Below are positions 1 through 64,000 of a stretch of DNA of 64,000 bases, piece by piece. A program made the position numbers and the translations under genes. The stretch is from a virus (taxonomy: Duplodnaviria > Heunggongvirae > Uroviricota > Caudoviricetes), in IMG/VR virus record IMGVR_UViG_3300045988_149737. One strand, written 5' to 3'. Each line of letters begins with the position of its first letter. Positions within the stretch are counted from its first letter, which is position 1. The notes beneath the pieces are model-generated. The model saw nothing but the letters and a program-made list of their open reading frames with translations, was not told the origin of the DNA and did not search any database.

Positions 1-2
1 TG

Positions 3-695
3 CAGTCGATAAAACTGATCAATGGGCATACTTCCAATGGTGCGGCTCCACGTATTCTGTGGGGCAGCAACAATATTGACGGAGTACAATTCGCCGCGTT
101 GCTTGGTCTAATATCCGAGACACCATTGATGCAAAGTTTGAAATCACTACCACCTGGATGTATTGCGCCGATCCTGATTAATCCTTTTGTTGAGGGGGGA
201 TATCTTCCCAACGTCGGGCCTGGGTTTATTGCATCCCATGAAACTGAAGATCTTAACATTAATAGCGAAGGGTTCTTTGGGGGAATGGGTGCGCATCACT
301 GTATGGCTTTCACGAACCTTATTCGACTTGCCAATAAGCGGGTGGATAGTTTGGCATCGCCAGGTGATGCTTTTACTGGTTTCCTTATCCAAAGGAGGGA
401 TAAAAAGTACAGTGCGGACAAACTACAGTTTGTTGGTAAGTATGGGGAAATGGTGGAAATCGAACTTCAGCTCCCTCATGTTTTAGCAAACGATAGTGCA
501 GACAGTCGGAGGCTGTTGGGCATCATGCGTCATTTCATAGCAAGTGGCGTTAAACATGCCGTAGATAAACGTGTCACGCAGGAAAATGAGTATTCAGACT
601 TTGCAAACTATCCCCAACCAACGTTGCAAACGGCAATAGTAACCAATTCGTTGGAGGCGAGATTATTGGAAAACCCTATATGGGGAACATGGTAA
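3..695 (+). CDS. hypothetical protein, 3' portion (frame open to window start)
   Basis: Reading frame is open from position 3 to stop at 695 (ORF track shows first Met at 99); next gene starts 9 nt later with an RBS. No recognisable motif. Confidence 0.4.
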   Translation, partial: QSIKLINGHTSNGAAPRILWGSNNIDGVQFAALLGLISETPLMQSLKSLPPGCIAPILINPFVEGGYLPNVGPGFIASHETEDLNINSEGFFGGMGAHHCMAFTNLIRLANKRVDSLASPGDAFTGFLIQRRDKKYSADKLQFVGKYGEMVEIELQLPHVLANDSADSRRLLGIMRHFIASGVKHAVDKRVTQENEYSDFANYPQPTLQTAIVTNSLEARLLENPIWGTW

Positions 696-704
696 GGAGA
701 CTAT

Positions 705-1274
705 ATGAGTAAAAAAATCAGCGTAGTTGGTGTTGATCCCTCAATGAGCAACTTTGGGCTTGCTGTGGGCACTTTAGACCTTGAAACGGACGAACTTGAG
801 ATTCACGGCCTTACTCTTGTTGAGACTAAAGCGGGGAGTAACAAAAAGACCGTTCGTGTGAACAGTGACGATCTGCGCCGTGCCAGTGAAATATGGCGTG
901 TTGCGAAGCCAATCATTGATAAGGCAAATATGGTTTTTTGTGAGCTACCGGTTGGGAGCCAAAACTCTCGTTCGCAGACGTCTTACGGTATTTGCATCGG
1001 TGTACTTGCGTGCGTAGATAAGCCATTGATCCAGGTTACTCCAAACGAAATTAAACATTTTATCGGCAATAAACTTACAACATCGAAAGAAGAGATTATC
1101 CAGTGGGCTACGAAAAAACACCCTAAAGCACCGTGGCTGCGTCGTAAGCAATCTGGACAGGATGTTCTCGTGAACAAAAACGAACATTTGGCTGATGCGG
1201 TGGCTGCCATCCATACCGGTATGCAAACAGATCAGTTTCGCCAGGTGCGCGATGTTCTCAAGTCTCTCATTTGA
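705..1274 (+). CDS. RuvC-like Holliday junction resolvase
   Basis: N-terminal GVDPSMSNFGLAV resembles RuvC GIDPGSRVTGYGV; acidic Glu in FCELPV; C-terminal HLADAVAAIHTG resembles RuvC DAADALAIAITH. RBS aaggag upstream. Confidence 0.65.
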   Translation: MSKKISVVGVDPSMSNFGLAVGTLDLETDELEIHGLTLVETKAGSNKKTVRVNSDDLRRASEIWRVAKPIIDKANMVFCELPVGSQNSRSQTSYGICIGVLACVDKPLIQVTPNEIKHFIGNKLTTSKEEIIQWATKKHPKAPWLRRKQSGQDVLVNKNEHLADAVAAIHTGMQTDQFRQVRDVLKSLI

Positions 1275-1308
1275 TCTCATTGATAGGTAAGTGCTTATCT
1301 ATTAATAT

Positions 1309-1339
1309 GGGCCACTAAATATAGTGGCCCTCTTTATTT
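1309..1339 (+). terminator. rho-independent terminator-like hairpin
   Basis: gggccact-aaatat-agtggccc stem-loop followed by tctttattt. Confidence 0.5.
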
Positions 1340-1347
1340 GGTGATAC

Positions 1348-3663
1348 ATGATAAGCATCGTAAAACGTAACGGCCAAACAGAGCCGTTATCCGAAGATAA
1401 ATACAACCGCGTCGTAATGTATGGCGTAGAAGACATTCGTGGCGTAAGCGCATCCGCTGTAGCAATGGGAGCTGCGGCCAGCATTTTTGATGGGATTACC
1501 ACCAGCCAGTTGCATGAGGCTTTGGTTAAATCTGCCGCTGATTTGATCTCACCAGAAGCACCAAATTACTCACAGGTGGCTGCCCGCCTGAACATTTTTA
1601 AAATTCGCAAAGATGCCTTCGGTCGTTACGACTATCCGAACTTCTACCAACACATTGTCAAGAACGTTAACAAGGGCGTTTATGACAAGGATTTGCTGAC
1701 ACATTATTCATTTGAAGAGATCGAAGAACTCGGCAATTACATTAAGCCTAAACGTGACGATCTTTTTGGCTATGCAGCTACGGTGCAATTGCAAAGCAAA
1801 TACCTCGTTCAAAACCGCGTTACTGGTGAGATTCATGAGGGGCCGCAACATATCTATATGCTGGTAGGCATGTGTCTGTTCCAGAATTGGGAAGACGACT
1901 GCGCTGGCAAAACACGTATGGAGATGGTCAAAGGTTTCTATGACGTTACAAGTACGTTCAAACTGTCTCTGCCCACACCAATCATGGCCGGCGTCCGTAC
2001 TCCAACCCGTCAGTTCTCCAGTTGTGTGCTGATTGAGTCTGGCGATAGTCTGAAAGGGATTAGTGCAGCTTCAGCCGCAATTATCGACTACGTTTCACGT
2101 CGTGCTGGAATTGGTATTGGTTTTGGCCGTATCCGTGCGCTGGGCAGCGAGATCCGCAATGGTGAAGCCACACATACCGGAGTTACTCCATTCCTGAAGC
2201 ATTTCCAGACGGCTGTTAAATCTTGTTCGCAAGGTGGTGTTCGTGGTGGCGCAGCAACAGCGTTTTACCCGATCTGGCATCTTGAAGTTGAAAGTCTGCT
2301 GGTGGTGAAAAATAACCGTGGTATTGATGAAAACCGCGTTCGCCATCTTGATTACGGCGTCATGAGTAACCGTCTGATGTACCGTCGACTCGTCAGAAGC
2401 GAGAACATCACTCTGTTCAGCCCGCATGATGTGCCTGATATGTACGAAGCCTTCTTCACAGACCAGGATCTGTTTGAAAAGCTGTACCATGAATACGAAG
2501 CCGATGATTCAATTCGCAAGAAGTCAGTACCTGCCATTGAGCTGTTCTCATCTCTGATGCAGGAACGAGCGTCCACGGGCCGAATTTATATTGCGAACGT
2601 CGATCATATTAACGAGCATGGCGCTTTCATTCCTGCTCTTGCACCTGTTCGCCAGTCAAACCTGTGCATGGAGATCACTCTACCCACTCGTCCACTGGCA
2701 TTTACCGACGACCCGAACGGTGAGATCGCGCTTTGCACTTTATCCGCTTTTAACCTCGGAGCCATCCGTTCACTGGAGTCTCTTAAAGAGGTGGCGTTCT
2801 ATGCCGTTGCTGCACTGGATTCGTTACTGGATTATCAAGACTATCCGATGGAGGCAGCCGAAGTGCCAGCCAAAGCTCGCCGTAGCCTGGGAATCGGTGT
2901 AACCAACTTTGCTTATTACCTGGCAAAGAATGGCGTTCGTTATTCTGATACCGCTGGCAATAAACTGGTGCATGAAACGTTCGAAGCTATCCAGTATTAC
3001 CTTCTTGATGCCAGCTGCCGACTTGCTGAAGCAAAAGGTGAGTGTGACTGGTTTGAGCAGACCAAGTACGCAATTGGTCAGTTGCCGATCGACCATTATC
3101 GTTCTTCATTAGACGAAAGTGGCGAAACCAACTTTGAGTTAAAGATGCCGTGGGAAGAACTGCGTGAACGTATTGCAAAATACGGTCTTCGCAACTCCAC
3201 ACTGACGGCACAAATGCCATGCGAGACTTCCAGCCAGATCACTAATTCCACCAACGGCATCGAGCCGCCTCGTGGCCCGGTGTCGGTGAAATCTTCTAAG
3301 GACGGCATCGTTAAGATGGTCGTGCCTGAGTTTGAAAAACTGAAGGAACAGTATGAATACCTGTGGGATATGCCGGACAACCGCGGCTATCTGACAAAGG
3401 TGGCGATCATCCAGAAGTTCTTTGACCAGGCTATTTCAGCCAATACCAACTATGACCCTTCTCGCTTTGAAGGCGATAAAGTCCCAATGATGACGCTACT
3501 GTCAGATTTGCTTCTCGCCTACAAGATGGGAGTTAAAACGCTTTACTACCACAACACCAGAGATGGTGCAGGAAAGCGTGATGACGACGAAGCGCAGAAT
3601 CCACTTACGCAAGCTGTAGCCGTCGAGCCAGAAGATGAGTGCGACGGAGCCTGCAAAATCTGA
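1348..3663 (+). CDS. nrdA: ribonucleoside-diphosphate reductase alpha subunit (class Ia)
   Basis: 771 aa; N-terminal ATP-cone-like VKRNGQTEPLSEDKYNRV; RNR large-subunit-like sequence throughout; immediately followed by nrdB. Confidence 0.95.
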   Translation: MISIVKRNGQTEPLSEDKYNRVVMYGVEDIRGVSASAVAMGAAASIFDGITTSQLHEALVKSAADLISPEAPNYSQVAARLNIFKIRKDAFGRYDYPNFYQHIVKNVNKGVYDKDLLTHYSFEEIEELGNYIKPKRDDLFGYAATVQLQSKYLVQNRVTGEIHEGPQHIYMLVGMCLFQNWEDDCAGKTRMEMVKGFYDVTSTFKLSLPTPIMAGVRTPTRQFSSCVLIESGDSLKGISAASAAIIDYVSRRAGIGIGFGRIRALGSEIRNGEATHTGVTPFLKHFQTAVKSCSQGGVRGGAATAFYPIWHLEVESLLVVKNNRGIDENRVRHLDYGVMSNRLMYRRLVRSENITLFSPHDVPDMYEAFFTDQDLFEKLYHEYEADDSIRKKSVPAIELFSSLMQERASTGRIYIANVDHINEHGAFIPALAPVRQSNLCMEITLPTRPLAFTDDPNGEIALCTLSAFNLGAIRSLESLKEVAFYAVAALDSLLDYQDYPMEAAEVPAKARRSLGIGVTNFAYYLAKNGVRYSDTAGNKLVHETFEAIQYYLLDASCRLAEAKGECDWFEQTKYAIGQLPIDHYRSSLDESGETNFELKMPWEELRERIAKYGLRNSTLTAQMPCETSSQITNSTNGIEPPRGPVSVKSSKDGIVKMVVPEFEKLKEQYEYLWDMPDNRGYLTKVAIIQKFFDQAISANTNYDPSRFEGDKVPMMTLLSDLLLAYKMGVKTLYYHNTRDGAGKRDDDEAQNPLTQAVAVEPEDECDGACKI

Positions 3664-3668
3664 CATAT

Positions 3669-3700
3669 GGTGGGGTATATCCCCACCTTATCTTTGATTT
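3669..3700 (+). terminator. terminator-like hairpin after nrdA
   Basis: ggtgggg-tatat-ccccacc followed by T-rich ttatctttgattt. Confidence 0.5.
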
Positions 3701-3763
3701 GTAAGCCTTGTTTAAACACATAAGATAACAACTTGTTTAAACACATCAAAAAAGGAAAAACAC

Positions 3764-4906
3764 ATGTCATATTCAACGTTCCGTTTGGGTGCTAATGATG
3801 CAACCAAAGAGCCTATGTTCCTCGGACAATCTGTCAACGTGGCACGTTACGATCAGCAAAAATACCGTGATTTTGAAAAGTTGATTGAACGTCAATTGTC
3901 TTTCTTCTGGCGGCCGGAAGAAGTTGATATTTCGAGCGATCGTATCGACTTCAACACGAAGCTGCGAGACCACGAACGTCACATTTTTCTGAGCAATCTC
4001 CGTTATCAAACGTTACTCGATTCAGTTCAGGGACGTAGCCCAAATGCAACGCTGCTGCCGCTTATCTCTATTCCTGAACTGGAAACGTGGGTTGAAACAT
4101 GGTCTTTCTCTGAGACTATCCATAGCCGCAGCTACACCCACATTATTCGTGGCATGGTGGACGATCCGAGCATTGTTTTTGACGGTATTGTTACGGATGA
4201 AGAAATCATCAACCGAGCGATCAGTATCTCTGCTGAATATGACAGGCTTTATGGGATGACCTGCGAGCGCCAGTCGTTAGGTGAGAAAGAGTTTGAACGT
4301 CTGTACGTAAATGAATATGGCTGGGAGCCATACCCTTTGCATCGTCAGCTTTTCCGCACGTTGGTGTCCATTAATGCGCTTGAGGCGATCCGTTTCTATG
4401 TAAGTTTTGCATGTACGTTTGCCTTTGGCGAACGGAAGTTGCTTGAGGGTAACACCAAAATTATGCGCTTTATTGCCCGTGATGAAGCTCTGCATTGCGA
4501 AGGAACTGAACGCATGATCCGCTTCATGCGTACCGGTCGCGAAGGTTTATTGTGGAAAGAGATTGCTGCTGATGAAGAAAACGTCATTTACGACACCATG
4601 AAATCAGTCGCCGAACAAGAAATGAACTGGGCAGACTATCTCTTCAAAGACGGTTCGATGATTGGTTTAAACGCGGATATTCTGAAGACCTATGTAAAAT
4701 ACCGAACCAATCTGGCTATGAATCGTCTTGGCCTGAAGGCTTTATTTCCAGAAGTTACCACAGATCCGCTGGTCTGGATGAACAAGTGGTTGTTAACCGA
4801 CACACTGCAAATTGCACCACAAGAGGCAGAGCAAAGCACATATCTGGTAGGTCAGATCGATTCTACCGTGGATAAGGCTTCTCTAAGCCAGTTTGCAGAC
4901 CTGTAA
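3764..4906 (+). CDS. nrdB: ribonucleoside-diphosphate reductase beta subunit (class Ia)
   Basis: 380 aa; [13 protein letters not shown] matches the iron-ligand region of class Ia small subunits; RBS aaaaggaaaaa upstream. Confidence 0.95.
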
Positions 4907-4983
4907 ACCGATACAAAGCATTATGTGGCCTGGCAACGCTGGGTCACAATGGATCACAAGAATTAAGAAGGAACAAAACTAGC

Positions 4984-5853
4984 ATGAACTTTACCAAACT
5001 GACTGACCACCTGAAACTTGCCACCGATCGACTCATTGGATTTAAGCCAGAACCATATGAGTTGCATGAAGGCCATGGTGTAGCCACTGAAAGTATTTAC
5101 AAGATGGTCGATCAGTTTCATGAACTCTTCCAGCATCCGAGACGCGTTATGCCGACACCAGAGCTGCTTCGTCTCCGTGCAAGCCTGATTCATGAAGAAG
5201 CTGTAGTGGAAGGGATTCCAGCCGCAATGAATGGGGATATTGAGCAACTGCTGGATGCAATGGCCGACTTTTTATACGTTGGTGTTGGTACGATGGTCTC
5301 CATCAAAGGTGGTATTTCTACCGGCATGACCTATTACACGCAGGAACAGAGCATTGATCGCTTTATGCAGACAATTTTTGTGCCCGGTAACACTGTTTTC
5401 GATGATATGGCAATGCCATTTCAGGAAGCTCGTGAGGCGTCATGTATGCTCGAAGAGCTGGCAGATAAACTTGAGAAGAAGGCTGTTAAGGATTCTGAGC
5501 TGATTCAGGAACTGCGCCGTGTAATGAACAAAATCTATGTGGCGTGCATGATGACTTATCGACTGGCTGATTTCCTCGGTATCAATGTCGTCGAGCTGGT
5601 TGGCGAAATTCATCGGTCTAACATGACAAAATTATGGCCTGCTGATGTTGAGGAACGTCGCCAGGCTGTGGCCAACTGCAAATACGACTCTTCAGATCTG
5701 GGATTCCGCCATGCTGATGGCACCGATAAGATGATCGGTTTTCGAATTTCCGATGGAAAGATTCTGAAGTCTCCAACCTATAGTGATGTCGATTTATCCT
5801 CCTTTGTTGAGCAAGCTAAAGCCTCAGCAATGTACGGAATGATCAAAAAATAA
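4984..5853 (+). CDS. hypothetical protein, possible MazG-like NTP pyrophosphohydrolase N-terminal domain
   Basis: 289 aa; segment LIHEEAVVEGIPAAMNGDIEQLLDAMADFLYV resembles the EExxE...D helical motif of MazG/HisE-type enzymes; sits in the nucleotide-metabolism cluster. Function not established. Confidence 0.5.
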   Translation: MNFTKLTDHLKLATDRLIGFKPEPYELHEGHGVATESIYKMVDQFHELFQHPRRVMPTPELLRLRASLIHEEAVVEGIPAAMNGDIEQLLDAMADFLYVGVGTMVSIKGGISTGMTYYTQEQSIDRFMQTIFVPGNTVFDDMAMPFQEAREASCMLEELADKLEKKAVKDSELIQELRRVMNKIYVACMMTYRLADFLGINVVELVGEIHRSNMTKLWPADVEERRQAVANCKYDSSDLGFRHADGTDKMIGFRISDGKILKSPTYSDVDLSSFVEQAKASAMYGMIKK

Positions 5854-5920
5854 TTGTAGGTAGTTATCTATCTATGTATATTTAACATGCGTAATAAAAC
5901 TCTGGAATGACTATTCGTTT

Positions 5921-5947
5921 TGGTGGCCTATGGCCACCATTTTTTTA
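5921..5947 (+). terminator. rho-independent terminator
   Basis: tggtggcc-tat-ggccacca hairpin followed by ttttttt. Confidence 0.55.
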
Positions 5948-6023
5948 TCTGTCTGGTCTTGTTCTCTCAATGAATGTAAACTCACATGATGAATAAGTAA
6001 TTACTTATCTTTGTGAGGTTTTT

Positions 6024-7127
6024 GTGTCACTACTTTTGAATCGAGAGCATACGAACGGTCAGGTAACAAACGCATCGTATGCAAAAGTTATTGAGACGGT
6101 GCTTAAAAGCGGCGTGCAGGCTGATGATCGCACAGGCACTGGTACTTTAAGCACCTGCTACGTTCCCTCTTATTACATGCTTACTGGTGGGACTGTGCCG
6201 CTTATTTCTGGAAAGGCGGTAAATCTTAAGCCACTGCTTGTCGAACTTGAGTGGTATCTGAAAGGCACGGGCAACATCCAATTTCTCAAGGATAACGGCG
6301 TTAAGATTTGGGATGCATGGGCCGATGAGAATGGCGATTTGGGGCCGGTTTACGGTAAGCAGTGGCGTCGATGGGAAGATACCCGCATCGTGAGCCATAG
6401 TGAATATCTGAGCAAGATCGCTACTTTCCGTGAACGCGGGTACAAAGTCGAGGGATACCTGGGTATCAGTGAAGATCGCGTAGTGCTGTCCCGTGAAATC
6501 GATCAGCTACAGCGTATTGTCGATACACTGCGCACGAACCCTACCGATCGTCGCATCATGCTTAACGCATGGAACGTAGGCGAGCTTGAGGATATGAAAC
6601 TGCCACCTTGCCACTTTGTCTTCTCTTTGTGGAGTCGTGAGCTGGATTTTGAAACCCGTTTAACGATGGCAACTGACATTGGTCTTCAACACAGTCGCCT
6701 CGGTTACGAGTCTATCTACACCAAGATGCTATACGATCTGGAGGTGGACGGCAGTGTTACTGAAGCTGAACTGGATGAACTTGGAATCCCCAAACGCATC
6801 CTCAACTCCTGCCTCGTACAGCGTAGCGTAGACACTTTTGTTGGTATGCCATTCAATATTGCTGGCTATGGCATTCTCACTCATTTTCTCGCGAAGATTA
6901 CGGGTCACATGGCCGGTGCATTTGTGCATTTTGGCTTTGACGTGCATTTGTACAACAACCACATGGAAGGTGTGTGTGAGCTAATGAAACGACAGGCTCC
7001 AGAGCATTCAGATCCGGTCGTTATTTTCCCTCATGAATGGTCAGAGTTGGATGATTTCAAATGGGACGAGGTTTTAATTCTTGGCTATGACCCTCTATCG
7101 TGGATCAAGGTTCCAGTGGCGGTGTGA
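6024..7127 (+). CDS. thyA: thymidylate synthase family protein (ThyA-like, 367 aa with two insertions)
   Basis: DRTGTGTLS, IWDAWADENGDLGPVYGKQWR, catalytic LPPCH and MPFNIAGY (uracil-specifying Asn) are present; GTG start with RBS gagg; about 100 residues longer than canonical ThyA. Confidence 0.85.
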   Translation: MSLLLNREHTNGQVTNASYAKVIETVLKSGVQADDRTGTGTLSTCYVPSYYMLTGGTVPLISGKAVNLKPLLVELEWYLKGTGNIQFLKDNGVKIWDAWADENGDLGPVYGKQWRRWEDTRIVSHSEYLSKIATFRERGYKVEGYLGISEDRVVLSREIDQLQRIVDTLRTNPTDRRIMLNAWNVGELEDMKLPPCHFVFSLWSRELDFETRLTMATDIGLQHSRLGYESIYTKMLYDLEVDGSVTEAELDELGIPKRILNSCLVQRSVDTFVGMPFNIAGYGILTHFLAKITGHMAGAFVHFGFDVHLYNNHMEGVCELMKRQAPEHSDPVVIFPHEWSELDDFKWDEVLILGYDPLSWIKVPVAV

Positions 7128-7128
7128 T

Positions 7129-7542
7129 ATGGCAAGAGGTATGTATGTCTTATGCGAAATTGAAGGTGTGCTGGCAAATGCCAGCCATCGTAAATCAGTA
7201 TCTGACGCGGATGCAGGCCAGCTCATTGCCGGTGATGAACTCATTTTCCCCACTAGCCGTATGTTGCGTGGTTTTGCTCGCTCAGGGGCTGAAGTGGTGC
7301 TTATCAGTAGCCGCTCTGAAACTCTTGAAGCGCCCACTAAACGATGGCTGAAAGATTTTGGCGTTGATTACGACTGGCTTTATCTCGTACCGAATGGCAC
7401 CAGTTATGAGAAGCATATTAAGCGCACATTAGCGGAGCATAAAGGCGATCTGCTTATCGCTGCGCTGGTGCACGATCCTCGACTCCGTGCCGCTTTAGCC
7501 GACTCTCACCATCGACCGGTCATCTATGAGGTGAGCAAATGA
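7129..7542 (+). CDS. hypothetical protein
   Basis: ATG overlaps thyA stop (tgatATGg); ORF track shows a longer version from 7081 overlapping thyA. No confident motif. Confidence 0.45.
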   Translation: MARGMYVLCEIEGVLANASHRKSVSDADAGQLIAGDELIFPTSRMLRGFARSGAEVVLISSRSETLEAPTKRWLKDFGVDYDWLYLVPNGTSYEKHIKRTLAEHKGDLLIAALVHDPRLRAALADSHHRPVIYEVSK

Positions 7543-8015
7543 AGATGATCGCTGCTGTTGGCCGTAACTATGAGATCGGCATAGCGAATGAACTCCCCTG
7601 GCGTTGTTCTACCGATCTGAAGCTATTTAAGAGACTCACCAAAAACGCCACTGTCGTTATGGGGCGTAAAACGATGGAAAGTCTCAAACGCCCTCTTCCA
7701 GAGCGTCATAACCTCGTTTTGACGCGCTCTCATGGCTTTGTACCAAATGGATTCTACCCTGCTGGTGTGGATGATGTGTTGCGATTACCAGAGCCTGTGT
7801 GGGTGATTGGCGGGGAACAAATTTACTCGCTATTCATGCCGCATGTTGAAGAGATTTGGCTCTCCCACATCGGCGTTGATGTACCAAACGCCGATGCATT
7901 CTTCCCGGCAAGCATGATGCGTAACTTAGGCTTTGTGCCTGTTGAAACAGCTTATACCCAACGAGCCAGCGAGGAAGAGCCTGGCTTTTCGCAGATCGTA
8001 TACAGAAGGTCGTAA
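7539..8015 (+). CDS. folA: dihydrofolate reductase
   Basis: 158 aa; collinear with bacterial FolA (IAAVGRNYEIG..LPW, MGRKTMESL..PLPER.NLVLTRS, WVIGGEQIY); start overlaps upstream stop. Confidence 0.9.
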   Translation: MKMIAAVGRNYEIGIANELPWRCSTDLKLFKRLTKNATVVMGRKTMESLKRPLPERHNLVLTRSHGFVPNGFYPAGVDDVLRLPEPVWVIGGEQIYSLFMPHVEEIWLSHIGVDVPNADAFFPASMMRNLGFVPVETAYTQRASEEEPGFSQIVYRRS

Positions 8016-8659
8016 TGGATTACCGGATTGGGATCACTGGTGCTCAGGGCAGTGGGAAAACAACCCTGGCTAAATATATCGACAAACATTACGGAATCCC
8101 TTACGTGGATGCTGGTGTCGGAAGTTTGATGAGCCGCCTCGGTGTTCGAGTAGGTGATTCTATGCCTCTATATGAGCGGCTTCAGATTCAAATGGAAATA
8201 GCAAAGCATATAGAGCTACTTACGCGTGGTGTTGAAGGCTTTGTTATCGATCGCACACCTGCTGATGTTATGGCCTACACGTTGGATTTGGTCGGCCATA
8301 CCAATGAAGATCGGTGTATTGAGTTAGCCCTCGATATCGAAAAGTTTTGCCACAAAACTGCTATTTCAAACTTTAACGCCATTGCTGGCTTACGCCCGGG
8401 AGTCGCTCTCTCAGAGCGAGATTACTTGCGATCACAACGAGCATCATTAGACCGTCTGTATGTCGCTCGTATTGATGCGTTGATGTGCGGGGAACTGACA
8501 AAAATTCACCTGCATCCGCAAAGGGGAGATCTGCAAACCTTCGTCGTTTCCAACCGATATCGCACAGTTGAAGCAAGAGCCAGATCAGTAATGAGAATGC
8601 TCGATAACGCGGTAGAAAAGATAGAAAACCTCTTCTGTGGCCGAGTGACCGTTCATTAG
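8015..8659 (+). CDS. P-loop NTPase, putative (deoxy)nucleotide kinase
   Basis: Walker A GITGAQGSGKTT near N-terminus; size and context (after DHFR/TS/RNR) fit a dNMP-kinase-like enzyme. Exact activity unknown. Confidence 0.55.
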   Translation: MDYRIGITGAQGSGKTTLAKYIDKHYGIPYVDAGVGSLMSRLGVRVGDSMPLYERLQIQMEIAKHIELLTRGVEGFVIDRTPADVMAYTLDLVGHTNEDRCIELALDIEKFCHKTAISNFNAIAGLRPGVALSERDYLRSQRASLDRLYVARIDALMCGELTKIHLHPQRGDLQTFVVSNRYRTVEARARSVMRMLDNAVEKIENLFCGRVTVH

Positions 8660-8720
8660 AAATTGTTCGCCTCTTCGACATTGCGACAATAAAACTCTCA
8701 AAATGGGTTAAGGATAAAAA

Positions 8721-9140
8721 ATGTTTAGTGAAATGTTGCTTGAAGATGAACTGGATCGGAAAACAACAGAGGCTTTGATTCGTGTAGCGGACGAACATTC
8801 CCGGTCGCTTATGAGCGATCGAGAGGCTCGTCTGGCTATTCGTGCCATATTCGAAACTGTGCAGGGGCTTGTTGGCGCACAAGTAGGTGAAGCCATTAAC
8901 ATCGCCATGTCTCAGTTCAGTGAAGACAGTAAAAAGCCTCTGTTTCCTATGCATTTGATGCTGGCTGGTGGCACGGTGCTTTATATCTCTGTTTGTCTGG
9001 ATAGCAACCAAATCAACATTCTCAACACGGCGTCAGGTAAGTGGAAAGATCCGGTTGTCTGTGAAACCAGTGAAGAAACTTTGAAAAAAGCGGCTCAATT
9101 TGTACGTAGCGCACTACTTAAGGGCGCTAAGAAGTTGTAA
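8721..9140 (+). CDS. hypothetical protein
   Basis: 139-aa ORF with RBS aaggataaaaa; no motif recognised. Confidence 0.45.
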   Translation: MFSEMLLEDELDRKTTEALIRVADEHSRSLMSDREARLAIRAIFETVQGLVGAQVGEAINIAMSQFSEDSKKPLFPMHLMLAGGTVLYISVCLDSNQINILNTASGKWKDPVVCETSEETLKKAAQFVRSALLKGAKKL

Positions 9141-9149
9141 GGAGTTCTG

Positions 9150-9707
9150 ATGACAACGATTGTTGCAGGCATCGATATCGAGTCTACGGGACTGGATTTC
9201 CTTGCTGGTCATAAAATTATTGAAATCGCAATTACCCGCTATGAACTGGAGACACAGAGACATATTGATAGTCTGGAGATGCGTTTTAACCCTCGCAGAA
9301 ACATAGATCCGAAAGCTCAAGCCGTTCATGGCATTTCATTGGAACAGCTCGCAGCTGAACCTTTGTTGTCAAATCATGCCAGCGAAATTGGCGCTTATAT
9401 GGGGGCATGTAGTGCGTGGATTGCTCATAACGGCGAAGCGTTTGATATACCATTTATTCGACACGAGTTTTCAGGGTATGGAGTAAGACTGCCAGACGTT
9501 CCTGTTATAGATACTATGTTATCGGGATTGTGGGCCACAGAAGACGGTAAACGTCCACGCCTTGAAGAGTTGGCCTTCTCTCTTGGCTTTATATACGATC
9601 ATGCCAAAGCACATAGTGCCTTATATGACACAAAATTAATGATGCAATGCTTCTTTAAGGCACGTAATAAGTACGGATTTTTTAAATTACCCTCTGAAAT
9701 TGTGTAA
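9150..9707 (+). CDS. DEDDh 3'-5' exonuclease (DnaQ/epsilon-like)
   Basis: Exo I GIDIESTGLD, Exo II HNGEAFDIPF, Exo III HSALYDT; RBS aaggag. Confidence 0.8.
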   Translation: MTTIVAGIDIESTGLDFLAGHKIIEIAITRYELETQRHIDSLEMRFNPRRNIDPKAQAVHGISLEQLAAEPLLSNHASEIGAYMGACSAWIAHNGEAFDIPFIRHEFSGYGVRLPDVPVIDTMLSGLWATEDGKRPRLEELAFSLGFIYDHAKAHSALYDTKLMMQCFFKARNKYGFFKLPSEIV

Positions 9708-9712
9708 AACAA

Positions 9713-9749
9713 AAGCCTACTTTAAAAAGTTTAAAGTAGGCTTTCTTTT
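9713..9749 (+). terminator. terminator (14-bp perfect stem)
   Basis: aagcctactttaaa-aag-tttaaagtaggctt followed by tctttt. Confidence 0.55.
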
Positions 9750-9865
9750 AAAGAACAGTCGCCTTTCAATCATTTCCTGCCTGTATTTAATACTTTTCCG
9801 CCTGATAGGTTTAGTCAAAATGTAGCCATCGAAACGCAAATGTAACCAAACAGAAGGAGACTTAC

Positions 9866-10675
9866 ATGAGTTCGGTTGAAAATGTAATGACAAATGATGA
9901 TCTGGACGAGCTGACAGCCATGTTGCAATCACTTGATGAACCAGTAAAAAAAGCTGCACAGGTTGAAAATACTGATGATATTGACGATCTGCTGCTCGGC
10001 CTAGATGCTGGCGTAGCCATGAGTTCTGATGATGTTGCCGAAGAACTGTTCAATGAAGAAAAAGCAGGTGATTTCAGCTCTGCTTTAAATGAGTTGGAGT
10101 TAGCGCATGAGCCTATAAACGTAATTAACGCTGAAAGTGTTGAAGCTGCCGAAAACGAGCCAGAACAATTGGGATTTATTGAGGTTGAAGAGTGTGTTGA
10201 GGTTAATGATGAATTAAAAGTTCAACAGTCAAATGATAGCAATACAAATAAAAAAGCTCGTACTGCAAGAGGTCCTCGTTTTACTTTAAGTGATAAAGAT
10301 GATTCGTTTTTCAATAAAGCGGGCTTAGAAAAAGATATTTTCTTAGACGCTTACGATAACGCGCCTGTCAAAGCAAAGGATAAGATATTAAACCTTCTTA
10401 ATTGGTTTAGCGGAGGTCCAGATATTAGTGTTTACACGGTAATTTCCATGAGACACCTTCTCACAGAAAAGAAGGCTACAAGTAATAGTATTAAGATTGC
10501 TTTAATGAGCAATCCAGAAAAACCGTATCCGCTTAACACTGCGTCAACTCAGGCTGGGCAAATGATGGCTGTATTTCCAGCGACAAGAATTGCTGTTAGA
10601 GACGGTGGAAATCTAACATTGAACGAAGAATCACCGATCGTTAAGAAGTTTGTCGCGGAGTACACTATTGGATGA
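9866..10675 (+). CDS. hypothetical protein with highly acidic N-terminal half
   Basis: 269 aa; first ~120 residues dominated by D/E; RBS aaggag. Confidence 0.5.
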   Translation: MSSVENVMTNDDLDELTAMLQSLDEPVKKAAQVENTDDIDDLLLGLDAGVAMSSDDVAEELFNEEKAGDFSSALNELELAHEPINVINAESVEAAENEPEQLGFIEVEECVEVNDELKVQQSNDSNTNKKARTARGPRFTLSDKDDSFFNKAGLEKDIFLDAYDNAPVKAKDKILNLLNWFSGGPDISVYTVISMRHLLTEKKATSNSIKIALMSNPEKPYPLNTASTQAGQMMAVFPATRIAVRDGGNLTLNEESPIVKKFVAEYTIG

Positions 10676-10751
10676 CGTTCCCCTACTGAAAATAAAGCCC
10701 ATAGAGAGCTTTATATTGCTGGGTAAGCCAATCACATACCCAGCACCACAA

Positions 10752-10797
10752 AAACGCGCCAGAGAGCTTCTCGTTTGCATTTCTGGCGCGTTTTATT
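10752..10797 (+). terminator. terminator-like hairpin
   Basis: aaacgcgccaga ... tctggcgcgttt 12-bp stem with ~18-nt loop, then tatttg. Confidence 0.45.
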
Positions 10798-10827
10798 TGA
10801 TTGCCAGACATAAAATCAAATGCAAAA

Positions 10828-10847
10828 ATAGGTAATCACTTACCTAT
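10828..10847. promoter_or_regulatory. palindrome ATAGGTAA-tcac-TTACCTAT (family 2 site)
   Basis: Perfect 8-bp arms, 11 nt upstream of the methyltransferase start; same family recurs at least 10 times in the window. Confidence 0.45.
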
Positions 10848-10858
10848 CGAGAAAGAAG

Positions 10859-11452
10859 ATGATTGCAGCCGAAAAAATCAAACAGCGAAAGCGCGACAAC
10901 TCTCTTCGTGACCTCTGGAGAACACCTGACTGGCTGTTTTCTGCCATTCAACGTTATCTTGGGGTGACATTTGATGTTGACGTTGCCTGCAACAAGGACA
11001 ATGCAAAGCTGCCTAATTTCATAGGCGTTGAGCGTGATGCTTTGAAATCTGAATGGGGACAGCCAGGTACAATTGCCTTCCTCAATCCCCCCTACTCCAA
11101 AATCTCCCCCTGGATTGATGCGGCTATACGTGAGCAGGCTCGCGGAGTTACAACAGTGATGCTAATTCCTCAATCCCTAGATACAAAGTGGTATGAGCGT
11201 GCAACAGAGTGTGCGAATGAGACGATTATTCTGTCTGGTGGCCGCGTAGCGTTTGTCGAGCCTGACGTCAATCTGGGTCAGGTAGAAGTAAACATCAACC
11301 CAGGTGGCAGTATGCTCGTTGTTTTTCGAGGATTCTGTCAGGACGCTGGGCACTCTATAAGCAAGATCCCTTTGGACGTCATGAAAAGTCTGGGAGGGTA
11401 TGATCCTGCGAATGTGATCAGGAAAAAAAGACCATCAAAGAAGGCTGCTTAG
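10859..11452 (+). CDS. DNA N6-adenine methyltransferase (phage Dam-type)
   Basis: TPDWLF near N-terminus and FLNPPYSK catalytic motif. Confidence 0.85.
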   Translation: MIAAEKIKQRKRDNSLRDLWRTPDWLFSAIQRYLGVTFDVDVACNKDNAKLPNFIGVERDALKSEWGQPGTIAFLNPPYSKISPWIDAAIREQARGVTTVMLIPQSLDTKWYERATECANETIILSGGRVAFVEPDVNLGQVEVNINPGGSMLVVFRGFCQDAGHSISKIPLDVMKSLGGYDPANVIRKKRPSKKAA

Positions 11453-11473
11453 TTTGTTCTGGCGTCTGTAATT

Positions 11474-11532
11474 AGCCTGCTTCTGTATATATAAATAACT
11501 ACATATTAATTATTAATATACGGAAGCAGGCT
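11474..11532. repeat. long inverted-repeat hairpin element, copy A
   Basis: agcctgcttctgtatata ... tatacggaagcaggct arms around an AT-rich loop; a second near-identical copy at 41167-41225. Confidence 0.6.
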
Positions 11533-11637
11533 GTTTTGTATCAGAGACTCCAGACCTGAACATCACTACAGAATCCACTAGAACCCCTTCCCAGACGCTT
11601 TAAAATCGATTTTATGAATCACTTTAAGGAAACTAAC

Positions 11638-11868
11638 ATGTCATACCCGACTAATGTCGTTGCGCTCGTAGAGAGCGATTTTCTGGCCCAGGCCCGTGAA
11701 ATGATGAAAGATCGCGAGCAGGCTTTCAACTTGTACGAATGGGCAATTAAGTGCTTGCATCTTGGGGAGCATCGCGAACTTGTTGAACAGCTTTTAGGTG
11801 AGTTGATTAACGAGGTGTTTGCCTTGAATGTTCAACTACATGGTCGAGAAAATAATCAATCGAAATGA
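11638..11868 (+). CDS. hypothetical small protein
   Basis: 76 aa from ATG at 11638 (RBS taaggaaa); ORF track begins 8 codons earlier without an RBS. Confidence 0.4.
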   Translation: MSYPTNVVALVESDFLAQAREMMKDREQAFNLYEWAIKCLHLGEHRELVEQLLGELINEVFALNVQLHGRENNQSK

Positions 11869-12388
11869 TAGATAAGTACAAACTATTCATAAAGTGAATT
11901 GTAAGTGCTAAGATCTGATAGTTTCCAGTCGTAGACTGGAGACTCGACCTGATGGGTGGGGGATAGCGTCACTGGCGTCAGGTTTAAAAAAGCTCACTAC
12001 CAGCGTAGAACCGGCACCGTTTAGGGGTTGGGGAAGGGGGAACCAAAGTGGGCAGAGAGAAGGGTCACTTTATGATTGTCGAGTCTGGAGTGTTTAGAGA
12101 GGTTGAATCCAGTGCTCCCCTTCATAAAGTGTGGGAAGATCTCGGTTCTGGGGTGCTGTCATCCATAACTTCCCAAGTCTAAGCTGGCAGTAGACTTAGG
12201 CCATAACTTTTCAGGTTATGAAACGACCAGGTTGGTGAGGGATTTTTATACTCACCTCCCTGGGAGAGTATTACCTGAAAAGACAACCTCTCACTTCGTT
12301 CGAGGTGAACTTCACTCACTTCGTTCGTTCAGTTCAGGTTTATAAAAACCTGTTCTGGGAAGTAATTTGTTTATTTTAATAATTATTA

Positions 12389-12413
12389 ACACGCACGCGT
12401 GTGCGCACGCGCG
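12389..12413. repeat. 25-nt perfect alternating purine/pyrimidine tract
   Basis: acacgcacgcgtgtgcgcacgcgcg alternates R/Y without interruption; contains palindromes cacgcgtg and gtgcgcac. Confidence 0.7.
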
Positions 12414-12453
12414 AGGAAAAAAAATCGGCGCGGCGCTTGATTCAGGAGTTTAT

Positions 12454-13047
12454 ATGACGACGAAGACACCAGCCCGATCGCAAGCAAAAACTCGCAAAAA
12501 AGCCAAAAACAAAAATTCTCCCCGCACCAATTACACAACGCCTGTCGTAGAGTTCAATCCCCAGCTTAAAACCGTGAAAATCTTCAGTGATGGATCTTGC
12601 CTTAAAAATCCGGGTGGCCCGGGCGGTTACGGTATCGTTCTTCAGTATCGTGGAGAGGAACGCGAGTTCTCAGATGGTTTTCATAGCACCACCAATAACC
12701 GCATGGAGATGATGGGGGCACTTATCGGGCTGGAGCGTTTGAAATATCCATGCAACGTTATTTTACACTCTGATAGCCAGTATCTGAAAAACGGCATGAC
12801 ACTGTGGATGAAATGGTGGAAACGCAATGGATGGATGACTTCTGACAAAAAACCGGTAAAGAATGTTGATCTGTGGAAGCGTCTGGATGAGGCTGCAAGT
12901 CGACATAATGTTCGCTGGAAGTGGGTTAAAGGTCACGCCGGGCATCGTGAAAATGAAATATGTGATCGACTCGCGAAGATCGCAGCTTTTTCCGCAGCAG
13001 ATATGCCTCACAAGAAAGATATTGGTTTTGTTTACAACAAACGGTAG
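12454..13047 (+). CDS. rnhA: ribonuclease HI with basic N-terminal extension
   Basis: [51 protein letters not shown] collinear with E. coli RnhA; ATG at 12454 with RBS caggag (ORF track start 12367 lacks RBS). Confidence 0.9.
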
Positions 13048-13062
13048 GTAAGTGTTTACCTA
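13045..13062. promoter_or_regulatory. palindrome TAGGTAA-gtgt-TTACCTA (family 2 site)
   Basis: Overlaps the rnhA stop codon. Confidence 0.4.
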
Positions 13063-13192
13063 TCATTTTAAATCATGTATCTTATCGGCGTCAGGATGAC
13101 AATGTGTCGGTAAGACACAGTTCCAGGATGGAACGAGAAAGGCGGCTGGCGATTGCCAGCCGCAACTCTTTCTGACACTGGATGGAGTCCAC

Positions 13193-13687
13193 ATGGCACG
13201 TCAAACCTATTTCACTTCTGCAACTAAACGTCCTCGTTCACTACGTCAAATTTTGGCCGAATTATTTAGTGGTCGTGTTCTGTCACGTCTTGATGAACTG
13301 GAGACTACCGTTCGGTTGCTGAATGAACGTTTAGATAAGCAAGCGTCAGTTGTTGCGAACGTGGGGGCGATTGTTACCTCTGGTTCTTCACACCAAGCGA
13401 AAAATGCACGGCCTTTAGTGAAGGAGAAAAACAACAAGGACAGTTCGAATGGAAAATTTTCAAAGAAAGAGGCTGAAACCAATGGCCTACGTTCTCATTA
13501 TAGTTTCACTGGCGACGGTAGCCGTTCCAGCCGGCCAGAGCCTTTTGATGCCGGGTTCACCCATCACCACACCTCCGTCGACGACAATTACCACCACTCC
13601 AGTAGAGCGACCTGTCACTCTGGATGGGATGACGGTGGATGCGATACCTCAAGTTCATCCAGTTACTCAGGATCATGCTGTGACTAA
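13193..13687 (+). CDS. hypothetical protein (C-terminal half low-complexity; boundary uncertain)
   Basis: 164-aa ORF; S/H/C-rich tail overlaps an alternative frame (13482-13700) that encodes a hydrophobic helix. Confidence 0.3.
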   Translation: MARQTYFTSATKRPRSLRQILAELFSGRVLSRLDELETTVRLLNERLDKQASVVANVGAIVTSGSSHQAKNARPLVKEKNNKDSSNGKFSKKEAETNGLRSHYSFTGDGSRSSRPEPFDAGFTHHHTSVDDNYHHSSRATCHSGWDDGGCDTSSSSSYSGSCCD

Positions 13688-13696
13688 GGCGGTTGT

Positions 13697-13885
13697 ATGA
13701 ACTGGTTTTCAAATAACTTTGGAAAAATTTGGCTGGCAATTCTGGCCCTCATGGCCGCCGGTTGGGTATCGAACATTGTAAAACTCGTTTGCTCTGGTGA
13801 TCTCCAGTTTCAGGCTGGTATGACCTTGGCTCGTGTTGTTGGGATTTTTGTTTTTCCGGTCGGTTCGGTACTTGGTTATTTCTGA
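13697..13885 (+). CDS. small membrane protein (two predicted TM helices)
   Basis: 62 aa, hydrophobic stretches WLAILALMAAGWV and VVGIFVFPVGSVLGYF. Confidence 0.4.
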   Translation: MNWFSNNFGKIWLAILALMAAGWVSNIVKLVCSGDLQFQAGMTLARVVGIFVFPVGSVLGYF

Positions 13886-13940
13886 CGGTTGTTAGTGCAT
13901 ATGCATTGACCGTCTTTTCGTAAGCAATTCATGTAACTAG

Positions 13941-13955
13941 AAAACAACTTGTTTT
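13941..13955. promoter_or_regulatory. operator-like palindrome AAAACAA-c-TTGTTTT (family 1 site)
   Basis: Perfect inverted repeat 24 nt upstream of the TerB-like gene start; same motif precedes about 12 genes. Confidence 0.5.
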
Positions 13956-13978
13956 AACAAATAACAAAAGGAAAGCAC

Positions 13979-14404
13979 ATGTTAGGTTTATTCAAAAAGA
14001 AAACTCGTAAAGCTGTTATCGAGGTCAAAAAAATGGAGAACCGAGATGCGGTTGAAGCCACCGTGTGGGGCGCGTACATGATCTCCTATGCCGATGGCAC
14101 ATGCGACGCAAAGGAAATTTCCATTCTTGAGAAAACAATTGCAGCTCTGCCTGCGTTTTCTCCGTTTGCTGGTGAGATTGCCCAAATGAGCGCCAATATC
14201 CGTGCTCAATACGAAGCCTCACCGCGCCGCGCTAATGCCCAGGCTTTACGTGAGCTGGCTGATGTGGCCGGGACTAATGATGCAGTAGATGTACTGTGTC
14301 TGTGCCTTGATATTGCCGACCAAGACGGTATTGGCGAACAAGAAGAGCTGGCCCTGAAAAAGATCGCACAGGCGCTTCAGTTGTCACTGGATGCTTATCT
14401 CTAA
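13979..14404 (+). CDS. TerB-like domain protein
   Basis: 141 aa; paired Asp-rich helices (ADGTCDAKEISILEK and DIADQDGIGEQEELALKKIA) resemble the TerB fold. Confidence 0.55.
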   Translation: MLGLFKKKTRKAVIEVKKMENRDAVEATVWGAYMISYADGTCDAKEISILEKTIAALPAFSPFAGEIAQMSANIRAQYEASPRRANAQALRELADVAGTNDAVDVLCLCLDIADQDGIGEQEELALKKIAQALQLSLDAYL

Positions 14405-14562
14405 TGCTTGAGAGATTCCGGCTTGTGACCGTCATTGCTCTTCTGGTGATGGCGGTGTTGGTGGATTTTACGGGAAAGATGATGTCTGTCATTTCTGATG
14501 GCGTCCTCATTGGTCTGGCGATCTACTTCGCTTATCCGCTAGTCCGTAAAGCAACGTGTTAA
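14404..14562 (+). CDS. small hydrophobic protein (52 aa, two predicted TM segments)
   Basis: ATG overlaps TerB-like stop (taATG); translated by hand as MLERFRLVTVIALLVMAVLVDF...LIGLAIYFAYPLVRKATC; below the ORF-track length cut-off. Confidence 0.4.
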   Translation: MLERFRLVTVIALLVMAVLVDFTGKMMSVISDGVLIGLAIYFAYPLVRKATC

Positions 14563-14565
14563 TGA

Positions 14566-14592
14566 CAAGGGCCAAATGGCCCTTGTGTTTCG
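14566..14592 (+). terminator. rho-independent terminator
   Basis: caagggcc-aaat-ggcccttg followed by tgtttcgtt. Confidence 0.5.
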
Positions 14593-14701
14593 TTGACCGA
14601 AATAGAGAGTTTGCACCTTTACGTTTAGCTTGCTCCCCTTTTATGCCACATCACAATAAAGCCAATAAGAAAACAACTTGTTTAAGCATTAGGAAAAACA
14701 C

Positions 14702-15271
14702 ATGTGCAAGAAATGCAAAGCGATAGCTGATGAACAAAACGCCTTATTCGAAGAAATGGATGCTAATGAACTGGTCAAAATGTTAGCCATTCTTCGAGGA
14801 ATAGAAGACGTTTCCATATTTGAGAGAGTGGTTACAGCACTTAATTTTGAGTCCACCTTTGAAGAGCCAACTCAGGTTGTAGCTTTAGCACATCATTTCG
14901 GTGTTCATTATCTTGCTGAAAAAGAGCGCGCTGATAAGTTGCAGGCGACTTTGGATATGGTGAGCGAGACTCAACGAACTGATGACACTAACAAGAGTGA
15001 GGCGATTATTGCCAGCAAAGATCGTGAAATTGCTGGGCTTAAATCCTCTCTAACGATGTTGATGTCTGCGTTCAATCTTATGTCTTCTCAGGCGGGTTAT
15101 AAAATGCCATCACTAAACAGCGATGATCCGATGGCCGTTCGTCAGCTTTTGGGAGCAATGGCCGACCAACTCGACGACACAAAGAGTCGGCTTGAAGACA
15201 TGATGCGTGAGTTAAGCCATCGACATAACCTCGCAACACAGCCACACAAAGCCTTTCAAAGCTCTAATTGA
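14702..15271 (+). CDS. hypothetical protein
   Basis: 189 aa; preceded by family-1 operator and RBS aggaaaaa. Confidence 0.5.
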   Translation: MCKKCKAIADEQNALFEEMDANELVKMLAILRGIEDVSIFERVVTALNFESTFEEPTQVVALAHHFGVHYLAEKERADKLQATLDMVSETQRTDDTNKSEAIIASKDREIAGLKSSLTMLMSAFNLMSSQAGYKMPSLNSDDPMAVRQLLGAMADQLDDTKSRLEDMMRELSHRHNLATQPHKAFQSSN

Positions 15272-15326
15272 TCTGATATGGCCGCATGATCGGCCATATT
15301 GTGTTGATAAAAAACAAGGATGAAAA

Positions 15327-15608
15327 ATGGCATACGGTACAGGGATTTACAACAATAAAGGAATTAACGTTACTGGCTTCCTTACTCCTATTTTTTTTCT
15401 TGATCGATTTACTGCGTCATCAGGCTCTAAGACGTACTCCAATCCGCCACCGGGTAAATCGCTACATGCCGTGTGGTCATTGATGCCTCTTAACAACGAC
15501 AACTACATTAATTTACCTGTTCCAACAGTTACTATTAATGGAAATACGGTTAGTTGGTCAAATTTATATACGGGGCTTGGTTCTTACATATACACATACT
15601 GGGGATAA
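15327..15608 (+). CDS. hypothetical protein
   Basis: 93 aa; RBS aaggatgaaaa. Confidence 0.4.
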   Translation: MAYGTGIYNNKGINVTGFLTPIFFLDRFTASSGSKTYSNPPPGKSLHAVWSLMPLNNDNYINLPVPTVTINGNTVSWSNLYTGLGSYIYTYWG

Positions 15609-15610
15609 TT

Positions 15611-16225
15611 ATGTTCGGGATGTCAATTACTCAATCAGATGGAAGTTTGTGGATGAGTCCAGAATTTACTCCGCAAAATCTGATTAATAAAGGGACAATG
15701 TCTACATCTAAAGGTTCTGTTTTTCAAACATCAATCCCATCAAACAAATCATGCTTTTTCTTCATAAAAAGCAGTAATAAGGCGAACATGATGTTTATTC
15801 ATGAGCATAGTAACGGATACAATGCTCTCAGATTGCATCAGGTAAATGGTAGCCCCGGAACAATAACAGTTTATGCTTTTTCTGATATGGTGTTACCACA
15901 TTCTGGCTATGGCATTGCCATGTATAACAGCGCAGGCGCAATGGTGTATCACGGTGAGATGATGCCCCTTGATGCGAAACTTATCACTATTTCTGACCCT
16001 CAATTTACAATAGATATGGGGTATCCATGTGCGGTAATGCCTGCTATGGTTGGGGTATATAACTATAGACGAACCGATTACGACAGACCTGTCTATGTAA
16101 CAATGACAGGTGCAACTGGAAACCAAGTATATAACGGTCAATGGTATTCCGGTAATGTCACATGGGATATTAAGAAGATTTATACAAACAAAATTCTGGT
16201 GATAAATACCTCCAAGTATGATTAG
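15611..16225 (+). CDS. hypothetical protein
   Basis: 204 aa from ATG at 15611, 2 nt after the upstream stop; ORF track start at 15554 overlaps the upstream gene. Confidence 0.45.
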   Translation: MFGMSITQSDGSLWMSPEFTPQNLINKGTMSTSKGSVFQTSIPSNKSCFFFIKSSNKANMMFIHEHSNGYNALRLHQVNGSPGTITVYAFSDMVLPHSGYGIAMYNSAGAMVYHGEMMPLDAKLITISDPQFTIDMGYPCAVMPAMVGVYNYRRTDYDRPVYVTMTGATGNQVYNGQWYSGNVTWDIKKIYTNKILVINTSKYD

Positions 16226-16286
16226 CCAATGCCTTTATTTGAAGGATTGCCTGTTTATTTCTATTTAGTACCTTTTCATTTTTGAA

Positions 16287-16330
16287 ATAATTGCACCATT
16301 AAACAAATCACTTCTTAATGGTGCAATTAT
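16287..16330. promoter_or_regulatory. 16-bp-arm inverted repeat embedding the start codon of the downstream methyltransferase
   Basis: ataattgcaccattaa-(12 nt)-ttaatggtgcaattAT; right arm ends in the ATG at 16329. Confidence 0.5.
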
Positions 16331-18014
16331 GAATACAGCCCTTTCCATCATCGACGATGCCAACTCAAACACTGCTATCGACTATCGGCAGGAAATGAAC
16401 GTCATCCACGAAATTGTGGCCGAGTGCGAGAAAGAGATCGCCTTCATGTATCAGGTACACGACTTCGTTTATGGCGACGAACGCCACAACATGATTAATC
16501 GCCTGCTGAGACTAAACCATCGACCAGATGAAGATCGCTCGCGTTTAAATCGAGGTTGGTTGGATAAAGTCGATCTGGAATGGGTGAAACAGAATATTTG
16601 GGCCGAGTACTGGAGGAAGGTCACGGACATGACTAACGTTTTGCTGATCATGCCAGCTTCCCGTCGAGATGAGTGGCGCGAGCAGTTTATAGAGGGCAAA
16701 CAGGAAGTCATCAAAACTGACAGAACCGGCTACCAGATGAAGGTTAAAGAGTTCGTTGGTGTACCGGAGTTCAAAGCAGAAACGGTCATACCCACGATGC
16801 TTAATTTGCTGAATGACAGGCACAAATATCTCTCTGAGCGCGTGTATGGCTTGTTTAAGGCGCTGAGTCCTGCGCACAAGACAAATAAGACAAACGGTTT
16901 CAGCGAACGTCTGATAATCGCTGACTGCATTTCTGATTTCTGGCGGGACAGCGTTAGTGTGAACTATCGCAAAGAGGACTATATCGACGATCTGCGTGTC
17001 TTGCTTCATTTCTTCGCGCACAAAGAATTTATTACCATCAACCGCACTGCTGAGGTGCTATCAGCTGCGTATCGGGCAAACGACTGCCAGACCGGTGACT
17101 GGATGAACGTCGATGGAAATCTGATGCGCGTGAAGATGTTCAAGAACGGCAACGTTCACTTTGAAATACATCCTGACGTGGCCTGGAAGTTGAATGAGGT
17201 GCTGGCTTACAGTATGCCTGCTGCAATCCCCGCGCCATGTCGCACCGCGCCAAAAACACGGGCACCAAAGCAGTTCGGGTTAATCCAGAAGACGATCTCC
17301 GTGCCGGTTCGCACTGCGCTTCGTGACGGGCGATTGAGCAAAGACAAAGGCGTATGGTACTTCTCTGATTCAGCTCTCCAGAAGTCGCAGGTGGAAGAGC
17401 TTGAGCGCACACTGAGCTTCATTGGCGGCGTGCAGGAGAAAAAGCACTGGCAGTTCCCGTATGACATCGTCCATACGCTAAATACGATTGTGGCTACCGG
17501 TTTAATACCGGATACAAAATCACACCAGTTCTACCCTACCCCACGCTTGATTGCTGAGTACGTTGCCAGAGCCACTGAATTGAAGCCTGGTGAGAAGCTG
17601 CTGGAGCCTCAAGCCGGACGTGGGGATCTTCTGGCCTATATTAACGCCGATCTGGAAGATGTTACCTGCATAGAAATCGCACCTCTCTTCGCTGATATCC
17701 TGCGTGGAAAAGGGTATACGAACACGATTTGCTGCGACTTCATAAAGTGGTCTGAGGACAACGTAGGTTATCAGTTCGACAAAATCGTTATGAACCCGCC
17801 GTATTCGCTTGGTCGTCATAGAGAGCACACGCTGGCTGCGCTGGGGCATCTGAAAGTCGGCGGGCGTCTTGTAGCAGTATTGCCGGGCACTGCGCCAATA
17901 CTGGACTGGATGACGATGGATAATTACGTTTATGCCAGAGGGAAGTCGTTTACCAACGAGTTTGAAGACACAGGGATCACAGTCAGCGTATACGTTTTCA
18001 AACGCGTTAAATGA
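16329..18014 (+). CDS. two-domain protein: unknown N-terminal domain + C-terminal amino-methyltransferase (N6A/N4C type)
   Basis: 561 aa; C-terminal YPTPRLIAEYV, LEPQAGRGDLL (SAM-binding motif I) and VMNPPYS (motif IV); N-terminal ~380 aa without recognised motif. Confidence 0.8.
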   Translation: MNTALSIIDDANSNTAIDYRQEMNVIHEIVAECEKEIAFMYQVHDFVYGDERHNMINRLLRLNHRPDEDRSRLNRGWLDKVDLEWVKQNIWAEYWRKVTDMTNVLLIMPASRRDEWREQFIEGKQEVIKTDRTGYQMKVKEFVGVPEFKAETVIPTMLNLLNDRHKYLSERVYGLFKALSPAHKTNKTNGFSERLIIADCISDFWRDSVSVNYRKEDYIDDLRVLLHFFAHKEFITINRTAEVLSAAYRANDCQTGDWMNVDGNLMRVKMFKNGNVHFEIHPDVAWKLNEVLAYSMPAAIPAPCRTAPKTRAPKQFGLIQKTISVPVRTALRDGRLSKDKGVWYFSDSALQKSQVEELERTLSFIGGVQEKKHWQFPYDIVHTLNTIVATGLIPDTKSHQFYPTPRLIAEYVARATELKPGEKLLEPQAGRGDLLAYINADLEDVTCIEIAPLFADILRGKGYTNTICCDFIKWSEDNVGYQFDKIVMNPPYSLGRHREHTLAALGHLKVGGRLVAVLPGTAPILDWMTMDNYVYARGKSFTNEFEDTGITVSVYVFKRVK

Positions 18015-18015
18015 T

Positions 18016-18032
18016 AGGTAAATACTTACCTA
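18016..18032. promoter_or_regulatory. palindrome TAGGTAA-tac-TTACCTA (family 2 site)
   Basis: 2 nt after the methyltransferase stop. Confidence 0.4.
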
Positions 18033-18075
18033 ATTTGTGTAAGAATGTAGTTACTAAACGATAAGAGAAAAACAC

Positions 18076-18780
18076 ATGAACAACCTCCAGTTAGAGCATT
18101 TTAACGTCACAGGCCATTCTGATTTTCCTTTCAAGTTTACATTGAAAGGTTATGCAGAGGATGCGGTAGGCCAGATCATTATTGATAAAGGCATCGTTAA
18201 GTTTGAGGGGGATTTTGATGAATCCGCGAAAACATTCATAGACTTCGTTGCCAAACGTTGGAGCGAGCAATGGAAAAACCTGGAAAAGCGCGCCAATGAG
18301 TTTGATCGGTTCATGGATGCAATGGATACAGCAAAAGAGGCTCTTGATGCCGGGACTCCGTTAGATCTGGAGTCACTTTTCAACGGCGAAGTGGCCTCTG
18401 CGATGTTTGCCACCATGTTCGCGGGTGAGTTCGTCCGCAGCGGTGCCAAAAACTACCTTGAGCTGGATTACAACGTCCCTGCAATTGGCGATTTCGTCGT
18501 TACCATCCAACGCAAAGAAGGTAAGACGCCAGGTGAACGCGTCGCAGAGCTTGAGGCCGTTGTGGATCAGCGTAACGGAGAGTGTGACCGTTTGATCAAC
18601 GAGCTTCATGCACTTCGGGAAGAAAGAATATGCGCGGGTAGTAATACACGTAATGCAGCGGATATCTACTTCCAGTTAGTTGAGGAATGCCAGATTCCAC
18701 CAGGTGGCTCTCTTGTCGATTACGTAAGACATTTAATGGCGGAAGTTAGCTCCAGCCATAAAGATGGTGAGGTGCGCTGA
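18076..18780 (+). CDS. hypothetical protein
   Basis: 234 aa; RBS agagaaaaa. Confidence 0.5.
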   Translation: MNNLQLEHFNVTGHSDFPFKFTLKGYAEDAVGQIIIDKGIVKFEGDFDESAKTFIDFVAKRWSEQWKNLEKRANEFDRFMDAMDTAKEALDAGTPLDLESLFNGEVASAMFATMFAGEFVRSGAKNYLELDYNVPAIGDFVVTIQRKEGKTPGERVAELEAVVDQRNGECDRLINELHALREERICAGSNTRNAADIYFQLVEECQIPPGGSLVDYVRHLMAEVSSSHKDGEVR

Positions 18781-19160
18781 TGTTTGGCATTGACGCACAG
18801 CGTATAGCCGCTTTTGCAAAAAGCCCTCTTGATAATCCCTTGTCTCGTAGTGAGCAAATGGAGTTGGCAAGGCTTTTTCTTCACATTCAAAAACAGGCAG
18901 ACATTTTCAATAACATGCCTAATCAACCTATTCTGGATGGTCACATCCAGATGGTCATTAACAGTCATGAGAAAGGCTGGGCTGCAATCGTCCCCAGCAC
19001 AATTACATACAAGTTGGCGAAAGAGGTTCAAGAGTTTCGAAAAGCCAGTGTCGAATCTGAGTCTACCAAAGCCGCAATAAACACTCTTATTCGCATGGGA
19101 TTCACATGGAACGGTGGAGCCTACTGGCAAGCACCTCACCCCATTTTATCCGGCAATTAG
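18780..19160 (+). CDS. hypothetical protein
   Basis: 126 aa; start overlaps upstream stop. Confidence 0.45.
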   Translation: MFGIDAQRIAAFAKSPLDNPLSRSEQMELARLFLHIQKQADIFNNMPNQPILDGHIQMVINSHEKGWAAIVPSTITYKLAKEVQEFRKASVESESTKAAINTLIRMGFTWNGGAYWQAPHPILSGN

Positions 19161-19279
19161 ACGCTACAAATCCTTCTGCGTGAATAAATAAAGGCCATAA
19201 GTTGTGGCCTTAAATAAATTGTTTTCTGCCTTTTCTTATTTGTGAAAATAACCACAACTAGAAAACAACGGAGTTAAGA

Positions 19280-19921
19280 ATGTCTAGTATTTCCGAAGCA
19301 CATATGTTCGCCGCTGGCGCTCATGGTGGCGTTGGTCAGAAAAGAAAATATACCGGCGAAAACTACATCAACCACCCGGTTGCTGTCCGAGAGATTGTTG
19401 CATTGCATGACGGAACCGTGGAGATGCAAATCGCGGCGCTTCTGCATGATGTGGTCGAAGACACCCATGTAACCATAGAGATGGTTCGTGATCACTTCGG
19501 TGAGCGCGTAGCTGAAATGGTTCAGGCTCTGACCAACATTGCAAGGCCAGAAGACGGCAATCGAATACAGCGTTTCATCATCAATGTCCGGGAGCTGGAG
19601 CAAAATCTCGACATGCAGACGCGCATGATCAAGCTGGCTGACCTGCTCGACAATACCTCTTCTATCGTGAGTCGCGATCCTGAGTTTTCAGCTATCTACC
19701 TTGCAGAGAAAGAGCTGATGCTGGACGTACTTTTTAACGGGAAGGAGATTGGTGCCAACGCTGATGTTGTCGAGTACATGGAGAGGATAGGTATAGAACA
19801 CCCGTTGTTATTAAGCGCAAAGGCGAAAGTCACTGAAGGTATTGCGCTTCTGAAACCGGTACACATCAAACGTTATGAAAAACACAAATCGCTGATCTGG
19901 AGCGCGTGGGAGGCTGCATGA
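19280..19921 (+). CDS. Rel/SpoT-like HD-domain hydrolase (putative (p)ppGpp hydrolase)
   Basis: YINHPVAVREIVALHDG ... AALLHDVVEDT ... EMVRDHFGERVAEMVQALT is collinear with the hydrolase domain of Rel/SpoT enzymes; no synthetase domain. Confidence 0.8.
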   Translation: MSSISEAHMFAAGAHGGVGQKRKYTGENYINHPVAVREIVALHDGTVEMQIAALLHDVVEDTHVTIEMVRDHFGERVAEMVQALTNIARPEDGNRIQRFIINVRELEQNLDMQTRMIKLADLLDNTSSIVSRDPEFSAIYLAEKELMLDVLFNGKEIGANADVVEYMERIGIEHPLLLSAKAKVTEGIALLKPVHIKRYEKHKSLIWSAWEAA

Positions 19922-20460
19922 AGGTCGAAAAAATAGATGTTCTTTCCTTTGTGCTGACGGATCTGGAACGCCTCGATCCGGTTCGAGTGATGATTGAAAA
20001 CTACGAACCTGGTAAGGGAAGAATCACCATCACCTGCTACGGAAAAGCGTGGACTGCGGCTTGGTTTGCTATGGGCGGTGATGATGTGCAGACGTTCATT
20101 AAGCGAGTTAGCAACGATTATCTAATCGACAATTTCGACCCTCAACTGCTAAGCACGGTCGACGATGACAACGATGCAAATCTGCTTTTCGTAAAGTCAG
20201 AAATCATAAAGTTACGAAGAGAGAGAGAAATAGACGCCGTACTGGCTCGCGAAATGTGGGACGAGGCGGAAAACGCCGATGACGTAAAAGAAAGCTGCTG
20301 TTGTTTCGGCGTCGGTAACAAACTGCTGAATCTCTTTGGTGATGATCCGTGGTATGCCGACTGGCCAACGGTACCAAACCCGAAATACCAGTATCTGGAA
20401 CGCATTGTGAACGCGGTACGTGAAGGGCTGAAAGAGTTAGATAAGTTAGAGGCATCGTAA
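19918..20460 (+). CDS. hypothetical protein
   Basis: ATGA overlap with upstream stop. Confidence 0.45.
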   Translation: MKVEKIDVLSFVLTDLERLDPVRVMIENYEPGKGRITITCYGKAWTAAWFAMGGDDVQTFIKRVSNDYLIDNFDPQLLSTVDDDNDANLLFVKSEIIKLRREREIDAVLAREMWDEAENADDVKESCCCFGVGNKLLNLFGDDPWYADWPTVPNPKYQYLERIVNAVREGLKELDKLEAS

Positions 20461-20903
20461 TGAGAGAGAAAATCAAGAACCCGGTCGTCGTATTGTATAA
20501 ACGGGAAACCAGCGATTCTTATGCGGTATCCATCACTGATGGAAGCCAGAACATGCACGATGGTCTGCTAATGGCCTCCGTATCTCCTGATGATTCTGAC
20601 TACCCTTTCGCCACTTTCGCTATGGTTGGTTACTACATGGCTGCCGAAATTGAGAAGTTGCGTGTTGAGCTGGAGACCGTTAAACAGCGGGAAAAGGATC
20701 TGTTTATGGAAAATGTTCGACTTAAGTCAGGTATAGCAGGTCTGATACACCTCGGTATTCGATATGCGGATGTCGAAGTCATGAAAATAGCTGGAGATGC
20801 CCAGCTTTCTACTCCCTGTACTGACAGCATCATAAACAGTATTGCATCAGGCGTTTTCACCAAAGAGGGTCAGCATGATGAGAACAGTAGAAGTTCGCGC
20901 TGA
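20460..20903 (+). CDS. hypothetical protein
   Basis: 147 aa; start overlaps upstream stop. Confidence 0.45.
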   Translation: MREKIKNPVVVLYKRETSDSYAVSITDGSQNMHDGLLMASVSPDDSDYPFATFAMVGYYMAAEIEKLRVELETVKQREKDLFMENVRLKSGIAGLIHLGIRYADVEVMKIAGDAQLSTPCTDSIINSIASGVFTKEGQHDENSRSSR

Positions 20904-21063
20904 AGATGTAATCCCAGGTGATGTGGTCATAACATCTAAAGGCAAACGATGTGCGGTTAAATCTTTCTGGATGGAAGGTGACAAAGTGACTCTGTTCGGT
21001 ACAGATGGTTCCGAAACGGATTATGACTACGACGAATTGCTTGTTGTTGAGAGAGCTGCCTAA
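20875..21063 (+). CDS. hypothetical small protein
   Basis: 62 aa from ATG at 20875 with RBS agaggg; overlaps end of upstream gene. Confidence 0.35.
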   Translation: MMRTVEVRAEDVIPGDVVITSKGKRCAVKSFWMEGDKVTLFGTDGSETDYDYDELLVVERAA

Positions 21064-21716
21064 TGACCACCGTTAACAATAAGAAATGCTACCCAAGCGA
21101 GAAATATCTTAATGAGCTGATCACCAACATTGAGTTTGCTGCAAGGGCACCAGTTGAAGTCGTGAGAGCGATTGCAGCAGAGCTACAGAAGCACCGTAAG
21201 GCCTATGCCAATACAGCCGCATCTAAGGATGGTTGGATAAGCTGTAGTGAGCGAATGCCTGTAATTGGCGAGCTAAATTGGAGAACTAGTTTTCCTTTAC
21301 TGGTTACGTGTGAGATCGGCGTTATACCTGCTTATTACGGCTTTGTGAGCGTTAATGGTGATAGGCATTATGGCTTTATGGAGAGTCTTAAATACGGAGA
21401 CGATAACGGCAACCATCCTCAAACTAATGAATATGGTCTGATTAGCAATGTCACACACTGGATGCCACTACCAGAACGCCGCAGGAGTCGAACAGTGAAT
21501 AATGCAGAGTTATTTCAGAAAATATCGGCTCTCGCGACTGAATGCCACGCTATAGCATCTGAGCTTGATGTTGGCGATGAACGAACCGAGATGTTCGAAA
21601 TATACAGTGTGCTGCGCAATCTCTGTCGGCGTGGCTACGCCACTCAAGTAGGGCGAATGACTAACCCACTACTCTCATCCTGTGATGAGGATGATTCGGA
21701 TGAGGATGACGAATGA
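21063..21716 (+). CDS. hypothetical protein with acidic C-terminal tail
   Basis: 217 aa ending CDEDDSDEDDE. Confidence 0.5.
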   Translation: MTTVNNKKCYPSEKYLNELITNIEFAARAPVEVVRAIAAELQKHRKAYANTAASKDGWISCSERMPVIGELNWRTSFPLLVTCEIGVIPAYYGFVSVNGDRHYGFMESLKYGDDNGNHPQTNEYGLISNVTHWMPLPERRRSRTVNNAELFQKISALATECHAIASELDVGDERTEMFEIYSVLRNLCRRGYATQVGRMTNPLLSSCDEDDSDEDDE

Positions 21717-22378
21717 TGCATAAATCAGTAGCCGGTGAGTTTCAGAAGGAAGTCGATAATACTACCGTTCTATTGGACGATATTTTAAGCATTCTCGCGC
21801 TTCTTGAGGCTGGCGATTGGTCAGAACATTGCACTAAAACAGAGCTAGGCGGTCGGCTTGAAAGAGAGATTACACGACTTATTGGTGATGCGCAGGAAGC
21901 TACAGTCACTAGTTATGAGTTAATCGCTGAAGCCTGGCGTTTGATGGATGGACAAGATCCTAAAACCAGCGATTGGCATAGCAAGGCTTCGAAGTATTTA
22001 AATTCCGATAGGGTAGAAAAAGTTGATGATGTGAAACCGAAGCCAGTAGACCACGGTTTCCGCGATAACTGCGAATGCTCTAGTTGCCAGACCACGGCCC
22101 GTATTTGTTCTGAATTGACAGATAAGTCCAGCCTAATCTACGAAGTTAATGTAGGCGGTAATACATGGGTCGAATGCACAAGAGCTGCATACGTAAGAGC
22201 AAAAGACAAGGGTGAATTAACCAGAGTTGTTACCAATCACCCAAATAATGAGCTTAAAGATCACCAGATTCGAGAACTGGTGAACGAGTTGAGAGATATT
22301 GCGGTTCAGTACCACGGAACGCAGCAATTGCGGGAGAAGATTGCCAGAGCAGTGAACAACTCAGTCCGTAAAAAATAA
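21713..22378 (+). CDS. hypothetical protein
   Basis: 221 aa; contains CECSSCQ cysteine cluster. Confidence 0.5.
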   Translation: MMHKSVAGEFQKEVDNTTVLLDDILSILALLEAGDWSEHCTKTELGGRLEREITRLIGDAQEATVTSYELIAEAWRLMDGQDPKTSDWHSKASKYLNSDRVEKVDDVKPKPVDHGFRDNCECSSCQTTARICSELTDKSSLIYEVNVGGNTWVECTRAAYVRAKDKGELTRVVTNHPNNELKDHQIRELVNELRDIAVQYHGTQQLREKIARAVNNSVRKK

Positions 22379-22820
22379 GCAATAGTACGATAAAGAGGCC
22401 CCATGCTCTTGATGGGGCCTGTAGCAACTAGCGTTATGGACGCTGGTTTACGTACTCAATGATCGCTTTGATAATCGCGAACATCGGCGGCACGATTTTG
22501 AACAGTAAGTTAACCATAACAGGCCTCACTTAGTTTTATCGCGCCTAGCTGCAAATACCTTTGGGCTTGCCTTTGCAGTTGCAATATCTGTAGTCGCCAG
22601 ATACTTACGGCACGATTTCGAGTTAAGGTAAGGTTTTAGAGTCACCAAAAACCTGGACTTAAATCTTCTTTGAGAACAACGATGTTTAGTAAATGGTCAT
22701 TATTACCTGGTATGACCACTCAACGCTTCTTGATGAATCCAGTACATTCGGTTAATCTTAATTCAGTCGCCAGATACTTATGGCTCAGGAACAGAGACGC
22801 AAACTCTGTTTCCTTTTAAA

Positions 22821-22848
22821 AAGCCCAGCCTAGTCAACTGGGCTTTTT
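22821..22848 (+). terminator. rho-independent terminator
   Basis: aagcccag-cctagtcaa-ctgggctt followed by ttttt. Confidence 0.5.
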
Positions 22849-23145
22849 AACGTCTGTTTTTTAACCCAACACACCCTCAATACTGCAACATCAGTGTCTT
22901 GCAACCTAAGATAGTGTCTGTAGGTTCTTCATGCAAGTGCATAACTCAGTGGATAACTCATGAAGGAAAAAGTAGCTTCCGCGCAATTTAGACCAGACAA
23001 GGTCTTCGCAAAAGTCAACGGAAAGAGAAAAATTTGTTAAAAATAACGTTTGTTGGAATTGTATATATTTATGCCTTTCAATAGTTAGCATCTTATTAAC
23101 ATCTTTTTTAAGAGATAGAGTTCAAAAATATATAGCTTCAACATA

Positions 23146-23165
23146 TACTGTATGTATATACAGTG
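23146..23165. promoter_or_regulatory. LexA (SOS) box
   Basis: TACTGTATGTATATACAGTG fits CTGT-N8-ACAG, 17 nt upstream of the UmuD'-like gene. Confidence 0.7.
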
Positions 23166-23181
23166 TTAAGAGGCGAGTATT

Positions 23182-23571
23182 ATGGGCTTCCCTTCTCCTG
23201 CGGCGGATTATGCTGAGAGCCGTATTTCTCTTGATCAGCAGATAATTAGACATCCTTCAGCGACCTACTTCATGAGGGCAGCTGATAGTCATCATCGTGA
23301 GGGAATATTACAGGGTGCATTGCTGGTGGTCGATTCCTCACTTACCCCGGTTGATGGTTCTCTGCTTGTATGCGCTCTGGATGGGGAATATCGCGTAAAA
23401 AGATACCGGAAGTATCCACGTCAGCATCTGGAGGATTTAAGAACCGGTAAGAAGGAAGCATTGCCAAAGGATGACGATGGATGCACGGGCAGCAATGCCG
23501 TGTTTGGTGTGATCACTCACATTATCAACGACGCAAGAAGTGGCGAGTTTGATGATTGTCCCGTGATGTAG
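23182..23571 (+). CDS. UmuD'-like peptidase S24 protein (HumD-like, lacks N-terminal arm)
   Basis: 129 aa; begins MGFPSPAADY, i.e. at the position of the UmuD Cys-Gly self-cleavage site; Ser (AADSH) and Lys (VKR) at the catalytic dyad positions; SOS box upstream; no umuC-like gene follows. Confidence 0.75.
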   Translation: MGFPSPAADYAESRISLDQQIIRHPSATYFMRAADSHHREGILQGALLVVDSSLTPVDGSLLVCALDGEYRVKRYRKYPRQHLEDLRTGKKEALPKDDDGCTGSNAVFGVITHIINDARSGEFDDCPVM

Positions 23572-23583
23572 GAGAACTGATTA

Positions 23584-23608
23584 GGCGGTGCATTGCACCG
23601 CCTTTTTA
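23584..23608. terminator. bidirectional terminator between UmuD'-like gene and apbC
   Basis: ggcggtgca-t-tgcaccgcc hairpin, T-run on plus strand, A-run before it. Confidence 0.55.
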
Positions 23609-24709
23609 TCACACTGCGCGGAATGCGATTTCGCCAGGTATTACTTCACCTTGCCAATACATTTGGGCAGCAACGCGATCTGCGAGGTCACGATAAATAG
23701 CCGTAAATTCGCTATCTGGACGACTAATAACGGTTGGTGTTCCGTTATCCAGATCTTCACGAAGTGAGATATGAAGTGGCATTTGGCCTAACAACAGCGT
23801 GTTGTATTTCTCGGCCAGTTTCTGTGCGCCACCAGTGCCAAAAATTGGCTCGTGATGACCGCAGTTACTGCAAATATGCACACTCATGTTTTCGACGATA
23901 CCCAGTACCGGCACTTCGACTTTTTCGAACATCACAATGCCTTTCTTCGCATCGATCAGCGCGATGTCTTGCGGCGTAGTTACCACAACCGCACCAGTTA
24001 CAGGAATGTTCTGCGCCAGCGTCAACTGAATATCACCAGTGCCCGGCGGCATATCGAGAACGAGATAGTCCAGATCAGGCCACAGTGTTTCTTGCAACAT
24101 TTGCATCAACGCCTTGCTCGCCATAGGGCCACGCCACACCATCGCGTTGTCGTCAGTGACCAGATAACCAATTGAATTGGTTGCCAGGCCATGAGACATA
24201 ATAGGTGCCATGTGAGTACCGTCTGGTGAGGTTGGACGTTGGTTTTCCGCGCCCAGCATGGTTGGAATTGATGGCCCGTAGATATCGGCATCAAGAATGC
24301 CAACTTTCGCACCTTCAGCGGCTAACGCCAGCGCAAGGTTTACCGCCGTGGAAGATTTACCTACCCCACCCTTGCCTGAGCTGACGGCGATAATGTTCTT
24401 AACGCCATTAATGCCTGGTTGGTTTTTAACGCGCTTCAGCGTGGCAATGTTGTGAGACAGCTTCCAGTCGATAGCCTTTGCACCAGTGATACGGAGCAGA
24501 TCACCACTACATTGCTCTTTCAGGTCTTCAAAAGGCTTATTCCACACGAAAGGCATGATTAGTTCGACATGCAGTGTGTCATCCATCAACGCAACATGGT
24601 GTAACGCTTTAAGCGTAGTCAGGTTGTGTTTCAGGGTTGGGTGCTGAAAATTAGCCAGCGTACCGGCTACCATTGCTCTCAGGGCATCCGGCGATTTGGA
24701 CTCGCTCAT
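23609..24709 (-). CDS. apbC: iron-sulfur cluster carrier ATPase ApbC/Mrp
   Basis: 366 aa; P-loop SSGKGGVGKSS, CxxC (CSNCGH); collinear with my recollection of enterobacterial Mrp; divergent from metG as in E. coli; RBS aggag. Confidence 0.9.
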   Translation of the reverse strand: MSESKSPDALRAMVAGTLANFQHPTLKHNLTTLKALHHVALMDDTLHVELIMPFVWNKPFEDLKEQCSGDLLRITGAKAIDWKLSHNIATLKRVKNQPGINGVKNIIAVSSGKGGVGKSSTAVNLALALAAEGAKVGILDADIYGPSIPTMLGAENQRPTSPDGTHMAPIMSHGLATNSIGYLVTDDNAMVWRGPMASKALMQMLQETLWPDLDYLVLDMPPGTGDIQLTLAQNIPVTGAVVVTTPQDIALIDAKKGIVMFEKVEVPVLGIVENMSVHICSNCGHHEPIFGTGGAQKLAEKYNTLLLGQMPLHISLREDLDNGTPTVISRPDSEFTAIYRDLADRVAAQMYWQGEVIPGEIAFRAV

Positions 24710-24866
24710 CCCGTCTCCTTTATTTTAATTTGCGCAATTGTCGCCTTGTAGTGTACTCCAGCTACGACATTTAATCATTTATGAGAAATGCTGTTATCAC
24801 ATGGCAGACATAAGGCCATTTTGTTACTATCAAGCCCCTTTTCACTACAAAGAAGTAATGCCTACT

Positions 24867-26900
24867 ATGACCCAAGTCGCGAAGAAAATTCTGGTGACGT
24901 GCGCGCTGCCGTACGCTAACGGCTCAATCCACCTCGGCCATATGCTGGAGCACATCCAGGCTGATGTCTGGGTTCGTTACCAGCGAATGCGCGGCCACGA
25001 GGTTAATTTCATCTGTGCCGACGATGCCCACGGTACGCCGATCATGCTGAAAGCACAGCAGCTTGGTATCACACCGGAGCAGATGATTGGCGAAATGAGT
25101 CAGGAACACCAGACTGATTTCGCAGGCTTTAACATCAGCTATGACAACTATCACTCGACGCACAGCGAAGAGAACCGTCAGTTGTCTGAGCTTATCTATA
25201 CTCGCCTGAAAGAGAACGGTTTTATTAAAAACCGCACTATCTCTCAGTTGTACGACCCGGAAAAAGGCATGTTCCTGCCGGATCGTTTTGTAAAAGGCAC
25301 CTGCCCGAAATGTAAAGCGCCAGATCAATACGGCGATAACTGTGAAGTCTGCGGCGCAACATATAGCCCGACTGAATTGATCGAGCCGAAATCGGTGGTT
25401 TCTGGCGCTACCCCGGTAATGCGTGATTCCGAACACTTCTTCTTTGATCTGCCTTCTTTCAGCGAAATGCTGCAGGCATGGACCCGCAGCGGCGCGTTGC
25501 AGGAGCAGGTGGCGAACAAAATGCAGGAATGGTTTGAATCCGGCCTGCAACAGTGGGATATCTCCCGCGATGCGCCTTACTTCGGTTTTGAAATTCCGAA
25601 CGCGCCGGGCAAATATTTCTACGTCTGGCTGGACGCGCCGATTGGCTACATGGGTTCCTTCAAGAATCTGTGCGACAAGCGCGGCGATACCACCAGCTTC
25701 GATGAATACTGGAAGAAAGACTCCACCGCCGAGCTGTACCACTTCATCGGTAAAGATATTGTTTACTTCCACAGCCTGTTCTGGCCTGCCATGCTGGAAG
25801 GCAGCAACTTCCGCAAGCCGACCAACCTGTTTGTTCATGGCTATGTGACGGTGAACGGCGCGAAGATGTCCAAGTCTCGCGGCACGTTCATTAAAGCCAG
25901 CACCTGGCTGAATCATTTTGACGCTGATAGCTTGCGCTACTACTACACCGCGAAACTCTCTTCGCGCATCGATGATATCGACCTGAACCTGGAAGATTTC
26001 GTTCAGCGCGTGAATGCCGATATCGTCAACAAAGTGGTTAACCTGGCCTCCCGTAATGCAGGCTTTATCAACAAGCGTTTTGACGGCGTGCTGGCAAGCG
26101 AACTGGCTGACCCTGAACTGTACAAAACCTTTACCGATGCCGCTGAAGTGATTGGCGAAGCATGGGAAAGCCGCGAATTTGGTAAAGCTATCCGTGAAAT
26201 CATGGCATTGGCTGACCTGGCTAACCGCTATGTCGATGAACAGGCTCCGTGGGTGGTGGCGAAGCAGGAAGGTCGCGATGCCGATCTGCAAGCGATTTGC
26301 TCTATGGGCATTAACCTGTTCCGCGTGCTGATGACGTACCTGAAACCGGTACTGCCGAAACTGACTGAACGTGCGGAAGCGTTCCTGAATACGGAACTGA
26401 CCTGGGATGGTATCCAGCAACCGCTGCTGGCACATAAAGTGAATCCGTTCAAAGCACTGTATAACCGCATCGACATGAAGCAGGTTGAAGCACTGGTGGA
26501 AGCATCCAAAGAAGAAGTGAAAGCCACCGCCGCGCCAGTTACTGGCCCGCTGGCTGATGATCCGATTCAGGAAACCATCACCTTTGACGACTTCGCCAAA
26601 GTTGACCTGCGTGTGGCACTGATTGAAAACGCGGAGTTTGTTGAAGGCTCTGACAAACTGCTGCGTCTGACACTGGATCTCGGTGGTGAAAAGCGTAATG
26701 TCTTCTCCGGCATCCGTTCTGCTTATCCAGACCCACAGGCACTGATTGGTCGTCACACCATTATGGTGGCTAACCTGGCTCCGCGTAAAATGCGCTTCGG
26801 TATCTCCGAAGGCATGGTGATGGCTGCTGGCCCTGGCGGAAAAGACATCTTCCTGTTAAGCCCGGATGCCGGTGCTAAACCAGGCCACCAAGTTAAGTAA
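24867..26900 (+). CDS. metG: methionyl-tRNA synthetase
   Basis: 677 aa from ATG at 24867 ([30 protein letters not shown]); matches E. coli MetG as I recall it; ORF track start at 24738 is an upstream in-frame extension. Confidence 0.95.
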
Positions 26901-26919
26901 CTAAACAATCATTCTTCAC

Positions 26920-26948
26920 AATGCCCGGCAACACGCTGGGCATTTTCA
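26920..26948 (+). terminator. terminator after metG
   Basis: aatgccc-ggcaacacgct-gggcatt followed by ttcat. Confidence 0.45.
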
Positions 26949-27034
26949 TATAGACACAATCCCTCCTGATTTACACAATCCCTAAAACAATTTGTTTTCT
27001 ACCTTTTGTTGATTGAGATAATAAGCCACATAAG

Positions 27035-27048
27035 AAAACAAATTGTTT
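27035..27048. promoter_or_regulatory. operator-like palindrome AAACAA-at-TGTTT (family 1) in a promoter region
   Basis: Lies after TTTTCT(-35)-17 bp-ATAATA(-10); a second copy aaaacaatttgtttt at 26985-26999 overlaps the -35. Confidence 0.45.
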
Positions 27049-27053
27049 AGGAG

Positions 27054-27302
27054 ATGAAGATGTTTGGAACAGCAAAAGAAATCATCGAGAAACTGAAAAA
27101 CTATCCAGAAGACGAACCCTTACTCATGGTTATGTGGCACAAAGAAGATATTGCTGAAGTAAGGACAGATCTCACTGATGAACAATGCGTACAGGTGATG
27201 CAAAAAATCAGACAATGCCATAACGCTGATGTCGGCGTTAATTGGGAGGTTATATCCACTACGGCGAATGAGTTGTTTCCAAACGGGGAGAGGGGATGTT
27301 AA
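27054..27302 (+). CDS. hypothetical small protein
   Basis: 82 aa; RBS aggag; alternative start 27060. Confidence 0.45.
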   Translation: MKMFGTAKEIIEKLKNYPEDEPLLMVMWHKEDIAEVRTDLTDEQCVQVMQKIRQCHNADVGVNWEVISTTANELFPNGERGC

Positions 27303-27595
27303 ATATTACTCAATCCTACCAGGTGGCATTGATCAGTTCATCTCATACATCAGAGGAAGATGCTCGCCGATTCATGATCGCAAGCAATGAGCTGGATTGG
27401 GTTTCACAAATTGAGTACGGTTGCATAGTTCACGCCGGGTTACAGGACGATGACTGGAAAGATAACTTGCGTCGATATGGTATATCCGAGGGCGCGATTT
27501 CGAACATTCAGAAGGTACTTGATGTAGGCTTTGACTCTGTACATTTTGATTGTGGCGCACCGGTCGTTGAAGGGCTTGAGTGCTGGAACTGGTAA
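27296..27595 (+). CDS. hypothetical small protein
   Basis: 99 aa; overlaps upstream stop; RBS ggggagagggg. Confidence 0.45.
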   Translation: MLNITQSYQVALISSSHTSEEDARRFMIASNELDWVSQIEYGCIVHAGLQDDDWKDNLRRYGISEGAISNIQKVLDVGFDSVHFDCGAPVVEGLECWNW

Positions 27596-27699
27596 ATCTG
27601 AAAACATATTCAAACCGTTGATAATGGCGGTCACAATTTGATTCTTTTCTATAAGAATCCGTTGATCGCCACTACCCCCATTCCATACCCGCAATCACA

Positions 27700-28500
27700 T
27701 CCTTAAATTTCAATAAGTTATAGTTGTTTATACAATCAAGAAAACAACTGAATAACAGATCAACGAAACATCAACGCTTTCACCCGATTTGGTCTAAAAA
27801 ATTGACGTTTTCACACATCACTGCTTATACCCGTAATCCCACGCAGCAGATAGCGCCACAGCGTCCAAATTTCACCACAGACGACCCAACACACTACCAA
27901 CAAAAACACACGCTCAAAATCGCTCTCGTTGCGTTACACAACCATATAAACAACTTATTTTCAGGCATAACAAAACAACTAAATAACACATGTGCCATTA
28001 CCAAAAACAACCAACCTCTTTATGGCAGGCTACCGAAAAGACCCACCTCTTCTTCCCAGGCTACCGGACAACCAACCTAACTTTCACAGGCAATCCGAAA
28101 ACATTCATACGCGCGATACCCACGACACGCCATTCCCCAAACAGCGAAGAAACACCAGAATCACTGAAACCCCAACGAAGCCTGTAACCGCAAGGATTCT
28201 CTCAATCCCAAAAGACACGAAACAGAACAATCACGGGAAACGCCATTACCCAATACACGAATAACTACAAAAGCCTTTCACACACTCCAGACAAACAACT
28301 CAAACACAATAACGAAAGGAATCGCCCACCTGCCATTACTCCATACACGGAGAAGAACAATCACCAAAACGACGAGAACACCCCATAGAAGAACCACTGC
28401 AAAACGAACGAAACCACATACACCGACAGAGAGAACAACACACCCAATTCACCAACAGAAATAGTCGCCGTATAGAACATTCTGGAAGGAGTGAGCATTA
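27700..28500. other. ~800-bp non-coding tract with extreme strand compositional skew (A+C-rich, G- and T-poor on plus strand)
   Basis: By eye G is only around 10% on the plus strand; the only ORF (27724-28080) is low-complexity. Confidence 0.6.
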
Positions 28501-28584
28501 ACGCCTATAGAGAGGTTGAAACAGATAAAACACGAAGAAAACACAACATGTATAGCGAAGAAGCCAGGTATGTATAAGTGGGGA

Positions 28585-28615
28585 GGGAAGGAGGGGTGTC
28601 GCCTCCTTTTTCGTA
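28585..28615 (+). terminator. terminator-like hairpin inside the non-coding region
   Basis: aggagg-ggtgtcg-cctcct followed by ttttcg. Confidence 0.4.
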
Positions 28616-28674
28616 TTTATTCAACTCCTGATTTTATCCCCCGTAACACCCCTACGGTCAGCCTTCGGTCCATA

Positions 28675-28815
28675 CAGGGAAAAGGCTGCATCCCGCTACA
28701 GAAACGGCTGGGTTGCCTTCGGGGAACGGCTGGAGGTTTTCAGGGAAACGGTCGAGTTGCCTGTGTGGATTTCGGGAAAAGGCTCGATGCCGGTTCAGGA
28801 ACGGCGGCGTACCGG
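28675..28815. repeat. six tandem ~22-bp iteron-like repeats (core GGGAAA[A/C]GGC)
   Basis: cagggaaaaggctg / cagaaacggctgg / ggggaacggctgg / agggaaacggtcg / gggaaaaggctcg / aggaacggcggcg in head-to-tail order. Confidence 0.65.
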
Positions 28816-29188
28816 TATAGCGTGAGGGAGAGTTGCGGCTACCCACCTGTAATGTGCGGGAAGAAGAGAGGCGCTAACGTGCAGGCGAACTTACTTACCG
28901 CTGGATTCCCTCTGAATGCCCAACTACAGCGTAATTGTGCCAGACAGCCAACGGGTCACAATCGATTTCAGTAGGTTTTCGGGGAGAGGATTATTCTGCC
29001 CACCAGCCACTTTCGGCCACCAAATCAGAATAATGTAAAAAGTGTACTCGGTACTGAACCTGAAAACTCACTGCCAAAACAACATTCACCGGAATAAAAT
29101 CCTTTTTCGCCTTTGCGTTATTGCGATAATAACGCCAACAAGAAAACAACATATTTAGACGTTGTAGAAACGAAGTGAGGATGAAGAG

Positions 29189-29407
29189 ATGATTAAGATG
29201 CCTGTGACGGTTGAGGTGTGGGGCGTGGATTCCCTGGCTGAGTGTCTGGATGCAGTGGGGCCGGAGTTGTACCGCAAGTTGTGGTCGTTCGTCCCGGCAG
29301 AAGGGGAATCGCCCAAAGGGAAGGATATCTGGCACCTGCTGAGTGAAGATGAAAAGCGGGAGCTGGTGGGCGCGGTACACAGCGAGTTCCCGGACGACGA
29401 AGATTAA
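29189..29407 (+). CDS. hypothetical small acidic protein
   Basis: 72 aa; family-1 operator and RBS upstream; hairpin terminator downstream. Confidence 0.45.
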   Translation: MIKMPVTVEVWGVDSLAECLDAVGPELYRKLWSFVPAEGESPKGKDIWHLLSEDEKRELVGAVHSEFPDDED

Positions 29408-29546
29408 GAGTGAGGCCACCAGCACGGTGGCTTTTGTCGCTATTAACCTCCGGGGCAGCGCAGCACCGTAACGATATACTTTGTGGCCGTTTTCTTACTG
29501 GTATTGTTTACGCAATTCAGAAAACATGTTGTTTAAGGATTGCTTT

Positions 29547-29876
29547 ATGTTTGCAAATATCGACATCAACCAAATCAAGAAATTAACTCAAAAAGAGTTT
29601 GATCAGTTTTATGAGTTAGAAGGTTGGTCTTCCACTCTGATCAATTCGCGGTGGGTGCTTGAGCTGATGACTCGTGATGACGCACCTGCTTTGATGATTT
29701 GCGACATGGGTGAAGATGCTGACTTTATGGATATGAGCGAATTTTGTGTGGACACATACAACCGCAGCCAGAAGTACTACTTCACATGCGATAGCGAAAA
29801 TGACGTGATTTCTAAGGTCTATCTTCACCTCGTCCAGCATTGGGACGTTCAGGAGTTTCTTGAGGTATTCGCGTAA
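29547..29876 (+). CDS. hypothetical small protein
   Basis: 109 aa from ATG at 29547 (RBS aagga); promoter and operator upstream; hairpin aagccagc-att-gctggctt downstream. Confidence 0.45.
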   Translation: MFANIDINQIKKLTQKEFDQFYELEGWSSTLINSRWVLELMTRDDAPALMICDMGEDADFMDMSEFCVDTYNRSQKYYFTCDSENDVISKVYLHLVQHWDVQEFLEVFA

Positions 29877-30030
29877 TCCCAACCAAAGCCAGCATTGCTG
29901 GCTTAACTTAATCTGTAGCCGCAGGGAAGAACCTGCATATCGCTCATGCGCCTGATCAATATGCTTTGTAGCCGTTTTCTTACTGGTATTATTTACGCCA
30001 TTGAGAAAACAAGTTGTTTACGGAGTTGTG

Positions 30031-30342
30031 ATGAAAAGTTCATTGGTTCTTGGTCTGGACAAAGACCAGAAGAGAAAAGAGAAGCCTGCACTGGTTGCTC
30101 AACTAACTTTGCTGGACATCGTTGCCAATGGAACATCTATTCGTCTGTTCCGTGAAACAGCGGTGTCTTTCGATAAAAACACCTTTACTCGTTATGTAAT
30201 GAATGTTCGCCGCCAGCGTGGAAAAGGCTGGATGGCGTTTCAAAGAATGTGGCCGGAACATCAGCTCGAACTGGCCTTGATGGAAGTTAACCGCGTGGCC
30301 CAGCAAGAGATTCAGAGAGCATCAGTGATGGCAATAGCCTGA
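30031..30342 (+). CDS. hypothetical small protein
   Basis: 103 aa from ATG at 30031; ORF track start 30001 is a TTG inside the operator. Confidence 0.45.
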   Translation: MKSSLVLGLDKDQKRKEKPALVAQLTLLDIVANGTSIRLFRETAVSFDKNTFTRYVMNVRRQRGKGWMAFQRMWPEHQLELALMEVNRVAQQEIQRASVMAIA

Positions 30343-30377
30343 TAATGTGCAAGTGGTAATTAGTCGACAGTACGACA

Positions 30378-30408
30378 GCCCCGCCATCCTTACGGGGCTT
30401 TTTTGTTT
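30378..30408 (+). terminator. rho-independent terminator
   Basis: agccccg-ccatcctta-cggggct followed by tttttgtttt. Confidence 0.6.
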
Positions 30409-30468
30409 TGTAAGTACATACTTACGATCATAGAATATAAAAATAACCAATACACTACGGAGAGTGAA

Positions 30469-30864
30469 ATGACCGTTAAACGCGAAAAACTGACAGTTGA
30501 TGTTTACTATGCCTCTGAAACCGCCGAAGGTAAGAATGTGGCAAAAATCACCGTTGTTACGTACAACACCGAAACTGGTGCCGAAGTACAGGCCAGTACG
30601 ATCGTGCGTAAAGGTGATGCCTCCGGCGGCGAGTACGCGACTCAATACCAGTCCATTCTCGATGCAACTGACCCGCTGCTGCTGAAAATCGAGAACTACT
30701 TCCGCCAGGTTGATGAAGAGGTGTTTGAAACCATGATGAATATGGTTAATTCCGTATTCGCCTCCAGCCTGAACACCAGCACCACCTGGATTGGCCAGTA
30801 CGGTCTGCGTATTACCTCCGGCATTCCTGCTGATACCTTAATCCCTGAAAGCGTATTCGCTTAA
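30469..30864 (+). CDS. hypothetical protein
   Basis: 131 aa from ATG at 30469 (RBS acggagag); family-2 palindrome gtaagta-ca-tacttac at 30410-30425 upstream. Confidence 0.45.
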   Translation: MTVKREKLTVDVYYASETAEGKNVAKITVVTYNTETGAEVQASTIVRKGDASGGEYATQYQSILDATDPLLLKIENYFRQVDEEVFETMMNMVNSVFASSLNTSTTWIGQYGLRITSGIPADTLIPESVFA

Positions 30865-30981
30865 TCCTCTTTAAATGGCGCGTAAACCGCGCCATTTTCT
30901 TATGCCCGATAATAATTTGTTTTCTGCCTTATCTGATTTGTGAAAATGATTTCACTGAAGCAACTTAATAAGGAAACCATC

Positions 30982-31356
30982 ATGGGACTTGATATCTACA
31001 TCGAGACGCAGCCAAAAAACGATCTGAATAATGAGGCATCCAGAAAGCGGGTTGCTCACTTCCGTAAGTTCAATGCGCTCGTTGGGTGGATGGAGCGCAA
31101 CGTAGGTGAAGTCGAAAATTGTGAGCTTTTAGAATTAACGATGAATGACATTTGTTTTCTGAAGGCTCATTTGATGCACATAAACGAAAGCAATTGCGAA
31201 GAGTACTTGCCTACTCGGGAAGGTTTTTTCTTCGGCAGTCAGGAGTACGATGAAGGTTACTGGCATGATGTGGGGGAGTTGAAAGAGCTTGTGGAAGATC
31301 TGATTAAGAACCACGACTTTCACAATAACAGACTGACCTTCTGCGCCTGGTGGTAA
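30982..31356 (+). CDS. hypothetical protein
   Basis: 124 aa from ATG at 30982 (RBS aaggaaa). Confidence 0.45.
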   Translation: MGLDIYIETQPKNDLNNEASRKRVAHFRKFNALVGWMERNVGEVENCELLELTMNDICFLKAHLMHINESNCEEYLPTREGFFFGSQEYDEGYWHDVGELKELVEDLIKNHDFHNNRLTFCAWW

Positions 31357-31357
31357 A

Positions 31358-31501
31358 TATGGGCGATTTCAAGAAACGCCTGAAGGAAAGAGCCGAGATG
31401 GCCAGAAAGCAAAACGCCTCTTCTGTCATCAGATACGCAAGGCAGTTTAGTCGCAACAACAAATCAGTTGAGGAAAAGATCCTTAGCGTAATCGAGCGAT
31501 A
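31358..31501 (+). CDS. hypothetical small basic protein (47 aa)
   Basis: ATG 1 nt after upstream stop; below ORF-track cut-off; followed by a terminator. Confidence 0.3.
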
Positions 31502-31507
31502 ATTATT

Positions 31508-31531
31508 AAGACCACCAGCATTGGTGGTCTT
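31508..31531 (+). terminator. hairpin terminator (shared sequence family)
   Basis: aagaccacca-gca-ttggtggtctt; near-identical hairpins at 29414-29437 and 31979-32002. Confidence 0.5.
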
Positions 31532-31691
31532 AAATGACTTTTAATAACCGAAGGTTAATTTTAAACCTGGCTATCAACTTCCAGAACCTTTCTTGTGTAT
31601 TCAGCCTGAATTAACTTCTTTTCTGCCTTATCTACACTGCGATAATTACACCAACAAGAAAACAACATGTTTACGCAGTGAGGATATGCAC

Positions 31692-31973
31692 ATGACTGAT
31701 TTCACCATTACCCCAAAAGCACAAAATGTATTCCTTGAATCATGGCTGGACTTGCCGGAAACAGAACAGCAAGAAATGGATCATGTGGAATATGACGAGC
31801 AGGTAAGCACGCGATTCTTCCACTTTGAGGGCTGCGTTTACGATATTGCCGACTTCATGAGAGATGACCGCTTCCCTGGATGGCACGCAAGCTATCCACT
31901 TAACGCCTTCGCCATGCTGATGATCCGTGTGGGTGATTCAGGGGATACCATCGACATCGGTCTGCTCCACTAA
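31692..31973 (+). CDS. hypothetical small acidic protein
   Basis: 93 aa from ATG at 31692 (RBS tgaggat 7 nt upstream). Confidence 0.45.
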   Translation: MTDFTITPKAQNVFLESWLDLPETEQQEMDHVEYDEQVSTRFFHFEGCVYDIADFMRDDRFPGWHASYPLNAFAMLMIRVGDSGDTIDIGLLH

Positions 31974-31978
31974 AGACT

Positions 31979-32002
31979 AAGGCCACCAGCATTGGTGGCC
32001 TT
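31979..32002 (+). terminator. hairpin terminator (shared sequence family)
   Basis: aaggccacca-gca-ttggtggcctt. Confidence 0.5.
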
Positions 32003-32177
32003 AAATGACCATCTTGTTTCCCGCAGGCTAAAAACACCAACCTCTTACCTCCAGGCAACCGACAAACCCACCTGTTCCCGTCCGGCTACCGCAACTTTCC
32101 ACTTTGACGCCTTATTCGTACAACGATAATTAACACCAACAAGAAAACAATTTGTTATTTACGATAAGGAATTAATC

Positions 32178-32660
32178 ATGAATTTTATCGCTACTGTAAA
32201 CGCACCCGCACATGGCAATATCGCTGTAACGTTCTCTGACATTGAAAAACGAGTACTTGGTGCATGGCGCGACAATGAGACGGTAGAACTGTCAGAACAA
32301 GAAAAATGCATTATTGCACGCGACATCATTGGCAATCGTCGTTACTCGCGGGTATTTGAGAAAGCATATGTGGTAAATTCTGGATTCGGAACGTTCGTCT
32401 TCCCGGTACGCTCCGGGCGATTCTGCCAGTCCAAGCTGATTGAGTTCGCTACGCAGATTTCTGTCTGGATTAAAACTCAATCGTCGTTCAAATTTTCCGA
32501 CGATGAAGCAGTATCGCAGGGGATGCGGATCGCCAACAATGCGATTAAATGCAAAAATATTACGTATACCGCTGGCGTTGACACATGGAAACTGTTTTGC
32601 GCTAACTTTATGCTGAATGTATACGCAAGCAACCGCATCCACATCCTTGATGGCGTGTAA
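32178..32660 (+). CDS. hypothetical protein
   Basis: 160 aa; TTTGAC-17 bp-ATAATT promoter and operator aaaacaatttgtt upstream; RBS aagga. Confidence 0.5.
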   Translation: MNFIATVNAPAHGNIAVTFSDIEKRVLGAWRDNETVELSEQEKCIIARDIIGNRRYSRVFEKAYVVNSGFGTFVFPVRSGRFCQSKLIEFATQISVWIKTQSSFKFSDDEAVSQGMRIANNAIKCKNITYTAGVDTWKLFCANFMLNVYASNRIHILDGV

Positions 32661-32709
32661 CTGAGAAGAGGGCCAGAAACGGCCCTTTCTCTATAGCCAC
32701 CAGCTGCCG

Positions 32710-32800
32710 CAGGGAAATTTTCAGAAACGGCGAGGAACGCATTCATGAGCCGACGGGGAACGGCCAGGATTTTTTCGGGAAACGGCTGCATTCGCCTTTA
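32710..32800. repeat. second array of GGGAAACGGC-type repeats
   Basis: cagggaaatttt / cagaaacggcg / ggggaacggcc / gggaaacggctg; same core as 28675-28815. Confidence 0.55.
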
Positions 32801-33274
32801 TATAGAAAAAACATCGGGAAGCTGGTGGAATCCAACCAGCGGTTGTCGGACAGGTGAGCGGGGAAAATTATGATGACTTTCGTCGCCTGAGACATCCAGA
32901 TTTCTTTCGTAGCGTAATCACATATGTGATTAAGTGGTGTGATTATGTGAAAAATCACGCGCACATAATACGCGAGCGGATACGGAACAAAACAAAATGC
33001 CGATCCGCGCCGACAATTAAACGCGGATCATAAAGCAAGAATAAAAGCCAATGATTAACCATACACCATAGCGCAATATAACGCGTTTTAAGCGCGTTAA
33101 TGTGTTGAGTAATGGGTATGTACTGGTAAGGATATAAAAGCGCGTCTGTGGCGTTATTTTGGCGCTTATTTTATGTTGTTGGAGTGAGTCAAAGACAATA
33201 AAAAAGCGCCATCATTGGCGCGTTATGGTGGAAGTATTAGAAACGAAAAAAGCGCCCATAGTGGGCGCTAGATT

Positions 33275-33505
33275 TTATTTATGTAAACTGATTTCAAATC
33301 CCATTTCTACAAACGCTTTTAACATTAAAAATATATCAGCGTCATTCACGTCTGCTTTTTTTCGCTCCTGGTCGCTCAATAAGTCAATTTTGCGCGTCGT
33401 TTCATCGATAAACTCGACTGCGCGCCCAGCGTAACCAGCGATCCCAGCGATGCGATTAACAAAATATTCATTGCGCACGTTAACGCCAGAGATAAGAATA
33501 AACAT
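33275..33505 (-). CDS. hypothetical small protein
   Basis: 76 aa; flanked on both sides by minus-strand hairpin terminators (gcgccca-tag-tgggcgc at ~33250 and ~33525). Confidence 0.45.
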   Translation of the reverse strand: MFILISGVNVRNEYFVNRIAGIAGYAGRAVEFIDETTRKIDLLSDQERKKADVNDADIFLMLKAFVEMGFEISLHK

Positions 33506-33552
33506 GATTAAGCTCCTTAAAAGCGCCCATAGTGGGCGCCAGATTCCATTAA

Positions 33553-34203
33553 TTACGCTTTGAAAGCATCAGCCAGATAGTTATAGAAATCATTTTTAAT
33601 AAAGCGATATTGCTGCGTACCAGCTTTTGCGCTTCCCATTCCTTTGACTTTCTCAACAAGTCCAAGACGTTCGCAAAGATTGATAAGCTGGTTGGCTTGA
33701 GTGTATCCTGCGTCTAATTTTATTTCGTTGGCTTTTTTCGCTTCATTCATTAAATCGAAAACAGCGCCATTTGTGAACGTCTCGATCTCGTCGTTAATCA
33801 TATCGATTAATGCGAATACACGAGATCCGGACATATCAGCGACGGAATAAACACACTTTCCAGCTTTAATGGATTTAACCAGATAAACCAGTTTTTCCAG
33901 AGAGTAACTATTAGCCATTGCATCACGGAAAAATACTTCTGGCGCTTGTTTGCTTGCTTTGATCGCATAGTAGAAAACAGAGCACAATTTTTCGTCTTCT
34001 ACAGCGTTTACAACGTTGTTGATGAAGTAAGCAAGTTTAGTGGTCGCAGCTTGCATATTTGCTTTATCTGCTTTGGTGTGCGTACCATTTTTATAATGTT
34101 CGTTATATGTTTGAGTTGCCAGATCTGCTTTTTCGCGCAGTTCATCGGATACAATGGAAGCAGCTTCAACGATGGATTTTTTAGAAATGATAATGTTAGC
34201 CAT
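33553..34203 (-). CDS. hypothetical protein
   Basis: 216 aa; RBS aaggaaa 7 nt upstream on minus strand; lower GC than surrounding phage genes. Confidence 0.55.
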   Translation of the reverse strand: MANIIISKKSIVEAASIVSDELREKADLATQTYNEHYKNGTHTKADKANMQAATTKLAYFINNVVNAVEDEKLCSVFYYAIKASKQAPEVFFRDAMANSYSLEKLVYLVKSIKAGKCVYSVADMSGSRVFALIDMINDEIETFTNGAVFDLMNEAKKANEIKLDAGYTQANQLINLCERLGLVEKVKGMGSAKAGTQQYRFIKNDFYNYLADAFKA

Positions 34204-34486
34204 GATAATTTTTCCTTATGTAAATTTAAAATTTATTGTCGTTAGCGTCTTCGCTTTCGACGAGTTCAATTATCGATATGCGAAAAAAGATTGCAAGTGT
34301 TTTTTTAAAATTTTTTGCAGGGATGAAAGTCCTAGAAATAAAAGCGAGATCGTCGAAGGTGTTCCCTAAATAAATAATCGATTCCGGCTTTAGACCTTAT
34401 ATATATTTAGGTTATTTGATTTATAGATATAAAGAAGTGATGTGAAAAATAATAACCGGACTTAGCCGGTTATTAACCTTATAGAT

Positions 34487-34795
34487 TTATTGAACAGACT
34501 CTACAGCCTTACGATTGGTGTCAAATAGCGCATCAACGAACTGTGCCGATGACTCGCTAGATTCGCAATCCAACATTGCCCGTTCTTCATTTGCCACTTT
34601 CTTACACAGTTCCACACTCTCACCTATCGCTTTTCCTGCTTTTACGGCTGCCGAAAATTGATACATGCAAACTGATACATTCTGAGACGTTGAGCACACG
34701 TCATTCATCAGCGACTGAATGACAGGCTTATAGTCCATTGCATTTGCCGCAACTGAGCAAAGTAAAAATAATGGTGGTAACAATATCGATTTCAT
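34487..34795 (-). CDS. small secreted protein (predicted signal peptide)
   Basis: N-terminal MKSILLPPLFLLCSVAANA; start overlaps upstream stop; terminator hairpin taaccgg-acttag-ccggtta downstream. Confidence 0.5.
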   Translation of the reverse strand: MKSILLPPLFLLCSVAANAMDYKPVIQSLMNDVCSTSQNVSVCMYQFSAAVKAGKAIGESVELCKKVANEERAMLDCESSESSAQFVDALFDTNRKAVESVQ

Positions 34796-34798
34796 AAC

Positions 34799-35323
34799 TC
34801 AAAAAGGCAAAATTCGTTCAACCCAATCGAACAAAACAACTATTTTTCTACCGTTCTCGACACGTAGTGTAACCTGACAAGCATCTGCGCCTGCTGACAC
34901 CCCCTCAATTTCACGGCCATCCGCCATGTACACCCTTATAGATTTGTTTGCTTTGTAGGCTTGGTTGCAAATTGCAAAAAAATCGCGGCGTGATGGCCGA
35001 TTATCGACATAATCAGGGTGAACTGTTAGTCGACCTTTGAAATCGTGAGCGATACTGTCAACCACACCTGATTCAATTGTACTAATGCGTTCAAGTGGGA
35101 GCCTTATACGATTTTCTTTGTCAAAAGGGGCTGGGCAAAGGTCAACTTTGTTACGAGATGGCATGAGGCCATAAACGTACATGCAAAACGCCTGGCCATC
35201 TTCGAGAGTGACCCTTACAGGAATTTGTTCTCTGCGCCAGAACATCAGTAGTTTTTCAACGTTAGTGTAATCTCGCGGCCAGAGTTCAGCTTGGATACCG
35301 TAGGTAATATCTTTGGTTGTCAT
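34799..35323 (-). CDS. hypothetical protein
   Basis: 175 aa from ATG at 35323, 4 nt after the lipoprotein stop; ORF-track version to 35401 overlaps the lipoprotein gene. Confidence 0.5.
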   Translation of the reverse strand: MTTKDITYGIQAELWPRDYTNVEKLLMFWRREQIPVRVTLEDGQAFCMYVYGLMPSRNKVDLCPAPFDKENRIRLPLERISTIESGVVDSIAHDFKGRLTVHPDYVDNRPSRRDFFAICNQAYKANKSIRVYMADGREIEGVSAGADACQVTLRVENGRKIVVLFDWVERILPF

Positions 35324-35327
35324 GTCA

Positions 35328-35792
35328 TCACAGAGTTGTTGGCAGAATGTCGATGTCACCAGAATTGCTGGTGAACACCCTGAACGCTTTTGTGTCTCCA
35401 TTCTTCAGAGTCGTTTCTCGCTCTTGACGAGCGGGGTTTAGAGCACATAAACCTGCACCTTCAAGAGATGCACCCACAATTAATTCTCCGGCATTTAAAT
35501 GAAAAGTCGCTTTTTCGCCTGTAGCCAGTTTTGCGACAGTTTCGCCATTGATGAAAATGGAAGCATCACATCCAGCTCCTACAAAACCTGTGTCTCTCAT
35601 TACCACCAACGTAGCTGGCGCTGCGCTTTGATACTTGAACACTTTGGCCTGCGGTGCTGGTTTGGCGTCATGGATTGATATTGGACGTGATTGGCACGCG
35701 GTAAGCATCAACACTGGTAACGTTAGTAGAGGGAGAAGCGAGTGTTTCATGTTAGTTTTAGAACAGAAAGTGAACAGTATGGGAGACTTCAT
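35328..35792 (-). CDS. putative lipoprotein
   Basis: Lipoprotein signal MKHSLLPLLTLPVLMLTAC (lipobox LTAC) if started at internal Met (35750); RBS agggaga supports the upstream Met at 35792. Confidence 0.55.
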   Translation of the reverse strand: MKSPILFTFCSKTNMKHSLLPLLTLPVLMLTACQSRPISIHDAKPAPQAKVFKYQSAAPATLVVMRDTGFVGAGCDASIFINGETVAKLATGEKATFHLNAGELIVGASLEGAGLCALNPARQERETTLKNGDTKAFRVFTSNSGDIDILPTTL

Positions 35793-35818
35793 CTTTGTCT
35801 CCCTAATTGATAGCGTGA

Positions 35819-36097
35819 TTATTTTAATCTGCTTAATAGCGTTTCGAGATCTTCCTTTGTCATATTAGAGTTCTCATAGATACGCATGATTTTCTCACGA
35901 GTCTTAGCGGAAGCCCCGACAGAAGATATAACCTTGTCAAAGTCGGCCATTGTCAATTGTTCCAGAATGGTATTTATGACTTCAGCCTTAGACATTTTGA
36001 TATTTTTTTCTTTTAGTTTCACTTGAAACTTTCCAAGTTTGTCATTGGCCTTATCAGACAATGCTACCTGACAGTAAGTTGTTTTCTTTTCACTCAT
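35819..36097 (-). CDS. hypothetical small protein
   Basis: 92 aa, directly downstream of the helicase gene. Confidence 0.5.
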   Translation of the reverse strand: MSEKKTTYCQVALSDKANDKLGKFQVKLKEKNIKMSKAEVINTILEQLTMADFDKVISSVGASAKTREKIMRIYENSNMTKEDLETLLSRLK

Positions 36098-36099
36098 AA

Positions 36100-37659
36100 C
36101 TAATCTCGTTTCAGAACTCCAAAATCGAATGCTCCATCAATAGGCAATACACCTTCTGCAAAGCCAGGTGTGGTGTCGATGATGTGTTTTCGCTCATAAG
36201 AGTGAGACAACAGGTATTTGTTGCTAATGTCAATGAAATCAGTGATAAAACACACGTTTGCCTGATTTTTTTTTGCTCGTAAGCCACGACCGACACGCTG
36301 TCTCATTTCAACTTCTGCTTTCCCACCACCAGCAAGAATGACCGCACCAACGCTTGGCACATCAACACCGACATCCAGAATAGTCGAGCCTATTAAAACA
36401 TCTATTTCACCAGACGCTAAACTATTCAGCTTTGCTTGCCTTGTCGTCTGGTTAGATTCCCCATAGATGAAATCAACTTTAAGACCTGACTCCTTCATCA
36501 TCTCCATCAGGATTTGCCCGTGGCGTTTAAGACGAACCAGAGTCATGCAGTTGAGTGAATGTTGCTTATAAAGCAATGCCTCGCGCACTATGGCCTCGTT
36601 ACGTCCCAAATTATACACGATCCCCAACTGATAAGCCTTTTGGTAGGCGGTGCTCATACCAACTCTAAAATTGAGGTGTTTGTTGGCAAGTTCGGCCTTG
36701 ATTCTGGCCTCGTCTGGCTTGTAGGCAACTTTATGATAAAGGAAGTACGGCTTTGCCAGAATGCCTCGATCAATCAGGTACTTTTCTGTGACTTTAATTT
36801 CAATTCGCCCGGCCACCGCCATCAGGCGCATGTTGGCTTCCGTCGAATCCTTCATGAACGGCGTGGCTGTAAGCGCCAGACGATAGTCTGCGTTCACACA
36901 TAATCTGGCGATGTCATAGAAATTTGAGCCTGAAGACTCATGCGCCTCTTCCAGAATAAGAAGAGAGACACTTGAAAGGAAGCGTTTCACCAACTCCCGA
37001 CGTTTGAGGTGGTAGCTTTTCTTATCTGGTGTTGCATCGCGTGGTGGTTCTTCGAGGAAACTTGCAAGAGTTTGAACTGTAGCGACGTTGATATGTCGTG
37101 ATACCTGGAACTCACCCGAGCCAATGACTCCAACCTTTTGGTCTTTTAACCACGGTTCGCCATTTTCGGCGCGGTAGTCGATGGATCTCTGGAAGTTTTC
37201 GGCCATTTGAAACATCAGAACAGAGCGGGTTGTTAAAAATAATGTCATTCGACCGATACGTGCAGCTGCTTTGCAGGCAACGTTAGATTTCCCGCCACCA
37301 GTAGCGATCTGCGCAATCATCATTCCCTCTCGAACCAGTGTTTCCACAGTCTGATCCTGATACGCATAATCAGGATTGTATGGGAATGGGTTAACCGCTG
37401 GATTTGGTTTACCAAGCGCCGGGGCTTTGTCTTTGCGGATATGAACACATTTGATGCCCGCCTTGTTCAAGTTCGCCGCTACAGGCTTGGCAAAGCCAGC
37501 AGGGAACGAGTTTTTACTCCAGTTGAACATCGTGCTTGTGCCCTTCCAGTCGCCAGTCTCGACTTCGTAGCTCAACATTTGCTGCACCAGTTGCTTTACC
37601 TTGTCATCTGCGCCAGAAATAAGCGCATTTACTGCGTTAGATACAATCCGAACAGTCAT
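36100..37659 (-). CDS. superfamily 2 helicase (DEAD/DEAH-box-like)
   Basis: Walker A IATGGGKS, motif II LILEEAHE, motif III TATP, motif VI RVGRGLR; RBS aaggaaagagg. Confidence 0.8.
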   Translation of the reverse strand: MTVRIVSNAVNALISGADDKVKQLVQQMLSYEVETGDWKGTSTMFNWSKNSFPAGFAKPVAANLNKAGIKCVHIRKDKAPALGKPNPAVNPFPYNPDYAYQDQTVETLVREGMMIAQIATGGGKSNVACKAAARIGRMTLFLTTRSVLMFQMAENFQRSIDYRAENGEPWLKDQKVGVIGSGEFQVSRHINVATVQTLASFLEEPPRDATPDKKSYHLKRRELVKRFLSSVSLLILEEAHESSGSNFYDIARLCVNADYRLALTATPFMKDSTEANMRLMAVAGRIEIKVTEKYLIDRGILAKPYFLYHKVAYKPDEARIKAELANKHLNFRVGMSTAYQKAYQLGIVYNLGRNEAIVREALLYKQHSLNCMTLVRLKRHGQILMEMMKESGLKVDFIYGESNQTTRQAKLNSLASGEIDVLIGSTILDVGVDVPSVGAVILAGGGKAEVEMRQRVGRGLRAKKNQANVCFITDFIDISNKYLLSHSYERKHIIDTTPGFAEGVLPIDGAFDFGVLKRD

Positions 37660-37706
37660 AAACCTCTTTCCTTAGTGCCTTTTGTATGTTATTTGGCTAT
37701 TATAAT

Positions 37707-37722
37707 AAGTAAGTGATTACTT
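37707..37722. promoter_or_regulatory. palindrome AAGTAA-gtga-TTACTT (family 2) in divergent intergenic region
   Basis: Between minus-strand helicase and plus-strand ParB-like gene. Confidence 0.4.
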
Positions 37723-37741
37723 AGTGGATTGTAGCAATAAA

Positions 37742-38422
37742 ATGGATGTAAAAATCACGATTTTGCAGGTTGATGTTGCCAACCTTCGCCCGAATACCTG
37801 GAACACCAATTCGGTTGGTGCGCAGAATTTTGAAAAACTGAAAGGTTCTATCGAAAAATTGGGCTTTTTTAAGCCAATTTTGGCTCGTGAACTTGAAGAT
37901 GGATTTTTTGAAATCCTCGGCGGCGAACATCGCTGGCGTGCCGCTATTGAGCAAGGAATTTCAACGGTTCCGGTGCTTTCTGTGGGCAAAATTAGCGATG
38001 TCGTAGCTAAACAGATGTCACTGGTGGACAACGAGCGATACGGTGAAGACGACCAAATCGCATTGCAACGCTTCATTGAAGAAATTCAGTCAGAACTTGA
38101 CTATCAACTGTCTGAAATCGCCCCGTATGACGACGAAATCTCGATGGTTTTAGCAAAAGAGGCTGCAATCGACCTTGAAGCACTGGAGGCGTTGTCTCGT
38201 GGTAGTGATGAGCCTGTCGATACCGACAAACGAGAGAAAACCGAACGTGTGGGTGCGGAACATCAGACCATGCGCTTCAAAGTAACTTTCGATGCGTCAG
38301 ATCGTGTTGCAGAAACCATAAAAAACATCATCAAAGAGCAGGCTATTAACACCGGTAATGAAATGGAGAACGCTGGTGAGGCTCTGGTGTGGCTGGTCGA
38401 CTACTACAAGGAGCGTATGTAA
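37742..38422 (+). CDS. ParB/Srx-like N-terminal domain protein 1
   Basis: FEILGGEHRWRAAIEQGISTVPV matches the ParB N-domain arginine-rich motif; ATG at 37742 (ORF track GTG at 37724). Confidence 0.7.
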   Translation: MDVKITILQVDVANLRPNTWNTNSVGAQNFEKLKGSIEKLGFFKPILARELEDGFFEILGGEHRWRAAIEQGISTVPVLSVGKISDVVAKQMSLVDNERYGEDDQIALQRFIEEIQSELDYQLSEIAPYDDEISMVLAKEAAIDLEALEALSRGSDEPVDTDKREKTERVGAEHQTMRFKVTFDASDRVAETIKNIIKEQAINTGNEMENAGEALVWLVDYYKERM

Positions 38423-39090
38423 TGACCAAAAAGTTTGAAATCGTATATCGCGACCCGGCAGATCTTATTCCCTATGAGATGAATGCCAAAAAGCATGATG
38501 AACAGCAGATCAGAGATCTGGCCGCAGCCATTAAAAAGCGCGGATTTGACCAGCCAATTACGGTCGATAAGAACGACGTAATTATTACTGGCCACGGCCG
38601 CCGTGAGGCTGCAATTTTTGCTGGACTTGAGCGTGTACCGGTTATTGTTCGTGATGATCTGAGTGATGACGAGGTACGTGCAAAGCGCCTTGAAGATAAC
38701 CGACTTGCCAGCATTGATTACGATGCAATTAAGCTACAGAAAGAGCTTGAGTCGCTTGTTCTGGACGATATCGAGGTTTTCGGCTTTGAAGAGCGTGAGT
38801 TGAATGTTCTTGTTGGCAGTATGACAGAAGAAATGGACACCGACTCGCTAGTTATCGATCTTGGCGAAGAAACTAAACGACAGAAGGATGAACACACCGA
38901 GATCAGTCGCGAAGTTGCAGCGGAAGAAGTACGTGTTGTCGACGTATTGGGCTTTAAAACGCTTCCTGCTGGCTCTGCCATTGTTGTTGGTGATTTGCTT
39001 GCCCACATGGAAGAAATGACGGGAGAAAGCGGGGTAGACGCATTTGTGGCATATGCGGAGAAGATCTCTTCCGGGGAGATGGCTGCATGA
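38422..39090 (+). CDS. ParB/Srx-like N-terminal domain protein 2
   Basis: IITGHGRREAAIFAGLERVPVIV; taATG overlap with upstream gene, RBS aaggag. Confidence 0.7.
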   Translation: MTKKFEIVYRDPADLIPYEMNAKKHDEQQIRDLAAAIKKRGFDQPITVDKNDVIITGHGRREAAIFAGLERVPVIVRDDLSDDEVRAKRLEDNRLASIDYDAIKLQKELESLVLDDIEVFGFEERELNVLVGSMTEEMDTDSLVIDLGEETKRQKDEHTEISREVAAEEVRVVDVLGFKTLPAGSAIVVGDLLAHMEEMTGESGVDAFVAYAEKISSGEMAA

Positions 39091-39725
39091 GCAAATACAT
39101 CATCAACGTATCGTTTCAGACTCGCGTAAATAAAACCACGCGCACGCTGGAAATCGCCGAGTCGTTCGGGCTTGGTCTGGACGAAAAAGAGTGGGCGCTT
39201 TACGACAATCTGGAGCTGGAAGTAAAGCAGGGCGATGTGGTGTACATCACCGGCCAATCCGGTTCAGGTAAATCCGTTGTGTTGCGCGAGCTGCAACGCC
39301 AGATGAAGGATGAAGGGCTTTCTGTAGCTTCTATTGATGACTTTACCTTCGATAATGAGGTTAACGTCATTGATCAACTGGGCAAAACTACCAGTGATGC
39401 GCTTGGGTTGTTATCTATGGCCGGATTGAATGACGCCTATCTCTTTGTGCGTAAGCCATCCGAGATGTCTGACGGCCAGAAATACCGTCTCAAGATCGCC
39501 AAGCTGATCGAGTCCGGCGCGAAAGTCTGGGCTGCCGACGAATTTGGCGCTGTTCTCGACCGTGTAACCGCCCAGGTTGTGGCGTCGAACCTCCAGCGTG
39601 CCGCCCGTAAGGTTGGTGCGACGGTAATGGTGGCGACGACCCACGAAGACCTGAAGAACGCGCTGCGCCCGGATATGCAGATCACCAAGCACTACAAAGA
39701 ACGCGTGAAGGTGGAATATGCCTGA
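39087..39725 (+). CDS. soluble ABC-type ATPase
   Basis: Walker A GQSGSGKS, signature-like SDGQKYR, Walker B/D-loop VWAADEFGAVLD, H-loop TTHED; no permease gene adjacent. Confidence 0.7.
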   Translation: MSKYIINVSFQTRVNKTTRTLEIAESFGLGLDEKEWALYDNLELEVKQGDVVYITGQSGSGKSVVLRELQRQMKDEGLSVASIDDFTFDNEVNVIDQLGKTTSDALGLLSMAGLNDAYLFVRKPSEMSDGQKYRLKIAKLIESGAKVWAADEFGAVLDRVTAQVVASNLQRAARKVGATVMVATTHEDLKNALRPDMQITKHYKERVKVEYA

Positions 39726-39972
39726 TTTGAAGATCGTAGAGCTGAAGCCATCGAAAGAGGCTGACAACAACAACGTTGAAGTCATCCGCCTGCTGGAAGA
39801 AGCACTCCAGTACGCCAGAGAAGGCAAAAGCCAGAGCCTGGCACTGCTGATGATCAACAACGACGGCAGTGTGCTGGATTGCTGGCATAACGGTGGGCGT
39901 CCATACGTCATGGTTGGGGCGATGGAATCGCTTCGCCTGGACTTCATCAATGCCAATATCGAGCGTAGGTGA
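39718..39972 (+). CDS. hypothetical small protein
   Basis: 84 aa; start overlaps upstream stop. Confidence 0.4.
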   Translation: MPDLKIVELKPSKEADNNNVEVIRLLEEALQYAREGKSQSLALLMINNDGSVLDCWHNGGRPYVMVGAMESLRLDFINANIERR

Positions 39973-40868
39973 TCGACATGACAGGCATCATCATCAAACG
40001 CTACCGCCCGGAAGAGTTCCCGCGTCATCTGGACTTTCTGGAGCGTATGACCGTTACCAAAGGCACGGTTGAAGACTGGCACGCGCTGAAGTCGCTGCAC
40101 TACAAGACGGATGGTAAGCCGTTCGCGCCAACGTATTATCGCTGCGAACTGGACGACCGGCTGGTGGGCGTAGTGGTTATGGCTTACCCGAAACTGCTGC
40201 TGGCGCCTCGCCATCGCATGTTTCCTAAGCTGAAGCCAACCACCAATACCACCGTGGCCAACCAGTATTGGGGCCGGTACGTGAACAACAACTTTGCCGT
40301 GATCAGCCGTTCCGTTGTTGACACTCAGTACCGCGGTGTCGGCGTCTCCTATCGAATGATTAACCTGGTTAGCAGGATGCACGACCGGCCAATCATCGAG
40401 ATCCAGTCGTCGATGAGCAAATACAACCCGTTCGCCATGAAAGCAGGGTTCCAGTTCATCCGTCCGGAGCGTCCGAAGAGCTATGAGAGTGCGTTGCGCG
40501 TCTTCCAGCGTCATTTCCGTTCTGACCCTGGCGACAACGAAGCGATCGTCAAAGAGCTGTTCGCCATGAGTGAGTCTCGCCGTCGTCGTGCGCTGCGTGA
40601 TCTGGTCGCTGACTACCACAAGAACAGTTCCCTGGCCAAAGCCGGGCGTAATCGTGGCACGACGATTCAGGACATTGCCGACAGCCTGGTGGACGAGGCC
40701 AGCATTGTGAAGCTGCTCAAGGACATTCACAACCTGAGCTTTACGTCTCCGTTGTATGGTGTGTACCGAAACCCTGACTTTGGTCGTCGACTGCCTGACA
40801 CGCTGCCACTGCTGGCATTCGACAAACAACCTTTGGATAAACCGTTAGAAATTGCTTTACCGGCATAA
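39969..40868 (+). CDS. hypothetical protein, possible GNAT-like fold
   Basis: VVDTQYRGVGVSYRMINLV resembles the GNAT acetyl-CoA-binding motif; weak. GTG start, alternative ATG at 39978. Confidence 0.4.
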   Translation: MIDMTGIIIKRYRPEEFPRHLDFLERMTVTKGTVEDWHALKSLHYKTDGKPFAPTYYRCELDDRLVGVVVMAYPKLLLAPRHRMFPKLKPTTNTTVANQYWGRYVNNNFAVISRSVVDTQYRGVGVSYRMINLVSRMHDRPIIEIQSSMSKYNPFAMKAGFQFIRPERPKSYESALRVFQRHFRSDPGDNEAIVKELFAMSESRRRRALRDLVADYHKNSSLAKAGRNRGTTIQDIADSLVDEASIVKLLKDIHNLSFTSPLYGVYRNPDFGRRLPDTLPLLAFDKQPLDKPLEIALPA

Positions 40869-40877
40869 GGATTTGCC

Positions 40878-41144
40878 ATGACGTTAACCGATAAACAAAA
40901 GGACATCATCAAAACGCTCAATCTAGGTTATGAGCGAGGTCATCTACTTGATCTGGACGAATTGCTTGAAGTTTTGCCGTACAAGACAACAAAGCAAAGT
41001 ATCCAGTTCTCAATTCGCGCTCTGATAAAAAAGGGGCTGGTGGAGAAAGGGCATACGCGCCAACGCATTGACAATCGCTATCACCGCCGAACTCTTGGGT
41101 TAACCACTTTAGGTCGAGCCAAAGCGAAGTTACTGGTGATGTAA
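40878..41144 (+). CDS. hypothetical small protein, possible winged-helix DNA-binding
   Basis: 88 aa; RBS aagga. Confidence 0.4.
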   Translation: MTLTDKQKDIIKTLNLGYERGHLLDLDELLEVLPYKTTKQSIQFSIRALIKKGLVEKGHTRQRIDNRYHRRTLGLTTLGRAKAKLLVM

Positions 41145-41166
41145 TCGGTCTGGGAGCTTATTTAAA

Positions 41167-41225
41167 GACCTGCTTCTGTATATATAAATAATAAGTAACT
41201 TATTAAATATATACGGAAGCAGGCT
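41167..41225. repeat. long inverted-repeat hairpin element, copy B
   Basis: cctgcttctgtatata ... tatatacggaagcagg; near-identical arms to copy A at 11474-11532. Confidence 0.6.
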
Positions 41226-41340
41226 TAATAAGACATGCCCAGACCTAATTAAACACCCCAGAAAACAAGTTGGTTAGCAGATGCAGTAAACAAGTTGTTT
41301 TAGAGCGCATGGACGCGCTCTGTGTGTTTTAGAGGGATCT

Positions 41341-41973
41341 ATGACGGTCGAAAAAGACGAGGTAAAAACTCGCCTGACACCAGCGGAGTGGGCCGAAGCT
41401 GAAGCCAAATGGACGTCAGGCGAATATACACTCTCAAAGCTGGAGGAAGAGTACGGCATTCGTCGTGAAACACTCTCCAGACATTTCAAAAAGCGAGGAT
41501 TAGAGAAAGGCGCGGACTCTGTTGGGAAGATGGTTCGTGAGTCTCTTAAATCTGACGCAGAGCTTCGCGCTAAAGCCCGTGCGGAAAAGATAGAAGAACG
41601 TCGTACACGTTATGACGGCTGGGCGTATGCGTTGGGGCAGATGGTGATGGTCGAAGTCACTACGGCCAAACGTGAGGGTAAGCCTTTAGGGGCGATTGAG
41701 GATTCTCTCAAGAGCTTACAGAGAGCAAGTAATACCCTTGCAAAATGCTTTGAAGTTTCGTCCAAAGCATTGGGCATGGATCATGCGGAAAATGACGAGG
41801 AAGAAATTCCGAACCTGGTATTTGGTGAGCTTACGCCTTCCCAGGTGGCGAAATTACGTCAGGAAGACGACGAGCCTGAAATCATCGATGACGAATTGCT
41901 TGAGACGTTGGAAGAAGAAGCTCTAAGCGAATTTGATGCGACAGATGATGGAAGTGAAGGGGAGGACGAATAA
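41341..41973 (+). CDS. putative terminase small subunit
   Basis: 210 aa immediately upstream of terL; N-terminal helix-turn-helix-like segment; acidic C-terminus; two family-1 operators and a hairpin upstream. Confidence 0.55.
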   Translation: MTVEKDEVKTRLTPAEWAEAEAKWTSGEYTLSKLEEEYGIRRETLSRHFKKRGLEKGADSVGKMVRESLKSDAELRAKARAEKIEERRTRYDGWAYALGQMVMVEVTTAKREGKPLGAIEDSLKSLQRASNTLAKCFEVSSKALGMDHAENDEEEIPNLVFGELTPSQVAKLRQEDDEPEIIDDELLETLEEEALSEFDATDDGSEGEDE

Positions 41974-43229
41974 TGGCAATCCCGTCCTCGCTCAGTCTTG
42001 TGCAACTGCATTCTGGACAGATGAAAGTCTTCCAGTCTCCGCATCGATTTAAAGTTGTTTGTGCTGGTCGACGCTGGGGAAAATCCCGGTTGTCGATCTC
42101 CACTATTATTCGTGCGGCGGCAAAGAAAAAAAAGCAAAGGGTCTGGTATGTCGCTCCTACTTACCAGATGGCTCGCCAGATTTTGTGGGACGATCTACAG
42201 GAAGTTCTGCCTCGTAAGTGGGTTAGGAAAAAGAACGACACCACGATGACAATCGTGTTGAAGAACGGTTCGGAGATCGCTCTCAAAGGTGCTGATAAGC
42301 CTGACACTCTGCGCGGCGTAGCGTTGCATTTTGTAGTGCTTGATGAATTTCAGGATATGAAGGCTGACACCTGGTACAAGGTGTTACGACCTACTCTTTC
42401 ATCGACACGCGGCGGTGCACTGATCATTGGTACGCCAAAAGGCTTCTCGGAATTTCACAAACTGTGGACTATAGGCCAGAACGTAGAGCTGCAAAGAAAG
42501 GGACAGTGGAAGAGCTGGCAGTTTGTAACTGCCGATTCTCCGTTTGTGCCTACGGCGGAAATTGAAGCTGCTAAGAACGATATGGATCCTAAATCGTTCG
42601 CTCAGGAGTACCTGGCGAGCTTTGAGAACATGTCCGGGCGCGTTTACTACCCGTTCGATCGTAACGTGCATGTAAAACCGCTTCAGTTCAACCCTCGGTT
42701 GCCTATATGGGTAGGGCAGGACTTCAACATTGACCCGATGTCTTCCGTAATTTTGCAACCTCAGCCAAATGGTGAGCTATGGGCAATTGATGAATTGGTG
42801 CTCTTTTCCTCTAACACGGCAGAAGTTTGTGATGAGCTTGAGAGACGCTTCTGGCGCTGGAAATCACAGATAACGGTATTTCCAGATCCGGCAGGTGCTT
42901 ATCGCCAACATGCTCGCGGGGAGTCTGACGTCGACATATTCAAAGAGAAGGGATTCTTACGTGTCGATTATTCGAAAAAGCACCCGCCAATTGCGGATCG
43001 TGTTAATGCTGTTAACCGAATGCTGATGACTGCATCTGGAGATATCCGGCTGTATATCGATCCGAAGTGCAAGCATTTGATTGATTCACTGGAAAAAGTC
43101 ATCTACAAGCCTGGAACACGAGATATGGATAAGACAGGTGGCATTGAGCATAGTGCAGACGCATTGGGCTATCCAGTACATCGTAGGTATCCAGTCAAAA
43201 ACCGTGTTATTCTTGGTGGTTCTCGATAG
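41973..43229 (+). CDS. terminase large subunit
   Basis: 418 aa; Walker A-like VVCAGRRWGKS, Walker B VVLDEF; followed by the portal gene. Confidence 0.85.
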   Translation: MAIPSSLSLVQLHSGQMKVFQSPHRFKVVCAGRRWGKSRLSISTIIRAAAKKKKQRVWYVAPTYQMARQILWDDLQEVLPRKWVRKKNDTTMTIVLKNGSEIALKGADKPDTLRGVALHFVVLDEFQDMKADTWYKVLRPTLSSTRGGALIIGTPKGFSEFHKLWTIGQNVELQRKGQWKSWQFVTADSPFVPTAEIEAAKNDMDPKSFAQEYLASFENMSGRVYYPFDRNVHVKPLQFNPRLPIWVGQDFNIDPMSSVILQPQPNGELWAIDELVLFSSNTAEVCDELERRFWRWKSQITVFPDPAGAYRQHARGESDVDIFKEKGFLRVDYSKKHPPIADRVNAVNRMLMTASGDIRLYIDPKCKHLIDSLEKVIYKPGTRDMDKTGGIEHSADALGYPVHRRYPVKNRVILGGSR

Positions 43230-43255
43230 GTAAGTAATTATCTAAGGTTATTCAA

Positions 43256-44830
43256 ATGGAATTGAACGACAAACAAATTAAGGATCTGGTGGCGCGACGC
43301 CACCCGGAATACGAAAAGAAAAAAGAACATTGGGACTTCCTCGCCAGCACTTACGCTGGCGGGCGTGGTTGGTTTACAGACAATATCTTTCGTTACTTTA
43401 AAGAGGGAGATCAGGAGTTTAAGGAGCGAGTTGAGCGTGCTTATCGCTTCAACCACACTCGTGAGGTGGTAAACCTCATCAACAAATATCTCTTTAAAGA
43501 AGACATTCATAGAAATATCGAAGAGGCACCAGAGCAGATCCGCAATTTCTGGAAACGTGCGACTCGCCAGAATGCCTCTATTGACTCATTTATGGCCGCT
43601 ATTGATTTGCAGTCGTCTATTTACGGTCGCATATGGGTTGTTGTCGATAGCACGATGAGTGGTGATGTTGAGTCAGTAGCTGACGAGAAAAAGAAAGATG
43701 CTCGCGCCTACGCCTACTGGATTTCACCTCAGCAAATGCTGGATGTGGCATGGGACGACGACGGGAATATGTTGTGGGCGTTAATTGTGGAAGTCGCTCG
43801 TGATGACGAAGATCCTTTTACTTCTACAGGTCAGGAATACCAACGTTATCGTCTGTGGACACAAAACGAGTGGTATCTGTTCCGTGAGGAAGTGAAGAAG
43901 GGCGCTGGTGGAGCAGGTCGCCGTCAGGCAAAAGTTATTTTAGAGGACAGCGGCGCGCATAATCTCGGCGTAGTTCCTGTGTTTCCTGTTGATTGTATTG
44001 GAGAAAGTGAATCACCGTATTTCAGCCCATCGTTGATCGATGATATCGCTTATCTTGATCGTGCGGTTGCAAACTATCTGTCAAACCTTGATGCCATTAT
44101 TCAGGATCAGACATTTAGCCAGTTGGCTATACCGGTACAGTCGCTTTTACCTGGTGATGAAAACCACACTAAAGTGCTTGAAATGGGCACAAAGCGAGTC
44201 TTCACCTACGATTCTGAAGGTGGAAACCAGCCGTTTTATCTGTCACCAGACCCGAAACAAGCTCAGATGATCATCACTACGATTAAGACGGTGATTAACG
44301 AAATCTACCATTCAGTTGGTGTAGCTGGTGAGCGAACGAAGCAGGACAACGCACAGGGAATCGATAATTCATCTGGTGCCGCAAAAATGTATGACTTCCA
44401 GCGTGTAAATAGCTTGCTTGTCACAAAAGCAGAGCGTCTGGAAAGGGCTGAACGCCAAATCATGCTACTGGTTGCGAAATGGATGGGGGTAGATCTGAAC
44501 GAAGACCACTCTTTAATTGCGTATCCAGAAAGTTTCGATATTCGTGGCCTTACTGATGAATTTTCTGTTGCCGAGAAACTGTCATTACTTCAGGCACCGG
44601 ACTCTGTACGTCGTCACCAGATGGAAATGCTTATTGAGAAGATTTTCCCGAACATTACTGAGGCGATGAAAAAGGAATTTGATAAAGATCTCTTGAATTT
44701 TCCGCCAAAAAATGATCTAAATACCCTTGAAAATAAGTCAGTACTTACTTATGATCGTGGTGCAGCCCAAGAAAGCGGGCAAGATCAACCCCGAGGGAAT
44801 GGGGACTCATCTACTCAAGAGAACGAGTGA
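43256..44830 (+). CDS. portal protein
   Basis: 524 aa between terL and scaffold/capsid genes; assignment by position and size. Confidence 0.7.
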   Translation: MELNDKQIKDLVARRHPEYEKKKEHWDFLASTYAGGRGWFTDNIFRYFKEGDQEFKERVERAYRFNHTREVVNLINKYLFKEDIHRNIEEAPEQIRNFWKRATRQNASIDSFMAAIDLQSSIYGRIWVVVDSTMSGDVESVADEKKKDARAYAYWISPQQMLDVAWDDDGNMLWALIVEVARDDEDPFTSTGQEYQRYRLWTQNEWYLFREEVKKGAGGAGRRQAKVILEDSGAHNLGVVPVFPVDCIGESESPYFSPSLIDDIAYLDRAVANYLSNLDAIIQDQTFSQLAIPVQSLLPGDENHTKVLEMGTKRVFTYDSEGGNQPFYLSPDPKQAQMIITTIKTVINEIYHSVGVAGERTKQDNAQGIDNSSGAAKMYDFQRVNSLLVTKAERLERAERQIMLLVAKWMGVDLNEDHSLIAYPESFDIRGLTDEFSVAEKLSLLQAPDSVRRHQMEMLIEKIFPNITEAMKKEFDKDLLNFPPKNDLNTLENKSVLTYDRGAAQESGQDQPRGNGDSSTQENE

Positions 44831-44851
44831 TAAGTAACAAAGGGAATTTTT

Positions 44852-45739
44852 ATGAAACTGTGGCAAATGCTTTTGGCCCGTCGTGGTCTGATGGATGTTG
44901 CTGAAGCGCATGAGCGTGGGGGCGCTGGCGGTGTAGCTGCTGATAATGAGCAGAGTACACAAGATCCTGACAAGCAGGGTGAACAAAAAGAGCAGCCGAA
45001 GGGTGATGACGAATACGCTGGCATGACTCATGAAGAGTTACTGGTCGAACTTCGCAAAACCAAGAAAGCTGGTGCTGAACTGCTGAAAGAGAACATGAAG
45101 CGCAAAGAGAAAGAGCGCACATTGGCCGATCAGCTTGCTCAGTACGGTGATATCGACCCGGCGCGTGCTCGCCAGCTTTTAGAAGCTGAACAGGCCGCAG
45201 AAAACGCACGTCGTGAGGCGGAGCAAGCTGAACTGGAGCGTCGTGGTGAGTTCGATGCTGTTAAAAAACAGATGATCGAAGCACACCAGGCAGAGCTGGC
45301 ACAGCGTGACGAACGTTATGCAGCACTGGAAAGTGAAAACGCATCACTGAAATCTCAATTAGTCGAGATGACCGTGGGCGCTTCCTTCAGTAACTCTCTC
45401 TTCCTACGTGACAAAGTTCTAATGACTCCGGCAAAAGCCCGCGTGATCTACGGTTCTCATTTTGAAGTGGGTGAAGACGGTAGCGTAGTGGGTTATGACA
45501 AACCGGCAGGTCATAAAGAACGAGCTGTTCTGGTTGACGGTGAAGGTAAGCCGTTGCCGTTTGAATCCGCGATTGAACGCATTGTGCGGGCAGATCCGGA
45601 AGCTGACGCATTGATGCGTAGCGAAGCCAAGCAGGGTGTAGGCTCACATTCCAAATCGACCTACACAATATCCCAACCGAAGAACAAGTCGACTATGGAT
45701 AAGTTGGCCTCCGGTCTGGGGAAAATTGGACTTAAGTAA
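44852..45739 (+). CDS. putative scaffolding protein
   Basis: 295 aa, charged helical stretch (QLLEAEQAAENARREAEQAELERR); between portal and capsid genes. Confidence 0.5.
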   Translation: MKLWQMLLARRGLMDVAEAHERGGAGGVAADNEQSTQDPDKQGEQKEQPKGDDEYAGMTHEELLVELRKTKKAGAELLKENMKRKEKERTLADQLAQYGDIDPARARQLLEAEQAAENARREAEQAELERRGEFDAVKKQMIEAHQAELAQRDERYAALESENASLKSQLVEMTVGASFSNSLFLRDKVLMTPAKARVIYGSHFEVGEDGSVVGYDKPAGHKERAVLVDGEGKPLPFESAIERIVRADPEADALMRSEAKQGVGSHSKSTYTISQPKNKSTMDKLASGLGKIGLK

Positions 45740-45764
45740 CATCTAAATCAAAGGGAATTGATAG

Positions 45765-46640
45765 ATGCCATTACTGCGTGAAGAAGCTGAAAAGCTGTCT
45801 AACAACGAACTTGAACAGGGTGTGATCGAAACTATCATCGATCGCGATGACCTGTTTGCCATCCTGCCTTTTATGAAAATTAATTCAAAGGCATATCTGT
45901 ACAACCGTGAAAAAACGCTGAGTGAAGCTACCTTCATCGACGTTAACGACACCATCACTGAAGGTGCAGCAACCTTCGAAGAATGCGTTGCGAAACTGCG
46001 TATTCTGGCTGGTGACGTAGACGTTGATAAATTCCTGGCAACCACTATGGCCGACACCAATAACCAGTTGGCTATTCAGGTTCGTCAGAAAGTTAAAGGT
46101 CTGGCTCGTGCGTTCCGTCGCAACCTGATTTTGGGTGACTCCAGCTCCAACACCAAAGCGTTCGACGGCATTCCACGCCTGATGCACACAGATCAGAAGA
46201 TCGACATCGCAGGTGCATCTATGACTTTCTCTATGTTCGACGAACTGGTCGATGCGGTGAAAGATCTTGGTGCTGACTGCATCATGATGCGTTCAGAGCA
46301 CCTGCGTGCTTACCGTGCGCTGCTGCGTACAGTAAACGTAGGCCCGTCTGAAATCATGATGGAGAACTTCGGTCGTCCGATGCTGTGTCATAACGGCGTT
46401 CCGTTCATCATCAACGACTTCATCCCGACCGATTCTGGCAAAGCAAGCATCTACTGCCTGCATCTGTCAGAAGAGAACGGCGTTACTGGTCTGTATGGCG
46501 GCGACAACGCAGGTATCGTTGTTGAAAACATTGGTACTGTACAGAACAAAGACGCAGTACGTACCCGTGTGAAGTGGTACTGCTCTCTGGCGAATAAGCA
46601 CGATAAGGCTATCGCTGCACTGACCAATGTAAAAATTTAA
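45765..46640 (+). CDS. major capsid protein (HK97-fold type, by position)
   Basis: 291 aa after scaffold; RBS aaagggaa; strong terminator follows. Confidence 0.7.
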   Translation: MPLLREEAEKLSNNELEQGVIETIIDRDDLFAILPFMKINSKAYLYNREKTLSEATFIDVNDTITEGAATFEECVAKLRILAGDVDVDKFLATTMADTNNQLAIQVRQKVKGLARAFRRNLILGDSSSNTKAFDGIPRLMHTDQKIDIAGASMTFSMFDELVDAVKDLGADCIMMRSEHLRAYRALLRTVNVGPSEIMMENFGRPMLCHNGVPFIINDFIPTDSGKASIYCLHLSEENGVTGLYGGDNAGIVVENIGTVQNKDAVRTRVKWYCSLANKHDKAIAALTNVKI

Positions 46641-46674
46641 TCAGTGAAGTAGATAAGTAATTATCTATGTTAAA

Positions 46675-46700
46675 GGGTGGGCTATACGCCCACCCTTTTT
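46675..46700 (+). terminator. rho-independent terminator after capsid gene
   Basis: gggtgggc-tatac-gcccaccc followed by ttttt. Confidence 0.65.
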
Positions 46701-46713
46701 GTAGGAGCGAGAA

Positions 46714-47634
46714 ATGCCAGAACAAAAGATGAAGATTACGGAAGAGGCATTTTCGGATTTTACGGGGCATATGTGCCGTGCCGGATTTACCAATTCTATC
46801 TCCGATGAACCTTTAACCGAGCGACAACAAAGTCAGCTATCTGCTTGTTTGCAGGCGGTTCCCTTCTCCCAATCCGTAGACATAACCCCGGCTTCACCGT
46901 CAGTTTTGGTTGGGAAAACTGTTCAACTTAGTGCAGGTATTACTATGGGTAAGAGTGCCAGTTCATTCACCTGGAAGTCAGCCAATGATCAAATTGCAAC
47001 CGTCAACGGCACTGGATTAGTAACTGGCGTAGCACCAGGCAAAGTGAAAATTACCGCAACTGATCAGGAAACCCAGCTTTCCGCGTCAGTGGAAGTCACC
47101 GTAAATCCGGTAGCCGTTCAATCCGTAACGGTAACGCCAGACTCAACCTCTGTTGAGAAAGGGAAATCAGTCAGTCTGAAAGCGAATGTTCAGCCGTCAA
47201 ATGCGACGAATAAGGCAGTTACTTGGTCTTCCAAAAATGAAGACAAGGCAACGGTAGACCAGAGCGGGAACGTTACTGGTGTAGAAGTTGGCACTGCGAC
47301 GATTGAGATCGTTTCCCAAGATGGCAGCAAAAAGGCAACTGCAACGGTGGAAGTAACTGCGCCTGTTGTGGCTGTTACTGGTGTCGAAATCGACCCAAAT
47401 AGCACAACCGTTGAGGCAAACAAAACTGTTCAGCTGACCGCAAATGTCGAGCCGGCAGGAGCCACAAATAAAACCGTTACTTGGGAATCCAAAAATACCG
47501 AGTTTGCAACGGTTGACAGCGAAACCGGTGTTGTAACTGGTGTTGCGGCTGGTACTGCCACAATCGAGGTTACTACCCAAGATGGTAGCCACAAAGCGAC
47601 AGCAACTGTAGAAGTTACTGCCGCACAGGAATAA
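46714..47634 (+). CDS. Ig-like (Big_2-type) repeat protein, putative capsid decoration
   Basis: Three repeats of the pattern TV...V.A.V.P..ATNK.VTW.S.N...ATVD..G.VTGV..GTATI. Confidence 0.7.
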   Translation: MPEQKMKITEEAFSDFTGHMCRAGFTNSISDEPLTERQQSQLSACLQAVPFSQSVDITPASPSVLVGKTVQLSAGITMGKSASSFTWKSANDQIATVNGTGLVTGVAPGKVKITATDQETQLSASVEVTVNPVAVQSVTVTPDSTSVEKGKSVSLKANVQPSNATNKAVTWSSKNEDKATVDQSGNVTGVEVGTATIEIVSQDGSKKATATVEVTAPVVAVTGVEIDPNSTTVEANKTVQLTANVEPAGATNKTVTWESKNTEFATVDSETGVVTGVAAGTATIEVTTQDGSHKATATVEVTAAQE

Positions 47635-47678
47635 CCGATATTGGGCGGCTTTCGCCGCCTAAGTGGAGAGAAAGCGTT

Positions 47679-48113
47679 ATGAAACCAGCAAAAATTGTTT
47701 TATTAGAACCGCAATTTTCCGGTTATTCGGGAATGCTGTGTGGCGTTCATTTCGAGAACGGGGTATCCGTAGCGGAGTTGCCTTTTATCGATCAGCAGAG
47801 GATTTGTGCTTCAATGCGAGCGTCAACAGTAGAGGGCAAAAATGTTTCTCCGTCTGCTGCATACAGTGATCGTGGTGAATTGACCGCAGACATGATTACC
47901 GAGCCAACAGCGCCTGACATTGTGCCAATGAAACGTGGGACACCAGATGAACCGGCCAAACAGATTCAGACTTTCACACGAGAAGAGTTGGAGTCAATTG
48001 CAGACAATGAAGGCATTGCCGGTCTACGTGTGATTGGTAATCAGGTTGGTGTCAAAGCGAAAGGAATTGTCGAGATGATTGAAGGCATCCTGAAAGCACA
48101 AGGCGGTGAGTAA
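47679..48113 (+). CDS. hypothetical head/connector protein
   Basis: 144 aa in the head-tail joining region. Confidence 0.45.
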   Translation: MKPAKIVLLEPQFSGYSGMLCGVHFENGVSVAELPFIDQQRICASMRASTVEGKNVSPSAAYSDRGELTADMITEPTAPDIVPMKRGTPDEPAKQIQTFTREELESIADNEGIAGLRVIGNQVGVKAKGIVEMIEGILKAQGGE

Positions 48114-48946
48114 TGGCGCAGATCGACTCGTATCGTAGCGGTGAAGCTGTTTCCCTTTCATTTGCCTTCAACGTGCTGGATATCGAATCTGCTACCTACA
48201 CAGTAAAGGACAGCACCGGGGCTATTCTCGTTGATGGCGAGCCGCTAGAAATTACCAGCGGTCAAATGTCGATTCCGGTTGTCGTGTCGGCTGAATATAA
48301 CCAGCTCTCTGAGAAAGAACGCGATCTGCGGTACGTCATTGTGAAGGCTGTTGCATCGGGTCTGACGCATGAAGAGCGGCAAATGTATGTTCTGCTGAAT
48401 AGTTTTGAACTGTCGATACCAGAACAGTCGTTTGCAACTGTCGCTGATGCTCAAATGCAGGCGATCGATATGCTGAATGGGGACACTTTGCTGTCGGATG
48501 GTGAAGGCTTAATGCGCAAGCGTCTCATTGAGGCTACCAGACGTATTAAAACTTTACCGTTCTCAATCCGCAAAATTCTACGTATCGACTTTGACCGATA
48601 CGATCGCCCTCAAAATATGCTGAATGTGTATGACATTCCGTGGGGAGCAGACGGAGCGTACCGGCATGATTTAGTCGATTGGGAAAAGATGACGCAGGAG
48701 AAGTTTGAAGAGTTACCTGACTACTTCAAAGAAGCGTTGATGCTTGCCGTTGTCAACGAAGCGTGTGAGATCGCAAATGGCAATGATGTAGCCTCAGCAC
48801 GAGAGGATGGCATTTTGTCAGAGTCCATCGGTGAAACAACCAACATGTACCGTACCGGTAAAGCTGCAAACGTGCATGTGGCTCGTAGTACCTGGCGCTT
48901 GCTGGTCAGTTACATTAACAACCGTATGATTGTTCGCCGTGCGTAA
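48113..48946 (+). CDS. hypothetical head/connector protein
   Basis: 277 aa; taATG overlap. Confidence 0.45.
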   Translation: MAQIDSYRSGEAVSLSFAFNVLDIESATYTVKDSTGAILVDGEPLEITSGQMSIPVVVSAEYNQLSEKERDLRYVIVKAVASGLTHEERQMYVLLNSFELSIPEQSFATVADAQMQAIDMLNGDTLLSDGEGLMRKRLIEATRRIKTLPFSIRKILRIDFDRYDRPQNMLNVYDIPWGADGAYRHDLVDWEKMTQEKFEELPDYFKEALMLAVVNEACEIANGNDVASAREDGILSESIGETTNMYRTGKAANVHVARSTWRLLVSYINNRMIVRRA

Positions 48947-49025
48947 CGCCAGTCGCATTATTTACTTTTGGTCTAAAGGGTTTTTGGCCAGTAATGAGAG
49001 CGACCGACAACAACAGGGAGAGAGC

Positions 49026-49370
49026 ATGAATATTTCATGGCAAACAGAAATTGCGATCTACCGCTTTGGCGCAAAGAACGTTTACGGTGAGGCGCAATTA
49101 CAATTCGTCAGGAAGACGAATGTCGGCGTGGTTAAGTTCGAACAGAGTAATGAGAAATCGTCAGTTCGTGCTGATAGCTCTGGTAGTCGTGGTAAGGCGA
49201 GTCTGGAGCTGTTTGATGCTGTGTTAGTTGTCCCTTTAGAAGCGGCTGTACAACTTGATGATGTGCTGATCCTTGAAGGTCAAAAATTAAAGGTGTCCAG
49301 TGTTCATCGCCGCTGGGGGCTACGAGGAAGACCTGGGCATCTTGAAGTGGGGGCGAATATATGGGTCTGA
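49026..49370 (+). CDS. hypothetical head-tail connector protein
   Basis: ATG at 49026 with RBS gggagaga; ORF track start 48930 overlaps the upstream gene. Confidence 0.45.
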   Translation: MNISWQTEIAIYRFGAKNVYGEAQLQFVRKTNVGVVKFEQSNEKSSVRADSSGSRGKASLELFDAVLVVPLEAAVQLDDVLILEGQKLKVSSVHRRWGLRGRPGHLEVGANIWV

Positions 49371-49834
49371 AATACGATGCGCATCAGTTCAAACGTGCGG
49401 GGAATAGACTCAACAACAGCCAGAAAGCATTTAAGCGATATCTTATTCGGGACATGGAAAAGCTGGCGCGTTTGGTTGAGCGTCTCAGCCGTGCAATGGC
49501 TCCGCTGGAAACCGGATCTCTGGAGACAGCTATCTTTGCCAGGGTGATTAAAGAAGGTTATTCAGGGCTGCGCATTGAGCTTTCTGTGTCTGGAGCAAAA
49601 CCACGTCAGGGGCATCCGGGCGTAGAAGTAGGTGACTATGCTAAGTACATGGAGCTGGGTAAATACCGACTCGGTTATCTTTCTCGAATGAAGAACGTGA
49701 CAAACCCACCAATTGCCGGTGTTAAACCCCGTGTTGGGCCACACTTTCTGGAAAGAGCGGTGGAAATTAGCGAGAAGCAGTTCTCAGAAGCGATTCTTGA
49801 GGCTGCCAGAAAAGCCGGTTTTACGAGAGGTTAA
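49361..49834 (+). CDS. hypothetical head-tail joining protein
   Basis: 157 aa; overlapping start. Confidence 0.45.
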   Translation: MGLKYDAHQFKRAGNRLNNSQKAFKRYLIRDMEKLARLVERLSRAMAPLETGSLETAIFARVIKEGYSGLRIELSVSGAKPRQGHPGVEVGDYAKYMELGKYRLGYLSRMKNVTNPPIAGVKPRVGPHFLERAVEISEKQFSEAILEAARKAGFTRG

Positions 49835-49835
49835 T

Positions 49836-50219
49836 GTGTTTATTGAAGCGTTTGCAAGTTTGATGCAGAAGGCAAAGATTGGCACGGTCGGGACTGATAT
49901 TTTCTGTCACTACTTGCCTGCCAATGTGAAATCTGGCGTCCTGCTTATTAACCCAAATACCGGTATCAGCATCGATCATGAGCTACAGGGCTTTTACCAC
50001 GAATCATTCACAATAATTGTGCGTGGTTCGTCAATTACTACGACGGTTGAGAAAGCCAATAAAATCATTGAGATGTTTCCAGTAGAGGAAACGGAATCTG
50101 GTGGTGTTTATTTTCGACTGGTACGACCGATGGCGATGCCAATCATTTATCCCAAAAATGATGGAGCATTAATAGAAGCAGGCATTCCAGTTGAATTTGC
50201 TGGCTATTTATTGAATTAA
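49836..50219 (+). CDS. hypothetical tail completion protein
   Basis: GTG at 49836 with RBS gagagg; ORF track start 49713 overlaps the upstream gene. Confidence 0.4.
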   Translation: MFIEAFASLMQKAKIGTVGTDIFCHYLPANVKSGVLLINPNTGISIDHELQGFYHESFTIIVRGSSITTTVEKANKIIEMFPVEETESGGVYFRLVRPMAMPIIYPKNDGALIEAGIPVEFAGYLLN

Positions 50220-50293
50220 GTTAATCGGTAAGTATATACTTACTGTTAGCGCAATGAATGCGTAGAATTAACGGAAAAAGGAGTTTTCCATCA

Positions 50294-51040
50294 ATGTCTA
50301 ATACCCATGTAAAAAACATCAAACTTGGTGCCTGTAAGGTGTCGTTTGGTGGTGTGGATTTGGGTTACACCAAAGGTGGTGTTCAGGTTGAAGTAGCCAC
50401 TGAAACGCTGAAAGTCACCGTCGATCAGTTGGGGCAGACCGTAATTTCCGAATTAGTTCAGGGGCGCAACATTACCATCACCGCGCCTCTGGCTGAGTCT
50501 GTACTCCAAAACATGGTTGACCTGATGCCTGGTTCTACTCTGAGCGAAGATGACAACTCTGTCACGATCACATCTGCACAGGGCGTTAACCTGATTGATG
50601 TGGCGAAGGAGCTGGTTCTGACTCCGCAGGACACCACCGACTATGTGTTGACCATCCCGAAAGCGGCAACCGCGGGCAACTTCACTATGACCTACCAGTC
50701 TGATGATGTTCGTGTGTTCTCTGTTCAGTTCAGCGCATACCCGGATGATGAAGGCGTTCTGGGCAAAATGAGCGGCCCTAAACCGGTAAAAACCGTGTCG
50801 ATCAAACCGGAATCTCCAAATGTAAAAGCAGGGGAGACTGTGCAACTGACAGCCGAAATCACTCCAGCTGATGCCGCAGACAAAACCGGTGTTTGGGAAT
50901 CCGAAGACCAGGAAAAGGCCACGGTAGATCAAACGGGTCTGGTACGTGGTGTGGCGCAGGGTTCTACAAATATCTCCTTCACCAGCAATAGCGGTGGTAA
51001 GAAGGCAACGAAGTCAGTAACGATTAACCCCGCAGATTAA
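50294..51040 (+). CDS. major tail protein with C-terminal Ig-like domain
   Basis: ATG at 50294 with RBS aaggag; C-terminal ~90 aa repeat the Big_2 pattern; position before chaperone and tape measure. Confidence 0.75.
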   Translation: MSNTHVKNIKLGACKVSFGGVDLGYTKGGVQVEVATETLKVTVDQLGQTVISELVQGRNITITAPLAESVLQNMVDLMPGSTLSEDDNSVTITSAQGVNLIDVAKELVLTPQDTTDYVLTIPKAATAGNFTMTYQSDDVRVFSVQFSAYPDDEGVLGKMSGPKPVKTVSIKPESPNVKAGETVQLTAEITPADAADKTGVWESEDQEKATVDQTGLVRGVAQGSTNISFTSNSGGKKATKSVTINPAD

Positions 51041-51095
51041 TCAGTAATTAAGCAGAGGCTCAGGATGGGCCTCTCTTTTAAAAGGATTTTAACCA

Positions 51096-51413
51096 ATGAC
51101 CAAATTACTCGATCTAGATTCCATTCTGCCTCCGAAGAAAAGCATCAAATTTGGCGGTCAGGAATATCCCATCGTTGAAATGACGGTAGGTCTGTTCGTT
51201 TCCATCAAGCAGATGGAAGGCAAAGATCTCATGAACATGTCTCCTGTTGAGCAAGTGACAGCTTATGCAGATCTGGTTCGTAAGGTTATCCCTTCAGTGC
51301 CTGATGAAGTTCTTGAAAAACTGACTGTTCCGCAACTCCAGCAGATCTTCACCTTCGCTATGGAAGTGATTGATGAAGAAAACGAAAAAGCGGCTGGCGA
51401 AGGGGCAAAGTAA
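51096..51413 (+). CDS. tail assembly chaperone (lambda gpG-like)
   Basis: 105 aa, acidic C-terminus, directly upstream of the tape measure gene. Confidence 0.6.
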   Translation: MTKLLDLDSILPPKKSIKFGGQEYPIVEMTVGLFVSIKQMEGKDLMNMSPVEQVTAYADLVRKVIPSVPDEVLEKLTVPQLQQIFTFAMEVIDEENEKAAGEGAK

Positions 51414-51763
51414 TTTCCCGCGATGAATCCGGGACAAGGACCGTCTCAATAGATCTCGGATTCTATTTCAGTCGTGTAGTTGCTCACTACGCCGTGTCGC
51501 CATTAGAGCTACTGAACGTTCCTCTCACGATGTTCTGGATGCTCAGTCGCAATATAGACCGTCTGCGTGCGGAAGAGGATGTCCGCAACTTACAAGTCGC
51601 TCGTGCGTCCCAGGCGGATGGCGAGGCTGTGAAGGCGTTCATGGAGGGTTTGCAACTCAGGATTGGAAGACCAGTCGTAACAGATAAAGTCTACGATCCA
51701 AGCCAGGATAAGGCAGACCCTGACGCCAAAGAGCAACTGATGCAAATATTTGGCAGAGGATGA
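51377..51763 (+). CDS. -1 frame extension of the chaperone (gpT-like; predicted frameshift product)
   Basis: The -1 frame is open from 51377 across the chaperone stop to 51763; candidate slip sites gaaaaag (51384-51390) and caaag-taa at the stop. Confidence 0.4.
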   Translation, partial: RKRKSGWRRGKVISRDESGTRTVSIDLGFYFSRVVAHYAVSPLELLNVPLTMFWMLSRNIDRLRAEEDVRNLQVARASQADGEAVKAFMEGLQLRIGRPVVTDKVYDPSQDKADPDAKEQLMQIFGRG

Positions 51764-54700
51764 CAAGGGAATGTCACAAAACGTAGAGTTTATCCTGTCG
51801 CTGGAAGACAAACAGTTTACAGCGTCAATCGATCGTGCGGGGAAACTGCTTACTCGATTTGGTGAGCAGGTAACAAAGCCTGCTCAAAAAATCCAAACCT
51901 TTGAACGCTCTTTGGGTTCGGTCGCCCGTATCATTGGCGTTCTGGAAAGCAAGCTCGATTCTACGGCAGATAAACTACAGGATGTAGCTGCCGGTTTTGA
52001 GCTTGCTTCAGATGCTACGCGTAAAATGCGTGGCAACATCACCAGCCTCAATTCTGGTCTTAAATCCCTGATTGAGCGCGTCGATACGACAACTTCTTCA
52101 GTAGATAAACTCACCGCGTCATTACGTAAAGTGCAATCAGAGCTAAATGATTTCTCTGATTGGGCGACCTATGCAAGCAAAAGCGCAAGCCGCTTTGGTA
52201 CGGAGGTCAAAGAAGCCTCTGCGTCCGTGAGTGGCATGAATACGCGCCTTAATACCACGACGAAGCGACTCAGTAATTGGGGTGTCACAACGAGTCAGGC
52301 TGCCGAGGGACTGAAAAAGGTTCGTGAGCAGATGGACGAAGTTATCGGACGTCAGCAACTGATTAGCAAGCCGGTACGCGTTCGTACATCTGGAAGTGGC
52401 GATGGTGGTAGCGGGCGGCGTAGCGGCGCTTCTGGCCATAGCGGTAAAAGTAACGAAGGAGGTATGTTCTCTGGCCTTCGTGGCAACATTTTCCTGCTTG
52501 GCGAGATCGGAGATGCAGCCAGAACGGTTACTGACATCATGTTTGGGTGGCAGAAGCCTATTGTTGAAGCTGCGGCCGAAATGGAACGTATGCGGGTGAT
52601 GCTTCGAGGGTTGAATAAGGAGAAGTCCAACCCGGGCCAGGCTGCCGCTGATGATATGAAGTACATCGTAGACATGGCGCAAAATGCGCCGTTCGCGATG
52701 CAGGCGTTAACAGATTCCTTCGTGAAGTTTCGTTCTGCTGGCTTAGATCCAACCGATGGTTCTCTGAAGGCGCTGGTGGACTCCGTTGCTCGTTTTGGTG
52801 GTGATAGTGAGCTGTTGAAACGTGCGGCTGTGGCCGTTCAGCAGATGTCCGGTAAGGGCGTTGTGTCAATGGAAGAGCTACGTCAGCAATTAGGTGAAGC
52901 CGTTCCTAACGCGATGCAGGCAATGGCAGACGCCGCAGGCATCACTATGGGGGAACTGACTAAAGCCGTTGCCAGCGGTACGGTTGAGGCAAAACAGGCG
53001 TTGTCTCTGATGTTTGTTGGTCTGCGTGCGGAGAATGAGAACGCAGCGAAAGACATGATGCAAACCTACACAGGTGCGCTGGCGCAACTTCAGACGTCAT
53101 TCACGTTATTTGCTGATCGGGTTGGTCAGGCCGGATATCTGGATTCTCTATCGAAGGGGATGAAAGAACTGGCTTCAATCATGAATAGCGCCGAAGGGAT
53201 TTCGTTTGCCAATTCTTTAGGCTCGGGGTTAACGACGGCAATCGATGGGTTGCGTCAGCTTGCTCAATGGTTAGCAAAGAACCAAGAGCTGGTAATTAAT
53301 CTCGGTAAGGTCGTGGCCGCGATGGTTGCGTTCAAACTGATGCGAGCAGGGATCATGGGGGTAGTTGGCGCAGGCAGCCAGATGGTTAGCACCTTTGCCA
53401 CGATGGCGACCGCCATACAGACTCCATTTAACCTCGGCGCTACAGCAGTAACCCGATTCAATCGTGCGGCACGTATGGGGCTGGCTCCGATCCCCTCTCT
53501 TATTTTCGCCATCCGTGGGGCGATTACGGGGCTTAAAGGCGCTTTTGCTGGATTAACGGCGTTCATTGCAGCAAACCCTATAGGGGCAGCATTTACAGTT
53601 GCCACTGTAGCTGTTGCTGGCCTAATCACGTACATGACCATGCTCCGCAGCGAAACTTCAAAGGTCGTTGACGAGATTAGGAAAATACCAGAGGCGATGA
53701 CGGCGGCCAAACGTGCACAAATGGCCGACCGCGCAGAAAAGCTCGAAAAGCAGATTCTTGCTGATCAACGAGCATTAAAAACTGGTGAGGGTGTTAATTA
53801 CGTATCTAACTCTGCCGGTGTTATTACTCACAAAGAGTCGAAGGCTGACATCGAAGCACGCCTGAAAAAAAATCAGGAGGAGTATCAAAAGATAACCGGC
53901 ACGATAGCTCTTGGTGACGGCGCTGTAGCAAAGCGTTTGGCTAAAGAGGCTGCCGAATCTCAGATTGAGAAAATTCGAGCGGAAAACCAGGTTTTCGCGG
54001 CAACATTCGTGAAAGCCCGGCAGGAGGCTCTGGATAAGATCCAGAAAATCAATGATGACGGTTCACTTTCAGATGACGAAAAGAACAAGCTATTGGCACC
54101 GTTACGTGAAACGGTAAACAAAAGCTATCTGGAGCCTGCGCAAAAACTGGTTGATTCACTTTCTTCTCGTAAGAATGCGACAGAGAAGCAAATTGCGACT
54201 CTTAATGATCAGCTTGAAAAAGCCAAAAAGGATGGAAATACCGAGCAGATCCAGAAACTGCAAGGCAGTATTCGTGGTTATCAGGAGCATTTGGAAGCCG
54301 TTGCTCAGGAGCTGACTCAGGCAGAGTTCGAGAGAGATAACGCGGCCAAAACTGGTAAGGGCGTAATGTCAAACCAGGGGACTGTTCTTGGGTTAGGTAC
54401 AACTGATAAAGCTGCTCAGAAGGCGTTGGCGCAATATATGCGAAACCAGATGGATTCTGCGACTTATCAGCGTACTTTGCCTGACGGCACTCCGATGATG
54501 GACTTCGAAGGTAAGCCGATTATTGGGCCTAAACAACTCAAGACGCAGCTTAATTTGCAGAAAGCATCCAGTGCCAGCTCTCTGGAGAAAATGAGCGATG
54601 AAGAGCGTGCCGCAGCCATTGCCGCACTTACTAAAGCTCGTGAACAGGATGCAGCAGCTGCCGAGAAAGCAGCCCAACGATCAGCTAACGCCTCGCAGCG

Positions 54701-56342
54701 TGCGGCCAAGAAGGAACAGGCAGCGCAACAGAAACTGGCAGCCGGATACCAGAAGGCTCTGGACAAAGCTGATCAGCTTATGGGGCAAATGGGTGAAAGC
54801 TCTAAGGCTACGGTATCGTTTGATCAGTCTCTTCGCGATACAACGAAATCGCTGACAGATTTGGCTAATGCGGTACCTAACGAGTTCATCACTCAAGAGA
54901 TGATCGACAAGGCGAAAAAACGTCTTGAAGACCTCAAAAATGCGACACCTGAATATCGCGAGATGTTTAATCGCCGCAATGTTGAGCAGATGATCTCCAC
55001 TTGGGCACCGGAGGCGGATTCCATTGTTAGTGCTGGCTATACGCCGTCTCGCGAAGAGAAAGTTGCTGATTTCGAAGACACCTACAACCGCAATCTCAAA
55101 GCGTTGATAGAACTTCGTGATAAGGCGTCTGATCCTAAAGTTGTGGCGCTTTATACAAAGAAAATCAATCAACTGATTGCTGCTGGCAATACCGCGCTTA
55201 TTAAAGAGACGGGGACTGCGACGCAGAAGTTGGCACTGGAATACGAAAATCTGGCAGAGCAGATCGAAAGCACCTGGACTGATTTGTTTAGTGGCTTAAC
55301 TGATGTCCTGACTGATTTCGTTATTAACGGGAAGATGAGCTTCTCCAGCCTATCTCAGTCCATTTTGAAAGATATCACCAATATGGTCGTGAAGTCGCAG
55401 ATCACGCTGCCTCTAATGAACATGTTGGGGATGGGAACCACCGCAGCTGGTAGTTCACAGAGTGGTAATTTGCTCACCGGGGTTGCTTCCGCAGTTGCCA
55501 ATCAAGGTGTGCGCATAAGCAACACTGTTAATGGCGACAAGTCGGTAGGAGAAGCCACGAAGGAGACGTCCAGTTCGGTAACTGGATTGGGGCAAACGAC
55601 ACAGCAGACCACCAGCGCAATTGGCACAGCAACAAATGCGATTGGTAGCTGGGTATCAGGGCTATTTAATAGCACCGAAGCCAAAGATGCTGAGACAAAA
55701 GCAGTGAAGGACTCCATCTTCTCGATGCAGAACCTCAGCTCTGTTACCGGCGCTCTGTCTGCCGCGTTTGCAATGCTTGGAGCTAATGCTTCCGGCTCTG
55801 GTAATAAGTGGTTGAATTTCGGCGCGACAGTTGCATCTGGTTTGGTTTCAGTATGGGCTGGTGGTGGATTCGATGGATTGATGTCCGGTTCTTCTGGCTC
55901 AACTTCCGGGTTCAACAATCTGACCAGTTCTGCTGCCGATGGCACGAATGGTATTCCTGCAATTCCGAAGTTTGCAAATGGTGGCATATTCGGAAAAGAC
56001 GGCGTGATCCCGCTCCGGGCATACCAGAAAGGCGGTATCGCCAACTCACCTCAATTGGCGTTGTTTGGGGAAGGCGATATGAATGAGGCGTATGTTCCAT
56101 TGCCTGATGGTCGAACAATCCCTGTAACGCTCAGTACCGATGGTATGAGTGGAGGAGGAAATGTTCTTTCTCCTGTATCAATTGAGATCAACGTCCATAG
56201 TGACGGTAGCACAACTGAATCCGGCGATACAGAAAGCATATGGAACAATGCCGCTCAACGGATGAAAGCAATCGCGCTTGAGACTATCGCTCAAGAGAAA
56301 CGCCCTGGCGGATCACTCAACCCAAACACTCAACGTAACTAA
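51750..56342 (+). CDS. tail tape measure protein
   Basis: 1530 aa, helix-rich and Ala/Gly-rich; between chaperone and gpM/L/K/I/J-like genes. Confidence 0.9.
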   Translation: MAEDDKGMSQNVEFILSLEDKQFTASIDRAGKLLTRFGEQVTKPAQKIQTFERSLGSVARIIGVLESKLDSTADKLQDVAAGFELASDATRKMRGNITSLNSGLKSLIERVDTTTSSVDKLTASLRKVQSELNDFSDWATYASKSASRFGTEVKEASASVSGMNTRLNTTTKRLSNWGVTTSQAAEGLKKVREQMDEVIGRQQLISKPVRVRTSGSGDGGSGRRSGASGHSGKSNEGGMFSGLRGNIFLLGEIGDAARTVTDIMFGWQKPIVEAAAEMERMRVMLRGLNKEKSNPGQAAADDMKYIVDMAQNAPFAMQALTDSFVKFRSAGLDPTDGSLKALVDSVARFGGDSELLKRAAVAVQQMSGKGVVSMEELRQQLGEAVPNAMQAMADAAGITMGELTKAVASGTVEAKQALSLMFVGLRAENENAAKDMMQTYTGALAQLQTSFTLFADRVGQAGYLDSLSKGMKELASIMNSAEGISFANSLGSGLTTAIDGLRQLAQWLAKNQELVINLGKVVAAMVAFKLMRAGIMGVVGAGSQMVSTFATMATAIQTPFNLGATAVTRFNRAARMGLAPIPSLIFAIRGAITGLKGAFAGLTAFIAANPIGAAFTVATVAVAGLITYMTMLRSETSKVVDEIRKIPEAMTAAKRAQMADRAEKLEKQILADQRALKTGEGVNYVSNSAGVITHKESKADIEARLKKNQEEYQKITGTIALGDGAVAKRLAKEAAESQIEKIRAENQVFAATFVKARQEALDKIQKINDDGSLSDDEKNKLLAPLRETVNKSYLEPAQKLVDSLSSRKNATEKQIATLNDQLEKAKKDGNTEQIQKLQGSIRGYQEHLEAVAQELTQAEFERDNAAKTGKGVMSNQGTVLGLGTTDKAAQKALAQYMRNQMDSATYQRTLPDGTPMMDFEGKPIIGPKQLKTQLNLQKASSASSLEKMSDEERAAAIAALTKAREQDAAAAEKAAQRSANASQRAAKKEQAAQQKLAAGYQKALDKADQLMGQMGESSKATVSFDQSLRDTTKSLTDLANAVPNEFITQEMIDKAKKRLEDLKNATPEYREMFNRRNVEQMISTWAPEADSIVSAGYTPSREEKVADFEDTYNRNLKALIELRDKASDPKVVALYTKKINQLIAAGNTALIKETGTATQKLALEYENLAEQIESTWTDLFSGLTDVLTDFVINGKMSFSSLSQSILKDITNMVVKSQITLPLMNMLGMGTTAAGSSQSGNLLTGVASAVANQGVRISNTVNGDKSVGEATKETSSSVTGLGQTTQQTTSAIGTATNAIGSWVSGLFNSTEAKDAETKAVKDSIFSMQNLSSVTGALSAAFAMLGANASGSGNKWLNFGATVASGLVSVWAGGGFDGLMSGSSGSTSGFNNLTSSAADGTNGIPAIPKFANGGIFGKDGVIPLRAYQKGGIANSPQLALFGEGDMNEAYVPLPDGRTIPVTLSTDGMSGGGNVLSPVSIEINVHSDGSTTESGDTESIWNNAAQRMKAIALETIAQEKRPGGSLNPNTQRN

Positions 56343-56384
56343 CTATCGACTGCCCCGACCGGGGCAGTCTCACAAGGATGTGAG

Positions 56385-56720
56385 ATGGAAAGACAAACGT
56401 TTAATTGGTATCCAGATTACGAATCTGAAAAAAGCGTAAAACCGAATGTAACGGTACTTAATTTTGGTGATGACTACGAGCAGCGACAGGCTCAAGGTCT
56501 TAATCGTATTAAAGAAGAATGGTCGTTAACCTTTACCAGATCATACAACGAAATTAATGCAATCGATGACTTCCTGACTGAGCGATCAGGCGTTGAATCG
56601 TTCTATTGGGTTAATCCAAGAGGCAAGCAGATTGTAGTTGTATGTGACAGTCATACGGTCAAGAGATATCAGGGGTACTGTGTCTTAACTGCTACATTCA
56701 GACAAGTATTTGAGGCTTAA
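56385..56720 (+). CDS. minor tail protein (lambda gpM-like)
   Basis: 111 aa; FGDDYEQRQAQGLN and SFYW resemble lambda M FGDGYSQRAPAGLN and SFLW. Confidence 0.6.
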   Translation: MERQTFNWYPDYESEKSVKPNVTVLNFGDDYEQRQAQGLNRIKEEWSLTFTRSYNEINAIDDFLTERSGVESFYWVNPRGKQIVVVCDSHTVKRYQGYCVLTATFRQVFEA

Positions 56721-56811
56721 GCATCTGGATAAGTAAGTACTAATTTACTATCATTGTGGCGCTGACAGGATGTTAGCGCCTACTTATTTCAAGGATGAAA
56801 CAATGGGAATT

Positions 56812-57501
56812 AAAGCTGATATTCAGAGCTTATCTCCCTCTGCACTCATTGAGTTGTTCGTACTGGATATGTCGAACACAACTTCAGGGGGGAAGCTATT
56901 CTTCCACGCCGGAACAAACGAACTGATGCAACCGGTCGTCTGGCAAGGAGTGACATATGAGCCGTGGCCAATAAAAGCATCAGGCTTTGACAAAACGGGC
57001 CAGGGAACGTTGCCACGTCCAAAAATTCAGGTATCGAACTTTGCCGGAACCGTCTCTGCGGAAGTTCAGGCGAACGACGATCTTGTTGGCTGCCGCATTA
57101 TTCGCAAGATGACGCTGGCTCGCTTCCTCGATGCCGTTAATTTTAAAGACGGCAACCCAACAGCAGATCCAAACCAACATTTCCCGGATGAAATGTGGTT
57201 TATCGAACAGAAAACTCTCGAAACTCATCAGGTTGTCGAGTTTGAATTGTCCAGTGTGTTCGATTTGATGGGGGTGCAACTGCCGTATCGTCAGATCATT
57301 AAAAACACCTGCCCGTGGAAATACCGAGGGCCAGAATGCGGCTATACCGGCCCATATTTCGACAAAAATAACCAGCAGACGTCTATGTCTGGTGCTGATT
57401 ACTGCACAAAACGTTATGACGCCTGTAATGCGCGTCGGAATTATTTTGCCAACGGTGTGATCCATTTTGGCGGATTTATTGGAGCTACGCGGTATGGGTA
57501 A
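56812..57501 (+). CDS. minor tail protein (lambda gpL-like)
   Basis: ATG at 56812 with RBS aagga; conserved C-terminal CPWKYRGPECGY cysteine motif. Confidence 0.8.
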   Translation, partial: KADIQSLSPSALIELFVLDMSNTTSGGKLFFHAGTNELMQPVVWQGVTYEPWPIKASGFDKTGQGTLPRPKIQVSNFAGTVSAEVQANDDLVGCRIIRKMTLARFLDAVNFKDGNPTADPNQHFPDEMWFIEQKTLETHQVVEFELSSVFDLMGVQLPYRQIIKNTCPWKYRGPECGYTGPYFDKNNQQTSMSGADYCTKRYDACNARRNYFANGVIHFGGFIGATRYG

Positions 57502-58291
57502 TAAAGCAATTCCTGAGCTTGGCTCTGACGTTATGCAGCAAATCTATCTCTGCGCCATAAATCGCTACCCTAATGAAGCGTGTGGCTTTCTGGTTAGAAC
57601 TAATGGCGACAAATATCGCTTTATGGAAGCGCGGAATGTATCGGAGAACCCGCAGAACACTTTTGTAATGCACGTTGACGACATTATAGCGGCAGAGGAT
57701 GCAGGTGACGTAATTGCAATCTGGCATTCACATACTGATGAATCAGCAGAAGCATCTGATGCCGATCGTGCTGGCTGTGAAGCGACGGAAGTTCCGTGGA
57801 TGATTCTGGCTATTCGCAAGAATGTTGAGGGAGATGCCCCTTTCCATTTTAGCGAGATGAATGTGATCACACCTGATGGTTTCGAAATGCCATACCTGGG
57901 CAGACCGTATGTATTTGGCGTATTCGATTGCTGGATGTTGTGTCGGGACTATCTGAAGCGTGAGTTTAACGTCGAGCTTAACCCGAACGCACACCTGCAT
58001 ATCCCATCATGGTACACCGGCGATAACGACATTCTCGACAAGAACTACCGAAACGAAGGATTGGTACGGCTTGCGCCCGGAACAGAGCCTCAACGTGGGG
58101 ACGTCTTCTTTATCCAATACGGAAAAATGCCTGACCACTGTGCGGTTTATATCGGCGATGGAATGATTCTTCATCACCAGATCGACCGCCTTAGTTGTCG
58201 TGCTTATTACGGCGGGATGTATCAGAAACATACGACGCATCACTTGCGTCACAGAGACTTGCTCAAGGGAGATGAGACGTGTCTGAGTTAG
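57467..58291 (+). CDS. tail assembly protein (lambda gpK-like; MPN/JAMM + NlpC/P60-like)
   Basis: JAMM-like IWHSHTDESAEASDAD; Cys (FDCWMLCRDY) and His (HCAVYIGDGMILHH) of an NlpC/P60-like domain; alternative start 57494. Confidence 0.8.
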   Translation: MADLLELRGMGNKAIPELGSDVMQQIYLCAINRYPNEACGFLVRTNGDKYRFMEARNVSENPQNTFVMHVDDIIAAEDAGDVIAIWHSHTDESAEASDADRAGCEATEVPWMILAIRKNVEGDAPFHFSEMNVITPDGFEMPYLGRPYVFGVFDCWMLCRDYLKREFNVELNPNAHLHIPSWYTGDNDILDKNYRNEGLVRLAPGTEPQRGDVFFIQYGKMPDHCAVYIGDGMILHHQIDRLSCRAYYGGMYQKHTTHHLRHRDLLKGDETCLS

Positions 58292-58872
58292 TTCATGTGC
58301 AGCTTGGCGGCCCTATGGCCAAACATTTTGGCCGCCACTGGCATCTAAAGGTGCGCAATACAAAACAGGCTCTGGATTTAATTGAGGCCAACAAGCCAGG
58401 GTTTAAAGCATGGATGAAGCGCAACATCAAAACCTATGACAGATACCACATCCAGATCACCAATAAACAGGGCCACAAGTGGTCTGTGGACGAGAGTGAA
58501 TATCAGATGATGGGGCAGTCTGACAACATTGCCAAAATCCGCATTACCCCTGTTCCGCGAGGAAGCGGTGGATCTGCTTTTGGGTGGTTTCAGACGGTAG
58601 TAGGGGCCGCTTTGTTGGTTGTATCGGCGGTAATGATGCCTGCTTTAGCACCTCTAGGTTTGTCACTAATGATGGGCGGCATATCACAAATAATATCGCC
58701 GCAAGCCACTAACGAAAGTGTGAGACAGGCAGATAACTCGAACTCTTATTATTTCGACGGCCCTCAAAATACAGAAAACCAGGGCAACCCAGTACAACTT
58801 ATCTATGGCGAGGAAATTCTGGTTGGCTCACAGGTTGTGAGTTCTTCAATCACGATTGACCAGCTAATGTAA
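58279..58872 (+). CDS. tail assembly protein (lambda gpI-like)
   Basis: 197 aa; hydrophobic C-terminal half; position between K-like and J-like genes; GTG start. Confidence 0.65.
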   Translation: MSELVHVQLGGPMAKHFGRHWHLKVRNTKQALDLIEANKPGFKAWMKRNIKTYDRYHIQITNKQGHKWSVDESEYQMMGQSDNIAKIRITPVPRGSGGSAFGWFQTVVGAALLVVSAVMMPALAPLGLSLMMGGISQIISPQATNESVRQADNSNSYYFDGPQNTENQGNPVQLIYGEEILVGSQVVSSSITIDQLM

Positions 58873-58883
58873 ACAAGGATTTT

Positions 58884-61800
58884 TTGAACATGGAACAGTT
58901 CAAGAAGAAAAAGCTACCGCTGTTTATTGCCGGTGCGGGTGGTAAAAAAAGCAGCAAAAGCTCCAGCCGTACACCGGTTGAAGCCGACGATACCGTAAAT
59001 TCTCGTGCAATGGCCGCTATCCTCGATCTTCTTGGGGAAGGGGTAATTGGCGGTTTAGTAAATGGCGCAAGATCTATTTTTATCGACGATCTGCCGATTG
59101 TAAATGAAGACGGTTCCTCCAACTTCAGCGGAATCACATGGGATTTTCGCGACGGTTCACAAGACCAGACTCCAATGTCTGGCTTTGATTTCGTTGAAAC
59201 GCCTAAATCCGTCAATATCCAGTTAAAAAAAACACATTATGTAACGGTTTCAATCGATAACGATGAAGCTGATCGGGTTCGTGTCATCATGAAGTTTCCT
59301 TCTTTGCGAAGCATAGATAAAAAAACTGGTGACACGAACGGTACAACCGTTGAGTACAAGTTCCAGATAGCAAATGGCGACTCAACATTTGTAGATGTGG
59401 TCGCAGAAGGTGAAAAAAGCGTTGGCATTAAGCTAACAGCAAAGAAGACAGGTGTTTATTACCGTAGCTATGAGCTGAAGCTGCCTAAGCCTGGACGCGC
59501 ATACAAGGTTCGTGTAGTCCGTATTACCGATGATAACAGCAGCCAGTATCTCTATAACGATACATGGGTGGATTCAATAGGTGAGATTGTCGATACACCG
59601 ATGAACTACCCAAACTCTGTGCTGGTGGGGTTGAAGGTTAATTCTGAGCAGTTCGGCAGCACTATGCCTTCTCGCTCTTATCTGGTGCGTGGCCTAAAAA
59701 TTCGTGTGCCATCAAACTATAACGAATCCAGTAACACTTACGTTGGAGTATGGGACGGTACGTTTAAGCTGCTGTCTTCATCCAATCCAGCCTGGATTCT
59801 TTTCGACCTGTTAACGAATGAACGATATGGGCTTGGCCAATTTGTATCAGAGTCCATGATTGATCTCGGCCAGCTGTACCAGATCGGTCGATATTGTGAC
59901 GAAGAGGTTGATGATGGCTTTGGTGGCAAAGAGAAACGTTTTGCAATCAATACGCAGATTACCAGTCGACAGGACGCATACCGACTAATTCAGGATATTG
60001 CTGGAGCATTCCGCGGCATGGTGTTTTGGGCTGGTGGCATGGTTAACATCATGCAGGATAGCCCGTCAGATCCGGTAATGATGTTTACCAACTCTAACGT
60101 CAAAGATGGATTGTTTACCTATAAAGGTTCTGCGCGTAAAGATCGCCCATCCGTTGCGCTCGTAACCTACAACAACAAGGAGGACGGTTATAAGCAAAAC
60201 ATCGAGTACGTTGAAGATCAGGACGCAATGCGCCGTTATGGTGAGCGTAAGACAGAAGTCGTAGCATTTGGCTGTACAAGCCGAGGCCAGGCCCACCGAG
60301 TTGGTTTATGGCTTTTGTATACAGCCAGAATGGAGTCGGATGTAATTACATTTACTGCCGGCTTAGATGCGTCATTCCTGATGCCTGGTGAAACCGTTCT
60401 GATTCAGAACAAATATCGCGCAGGCAAACGTAACTCAGGTCGAATTGTGGCGTTTACCAAAAACAGCGTCACACTCGATGCGCCTGTGTCGTTAGCCAAA
60501 GGCGGCTGCTTTATTCGAATACTGAATCAGGAAGGCAAAATCGTTGAACGCGATGTTCTTGAAACTGGCGAAAATATAACAAAAGTTACGTTTTCAAAAG
60601 CCCTGTCTTCGGCTGAAACGCCTGTTTTGAACGGCGTCTGGACTATTACAGAACCAGACCTCGAACCTATGCGCGTTCGCATTGTTAACATAGCACAGGG
60701 GGAAACGCCGGGTAGCTTTGACATCACCGCTGTTGAGAACAATCCGTCTAAATATGAGGCGATCGATAATGGTGCAACGCTTATCCCGCAGAATACGACG
60801 GTATTGGACCCGACTTATTCCAAGCCGTCTAATTTGCAAATCACTGAAGGGACTTATCTCTCAAGCCCTGGCAACCTGTCAGTAAAACTGACTGCAACAT
60901 GGGAAGGGAAATCTCCAGAGTATTGGATCAGTTGGCGACGTTCTGATGAAAACAATGTATCGAACTGGCAATCGGCGCGTGTAACCGAAGAGCAATACGA
61001 AATCGTTAATGTTGCGGAGAATGGACGCTACGACTTCCAGCTGTATGCGGTTTCATTCAACGGTAAAAAAACAGAGATTATCAGTACCGTTTATCAGGTG
61101 CTGGGCACAATGACACCGCCAGATGCCCCAACGTCATTAACGGCCGTTGGAGACTATCGTAATGTGATACTGAATTGGGTTAATCCAGATTCGGTAGACC
61201 TTGATCACATTAATGTTTACGCATCCCAGGCCAACAATCTGGATACAGCGAAACTGATCGCAGAGTCTGCAAGCACCACCTTTACACATGCTGGTCTTGG
61301 GGATAGCGAAACGTGGTATTACTGGGTTCGTGCGTCAAACAAGCGCGGTATGTTGAGTCCTCCGAACTCAAACTTGGGTACAGAGGCGACGACTCGCGAT
61401 GTGCTGTCGTTCCTGACAGGCAAAATTACGTCTTCTGAACTTGGCCAGACTTTACTTGAGGAAATCGACTCAAAAGTATCTCAGGAGGCGGTGGATTCCA
61501 TCTATCAACAGATGGAAGAAAGTCTGAAAATCCTCGATGACAAATTTACAGATGCCGATCAGCGGCTTGAAGAAGCTCAAAACAATCTTAAAACGGAAGT
61601 TTCCGGTACTGTCAGCAAGGTGGAACACGCACTTAAGGAGGTTGCAAACTCTAACGCTGCCTTAATTCAGTTGCAGGAAACTGTATCAGAGCAGGGTAAA
61701 GCTGTAGCTGGAGCTGTTGAGGCGGCAAATGCAGCACTTGACAATTCATCGGCTTTAATTGCGGAGGAGCGTGAAGCACGAGTTGAGGGTGACTTGGCAA

Positions 61801-63050
61801 ACGCGAAAGAAATCGAGGCGATGAAGTCAACTGTAGATAGCAGTTTAGCCACCATTGAAGAAATGAAAAAAACCGTGGCTGAAGTTGAACGTTCTAGTGC
61901 CGAAGTTACGACAAATATTGAGGCATTGGCTAAAACAAACATCGATCTTGCTTTGCGTCAGGATGAAGATCAGCACAAGCAGATGGTGAGTAATGCGAAG
62001 ATCACCACAACTCAGAAGGCTTTTGCAGACGATATATCTGCAATGGCTACGAAAATGGAGGAAATTCGCGCTGAAATAAATGAGGATATCAGAGCTTCAA
62101 TCACTGAAGAAACAACGGCTCGTGTAGATGCTGATAATGCTATTGCAAGCAGAATCACCAAACTTGAATCAAAGATTAACGATGATATTTCTGCCGCAAT
62201 TGTGAGTGAACAAGAGGCACGAGCTAGTGCCGATGAAGCACTTTCAAAAGAAATACTATCGTTACAAGCCAAAATTGAAGGCGATATTAGTGCAGCTATA
62301 TCTGAAGAAAAAATTGCCCGAGCAACTGCTGATGAATCTTTAGCACAACAGATAACCACATTGAAGAGCCAGACGGGTAAAGATATTAAGGCGGCTGTAG
62401 CAGAAGAGACGAAAGCCAGAACTGACGCTGATTCGGCTTTGGCTTCTAGCATCACTAATCTACAGGCGCAAACGAGCAAAGATATTAATGCCGCGATTAC
62501 GTCTGAGGCGACTGTGCGCACAAACGCCGACAATGCTCTAAGTGGACGAATTGACACCTTAAAAGCATCAGTTGATGGAAATACAGCGACAATTCAAGAG
62601 CAGGCAACTGCTATTGCTGATACTAACAAAAAGGTTTCAACCGCGTGGACGTTGAAGATGGAAACGTCAACAAGTGGTGGGCAAAAATATGTCGCAGGTA
62701 TTGCGCTTGGAATTGACACCACGGGGCTTTCCCAGTTTTTGGTGCAAGCAGATCGATTTGGTCTAGTCAACTCAGTTAACGGAAAGATCACCACACCATT
62801 TGTTATCGAAAACAGCGTTGCATACATGAATGGTGCGTATATTAAGGATGGTACTATCACAAATGCAAAGGTAGGTGACTTGCAATCAACAAACTTCGTA
62901 AGCGGACGAGCCGGATGGCGATTTGGTAAAAATGGAACGCTTGAGATCAACGGCAATAGTGGCGGCAATGGGAGATTGGTTATAAATGGTCAGAGGATTG
63001 ACGTTTATGATGACAATAATGTCCTTCGAGTGAGGATTGGTCGGCTTTGA
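58884..63050 (+). CDS. central tail fibre / host specificity protein (lambda gpJ-like)
   Basis: 1388 aa; order M-L-K-I-J conserved; C-terminal third carries periodic ~26-aa helical repeats. Confidence 0.85.
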   Translation: MNMEQFKKKKLPLFIAGAGGKKSSKSSSRTPVEADDTVNSRAMAAILDLLGEGVIGGLVNGARSIFIDDLPIVNEDGSSNFSGITWDFRDGSQDQTPMSGFDFVETPKSVNIQLKKTHYVTVSIDNDEADRVRVIMKFPSLRSIDKKTGDTNGTTVEYKFQIANGDSTFVDVVAEGEKSVGIKLTAKKTGVYYRSYELKLPKPGRAYKVRVVRITDDNSSQYLYNDTWVDSIGEIVDTPMNYPNSVLVGLKVNSEQFGSTMPSRSYLVRGLKIRVPSNYNESSNTYVGVWDGTFKLLSSSNPAWILFDLLTNERYGLGQFVSESMIDLGQLYQIGRYCDEEVDDGFGGKEKRFAINTQITSRQDAYRLIQDIAGAFRGMVFWAGGMVNIMQDSPSDPVMMFTNSNVKDGLFTYKGSARKDRPSVALVTYNNKEDGYKQNIEYVEDQDAMRRYGERKTEVVAFGCTSRGQAHRVGLWLLYTARMESDVITFTAGLDASFLMPGETVLIQNKYRAGKRNSGRIVAFTKNSVTLDAPVSLAKGGCFIRILNQEGKIVERDVLETGENITKVTFSKALSSAETPVLNGVWTITEPDLEPMRVRIVNIAQGETPGSFDITAVENNPSKYEAIDNGATLIPQNTTVLDPTYSKPSNLQITEGTYLSSPGNLSVKLTATWEGKSPEYWISWRRSDENNVSNWQSARVTEEQYEIVNVAENGRYDFQLYAVSFNGKKTEIISTVYQVLGTMTPPDAPTSLTAVGDYRNVILNWVNPDSVDLDHINVYASQANNLDTAKLIAESASTTFTHAGLGDSETWYYWVRASNKRGMLSPPNSNLGTEATTRDVLSFLTGKITSSELGQTLLEEIDSKVSQEAVDSIYQQMEESLKILDDKFTDADQRLEEAQNNLKTEVSGTVSKVEHALKEVANSNAALIQLQETVSEQGKAVAGAVEAANAALDNSSALIAEEREARVEGDLANAKEIEAMKSTVDSSLATIEEMKKTVAEVERSSAEVTTNIEALAKTNIDLALRQDEDQHKQMVSNAKITTTQKAFADDISAMATKMEEIRAEINEDIRASITEETTARVDADNAIASRITKLESKINDDISAAIVSEQEARASADEALSKEILSLQAKIEGDISAAISEEKIARATADESLAQQITTLKSQTGKDIKAAVAEETKARTDADSALASSITNLQAQTSKDINAAITSEATVRTNADNALSGRIDTLKASVDGNTATIQEQATAIADTNKKVSTAWTLKMETSTSGGQKYVAGIALGIDTTGLSQFLVQADRFGLVNSVNGKITTPFVIENSVAYMNGAYIKDGTITNAKVGDLQSTNFVSGRAGWRFGKNGTLEINGNSGGNGRLVINGQRIDVYDDNNVLRVRIGRL

Positions 63051-63143
63051 TTGTGGAAAAAAATAATCATTTCTGTAAAAATAGGTAGGTACTAACTTAA
63101 TGGTGGGCATGGAACGCCCACCATATCTAGGAGCAAAGGATAA

Positions 63144-64000
63144 ATGTGGTACAGGGAAGGTACAATAAATCTCACTAAAGGAAATAAAGCTGTAGTGGGA
63201 ACAGGCACAGCCTGGGGAGTGACGGCGAACGGCGTCCTTCCAGGTATGATATTGATTGGCCCCGATAATAAGTTATATGAAATAAAATCAATCGAGAGTG
63301 ACACTTCGTTAACTCTTGTTGAAGCCTACGGTGGCAGCACCCAAACAAATGTTCCGTGCAGAATAATTACGACCTATGAAGGTGATTTGACCCAATTTAG
63401 TGCTCGTTTTACTGCGCTTATGTCTCGCATGTCAGCCGATTCAAAAATGATGCGTAGTTGGCTGACTGCTGTGGATGAAATAACAATTGAGCGTGAAGAT
63501 GGCACGGAATTAACCGTAAAATCCCTTACGCAGATCGTTAATGAGCACAATGAGAACCTAGAATGGTATAAAGAAAATACTCCCATAATTAACACCGCTG
63601 CACAAAAAGCTAAAGAGGCGGCAGCGAGCGCAACAGCGGCCAAAAAATCAGAAACTAACTCAAAAGCGAGTGAGACAGCTTCAAAGACCAGCGAAACTAA
63701 TGCGAAAAATAGCGAGGTAGCTGCAAAATCGAGTCAGAGTGCTGCCGCCAACTCCGCTACCGCAGCAAAAAACAGTCAGGATGCAGCAGCCGAAAGCGAG
63801 AGTGCTGCAGCTGGTTCTGCGACTTCAGCAGCTGGATCAGCAACTGCTGCGGCTAACAGCCAGAAAGCCGCGAAGACGAGCGAAACTAACGCAAAGTCCA
63901 GCCAGACGGCAGCGAAGACCAGCGAAACGAATGCTAAAGCCAGCGAAACTGCGGCGAAAAGCAGTCAGGATGCAGCGGCTCAAAGCGAGAGTGCCGCAGC
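63144..64000 (+). CDS. side tail fibre protein, 5' portion (runs off window end)
   Basis: ATG at 63144 with RBS aaagga; translated by hand: MWYREGTINLTKGNKAVVGTGTAWG..., then tandem Ser/Ala/Thr-rich SETNAK/SQDAAA repeats; no stop before position 64000. Confidence 0.7.
   Translation, partial: MWYREGTINLTKGNKAVVGTGTAWGVTANGVLPGMILIGPDNKLYEIKSIESDTSLTLVEAYGGSTQTNVPCRIITTYEGDLTQFSARFTALMSRMSADSKMMRSWLTAVDEITIEREDGTELTVKSLTQIVNEHNENLEWYKENTPIINTAAQKAKEAAASATAAKKSETNSKASETASKTSETNAKNSEVAAKSSQSAAANSATAAKNSQDAAAESESAAAGSATSAAGSATAAANSQKAAKTSETNAKSSQTAAKTSETNAKASETAAKSSQDAAAQSESAA

Follow-up and report, generated by a model that had tools for sequence, protein, structure and literature searches.

How apbC (mrp) and metG, a divergent gene pair of enterobacterial chromosomes, came to lie within viral DNA is the question raised by the stretch analysed here (64,000 nucleotides, referred to below as the window). 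A first-pass annotation had described positions 22380-26990 as a host-like block and offered three explanations for it, namely capture of cargo by a phage or phage-plasmid, a transducing-type recombinant, or an assembly chimera. Our comparisons support cargo capture by a phage-plasmid, and restrict the chromosomal homology to a smaller part of the block.

The carrier element and its cargo site

The window very probably belongs to an SSU5-supergroup phage-plasmid, one of the Escherichia/Shigella type represented by pSLy3, pECOH89, Cyrano and pWPMR2, which is the best explanation overall. Phage sequence continues on both sides of the cargo, as the annotation had it, and both flanks are homologous to SSU5, pHCM2, pECOH89 and Cyrano, which identifies the backbone as SSU5-type. 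The top matches are phage Cyrano (OV696614.1; 96.9%), CMS-2020a, PhiR41_1 and pECOH89 (NC_023916.1), along with about 190 PLSDB plasmids, and these share backbone, cassette and junctions with the window. The plasmids are non-mobilizable, 105-115 kb long, and come from E. coli, E. albertii, E. marmotae and S. sonnei. A search of related phage and phage-plasmid genomes for the junctions, proposed with the first-pass annotation, found identical ones repeatedly: of 5,426 complete E. coli genomes, 200 contain the block with these junctions, as do 4 deposited phage genomes, the carriers being 95-98% identical overall. The chromosomal apbC-metG copy is found in all 5,426 of these genomes, the 200 carrying the plasmid copy besides (tested for relatives of the window's element). 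Many independent complete assemblies match 100% of positions 22380-27100 in a single piece at 97.6%. The closest match to the window's allele in any collection is 97.8%, and this allele is a distinct variant. Existing annotation of these phages and plasmids already calls metG and apbC. The literature already covers this phage-plasmid cargo, so that the finding is real, not new. Gene content beyond humD on the left and beyond the backbone promoter module on the right differs among the relatives, with a toprim gene or none, presence or absence of a DUF1380 gene, and IS26 insertions.

Defined against pBL12EC-1, the cargo is a swapped cassette of 3.4 kb (positions 23572-26970), backbone homology stopping at 23571 and restarting at 26971. 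It comprises the enterobacterial divergent apbC-metG pair together with a promoter spacer and a terminator that belong to the pair. The site, with humD on one side and a backbone promoter module on the other, is a hotspot where pBL12EC-1, which lacks apbC-metG, has humD followed by a DUF4145 gene (minus strand), and where pHCM2, an Enterobacter plasmid and an E. fergusonii plasmid carry ydfZ (minus strand). Among relatives, the left neighbour of apbC is humD, der (which adjoins apbC in one sub-lineage), or GNAT and deacetylase genes. The pair resembles other cargo of SSU5 relatives, or phage 'morons', in being made of independently transcribed host-like genes, often reverse-oriented, and ydfZ and DUF4145 likewise lie between backbone promoter modules at the position of apbC-metG. 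Unlike these, the window holds a two-gene pair including an essential housekeeping aminoacyl-tRNA synthetase that still recombines with the host copy. The block is richer in GC than its surroundings, as first described (51.15%, where the window averages 46.7% with sd 2.2%), and ranks highest of all segments of the same size.

To the left of the cassette lies humD (23182-23571, plus strand), coding for a P1-type UmuD'-like protein of 129 aa with the S24 peptidase fold. The protein matches the HumD equivalog NF051876.1 of NCBIfam over residues 1-129 of 129 (219.8 bits, cut-off 120) and scores 87 against the UmuD model, below the cut-off of 110. A promoter-like site (TTCAAA-17-TATACT, 23121-23149) and a LexA/SOS box together occupy positions 23121-23161 (plus strand) of the backbone, outside the cargo; the box, CTGTATGTATATACAG, is of the form CTG-N10-CAG (read directly, at about 23146-23161) and overlaps the promoter-like site, including the -10 element of the predicted humD promoter. 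The first-pass annotation had counted this SOS box and UmuD'-like gene as part of the host-like block, an assignment that does not hold: humD is 86-88% identical in nucleotides to humD of P1, P7, D6 and SJ46. It occurs without apbC-metG in pBL12EC-1, and an E. marmotae plasmid has apbC-metG without humD. The gene and its SOS box are a separate P1-type phage module and no part of the chromosomal capture. Like P1 HumD, the LexA-controlled UmuD' analogue of P1/P7/D6-type phage-plasmids, with which it shares length, equivalog match and promoter SOS box, it belongs to a phage-plasmid, but here it stands in an SSU5-type backbone and is unrelated to the neighbouring chromosomal capture. A terminator hairpin 3' of humD (23583-23603, plus strand; 9 pairs and a T run) lies at the left edge of the swapped cassette and is missing in the der-carrying variant.

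The right edge adjoins the backbone 'family-1' promoter/operator module (26971-27053, plus strand; palindromes at 26984-26998 and 27035-27049), which is predicted to drive the next small genes and is common to relatives without apbC-metG. Its recurrence in the window, noticed earlier, is confirmed by the operator palindrome AAAACAAnTTGTTTT, a dispersed motif with 15 matches where 0.66 are expected. The 11-bp direct repeat previously reported at this junction is present and straddles the joint at 26970/26971: the first copy of ACACAATCCCT (26954-26964, plus strand) is on the cassette side, while the second (26973-26983, plus strand) is part of the conserved promoter module, where it falls in the left arm of an inverted repeat of 23 nt. 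The pair is degenerate in relatives, and at least two hits occur in 31 of 100 shuffles, so that the exact pair alone is not significant. With both copies on its right-hand side, the cargo is not flanked by the repeat, and we rejected a target-site duplication or transposition scar; the repeat is a small local duplication. Transposon- or IS-mediated insertion is not supported either, neither a partner for the 11-mer at the left edge nor a transposase having been found.

apbC, metG and their chromosomal counterparts

Both genes are full-length and divergent, as originally noted. The apbC gene (23609-24709, minus strand) encodes an Fe-S cluster carrier ATPase of 366 aa in the allele of the phage-plasmid lineage, and its product matches NCBIfam equivalog NF008669.0 with 756.5 bits (cut-off 348). 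Alignment with E. coli K-12 shows the deviant Walker A motif (GKGGVGKS) and the CxxC motif (CSNCG) to be conserved. The metG gene (24867-26900, plus strand) encodes a methionyl-tRNA synthetase (MetRS) of 677 aa, its ATG at 24867 aligning with the K-12 start; the TTG at 24738 given as start in the open reading frame list is an upstream extension. Residues 4-677 match equivalog NF001100.0 (1019.3 bits, cut-off 587), and the Pfam domains tRNA-synt_1g, Anticodon_3 and tRNA_bind (the C-terminal tRNA-binding domain) are recognized. The HIGH (here HLGH) and KMSKS motifs and the zinc-knuckle cysteines are all present in the alignment with K-12, the signature stretches differing only by a Ser-to-Ala change at position 151 in the zinc-knuckle stretch.

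The first-pass annotation had both products matching E. coli nearly residue for residue. This is true of the proteins (667/677 or 98.5% for MetRS, 346/365 or 95% for ApbC, both against K-12) but not of the DNA, which is 93.2% identical to K-12 for metG and 81.8% for apbC, the best sampled species representatives reaching 94.8% and 83.9%, respectively. Divergent phage-lineage homologues, the outcome named in advance as contradicting a host-like block, are therefore what is found at the DNA level, with proteins still nearly host-like. Homology to chromosomes is limited to the two coding sequences and part of the spacer (about 23613-26900) and ends at the stop codons. Within these limits the divergent order is that of the chromosomal apbC(mrp)-metG locus of Escherichia, Citrobacter and Salmonella, and the spacer is homologous to the chromosomal one. 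The window differs from that locus in its flanks, which are unrelated past the stop codons, in ApbC, which lacks 3 N-terminal residues, and in the lowered GC3 of apbC.

The relationships of the two genes to Escherichia are discordant. The phage-plasmid apbC alleles form a clade outside all sampled Escherichia chromosomes (200/200 bootstraps). The gene has lost 3 codons at its N-terminal end, its product carries 16 substitutions that are fixed in the lineage and specific to it, its dS to Escherichia is 1.1-1.7 (values above 1 being near saturation), and its GC3 is 0.52 versus 0.61 in Escherichia. The metG alleles nest within Escherichia (200/200 bootstraps) and are monophyletic in just 23 of 200, with a dS of 0.25-0.37 and a GC3 of 0.61 versus 0.62; comparison of the alleles revealed no MetRS residue specific to the phage-plasmid lineage. 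The apbC/metG ratio of dS is 3.8-7.2 between phage-plasmids and Escherichia, compared with 1.2-2.1 between chromosomes, and 0.70 within the phage-plasmid lineage, compared with 1.64 in Escherichia. Judging from these sequences, the histories of apbC and metG differ.

Phage-plasmid metG and chromosomal alleles have exact tracts of 527, 344 and 257 nt in common (p<0.002), the longest between metG of chromosomes of different species being 176 nt. The window's own metG gives a weak conversion signal (a tract of 126 nt with p=0.008 before any correction for the 7 comparisons). Its apbC contains a 77-nt tract (24126-24202) identical to chromosomal apbC of E. ruysiae (codon-permutation p<0.002), where sliding-window identity rises to Escherichia and drops to other phage-plasmids; this is likely a small gene-conversion patch. 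In the divergent promoter spacer (24710-24866), the left 110 nt or so have a Citrobacter/Salmonella-type architecture and the last 47 nt or so (24820-24866) are Escherichia-like, which puts a breakpoint within the spacer, some 47 nt upstream of the metG ATG. A simple promoter scan found no clear metG promoter. The metG terminator, a hairpin (atgcccggc/gctgggcat) with a T tract (26921-26949, plus strand), was recognized by eye and not listed by the scanner; it is homologous to no sampled chromosome, and relatives keep its stem through pair-preserving changes.

Origin of the cassette

Within the phage-plasmid lineage dS is 0.09-0.29 and omega 0.005-0.03 for both genes, and their reading frames are intact in all 8 phage-plasmid alleles examined. 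The cassette is fixed in the phage-plasmid lineage, old, and under strong purifying selection alongside the host's chromosomal copy. We propose a single capture of the pair from a chromosome with the ancestral spacer still in place, that of a stem Escherichia or of an unsampled sister lineage; apbC would then have diverged, drifting towards the base composition of the phage-plasmid, while the metG coding sequence would have been overwritten repeatedly through homologous recombination with host chromosomal metG. Such overwriting would keep MetRS essentially wild-type Escherichia. Faster evolution on the phage-plasmid, as opposed to age, may account for part of the apbC divergence (dS branches of 1.02 versus 0.47 in a three-point comparison); for this reason, and being near saturation, apbC dS does not serve as a clock for the capture.

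Other origins fit less well. A chimera of phage-plasmid and chromosomal contigs has a negligible probability, having nothing but the GC step in its favour; the single-piece matches in complete assemblies contradict it, as does strain Esc19, in which chromosomal and plasmid copies lie on separate replicons. Recent pick-up of host DNA by this element, as in a specialised-transduction-type recombinant, would agree with the nearly host-identical proteins and the retained chromosomal synteny, yet we consider it just as negligible: identity above 99% extending into flanking chromosomal genes was not seen, homology stopping at the stop codons, and the block is found throughout the lineage. Either event would have left host-identical DNA, whereas the block reaches only some 89.5% identity with E. 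coli chromosomes (5,426 complete genomes), a divergence of about 10.5% from every one of them. Both are therefore rejected because the block is diverged and identical junctions recur in about 190 independent plasmids. The discordant trees and dS values might also suggest two events, an early capture of apbC from a distant donor and a later one of metG from Escherichia. We regard such separate captures as very improbable, as the chromosomal arrangement and a homologous spacer with an internal breakpoint have been kept, and the mosaic tracts show homologous exchange; conversion suffices to explain the discordance, without a second, precisely placed insertion.

Possible role of the cargo

It also seems very improbable that the captured genes are neutral hitchhikers, without a selected function and yet to decay. 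The lack of lineage-specific MetRS residues would be compatible with this, and an appearance of purifying selection on metG could arise through conversion by the chromosomal gene. Against this, omega for apbC is 0.014-0.029 over dS values up to 0.24 with almost no conversion, both reading frames are intact in the 8 alleles examined, and about 190 plasmids have retained the block next to variable neighbours, one record (NZ_CP099888.1) being without a metG annotation. An alternative that we think unlikely but credible is that the phage, more than the host, benefits from the cargo: an additional MetRS (and ApbC) would support lytic translation or buffer attacks on translation by host or competitors. 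Elements with the cargo have been deposited as phages (Cyrano, PhiR41_1, CMS-2020a), one sub-lineage gained der, another translation-related housekeeping gene, beside apbC, and purifying selection extends across hosts of four species. The genes keep their chromosome-type spacer, however, without the family-1 phage operator, which fits constitutive, moron-like expression in the plasmid state, and host persistence is the sole phenotype on record (summarised in PMC12452169). Persistence would be a side effect if the cargo served the phage, which is compatible with the phage-plasmid cargo favoured here.

For that cargo, a role in persistence has been described. Tam et al. 2024 (medRxiv 10.1101/2024.10.27.24316207; as summarised in PMC12452169) report that phage-plasmid-borne metG (on pWPMR2) drives antimicrobial persistence, and the distribution of pWPMR2 (SSU5-supergroup clade K) is treated in bioRxiv 10.1101/2025.09.12.675607. 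On the model summarised in PMC12452169, an extra metG expressed from the plasmid-prophage would shift MetRS dosage, and this shift would produce an antibiotic-tolerant or persister subpopulation, favouring later evolution of resistance. The window's MetRS would be expected to be active in aminoacylation, considering its identity to the K-12 enzyme and the low omega, and since it has no lineage-specific residue, any such effect should stem from copy number or expression and not from an altered enzyme. The pWPMR2-type elements are likewise SSU5-supergroup phage-plasmids of Escherichia/Shigella with an extra metG, from which the window's metG allele differs as a distinct variant. The S. sonnei phage-plasmid pAUSMDU00010534_01, which may not be pWPMR2 itself, has the same humD-apbC-metG arrangement and junctions as the window, with 95.7% identity over the block.

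The host-like cassette and its limits

By megablast the window falls among phage-plasmids of the SSU5 supergroup, within its Escherichia/Shigella branch, matching phage Cyrano (96.9%), CMS-2020a, PhiR41_1, pECOH89 and many non-mobilizable plasmids of 105-115 kb, with weaker backbone matches to SSU5 and pHCM2. The ORF list and family scans define three genes at the block: humD (23182-23571, plus strand, 129 aa; HumD equivalog at 219.8 bits, cut-off 120), apbC (23609-24709, minus strand, 366 aa; ApbC equivalog at 756.5 bits, cut-off 348) and metG (24867-26900, plus strand, 677 aa; MetG equivalog at 1019.3 bits, cut-off 587). The first-pass annotation had described apbC and metG as full-length and divergent, within a stretch more GC-rich than its surroundings; the scans agree on the former, and the G+C content of the apbC-metG block (51.15%, against 46.7%, sd 2.2%, for the window) is the highest among all windows of the same size. 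The metG ATG is in line with the start in E. coli K-12, the 720-aa version given by the ORF finder using an upstream TTG.

Backbone homology to the related element pBL12EC-1 ends at 23571 and resumes at 26971, and the swapped cassette is therefore 23572-26970. The SOS box and humD (as a UmuD'-like gene) had been counted as part of the host-like block, an assignment we reject: humD is 86-88% identical to the humD genes of P1, P7, D6 and SJ46, and is separable from apbC-metG both ways, being present without them in pBL12EC-1 and giving way to der in an E. marmotae plasmid. Its promoter-like site (23121-23149) is overlapped by the LexA box CTGTATGTATATACAG. In E. albertii p3RM15116 (L088, 1780-3809), genes for a GNAT acetyltransferase and a polysaccharide deacetylase replace most of humD, of which the last ~130 nt are left; its length of only 62 kb suggests a decayed phage-plasmid still keeping apbC-metG.

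Other genes sit at the position of the cassette in relatives: a reverse-oriented DUF4145 gene in pBL12EC-1 (L089 7035-7778), and a reverse-oriented ydfZ, annotated there as a putative selenium delivery protein, in pHCM2 (L092 5977-6180) and in Enterobacter and E. fergusonii plasmids (L091 4678-4881, L090 6310-6513). Because of these occupants, the site is read as a recurrent cargo hotspot, the right boundary of which is a conserved promoter/operator module. The operator palindrome AAAACAAnTTGTTTT, which the first-pass annotation had seen dispersed through the window under the name 'family-1', is indeed recurrent (15 matches versus 0.66 expected). We also observed der (ribosome-biogenesis GTPase EngA) directly to the left of apbC, replacing humD, in the E. 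marmotae plasmid NZ_CP146383.1 (L084 2271-3743) and in NZ_CP148383.1 and NZ_CP072690.1. With the plasmid der, ~92% identical to its E. coli chromosomal counterpart, the hotspot has taken up another housekeeping gene of translation, and such gathering of translation-related genes, seen for der in one sub-lineage, may point to selection on how host translation is tuned.

Directly after the promoter module, an 82-aa gene (27054-27302, DUF1380 in relatives) is present in some carriers and absent from others (compared: the S. sonnei phage-plasmid L083, L086, L087 and L088); in carriers without it a DUF5983-like gene (27296-27595 in the window) directly follows the module. This presence or absence is module shuffling at the conserved operator.

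The exact 11-mer ACACAATCCCT does occur twice near the right edge, as had been noticed, at 26954-26964 and 26973-26983, with the joint (26970/26971) falling between the copies. The exact pair alone is not significant, and the left edge of the cassette has no match to the 11-mer. The second copy is part of the backbone module and lies in the left arm of a 23-nt inverted repeat; it is degenerate in other metG-carrying relatives, and ydfZ-type relatives have a single copy. A target-site duplication or transposition scar was therefore rejected, both copies lying on the right side, and the pair is a small local duplication of ~19 bp beside the joint.

Captured cargo, assembly chimera or recent transduction

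The block had been attributed to cargo capture by a phage or phage-plasmid, to a transducing-type recombinant or to an assembly chimera, with products nearly identical to those of E. coli. Near-identity to K-12 holds for the proteins (MetG 98.5%, ApbC 95%) but not for the DNA (metG 93.2%, apbC 81.8%). The chromosomal apbC-metG locus, found in 5,426 of 5,426 complete E. coli genomes, is ~89.5% identical to the window, and chromosomal homology ends at both stop codons; the short flanks past the stop codons have no match among 81 chromosomal loci from Escherichia, Citrobacter, Salmonella, Enterobacter, Klebsiella, Kluyvera and others. Among the best 80 species-representative loci of a donor search, none encodes an ApbC more than 95% identical or shows homology to the flanks of the cassette. 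Two of the loci compared are of doubtful origin: L005 (CP170191.1, labelled Enterobacter hormaechei B56), an Enterobacteriaceae apbC-metG locus with identity values exactly those of K-12, and L076, an Enterobacteriaceae apbC-metG locus in a species-representative record labelled Vagococcus sp. WN89Y. Mislabelling or contamination of the assembly is likely in both cases.

A search for the same junctions in related elements, proposed earlier as a check, was positive: the block and its phage-side junctions occur at 95-98% identity in ~190 plasmids from E. coli, E. albertii, E. marmotae and S. sonnei, and single-piece matches over all of 22380-27100 were obtained in 200 complete E. coli genomes. 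Strain Esc19 carries one plasmid and one chromosomal copy of the locus. An assembly chimera is ruled out by the ~10% DNA divergence, the recurring junctions, the single-piece matches and the two copies of Esc19, and a recent transducing-type event by the DNA identity of only ~89.5%, the end of homology at the stop codons and the lineage-wide junctions. Capture as cargo by a phage-plasmid is supported by the same evidence, and it is the combination of host-like proteins, diverged DNA, homology ending at stop codons and junctions shared by hundreds of independent assemblies that tells such cargo from contamination or chimera.

The cargo is already published and annotated in hundreds of public records, apbC and metG being named at the same position in the annotations of relatives. 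Phage-plasmids of the pWPMR2, pECOH89 and Cyrano type have the same apbC-metG cargo, of which the window carries another variant allele (the closest match to its block in any collection is 97.8%).

Discordant histories of apbC and metG

Eight phage-plasmid alleles differ at dS 0.09-0.29 with omega 0.005-0.03 in both genes, and apbC and metG are therefore maintained by purifying selection; apbC is clearly under selection. Compared with Escherichia chromosomes, metG shows dS of 0.25-0.37, the depth of between-species differences in Escherichia, and apbC dS of 1.1-1.7 and dN of 0.035-0.04, the depth of E. coli versus Citrobacter or Salmonella. The resulting apbC/metG dS ratio is 3.8-7.2 for phage-plasmid versus Escherichia and 1.2-2.1 for chromosome pairs. 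In neighbour-joining trees, all the apbC alleles of phage-plasmids group together on a single long branch that falls outside the Escherichia chromosomes altogether (bootstrap 200/200); the metG alleles are nested inside Escherichia (200/200), with their monophyly recovered in only 23/200 replicates. The step between these histories lies in the spacer, which is mostly of Citrobacter/Salmonella architecture and Escherichia-like only over the ~47 nt immediately upstream of the metG ATG. GC3 has dropped to 0.52 in apbC versus 0.61 in Escherichia, and is 0.61 versus 0.62 in metG; MetRS has no lineage-specific residue, and ApbC lacks 3 residues at its N-terminus and carries 16 fixed substitutions. 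Part of the apbC distance may stem from faster evolution on the element (three-point dS branch 1.02 versus 0.47), and for this reason we leave the capture undated.

Exchange with host alleles is indicated by long exact metG tracts that three relatives have in common with chromosomal alleles: 527 nt for pM-199-4197 with E. ruysiae, 344 nt for the S. sonnei plasmid with K-12, and 257 nt for pMTY18530-3 with E. ruysiae, each with p<0.002 by codon permutation; the longest exact tract between chromosomes of different species is 176 nt. The apbC/metG dS ratio within the lineage is inverted (0.70 versus 1.64 in Escherichia), as expected if imports inflate metG diversity. The window itself holds a small 77-nt patch in apbC (24126-24202, codon permutation p<0.002) and a small 126-nt tract in metG (25695-25820, p=0.008, uncorrected).

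From these patterns we infer that the pair was captured a single time, long ago, the donor being a stem-Escherichia or an unsampled sister chromosome; apbC then probably diverged past the reach of homologous recombination, and metG was probably held host-like through repeated conversion. We tentatively propose, granting it somewhat less than an even chance, that the phage-plasmid metG is an open recombination partner of the essential chromosomal metG, that apbC is a relic of the capture, and that alleles are shuttled across hosts. Under this proposal the unconverted apbC would make the capture about as old as the radiation of the genus Escherichia, or older; metG would be continually overwritten by host alleles and may also donate to them; and the element would travel as a phage among E. 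coli, Shigella, E. albertii, E. marmotae and E. ruysiae-like hosts. If true, and if absent from the primary paper, this would be a documented instance in which a temperate phage-plasmid carries alleles of an essential aminoacyl-tRNA synthetase from one species to another. The discordant ancestry, the conversion tracts and the shared hotspot (ydfZ, DUF4145; der beside apbC) are possibly unreported; they are of modest evolutionary interest and leave the classification unchanged.

Expression, extra metG copies and neighbouring tracts

The spacer between apbC and metG is chromosome-type, divergent and free of the phage operator, and a simple consensus scan of it for a metG promoter gave nothing decisive. 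On the right the pair is closed by the hairpin of metG itself (26921-26949), the stem of which is kept in relatives by pair-keeping changes. Such a layout would be typical of a 'moron' that is expressed independently while the element persists as a plasmid-prophage. In E. coli evolution experiments, mutations of the chromosomal metG are classic causes of tolerance and long lag, which makes MetRS activity a plausible lever on dormancy. As the phage-plasmid MetRS is wild-type-like, an effect of extra metG would be expected to come from dosage or expression.

According to the summary in PMC12452169 of Tam et al. (2024, medRxiv 10.1101/2024.10.27.24316207), variable extra metG copies on a phage-plasmid are associated with multidrug-resistant S. 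sonnei lineages, and phage-plasmid metG expression gives a subpopulation predisposed to acquiring third-generation cephalosporin resistance. As summarised there, an extra metG on a transmissible phage-plasmid is tied to epidemic multidrug-resistant Shigella sonnei and to persisters preceding cephalosporin resistance, and spotting the cassette in raw sequence is therefore useful for surveillance. The phage-plasmid concerned, pWPMR2, of clade K of the SSU5 supergroup, is also reported from E. coli CC131, CC23 and CC73 (bioRxiv 10.1101/2025.09.12.675607). In the E. marmotae record NZ_CP146383.1 (H123, 166 kb), two separate places match the apbC-metG block, which may link to the published 'multi-copy metG'.

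Two stretches near the cassette are without annotated genes. Neither has a match in Rfam, which yields no non-coding RNA at E<=1 anywhere in 21500-30000, and no tRNA was found in the window. The stretch at 27607-28838 is conserved over ~1.2 kb and strongly asymmetric between strands (A 35%, C 28%, G 18%, T 19%); 58% of its positions do not vary among six diverse SSU5-group elements, one of which is pHCM2. It is probably non-coding, since it lacks codon periodicity and only ~22% of its indels are multiples of 3. TRF reports no tandem array in 27500-29200; three degenerate 31-nt direct repeats lie at 28005-28096, and possible roles of the stretch are those of an origin, an iteron region or a long RNA. 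The other stretch (22380-23120) is ~750 bp of AT-rich (39% G+C) non-coding DNA preceding the humD promoter, a place occupied by a toprim-domain gene in several relatives. Repeated within this stretch are a 20-nt sequence, AGTCGCCAGATACTTA(C/T)GGC, in direct orientation at 22592 and 22765, and a 14-nt sequence at 22488 and 22608; hairpins lie at 22396-22420 and 22816-22850.

Follow-up and report, generated by a model that had tools for sequence, protein, structure and literature searches.

A standalone humD gene behind a LexA box on an SSU5-like phage-plasmid of Escherichia coli

In Escherichia coli, UmuD' arises from UmuD by RecA-mediated cleavage, with Gly25 as the first residue remaining, whereas HumD, the UmuD' homologue of phage P1, is made directly in the short form. 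The P1 protein reportedly complements UmuD', forms dimers, and binds both UmuC and RecA filaments; it is also said to be poorly expressed, with good complementation only from a high-copy plasmid, so that its natural contribution to mutagenesis may be small. Papers that cite the original study credit P1 HumD with restoring mutagenesis and with binding to UmuC (McLenigan et al. 1999, PMID 10559166). In P1, humD and the accompanying LexA site were described more than 20 years ago; the P1 record (AF234173) annotates both, labelling the site 'LexA binding site in the regulatory region of lxr and humD', and a curated NCBI model covers the family. What is new at the locus described here is only its SSU5-like context.

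Several further 'UmuD-like' genes, from phiKO2 (gp23), N15 (gp26), HK140 (HK140_028), BTP1, and vB_Ecl_MII_001, fall within the HumD family as well, at 63-71% identity. These genes of phiKO2, N15, lambdoid, and P22-like phages are standalone with a LexA box upstream, as here, and usually sit at a module boundary by tail-fibre, gtr, or integrase genes; they differ in having mostly Thr, not Ser, at the position of UmuD Ser60. Two arrangements depart from that of our locus—in phiKO2, the box, an annotated lexA binding site 44 nt upstream of the humD-family gene, is shared with a divergent dinI, and in HK140, the humD-family gene is second, after a 79-aa ORF. MucA, ImpA, RumA, SamA, and the products of phage umuDC operons are likewise S24-fold, LexA-controlled accessory subunits of translesion polymerases from mobile elements. 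Unlike HumD, however, they keep the N-terminal arm and the cleavage site, and a umuC-type gene comes next, as in phages ST846-OXA48phi9.2 and Oslo and in actinobacterial loci; the FDDxP tail that ends HumD is absent from them.

The locus lies in a 64-kb stretch of viral DNA, analysed whole and referred to here as the window, and comprises the following features:

23121-23149, plus strand: predicted sigma-70 promoter of humD (-35 TTCAAA at 23121-23126, 17-nt spacer, -10 TATACT at 23144-23149)
23146-23165, no strand: putative LexA operator (2 mismatches to the 20-bp consensus; homologous site annotated in P1; box found at 40 of 40 humD loci)
23168-23173, plus strand: Shine-Dalgarno sequence AAGAGG, read from the sequence, 8 nt 5' of the ATG
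23182-23571, plus strand: humD coding sequence (ATG start, 129 aa, TAG stop at 23569-23571)
23545-23568, plus strand: family-specific C-terminal tail E122-F-D-D-C-P-V-M129 (E. coli UmuD ends earlier)
23583-23608, plus strand: intrinsic terminator (stem-loop AGGCGGTGC-ATT-GCACCGCCT, then a T run)

The 129-aa protein is, with near certainty, a member of the HumD family. It matches the NCBIfam equivalog NF051876 ('HumD family translesion DNA polymerase') over its full length (residues 1-129 on profile positions 1-129), with a score of 219.8 bits (cutoff 120, E = 8e-66), and PHROG 811 'UmuD-like' with E = 2.7e-54; the NCBIfam UmuD subfamily model (NF007621 / PRK10276), at 87 bits versus a cutoff of 110, stays below threshold. 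Among solved structures, the best alignments are to E. coli UmuD' (1umu, E = 6.7e-23) and UmuD (8gmt). An AlphaFold2 model built from an alignment of 32 family members is confident in its core, with pLDDT block means of ~81-90 across residues 31-90, and a Foldseek search of the PDB with this model retrieved UmuD' structures best, LexA C-terminal domains also being matched. The first-pass annotation had described a 129-aa peptidase-S24 protein resembling P1 HumD; Pfam PF00717 Peptidase_S24 (37.9 bits, cutoff 23.3) bears out the former part, and the NF051876 score together with 91.5-92.2% identity to P1 HumD bears out the latter. With P1 HumD, the protein has in common its length of 129 aa, the MGFPSP start, the C-terminal tail, and a LexA box at the homologous position. 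With E. coli UmuD', it shares the fold, the post-cleavage N-terminus, and equivalents of Ser60 and Lys97, but it is set apart by the lack of a umuC operon partner, a 10-residue C-terminal extension, and an ADSHHREG motif. Comparison of the gene with P1 humD (dN = 0.042, dS = 0.77, dN/dS ~0.055) indicates strong purifying selection on the coding sequence.

The beginning of the protein coincides with the UmuD cleavage site. In the PDB alignments, Met1-Gly2 pair with UmuD Cys24-Gly25, residue 2 thus being residue 1 of UmuD'. An in-frame TAA at 23167-23169, four codons 5' of the ATG and within the operator and ribosome-binding region, makes a longer N-terminus impossible. We considered a longer upstream ORF that would include a Cys-Gly site and rejected it, both because of this stop codon and because the MGFPSP start is family-wide, opening 116 of the 120 HumD-family clusters closest to our protein out of 555 (90% identity clusters, E <= 1e-10). 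Over the same 120 of 555 clusters, the N-terminal GFPSPAxDY, common to UmuD', is nearly invariant, and most of those listed are 126-130 aa long; the named sources of family clusters are Escherichia, Citrobacter, Klebsiella, Enterobacter, Salmonella, Kluyvera, and relatives. Alignment with UmuD and P1 HumD shows, then, that the N-terminus is not mis-called, and the start at the cleavage site proposed at first pass holds, with Gly25 matched by residue 2 and any extension blocked by the TAA. Judged from its sequence, the ORF has all the HumD-family features that can be tested, and it has no self-cleavage site, as expected for HumD.

Directly upstream, TACTGTATGTATATACAGTG at 23146-23165 matches the 20-bp LexA consensus that we used (TACTGTATATATATACAGTA; the canonical enterobacterial form is TACTGT(AT)4ACAGTA) at 18 of 20 positions, with both mismatches outside the core; the P1 site has three mismatches. 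The CTGT-N8-ACAG core at 23148-23163 has both CTGT and ACAG perfect and a spacer that is A/T at seven of its eight positions. No other site with three or fewer mismatches occurs in the window, and 100 dinucleotide-preserving shuffles gave none. We relied on this 20-mer test and dropped the count of bare CTGT-N8-ACAG motifs, which is not significant (three matches in the window versus 0.89 expected, with at least three in 6 of 100 shuffles); the other two matches, at 30145 and 61404, have G+C-rich spacers. The near-consensus SOS box recognized at first pass therefore stands, given its 18 matched positions and its uniqueness in window and shuffles, and the distance of 17 nt to the gene quoted for it was correct to one base, the gap to the humD ATG being 16 nt from the 20-mer and 18 nt from the 16-mer.

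From this match we infer that LexA binds at 23146-23165. The predicted humD promoter has 9 of 12 consensus matches in a consensus scan, in which the humD upstream region holds 3 promoter-like sites versus 2.2 expected in shuffles. Its -10 hexamer (23144-23149) shares four bases with the beginning of the box, so that bound LexA would occlude the promoter. As far as such features can be read from DNA, humD here has those that define an SOS-box-controlled gene.

The association between box and gene extends well beyond this locus. Four phages, namely P1, Enterobacter phage vB_Ecl_MII_001, P22-like BTP1 (where humD is a pseudogene), and Hafnia phage Pocitis76, have a perfect-core LexA box 16-19 nt upstream of humD, and the sequences that flank these four boxes are unrelated. 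A scan of viral contigs returned near-identical loci alone (at least 91% identity), which were useless for footprinting, and we turned to a scan of one genome per species, yielding 40 humD loci with 38-96% protein identity. With conservation defined as a LexA box with five or fewer mismatches in the 300 nt upstream of humD, all 40 loci had one, versus 3 of 489 control windows (0.6%), which were other 300-nt windows taken from the same loci. The boxes lie 14-45 nt before the ATG at 24 of the 40 loci, in two spacing classes of 14-20 and 37-45 nt; at the other 16, they are 255-285 nt upstream, ahead of a ~79-aa ORF that precedes humD, as in HK140. This phylogenetic footprinting is strong evidence, at the level of sequence, that LexA control is a trait of the HumD family.

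Box and gene also travel together. In blastn, identity to P1 (84%) opens with the box itself, at 23146, the counterpart of the first base of the LexA feature annotated in P1, and runs to 23570, within the humD stop codon. Because the homology is bounded by the start of the box and the stop of the gene, the two make up, on sequence comparison, a portable and sharply bounded cassette. The upstream region and humD are also found in an integrated prophage beside tRNA-Thr and proA on the E. coli chromosome, with humD truncated there. The surroundings differ from those in P1, a Punavirus, where humD is preceded by hot and lxr and followed by phd-doc; tblastn found none of hot, lxr, phd, or doc in the window, the best lxr alignment being insignificant (E = 0.35) and at an unrelated position (42768-42860). 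Instead, humD here is flanked by a 766-nt gene-free stretch and a captured apbC-metG pair, the latter recognizable by similarity to the E. coli chromosome that begins downstream at ~23609. The intrinsic terminator, a hairpin of nine pairs of which seven are G-C (terminator scan), lies 12 nt past the humD stop and just ahead of the convergent apbC stop, and is part of neither the P1 homology (up to 23570) nor the chromosomal apbC homology (from ~23609 on).

The element that carries this cassette is, by its sequence relationships, an SSU5-like E. coli phage-plasmid and as such temperate. The humD product is 100% identical to a protein of Escherichia phage Cyrano and 98.5% identical to one of phage PhiR41_1. 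With a 24-kb query around the gene, 92% matches Cyrano at 97.4% identity and 31% matches Salmonella phage SSU5 at 84%, and the window as a whole is co-linear with Cyrano 66601-108379 followed by 1-20266. Among complete E. coli genomes, the locus occurs in 808 records, with 785 of 899 places on plasmids, and the best matches are plasmids of 100-114 kb; on these, RefSeq labels the gene 'HumD family translesion DNA polymerase' or 'S24 family peptidase', and plasmids ~99% identical across the humD region are already in RefSeq under the former name. The temperate or plasmid lifestyle suggested at first pass is borne out by both the Cyrano match and the plasmid matches. Work published in 2025 assigns E. 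coli phage-plasmids of this kind to the SSU5 super-community (pSLy3 group; PMC12429562).

No polymerase partner accompanies the gene. Searching with two phage-encoded UmuC proteins (tblastn), we found no UmuC homologue in the 64-kb window (best E = 1.3), none in the complete 108-kb genome of Cyrano, a 97%-identical phage (best E = 0.97), and none within 2.5 kb of humD at the 40 loci. The same queries readily recover umuC genes that adjoin operonic umuD homologues, both in Actinobacteria and in other taxa (E of ~1e-81 to 1e-117), which shows that the method works. A umuC hidden elsewhere on the element is ruled out by the searches of the window and of the whole Cyrano genome, and the absence of a umuC partner, already remarked on at first pass, thus extends to the related phage and to the neighbourhoods of the family.

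Taken as a unit, 23121-23608 is in our judgement very likely a self-contained, LexA-repressed humD cassette, carried as cargo by an SSU5-like phage-plasmid and supplying UmuD' to host UmuC. In an undamaged lysogen, host LexA dimers on the box, which lies over the -10 hexamer and start site, would keep humD off. DNA damage would activate RecA and lead to LexA self-cleavage, upon which humD would be transcribed as a monocistronic message and yield a UmuD' look-alike without the 24-residue N-terminal arm. Since HumD is made pre-truncated, RecA-mediated cleavage would not be needed, and LexA derepression alone would suffice. As a homologue of P1 HumD, the protein would be expected to form dimers and to partner host UmuC, giving a Pol V-type translesion polymerase that would be available earlier than through the host pathway. 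Replication of damaged phage-plasmid and host DNA would benefit while SOS, and probably also prophage induction, is in progress, at the cost of mutagenesis; both the advantage in timing and the benefit to the element are inferred from this scheme. We regard this physiological role for HumD as reasonably probable.

One part of the protein has no counterpart in UmuD. Past the end of UmuD, HumD continues for 10 residues (S-G-E-F-D-D-C-P-V-M here), among which F123, D124, D125, and P127 are invariant in the family alignment. The tail persists in members of just 38-46% identity (...VFDDTPCI in Rahnella, ...EFDDNPCM in a Hafnia phage, ...EFDDTPF in Franconibacter) and is not present in UmuD homologues that retain the N-terminal arm and a umuC partner. 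On these alignments, the invariant FDDxP tail is a real hallmark of the HumD family, alongside the N-terminal MGFPSPAxDY. AlphaFold2 pLDDT falls below 50 at residues 121-129, which predicts a flexible tail.

It is conceivable, if improbable, that HumD mainly modulates the activated RecA filament or SOS signalling, by damping recombination or changing coprotease activity, with this acidic, SSB-like tail as the effector. UmuD'2C binds RecA filaments and inhibits recombination, and DinI, which also binds RecA filaments, is encoded divergently at the same LexA-box region in phiKO2 and HK140; an invariant, probably flexible tail that operonic UmuD homologues lack would suit such an effector. Against this, the arm residues GFPSPAxDY, which are common to UmuD', are kept nearly invariant, and papers citing McLenigan et al. 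(1999) report restored mutagenesis and UmuC binding for P1 HumD.

The residues at the catalytic positions of UmuD bear on what HumD may do as a protein. S36 occupies the Ser60 position and K73 the Lys97 position in both PDB and family alignments (the 8gmt chain carries K97A, and that Ala aligns with K73), so the dyad positions that the first-pass annotation described as retained are indeed occupied by Ser and Lys here. That annotation laid emphasis on the dyad, yet it is not conserved across the HumD family:

Ser60 position, 120 closest clusters (of 555): Ser 75, Thr 43, Ala 2
Lys97 position, 120 closest clusters (of 555): Lys 117
Ser60 position, 42 diverse members: Thr 24, Ser 9, Met 3, Arg 3, Pro 2, Tyr 1
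Lys97 position, 42 diverse members: Lys 27, Arg 8, Met 3, Trp 2, Ser 1, Leu 1

Around the serine, the active-site motif GDSMIDGG is replaced by ADSHHREG, its GDSM being remodelled to ADSH, and the cleavage site is missing. Across the aligned family, the Ser/Lys dyad is accordingly not required and appears dispensable; with the dyad lost in many members, the function that the family conserves cannot be catalysis or proteolysis.

The tail together with the tolerated loss of the dyad hints at a function beyond that of a 'UmuD' substitute'. The tail is similar to the tip in which E. coli SSB ends (...MDFDDDIPF, a sequence confirmed in PDB 1eqq_A) and on which many proteins of repair and replication dock; a literature search for a link between the SSB C-terminus and HumD found nothing specific. 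HumD might thus be a pseudo-protease adaptor with dispensable catalysis, whose SSB-like tail docks on SSB-interacting proteins or SSB-coated gaps, a reading to which we give a small chance. Just as tentatively, and with low odds in our view, the feature that defines HumD may be the invariant flexible tail (E/D)-F-D-D-x-P-x-(M/I) and not its pre-cleaved, UmuD'-like form.

Very little speaks for HumD as an active Ser/Lys protease in trans, cleaving host UmuD within a heterodimer or cleaving a repressor: UmuD-like proteins are capable of intermolecular cleavage, S36 and K73 are kept here, and among the 120 closest clusters (of 555), Ser or Thr is found at 118 and Lys at 117, but the variation of both positions among the 42 diverse members and the remodelled GDSM motif make this reading most improbable.

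The box might, finally, chiefly govern a leftward transcript, as it does for lxr in P1, with humD expressed from elsewhere or decaying. A divergent LexA-controlled gene or small RNA left of the box was sought and rejected as a candidate: the 61-aa minus-strand ORF there (22906-23091) has no Pfam or NCBIfam match, Rfam gave only sub-threshold matches for this stretch (19 bits versus cutoffs of 47-50), RefSeq annotates nothing in it, and tblastn returned zero matches to dinI in the window. A minus-strand promoter-like site (TTAACA-18-TATGTT, 23169 to 23140) likewise overlaps the box, the P1 record puts its predicted PhumD ~440 nt upstream of the LexA site and inside lxr, and some prophages hold truncated humD copies, but with neither lxr, dinI, nor another credible gene found to the left, the spacing from box to ATG fixed across unrelated phages (14-20 or 37-45 nt), and the ORF intact and under purifying selection, we consider a leftward role or a decaying remnant exceedingly doubtful.

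Read as a LexA-repressed cassette that supplies UmuD' to host UmuC, the locus shows a temperate, SSU5-like phage-plasmid that would be wired into the host SOS response. Box and gene pass jointly between temperate phages that are otherwise unrelated—P1-like, SSU5-like, N15-like, lambdoid, and P22-like. Should the adaptor reading of the tail hold true, it would mean that the phage controls the access of polymerases and repair factors to stalled forks during SOS, and the SSB-tip-like tail offers a cheap and testable lead on the roles of standalone UmuD' proteins in phages.

Two features were noted in the HumD protein, which is encoded in the window as a pre-truncated, UmuD'-type product:

23287-23289 and 23398-23400, S36 and K73 of HumD, the equivalents of Ser60 and Lys97
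23545-23568, C-terminal tail of HumD (residues 122-129), invariant across the family

The Ser60 and Lys97 equivalents are both retained in the HumD of the window and in that of phage P1, but the family as a whole loses them progressively. In a set of 42 diverse members, the Ser60 position is occupied by T (24 members), S (9), M and R (3 each), P (2), and Y (1), and the Lys97 position by K (27), R (8), M (3), W (2), S (1), and L (1)—a decay from which we infer that HumD proteins may behave as pseudo-proteases. The tail instead follows a family-wide motif, (E/D/V)-F-D-D-x-P-x-(M/I), and is predicted to be disordered. E. coli UmuD, in contrast, ends before this position, and operonic UmuD homologues likewise do not have the tail. 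Judged by sequence, it appears similar to the C-terminal tip of SSB (DFDDDIPF); one Franconibacter member of the family ends in EFDDTPF.

A UmuD'-like gene was also recovered from a Chitinophagaceae metagenome-assembled genome (JAKFCE010000020.1; locus L143):

L143:2501-2854, UmuD'-like gene whose product begins MGFPSP; a stop codon in the same frame lies three codons before the start

Its product does not have the catalytic Ser, and a umuC homologue comes after the gene. Unlike HumD, this protein seems to represent a pre-truncated UmuD' still accompanied by its polymerase partner.

The genes and sites around humD also vary among loci. In a large sub-class, comprising phage HK140 and 16 of the 40 loci examined from one genome per species (for example L098, L107, and L123), humD is the second gene, preceded by an ORF of ~79 aa (HK140_027, L004:1262-1501, in HK140) that has no Pfam or NCBIfam match; here, the LexA box precedes this small ORF and is thus 255-285 nt away from humD, on its 5' side. 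Within the window, the surroundings of humD are as follows:

22380-23145, 766-nt stretch 5' of the LexA box
23140-23169, minus strand, leftward promoter-like site (TTAACA-18-TATGTT) overlapping the LexA box
23609-24709, minus strand, apbC, directly after humD
24867-26900, plus strand, metG, encoding a second, complete methionyl-tRNA synthetase of 677 aa

The leftward site is reminiscent of the arrangement in P1, with its divergent lxr, and in phiKO2 and HK140, with their divergent dinI; leftward of the box in the window, no credible gene was found, and a family search with a 61-aa ORF (22906-23091) gave no match. No gene is annotated in the 766-nt stretch in any relative, and Rfam returned sub-threshold matches only. 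Where E. coli records span 80% or more of the stretch (114 records), it is 90-97% conserved. The stretch includes a hairpin (~22818-22848), flanked by an A run on one side and a T run on the other, that looks like a bidirectional terminator, as well as a 190-nt sub-element (22929-23119) with a ~86% match in P1-like plasmids, where it falls within the upfN/upfO/LPhot region, ~1.5 kb 5' of humD.

On the other side of humD, apbC and metG form a divergent pair arranged as on the chromosome, with ~89.6% DNA identity to the E. coli chromosomal copy. The pair is shared by phage Cyrano; among complete E. coli genomes, it was located at 225 places on plasmids. Acquisition of apbC was remarked on in one paper (PMC12429562); we found no mention in the literature of the metG copy or of its role for the element.

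Finally, further LexA-like sequences were located in the window and in Cyrano (OV696614.1; locus L014):

30145-30160 and 61404-61419, other CTGT-N8-ACAG matches in the window
Cyrano 41044-41063, outside the window, second LexA-like box TACTGTTTACTTATACAGTG, with four mismatches and perfect cores

The two window matches have spacers rich in G+C, differ from the 20-mer consensus at more than three positions, and most likely reflect chance. The Cyrano box lies immediately upstream of the integrase gene CYRAN_44 and near the putative repressor CYRAN_45, a placement that suggests more SOS wiring of the phage-plasmid.

What the first reader, a model, noticed from the sequence alone, without database searches (positions are those of the whole stretch)
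26980..32700. Array of monocistronic ORFan cassettes with shared promoter, operator and near-identical terminators
At least eight small genes (47-160 aa, none with recognisable motifs) each carry their own sigma70-like promoter (TTTTCT or TTGAC -35, 17-bp spacer, ATAAT-like -10), a family-1 palindrome just downstream of the -10, an RBS and a hairpin terminator. Three terminators are almost the same sequence (core CCACCAGCATTGGTGG at 29414, 31508, 31979). Repeated modular units like this suggest cassette shuffling; such early ORFan arrays in phages commonly encode host-takeover or anti-defence proteins.
Basis: partly seen in the sequence, partly recalled or inferred. Interest (0 to 1): 0.7.

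Follow-up and report, generated by a model that had tools for sequence, protein, structure and literature searches.

The report
Shuffling ORFan cassettes in a phage-plasmid
This stretch of an SSU5/pHCM2-type E. coli phage-plasmid is a fast-changing block of small unknown genes, each with a near-identical promoter, repressor site and terminator, that is silent in the dormant phage and gains and loses genes by recombination between those shared control modules.

Summary
The window is an SSU5/pHCM2-like E. coli phage-plasmid. Positions 26980-32700 hold ten small ORFs in eight transcription units. Seven units carry a 15-bp palindrome, AAAACAA-N-TTGTTTT, 11-12 nt after an extended -10 (TGnGATAAT-like), and seven are followed by hairpins.

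The palindrome is a genome-wide operator, not a local quirk. It occurs 19 times in the 108-kb relative Cyrano against 0.9 expected, almost always just upstream of a start codon (terS, parA, helicase, nrdB and others). Half the copies lie in this array. It behaves as a DNA site: one-sided changes outnumber compensatory ones 106 to 3, and upstream copies sit 51 bp away over the -35.

Published lysogen RNA-seq shows the cassette genes at background.

Relatives differ by whole cassettes. Three indels (378, 471 and 699 bp) equal the spacing of the repeated promoter or terminator modules, and one slot has at least nine length classes.

The proteins are narrow ORFans, mostly acidic, with no family or fold match. 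An anti-defence role is plausible but untested.

The closest precedent is the PeSL promoter/stem-loop cassettes of T4-type phages, here with an added operator.

Also present: a conserved 0.8-kb C-rich noncoding transcript, 22-bp iteron-like repeats, and Chi sites inside the "shared terminators".

The parts
26984..27595 (+). Unit 1. Upstream operator 26984-26998 (over the -35), extended -10 TGAGATAAT 27014-27022, downstream operator 27034-27048. o1 27060-27302 (80 aa, RefSeq 'DUF1380', phrog_10258) overlaps o2 27296-27595 (99 aa, DUF5983). No clear terminator.
   Evidence: the two operator copies are 51 bp apart
27802..28611 (+). Conserved noncoding unit. Promoter TTGACG-17/18-TATACC at 27802-27831, about 777 nt of C-rich, G-poor sequence (A 40, C 30, G 16, T 15 %), intrinsic terminator at 28585-28611. 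Contains three 30/31-bp repeats (28004-28100) and three copies of CCATTAC.
   Evidence: the lysogen signal over the spurious ORF CYRAN_102 is about 6x background
28677..28810 (+). Iteron-like direct repeats GGGAAACGGCT in exact 22-bp phase (28677, 28699, 28721, 28743, then 28774).
   Evidence: conserved in Salmonella, Klebsiella and Enterobacter relatives
29101..29436 (+). Cassette o3. Extended -10 TGCGATAAT at 29122, operator 29142-29156, ORF 29189-29407 (72 aa, pI 4.4), hairpin terminator 29412-29436 carrying a minus-strand Chi (29416-29423).
   Evidence: present in 107 of 245 E. coli carriers; its absence is a 378-bp deletion between promoter repeats
29479..29903 (+). Cassette o4. -35 TTTGTG, extended -10 TGGTATTGT at 29499, operator 29520-29534, ORF 29547-29876 (109 aa, pI 4.2), hairpin 29887-29903.
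   Evidence: (77-nt promoter repeat D8 shared with o5)
29964..30405 (+). Cassette o5. Extended -10 TGGTATTAT at 29984, operator 30005-30019, ORF 30031-30342 (103 aa, basic, pI 10.4), terminator 30377-30405.
30408..30899 (+). Cassette o6. Promoter-like TTGTAA-17-TAGAAT at 30408-30436 with no operator, ORF 30469-30864 (131 aa), terminator 30873-30899.
   Evidence: (30 proteins at E up to 0.001 among 1.84 billion cluster representatives)
30908..31533 (+). Cassette o7-o8. Operator over the -35 at 30908-30922, extended -10 TGTGAAAAT at 30939, o7 30982-31356 (124 aa), o8 31359-31502 (47 aa), hairpin 31506-31533 with a minus-strand Chi (31512-31519) and no U-tract.
   Evidence: its absence is a 699-bp deletion between TTTTCTGCCTTATC promoter repeats
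31593..32003 (+). Cassette o9. Extended -10 TGCGATAAT at 31638, operator 31658-31672, ORF 31692-31973 (93 aa, pI 4.2, misnamed 'ABC transporter' in RefSeq), hairpin 31977-32003 with a minus-strand Chi (31983-31990).
   Evidence: its absence is a 471-bp deletion between the two hairpin repeats
32003..32095 (+). Second set of 30-bp CAGGC(T/A)ACCG...ACC(C/A)ACCT repeats.
   Evidence: families D4, D5
32104..32704 (+). Cassette o10. TTGACG...GATAAT at 32104-32130, operator 32143-32157, ORF 32178-32660 (160 aa, basic), terminator 32667-32692, then a conserved minus-strand Chi at 32697-32704.
   Evidence: the most widely conserved cassette (also in Y. pestis pMT1)
32712..32790 (+). Second iteron-like cluster in 22-bp phase (32733, 32755, 32777), conserved even in pMT1.
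41261..41300 (+). Outside the finding: two operator copies 25 bp apart upstream of terS. Further copies lie at 3724 (nrdB), 13940, 14669, 19212 and 34834 (minus strand).
   Evidence: the same positions in Cyrano
35819..36097 (-). Candidate operator-binding protein. A 92-aa protein whose sequence reads as ribbon-helix-helix-like; its ortholog CYRAN_117 is expressed in the lysogen. A second candidate is the FljA-like gene at 34799-35401 (-).
   Evidence: the assignment is inference only

Best explanation
The interval is the hyperplastic accessory-gene region of an SSU5/pHCM2-type phage-plasmid.

Each cassette is a terminator hairpin, a host sigma-70 promoter of the extended -10 type, a 15-bp palindromic operator (AAAACAA-N-TTGTTTT) placed at about +4 to +18, a short leader, a Shine-Dalgarno site and a small ORF.

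A phage-encoded dimeric DNA-binding repressor, not yet identified, occupies this operator. In several promoters it also occupies a second copy 51 bp upstream over the -35. The same operator guards about 19 promoters around the genome, including replication, nucleotide-metabolism, partition and terminase operons. The cassettes are therefore off in the plasmid prophage and come on together when repression is lifted.

Because neighbouring cassettes share near-identical promoter/operator and hairpin modules, homologous recombination between modules deletes, inserts or swaps whole cassettes. This generates the cassette-level polymorphism seen among relatives.

The proteins (mostly small, acidic, lineage-restricted ORFans) most likely act during lytic growth or establishment on host targets, that is host takeover or counter-defence.

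Shown: the architecture, the statistics, genome-wide operator distribution, DNA-type conservation, silence in a lysogen (published data on a 97%-identical relative), and indel breakpoints in the modules.

Inferred: sigma-70 use, repression as the mode of action, the identity of the repressor, early timing, and protein function.
For: - Identity of the element.
- Operator enrichment: 29 matches against 3.7 expected; 15 against 0.4 in the window and 19 against 0.9 in Cyrano at 12 or more of 14 positions. All but one or two Cyrano sites lie within about 90 nt upstream of an ORF start, and 9 of the 19 lie in this array.
- Module conserved from the -10 through the operator in Salmonella pHCM2, Klebsiella, Enterobacter and Y. 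pestis pMT1.
- DNA-level site: across 58 variants, 106 one-sided changes against 3 compensatory; the central base is free; the RNA hairpin is no stronger than -1 kcal/mol. Upstream copies lie outside the transcript at a fixed 51-bp distance.
- Extended -10 in 6 of 7 operator-bearing promoters.
- Hairpins.
- Silence in the lysogen: CYRAN_101, 105-108, 110 and 111 score 5.7-25.5 against a median of 9.8, as do other operator genes (terS 7.1, helicase 21, cobT 7.8). Source: PMC9928086 supplementary table.
- Cassette polymorphism.
- Indels of 378, 471 and 699 bp equal the repeat spacings. The o6-o10 slot has at least 9 length classes with alternative cargo.
- ORFan status. Seven of ten ORFs have pI 4.2-4.9.
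- DUF1380 sits next to ArdA in a leading-region-like block of pMT1.
- Known anti-defence genes are rare in the SSU5 group (bioRxiv 10.1101/2025.09.12.675607).
Against: - No transcription start sites, no binding data, and no infection or induction time course exist for this element.
- The generic promoter scan did not score these promoters.
- The parA operon has the operator yet is moderately expressed in the lysogen (50-89), so occupancy is not all-or-none.
- terS also carries the operator, which is unusual if this is purely an 'early' switch.
- The intergenic region of the only annotated repressor (CYRAN_45/46) has no operator copy, so the binder is unknown.
- o6 lacks the operator.
- No protein has any similarity to a known anti-defence or host-takeover factor.
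- The expression data come from a relative that lacks o1 and o3.
Confidence: 0.6

Rival explanations
1. The palindrome works at the RNA level. It lies in the 5' leader 10-35 nt before each start codon and is bound by an RNA-binding translational repressor. The obvious candidate is the conserved FljA-like protein encoded 2 kb downstream, since Salmonella FljA represses fliC through its mRNA leader.
For: - A FljA-like gene (Pfam PF03614, E 2.5e-84, with a weak Hfq-like hit) lies at 34799-35401 (-). It is conserved in pHCM2, Klebsiella, Enterobacter and pMT1 at 65-83% identity.
- The downstream operator copy is always in the predicted leader, close to the Shine-Dalgarno site.
Against: - Second copies sit upstream of the -35, outside the transcript, at a fixed 51 bp.
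- The symmetry is conserved as sequence, with 106 one-sided against 3 compensatory changes.
- The hairpin is no stronger than -1 kcal/mol.
- The E. coli fliC leader has no similar motif.
- In the lysogen the transcripts themselves are at background, not just the proteins.
Confidence: 0.12
2. The cassettes are classical morons, that is lysogenic-conversion genes with their own promoter and terminator, expressed from the resident prophage for the host's benefit.
For: - The promoter-ORF-terminator architecture and the presence/absence among relatives fit the moron definition.
- The neighbouring slot carries cargo: metG/apbC here, type I R-M plus DUF262 in Klebsiella.
- A RelE/ParE toxin-antitoxin pair occupies one slot in E. 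albertii.
Against: - The cassette genes are at background in the LF82 lysogen, and the authors' moron list includes only CYRAN_102 and CYRAN_109 from this interval.
- The promoters carry the same operator as the replication and packaging operons.
Confidence: 0.08
3. The region is primarily a replication or maintenance locus. Two clusters of 22-bp-phased iterons bracket o3-o10, so the small proteins would be origin-binding or copy-control factors. The palindromes would then be secondary.
For: - Exact 22-bp phasing of GGGAAACGGCT repeats at 28677-28810 and 32733-32790, conserved across genera and retained in pMT1.
Against: - No DnaA boxes and no AT-rich unwinding element lie nearby.
- RepA and its origin lie about 30 kb away in Cyrano.
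- pMT1 replicates without the first cluster and without o3-o8.
- Cassettes between the clusters are dispensable and variable.
Confidence: 0.07
4. The repeats are only the residue of recent tandem duplications of one ancestral cassette, and the palindrome has no regulatory role.
For: Promoter modules of neighbouring cassettes are 78-91% identical over 55-77 nt.
Against: - The ORFs are unrelated to each other.
- The same 15-mer occurs at unrelated promoters tens of kb away (nrdB, helicase, parA, cobT, terS).
- It is preserved across genera while the flanks diverge.
Confidence: 0.03

Closest known systems
PeSL (promoter-early stem-loop) regulatory cassettes in the hyperplastic regions of T4-type phages (Arbiol et al. 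2010, PMC2839356; Comeau et al. 2014, PMC4122927)
   Same: - Repeated composite modules of a sigma-70-like promoter plus a stem-loop terminator flank small, non-essential ORFan genes.
- Insertions, deletions and replacements between close relatives have their breakpoints in the modules (here 378, 471 and 699 bp).
- The region is a hotspot of novel genes.
   Different: - The host element is a temperate siphovirus-type phage-plasmid, not a virulent T4-like myovirus.
- The module carries a repressor operator, so the cassettes are under immunity control.
- Terminator and promoter are 3-105 bp apart rather than one compact motif.
- Two hairpins carry Chi.
- Mini-circle formation was not tested.
Phage P1 C1 immunity regulon (many dispersed operators controlling scattered operons of a phage-plasmid); from established knowledge of P1
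   Same: - It is a phage-plasmid in which one short operator recurs at many promoters around the genome, including replication and accessory operons. All are quiet in the lysogen.
- The element shares several P1-like genes: TciA/B, HumD, Cra.
   Different: - The P1 operator is an asymmetric 17-mer unrelated in sequence. This one is a symmetric 7-1-7 palindrome, often paired at 51 bp.
- The repressor here is unidentified, and no C1 homologue was seen among the annotated genes of Cyrano.
Morons of lambdoid phages (autonomous promoter-gene-terminator insertions)
   Same: Autonomous promoter and terminator around a single extra gene, with variable presence among relatives.
   Different: Morons are defined by expression from the repressed prophage. 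These cassettes carry the lytic-operon operator and are at background in the lysogen.
Anti-defence islands, for example the leading regions of conjugative plasmids and the early regions of T7 and T5
   Same: - Arrays of small, acidic, fast-evolving ORFs.
- DUF1380- and DUF5983-type proteins occur here, and DUF1380 occurs beside ArdA in a leading-region-like block of pMT1.
   Different: - No cassette protein matches a known anti-defence family.
- The promoters are ordinary double-stranded sigma-70 type, not single-strand promoters.
- Entry order of this DNA is unknown.

Membership tests
PeSL-type mobile regulatory cassettes | Repeated sigma-70-like promoter adjacent to a stem-loop terminator between genes | tested here: met
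   Hairpins with z -3.4 to -6.3 lie 3-105 bp upstream of conserved extended -10 promoters. Promoter repeats are 78-91% identical. Promoter and terminator activity was not measured.
PeSL-type mobile regulatory cassettes | Located in a hyperplastic region rich in non-essential ORFans | tested here: met
   ORFan status. Variable cassette content among relatives.
PeSL-type mobile regulatory cassettes | Indel or replacement breakpoints between relatives fall in the modules | tested here: met
   The 378-, 471- and 699-bp indels equal the spacing of repeat families D2, D16 and D7.
PeSL-type mobile regulatory cassettes | Excised mini-circles formed by recombination between modules | not testable with these tools
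   Needs outward-facing PCR or long reads on induced cultures.
Repressor-operator immunity regulon (P1 C1-like organisation) | The same operator recurs at many promoters genome-wide | tested here: met
   19 sites against 0.9 expected in Cyrano, nearly all upstream of ORF starts. Retained in pMT1 at terS, cobT, o9 and o10.
Repressor-operator immunity regulon (P1 C1-like organisation) | Operator overlaps the core promoter or start site, so that binding excludes RNA polymerase | tested here: inconclusive
   The position 11-12 nt after the -10, plus a second copy over the -35, fits. However, start sites are predicted, not mapped.
Repressor-operator immunity regulon (P1 C1-like organisation) | Controlled genes are silent in the lysogen | tested here: met
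   Published LF82/Cyrano RNA-seq table. The exception is the parA operon at about 5-9x background.
Repressor-operator immunity regulon (P1 C1-like organisation) | An identified cognate repressor binds the operator | tested here: inconclusive
   Candidates are the XRE-type CYRAN_45, a 92-aa RHH-like protein, and the FljA-like protein. None could be tied to the motif, and there is no operator in the CYRAN_45/46 intergenic region.
Moron | Own promoter and terminator; variably present among relatives | tested here: met
Moron | Expressed from the repressed prophage | tested here: not met
   Cassette genes score 5.7-25.5 against a median of 9.8 in the lysogen.
Known anti-defence protein families | Sequence or fold similarity to a characterised anti-defence protein | tested here: not met
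Known anti-defence protein families | Counteracts a defined defence system in vivo | not testable with these tools
   Requires expression in hosts carrying defence systems.

The most novel reading that the evidence does not exclude
The array is the missing counter-defence or host-takeover island of the SSU5 supergroup. That family is present in about 4.5% of complete E. coli genomes, and almost no known anti-defence genes have been found in it. The array would be wired to a previously undescribed global repressor through a 7-1-7 operator and diversified by operator/terminator-mediated cassette exchange. In addition, the adjoining conserved elements would form a new DNA-end-protection or regulatory module. 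These are the 0.8-kb C-rich RNA, the 22-bp iterons bracketing the array, and the conserved, uniformly oriented Chi sites in the intergenic hairpins.
Probability: 0.2. Interest if true: 0.75.

Novelty: new variant of a known kind. Interest (0 to 1): 0.5.

Why it matters
SSU5/pHCM2/pMT1-type phage-plasmids are common in clinical E. coli, Salmonella Typhi, Shigella, Klebsiella and Yersinia pestis. Their regulation is essentially uncharacterised.

- A single 15-bp operator marking about 19 promoters gives a direct handle on the lysis/lysogeny circuit. One can pull down the binder, build reporters, and predict the regulon in any relative.
- The array gives a short list of about ten to twenty small proteins to test for host-takeover or anti-defence activity, in a group where known systems are nearly absent.
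- The exact-breakpoint indels show that promoter/terminator-mediated modular shuffling, described for virulent T4-type phages, also operates in temperate phage-plasmids. That helps explain how these elements pick up cargo.

Tried and rejected
- Rfam scan of 24-36 kb at a permissive threshold: only a chance hit.
- Scan of IMG/VR for the perfect palindrome: scattered single hits in unrelated contigs, uninformative.
- FljA as the binder, tested through the E. coli fliC leader: no similar motif there.
- The noncoding RNA as a sponge for the operator-binding protein or for Hfq: operator half-sites and (ARN)n repeats are not enriched beyond composition.
- The noncoding stretch as a protein gene (annotated as a 245-aa 'coiled-coil' protein in Cyrano): the ORF is not conserved and substitutions show no codon periodicity (78/77/75).
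- The iterons as a replication origin: no DnaA boxes and no AT-rich element.
- A T7-like phage RNA-polymerase promoter reading of 'AATTAAC...CTA-G': dropped, because no RNA-polymerase gene is annotated in Cyrano and the cassette promoters fit the extended -10 sigma-70 type.
- Identifying the repressor through retention in pMT1: the three lysogen-expressed or RNA-binding candidates (CYRAN_45, the RHH-like protein, the FljA-like protein) are all retained, so this did not discriminate.
- AFDB Foldseek was unavailable.
- An August 2026 preprint on an SSU5-like phage-plasmid could not be read. A full-text term count shows 0 uses of 'repressor' or 'operator'.

Full report
**What the window is.**
The 5.8-kb interval matches plasmids only: 262 places on plasmids and 0 on chromosomes, in 245 of 5426 complete E. 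coli genomes. These plasmids are 100-113 kb long and the match is 95-99% identical. It also matches the phages Cyrano, CMS-2020a, PhiR41_1 and, more distantly, SSU5. Annotated relatives show the typical SSU5/pHCM2 phage-plasmid layout. Nucleotide-metabolism and replication genes come first, then a cargo slot (here apbC and metG, with metG ending at 26900). This interval follows, then a minus-strand block ending in a UvsW-like helicase, then two ParB-like genes, terminase, portal, capsid and tail. The same order holds in Salmonella Typhi pHCM2, Klebsiella, Enterobacter and, in truncated form, Yersinia pestis pMT1.

**Checking the observation.**
Ten + strand ORFs lie in the interval. They form eight units, because o1/o2 overlap and o7/o8 are 2 nt apart.

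GAAAACAANNTGTTT with up to 2 mismatches occurs 29 times in the window against 3.7 expected. As a 7-1-7 palindrome, AAAACAA-N-TTGTTTT, at 12 or more of 14 positions, it occurs 15 times against 0.4 expected.
- In seven units it starts 11-12 nt after a -10 element (in the o7 unit only as a copy over the -35, the downstream site being degenerate). Six of those -10 elements are preceded by TGn: TGAGATAAT, TGCGATAAT twice, TGGTATTGT, TGGTATTAT and TGTGAAAAT. From established knowledge of extended -10 promoters, this explains why the weak -35 hexamers made the generic scan miss them.
- The o6 unit has a different promoter-like site and no palindrome.
- Hairpins follow o3, o4, o5, o6, o8, o9 and o10, with z scores of -3.4 to -6.3.
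- The 'shared terminator' core is exact only at 31512 and 31983. The hairpins after o8 and o9 lack a U-tract.

**The palindrome is a genome-wide DNA operator.**
In the complete Cyrano genome there are 19 sites against 0.9 expected. All but one or two lie within about 90 nt upstream of an ORF start. The genes concerned are terS (two copies), parA, the replicative helicase, cobT, nrdB, tciA, several unknowns, and the cassettes. Nine of the 19 sites lie in this array.

- The module from the -10 through the operator is conserved in Salmonella, Klebsiella, Enterobacter and Y. pestis.
- Many promoters have a second copy over the -35, 51 bp from the first: 26984/27035 here, and equivalent pairs in four other genera.
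- Across 58 distinct variants, deviations are one-sided 106 times and compensatory 3 times. The central base is free, and the RNA hairpin is worth no more than -1 kcal/mol.
- A minus-strand copy at 34834 precedes a minus-strand gene in the same orientation.

Together these point to a dimeric DNA-binding protein bracketing the core promoter, that is a repressor, rather than an RNA element. This step is inference.

**Expression.**
The LF82 study supplies per-gene RNA-seq for Cyrano as a plasmid prophage (PMC9928086). Against a median of 9.8, the values are:

| Gene group | Normalised counts |
|---|---|
| Cassette genes | 5.7-25.5 |
| terS | 7.1 |
| Helicase | 21 |
| cobT | 7.8 |
| parA operon | 50-89 |

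The parA operon is the exception among operator-bearing units. Several cassette genes rise in macrophage samples while the terminase genes stay lower. Cyrano is induced 39-fold by ciprofloxacin. So the cassettes are not morons in the classical sense. They belong to the repressed, lytic-side regulon.

**Who binds?**
This is unresolved.
- The annotated repressor (CYRAN_45, XRE-type) is expressed in the lysogen, but its own intergenic region lacks the motif.
- Inside the window, a 92-aa protein (35819-36097, minus strand) reads like a ribbon-helix-helix protein, and its ortholog is expressed in the lysogen.
- A FljA-like protein (34799-35401, Pfam E 2.5e-84) is conserved across the family. However, the E. 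coli fliC leader shows no related motif.
- All three candidates are retained in pMT1, so that comparison did not discriminate.

**Cassette dynamics.**
Among complete E. coli genomes, o4 and o10 are in nearly all 245 carriers (241 and 238). In contrast, o1 (53), o3 (107) and o9 (112) are not. Across genera the order o3-o5-o6-(o7)-o9-o10 is kept, but individual cassettes come and go, and pMT1 keeps only o9 and o10. In 31 IMG/VR loci there are at least eight architectures.

Three indels have lengths that equal the spacing of repeated regulatory modules:

| Missing cassette | Indel | Repeat involved |
|---|---|---|
| o9 | 471 bp | The two hairpin repeats |
| o7-o8 | 699 bp | The TTTTCTGCCTTATC promoter repeat |
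| o3 | 378 bp | Promoter repeats, leaving a hybrid promoter in front of o4 |

The o6-o10 slot has at least nine length classes, from 614 to 3028 bp. Its alternative cargo includes ORFs of 50, 83, 232 and 310 aa and a RelE/ParE pair. All of it sits behind the same operator-bearing promoter, and none has a Pfam or PADLOC match.

This is the behaviour described for PeSL promoter/stem-loop cassettes in T4-type phages (PMC2839356). The differences here are a temperate phage-plasmid host and an added operator.

**The proteins.**
- All have PHROG families of unknown function. Only o2 has a Pfam hit (DUF5983), and none has an NCBIfam hit.
- The o10 and o9 families are confined to contigs of about 100-112 kb from Enterobacterales.
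- o6 has 30 proteins at E up to 0.001 among 1.84 billion cluster representatives.
- Seven of the ten are acidic, with pI 4.2-4.9.

Circumstantial support for a counter-defence role comes from four points. DUF1380 lies beside ArdA in pMT1. The adjacent slot holds a type I R-M system and a DUF262 protein in Klebsiella. The cassettes turn over quickly. Known anti-defence genes are scarce in SSU5-group elements. None of this is a functional test.

**Other features in the interval.**
1. Positions 27600-29100 are noncoding but about 80% identical across genera, which is more conserved than most cassette proteins. The stretch has a conserved TTGACG-17/18-TATACC promoter, about 777 nt of C-rich, G-poor, weakly structured sequence, and an intrinsic terminator. 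It is expressed in the lysogen at about 6x background.
2. GGGAAACGGCT repeats in exact 22-bp phase bracket o3-o10. No origin hallmarks accompany them.
3. The 'shared terminator' core CCACCAGC is the complement of Chi. The window has 21 Chi sites against 1.6 expected, and seven of them lie in 29000-32828. The minus-strand copies after o3, before P_o10 and after o10 are conserved across genera.

**Verdict.**
It is best filed as a PeSL-like hyperplastic region under a dispersed-operator immunity regulon. It is a new variant of known kinds. The operator-binding protein and the protein functions remain open.

Noticed in passing
window 27802-28611: A conserved noncoding unit with promoter TTGACG-17/18-TATACC, about 777 nt of C-rich, G-poor sequence (C 30%, G 16%) and an intrinsic terminator. 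It is about 80% identical in Salmonella, Klebsiella and Enterobacter relatives and shows no codon periodicity. It is expressed in the Cyrano lysogen, where it is annotated as a spurious 245-aa ORF. Function unknown; its composition is that of a very strong Rho-loading region.
   Followed up: partly
window 28677-28810 and 32712-32790: Two clusters of GGGAAACGGCT direct repeats in exact 22-bp phase bracket cassettes o3-o10. The second cluster is conserved even in Y. pestis pMT1. There are no DnaA boxes and no AT-rich element nearby, and the binding protein is unknown.
   Followed up: partly
window 29000-32828, and the whole window: Chi (GCTGGTGG) occurs 21 times in 64 kb against 1.6 expected, and 25 times in the 108-kb Cyrano genome. 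Seven sites cluster in the array, mostly on the minus strand and inside intergenic hairpins. Three of these positions are conserved across genera. Chi polarity switches near 37-40 kb, close to the divergent helicase/ParB promoters and terS.
   Followed up: partly
window 28004-28100 and 32003-32095: Tandem 30/31-bp repeats (CAGGCTACCG-N5-ACCCACCT...) occur in two places, one inside the noncoding transcript and one between the o9 terminator and the o10 promoter. They are conserved in pHCM2 and Enterobacter.
   Followed up: no
window 34799-35401 (-): A full-length homologue of FljA, the Salmonella repressor of phase-1 flagellin (Pfam PF03614, E 2.5e-84), is a conserved gene of this phage-plasmid family, including pMT1. 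It could silence host flagellin, or act on phage leaders.
   Followed up: partly
window 24867-26900, and upstream: The plasmid carries a full-length methionyl-tRNA synthetase gene. By the annotation of near-identical relatives, a divergent apbC sits beside it in the cargo slot just upstream of the array. The same slot holds a type I R-M system plus a DUF262 protein in a Klebsiella relative.
   Followed up: no
window 31359-31533: In the published lysogen RNA-seq, the 47-aa o8 region (CYRAN_109) reads about 58 while o7, 2 nt upstream, reads about 6. This suggests a separate short transcript ending at the Chi hairpin, either a small RNA or an antisense signal.
   Followed up: no
window 41261-41300: Two operator copies 25 bp apart lie just upstream of the small terminase gene, so the packaging and structural operon appears to be wired to the same regulator as the early-looking cassettes.
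   Followed up: partly
window 32916-32931: A perfect 16-bp palindrome, AATCACATATGTGATT, with nearby GTGATTA repeats, lies in the 570-bp convergent intergenic region after o10, next to several bidirectional hairpins.
   Followed up: no
window 31692-31973: Homologues of o9 (93 aa, acidic, no detectable domain) are widely annotated as 'ABC transporter' in RefSeq and nr. This looks like a propagated misannotation.
   Followed up: partly
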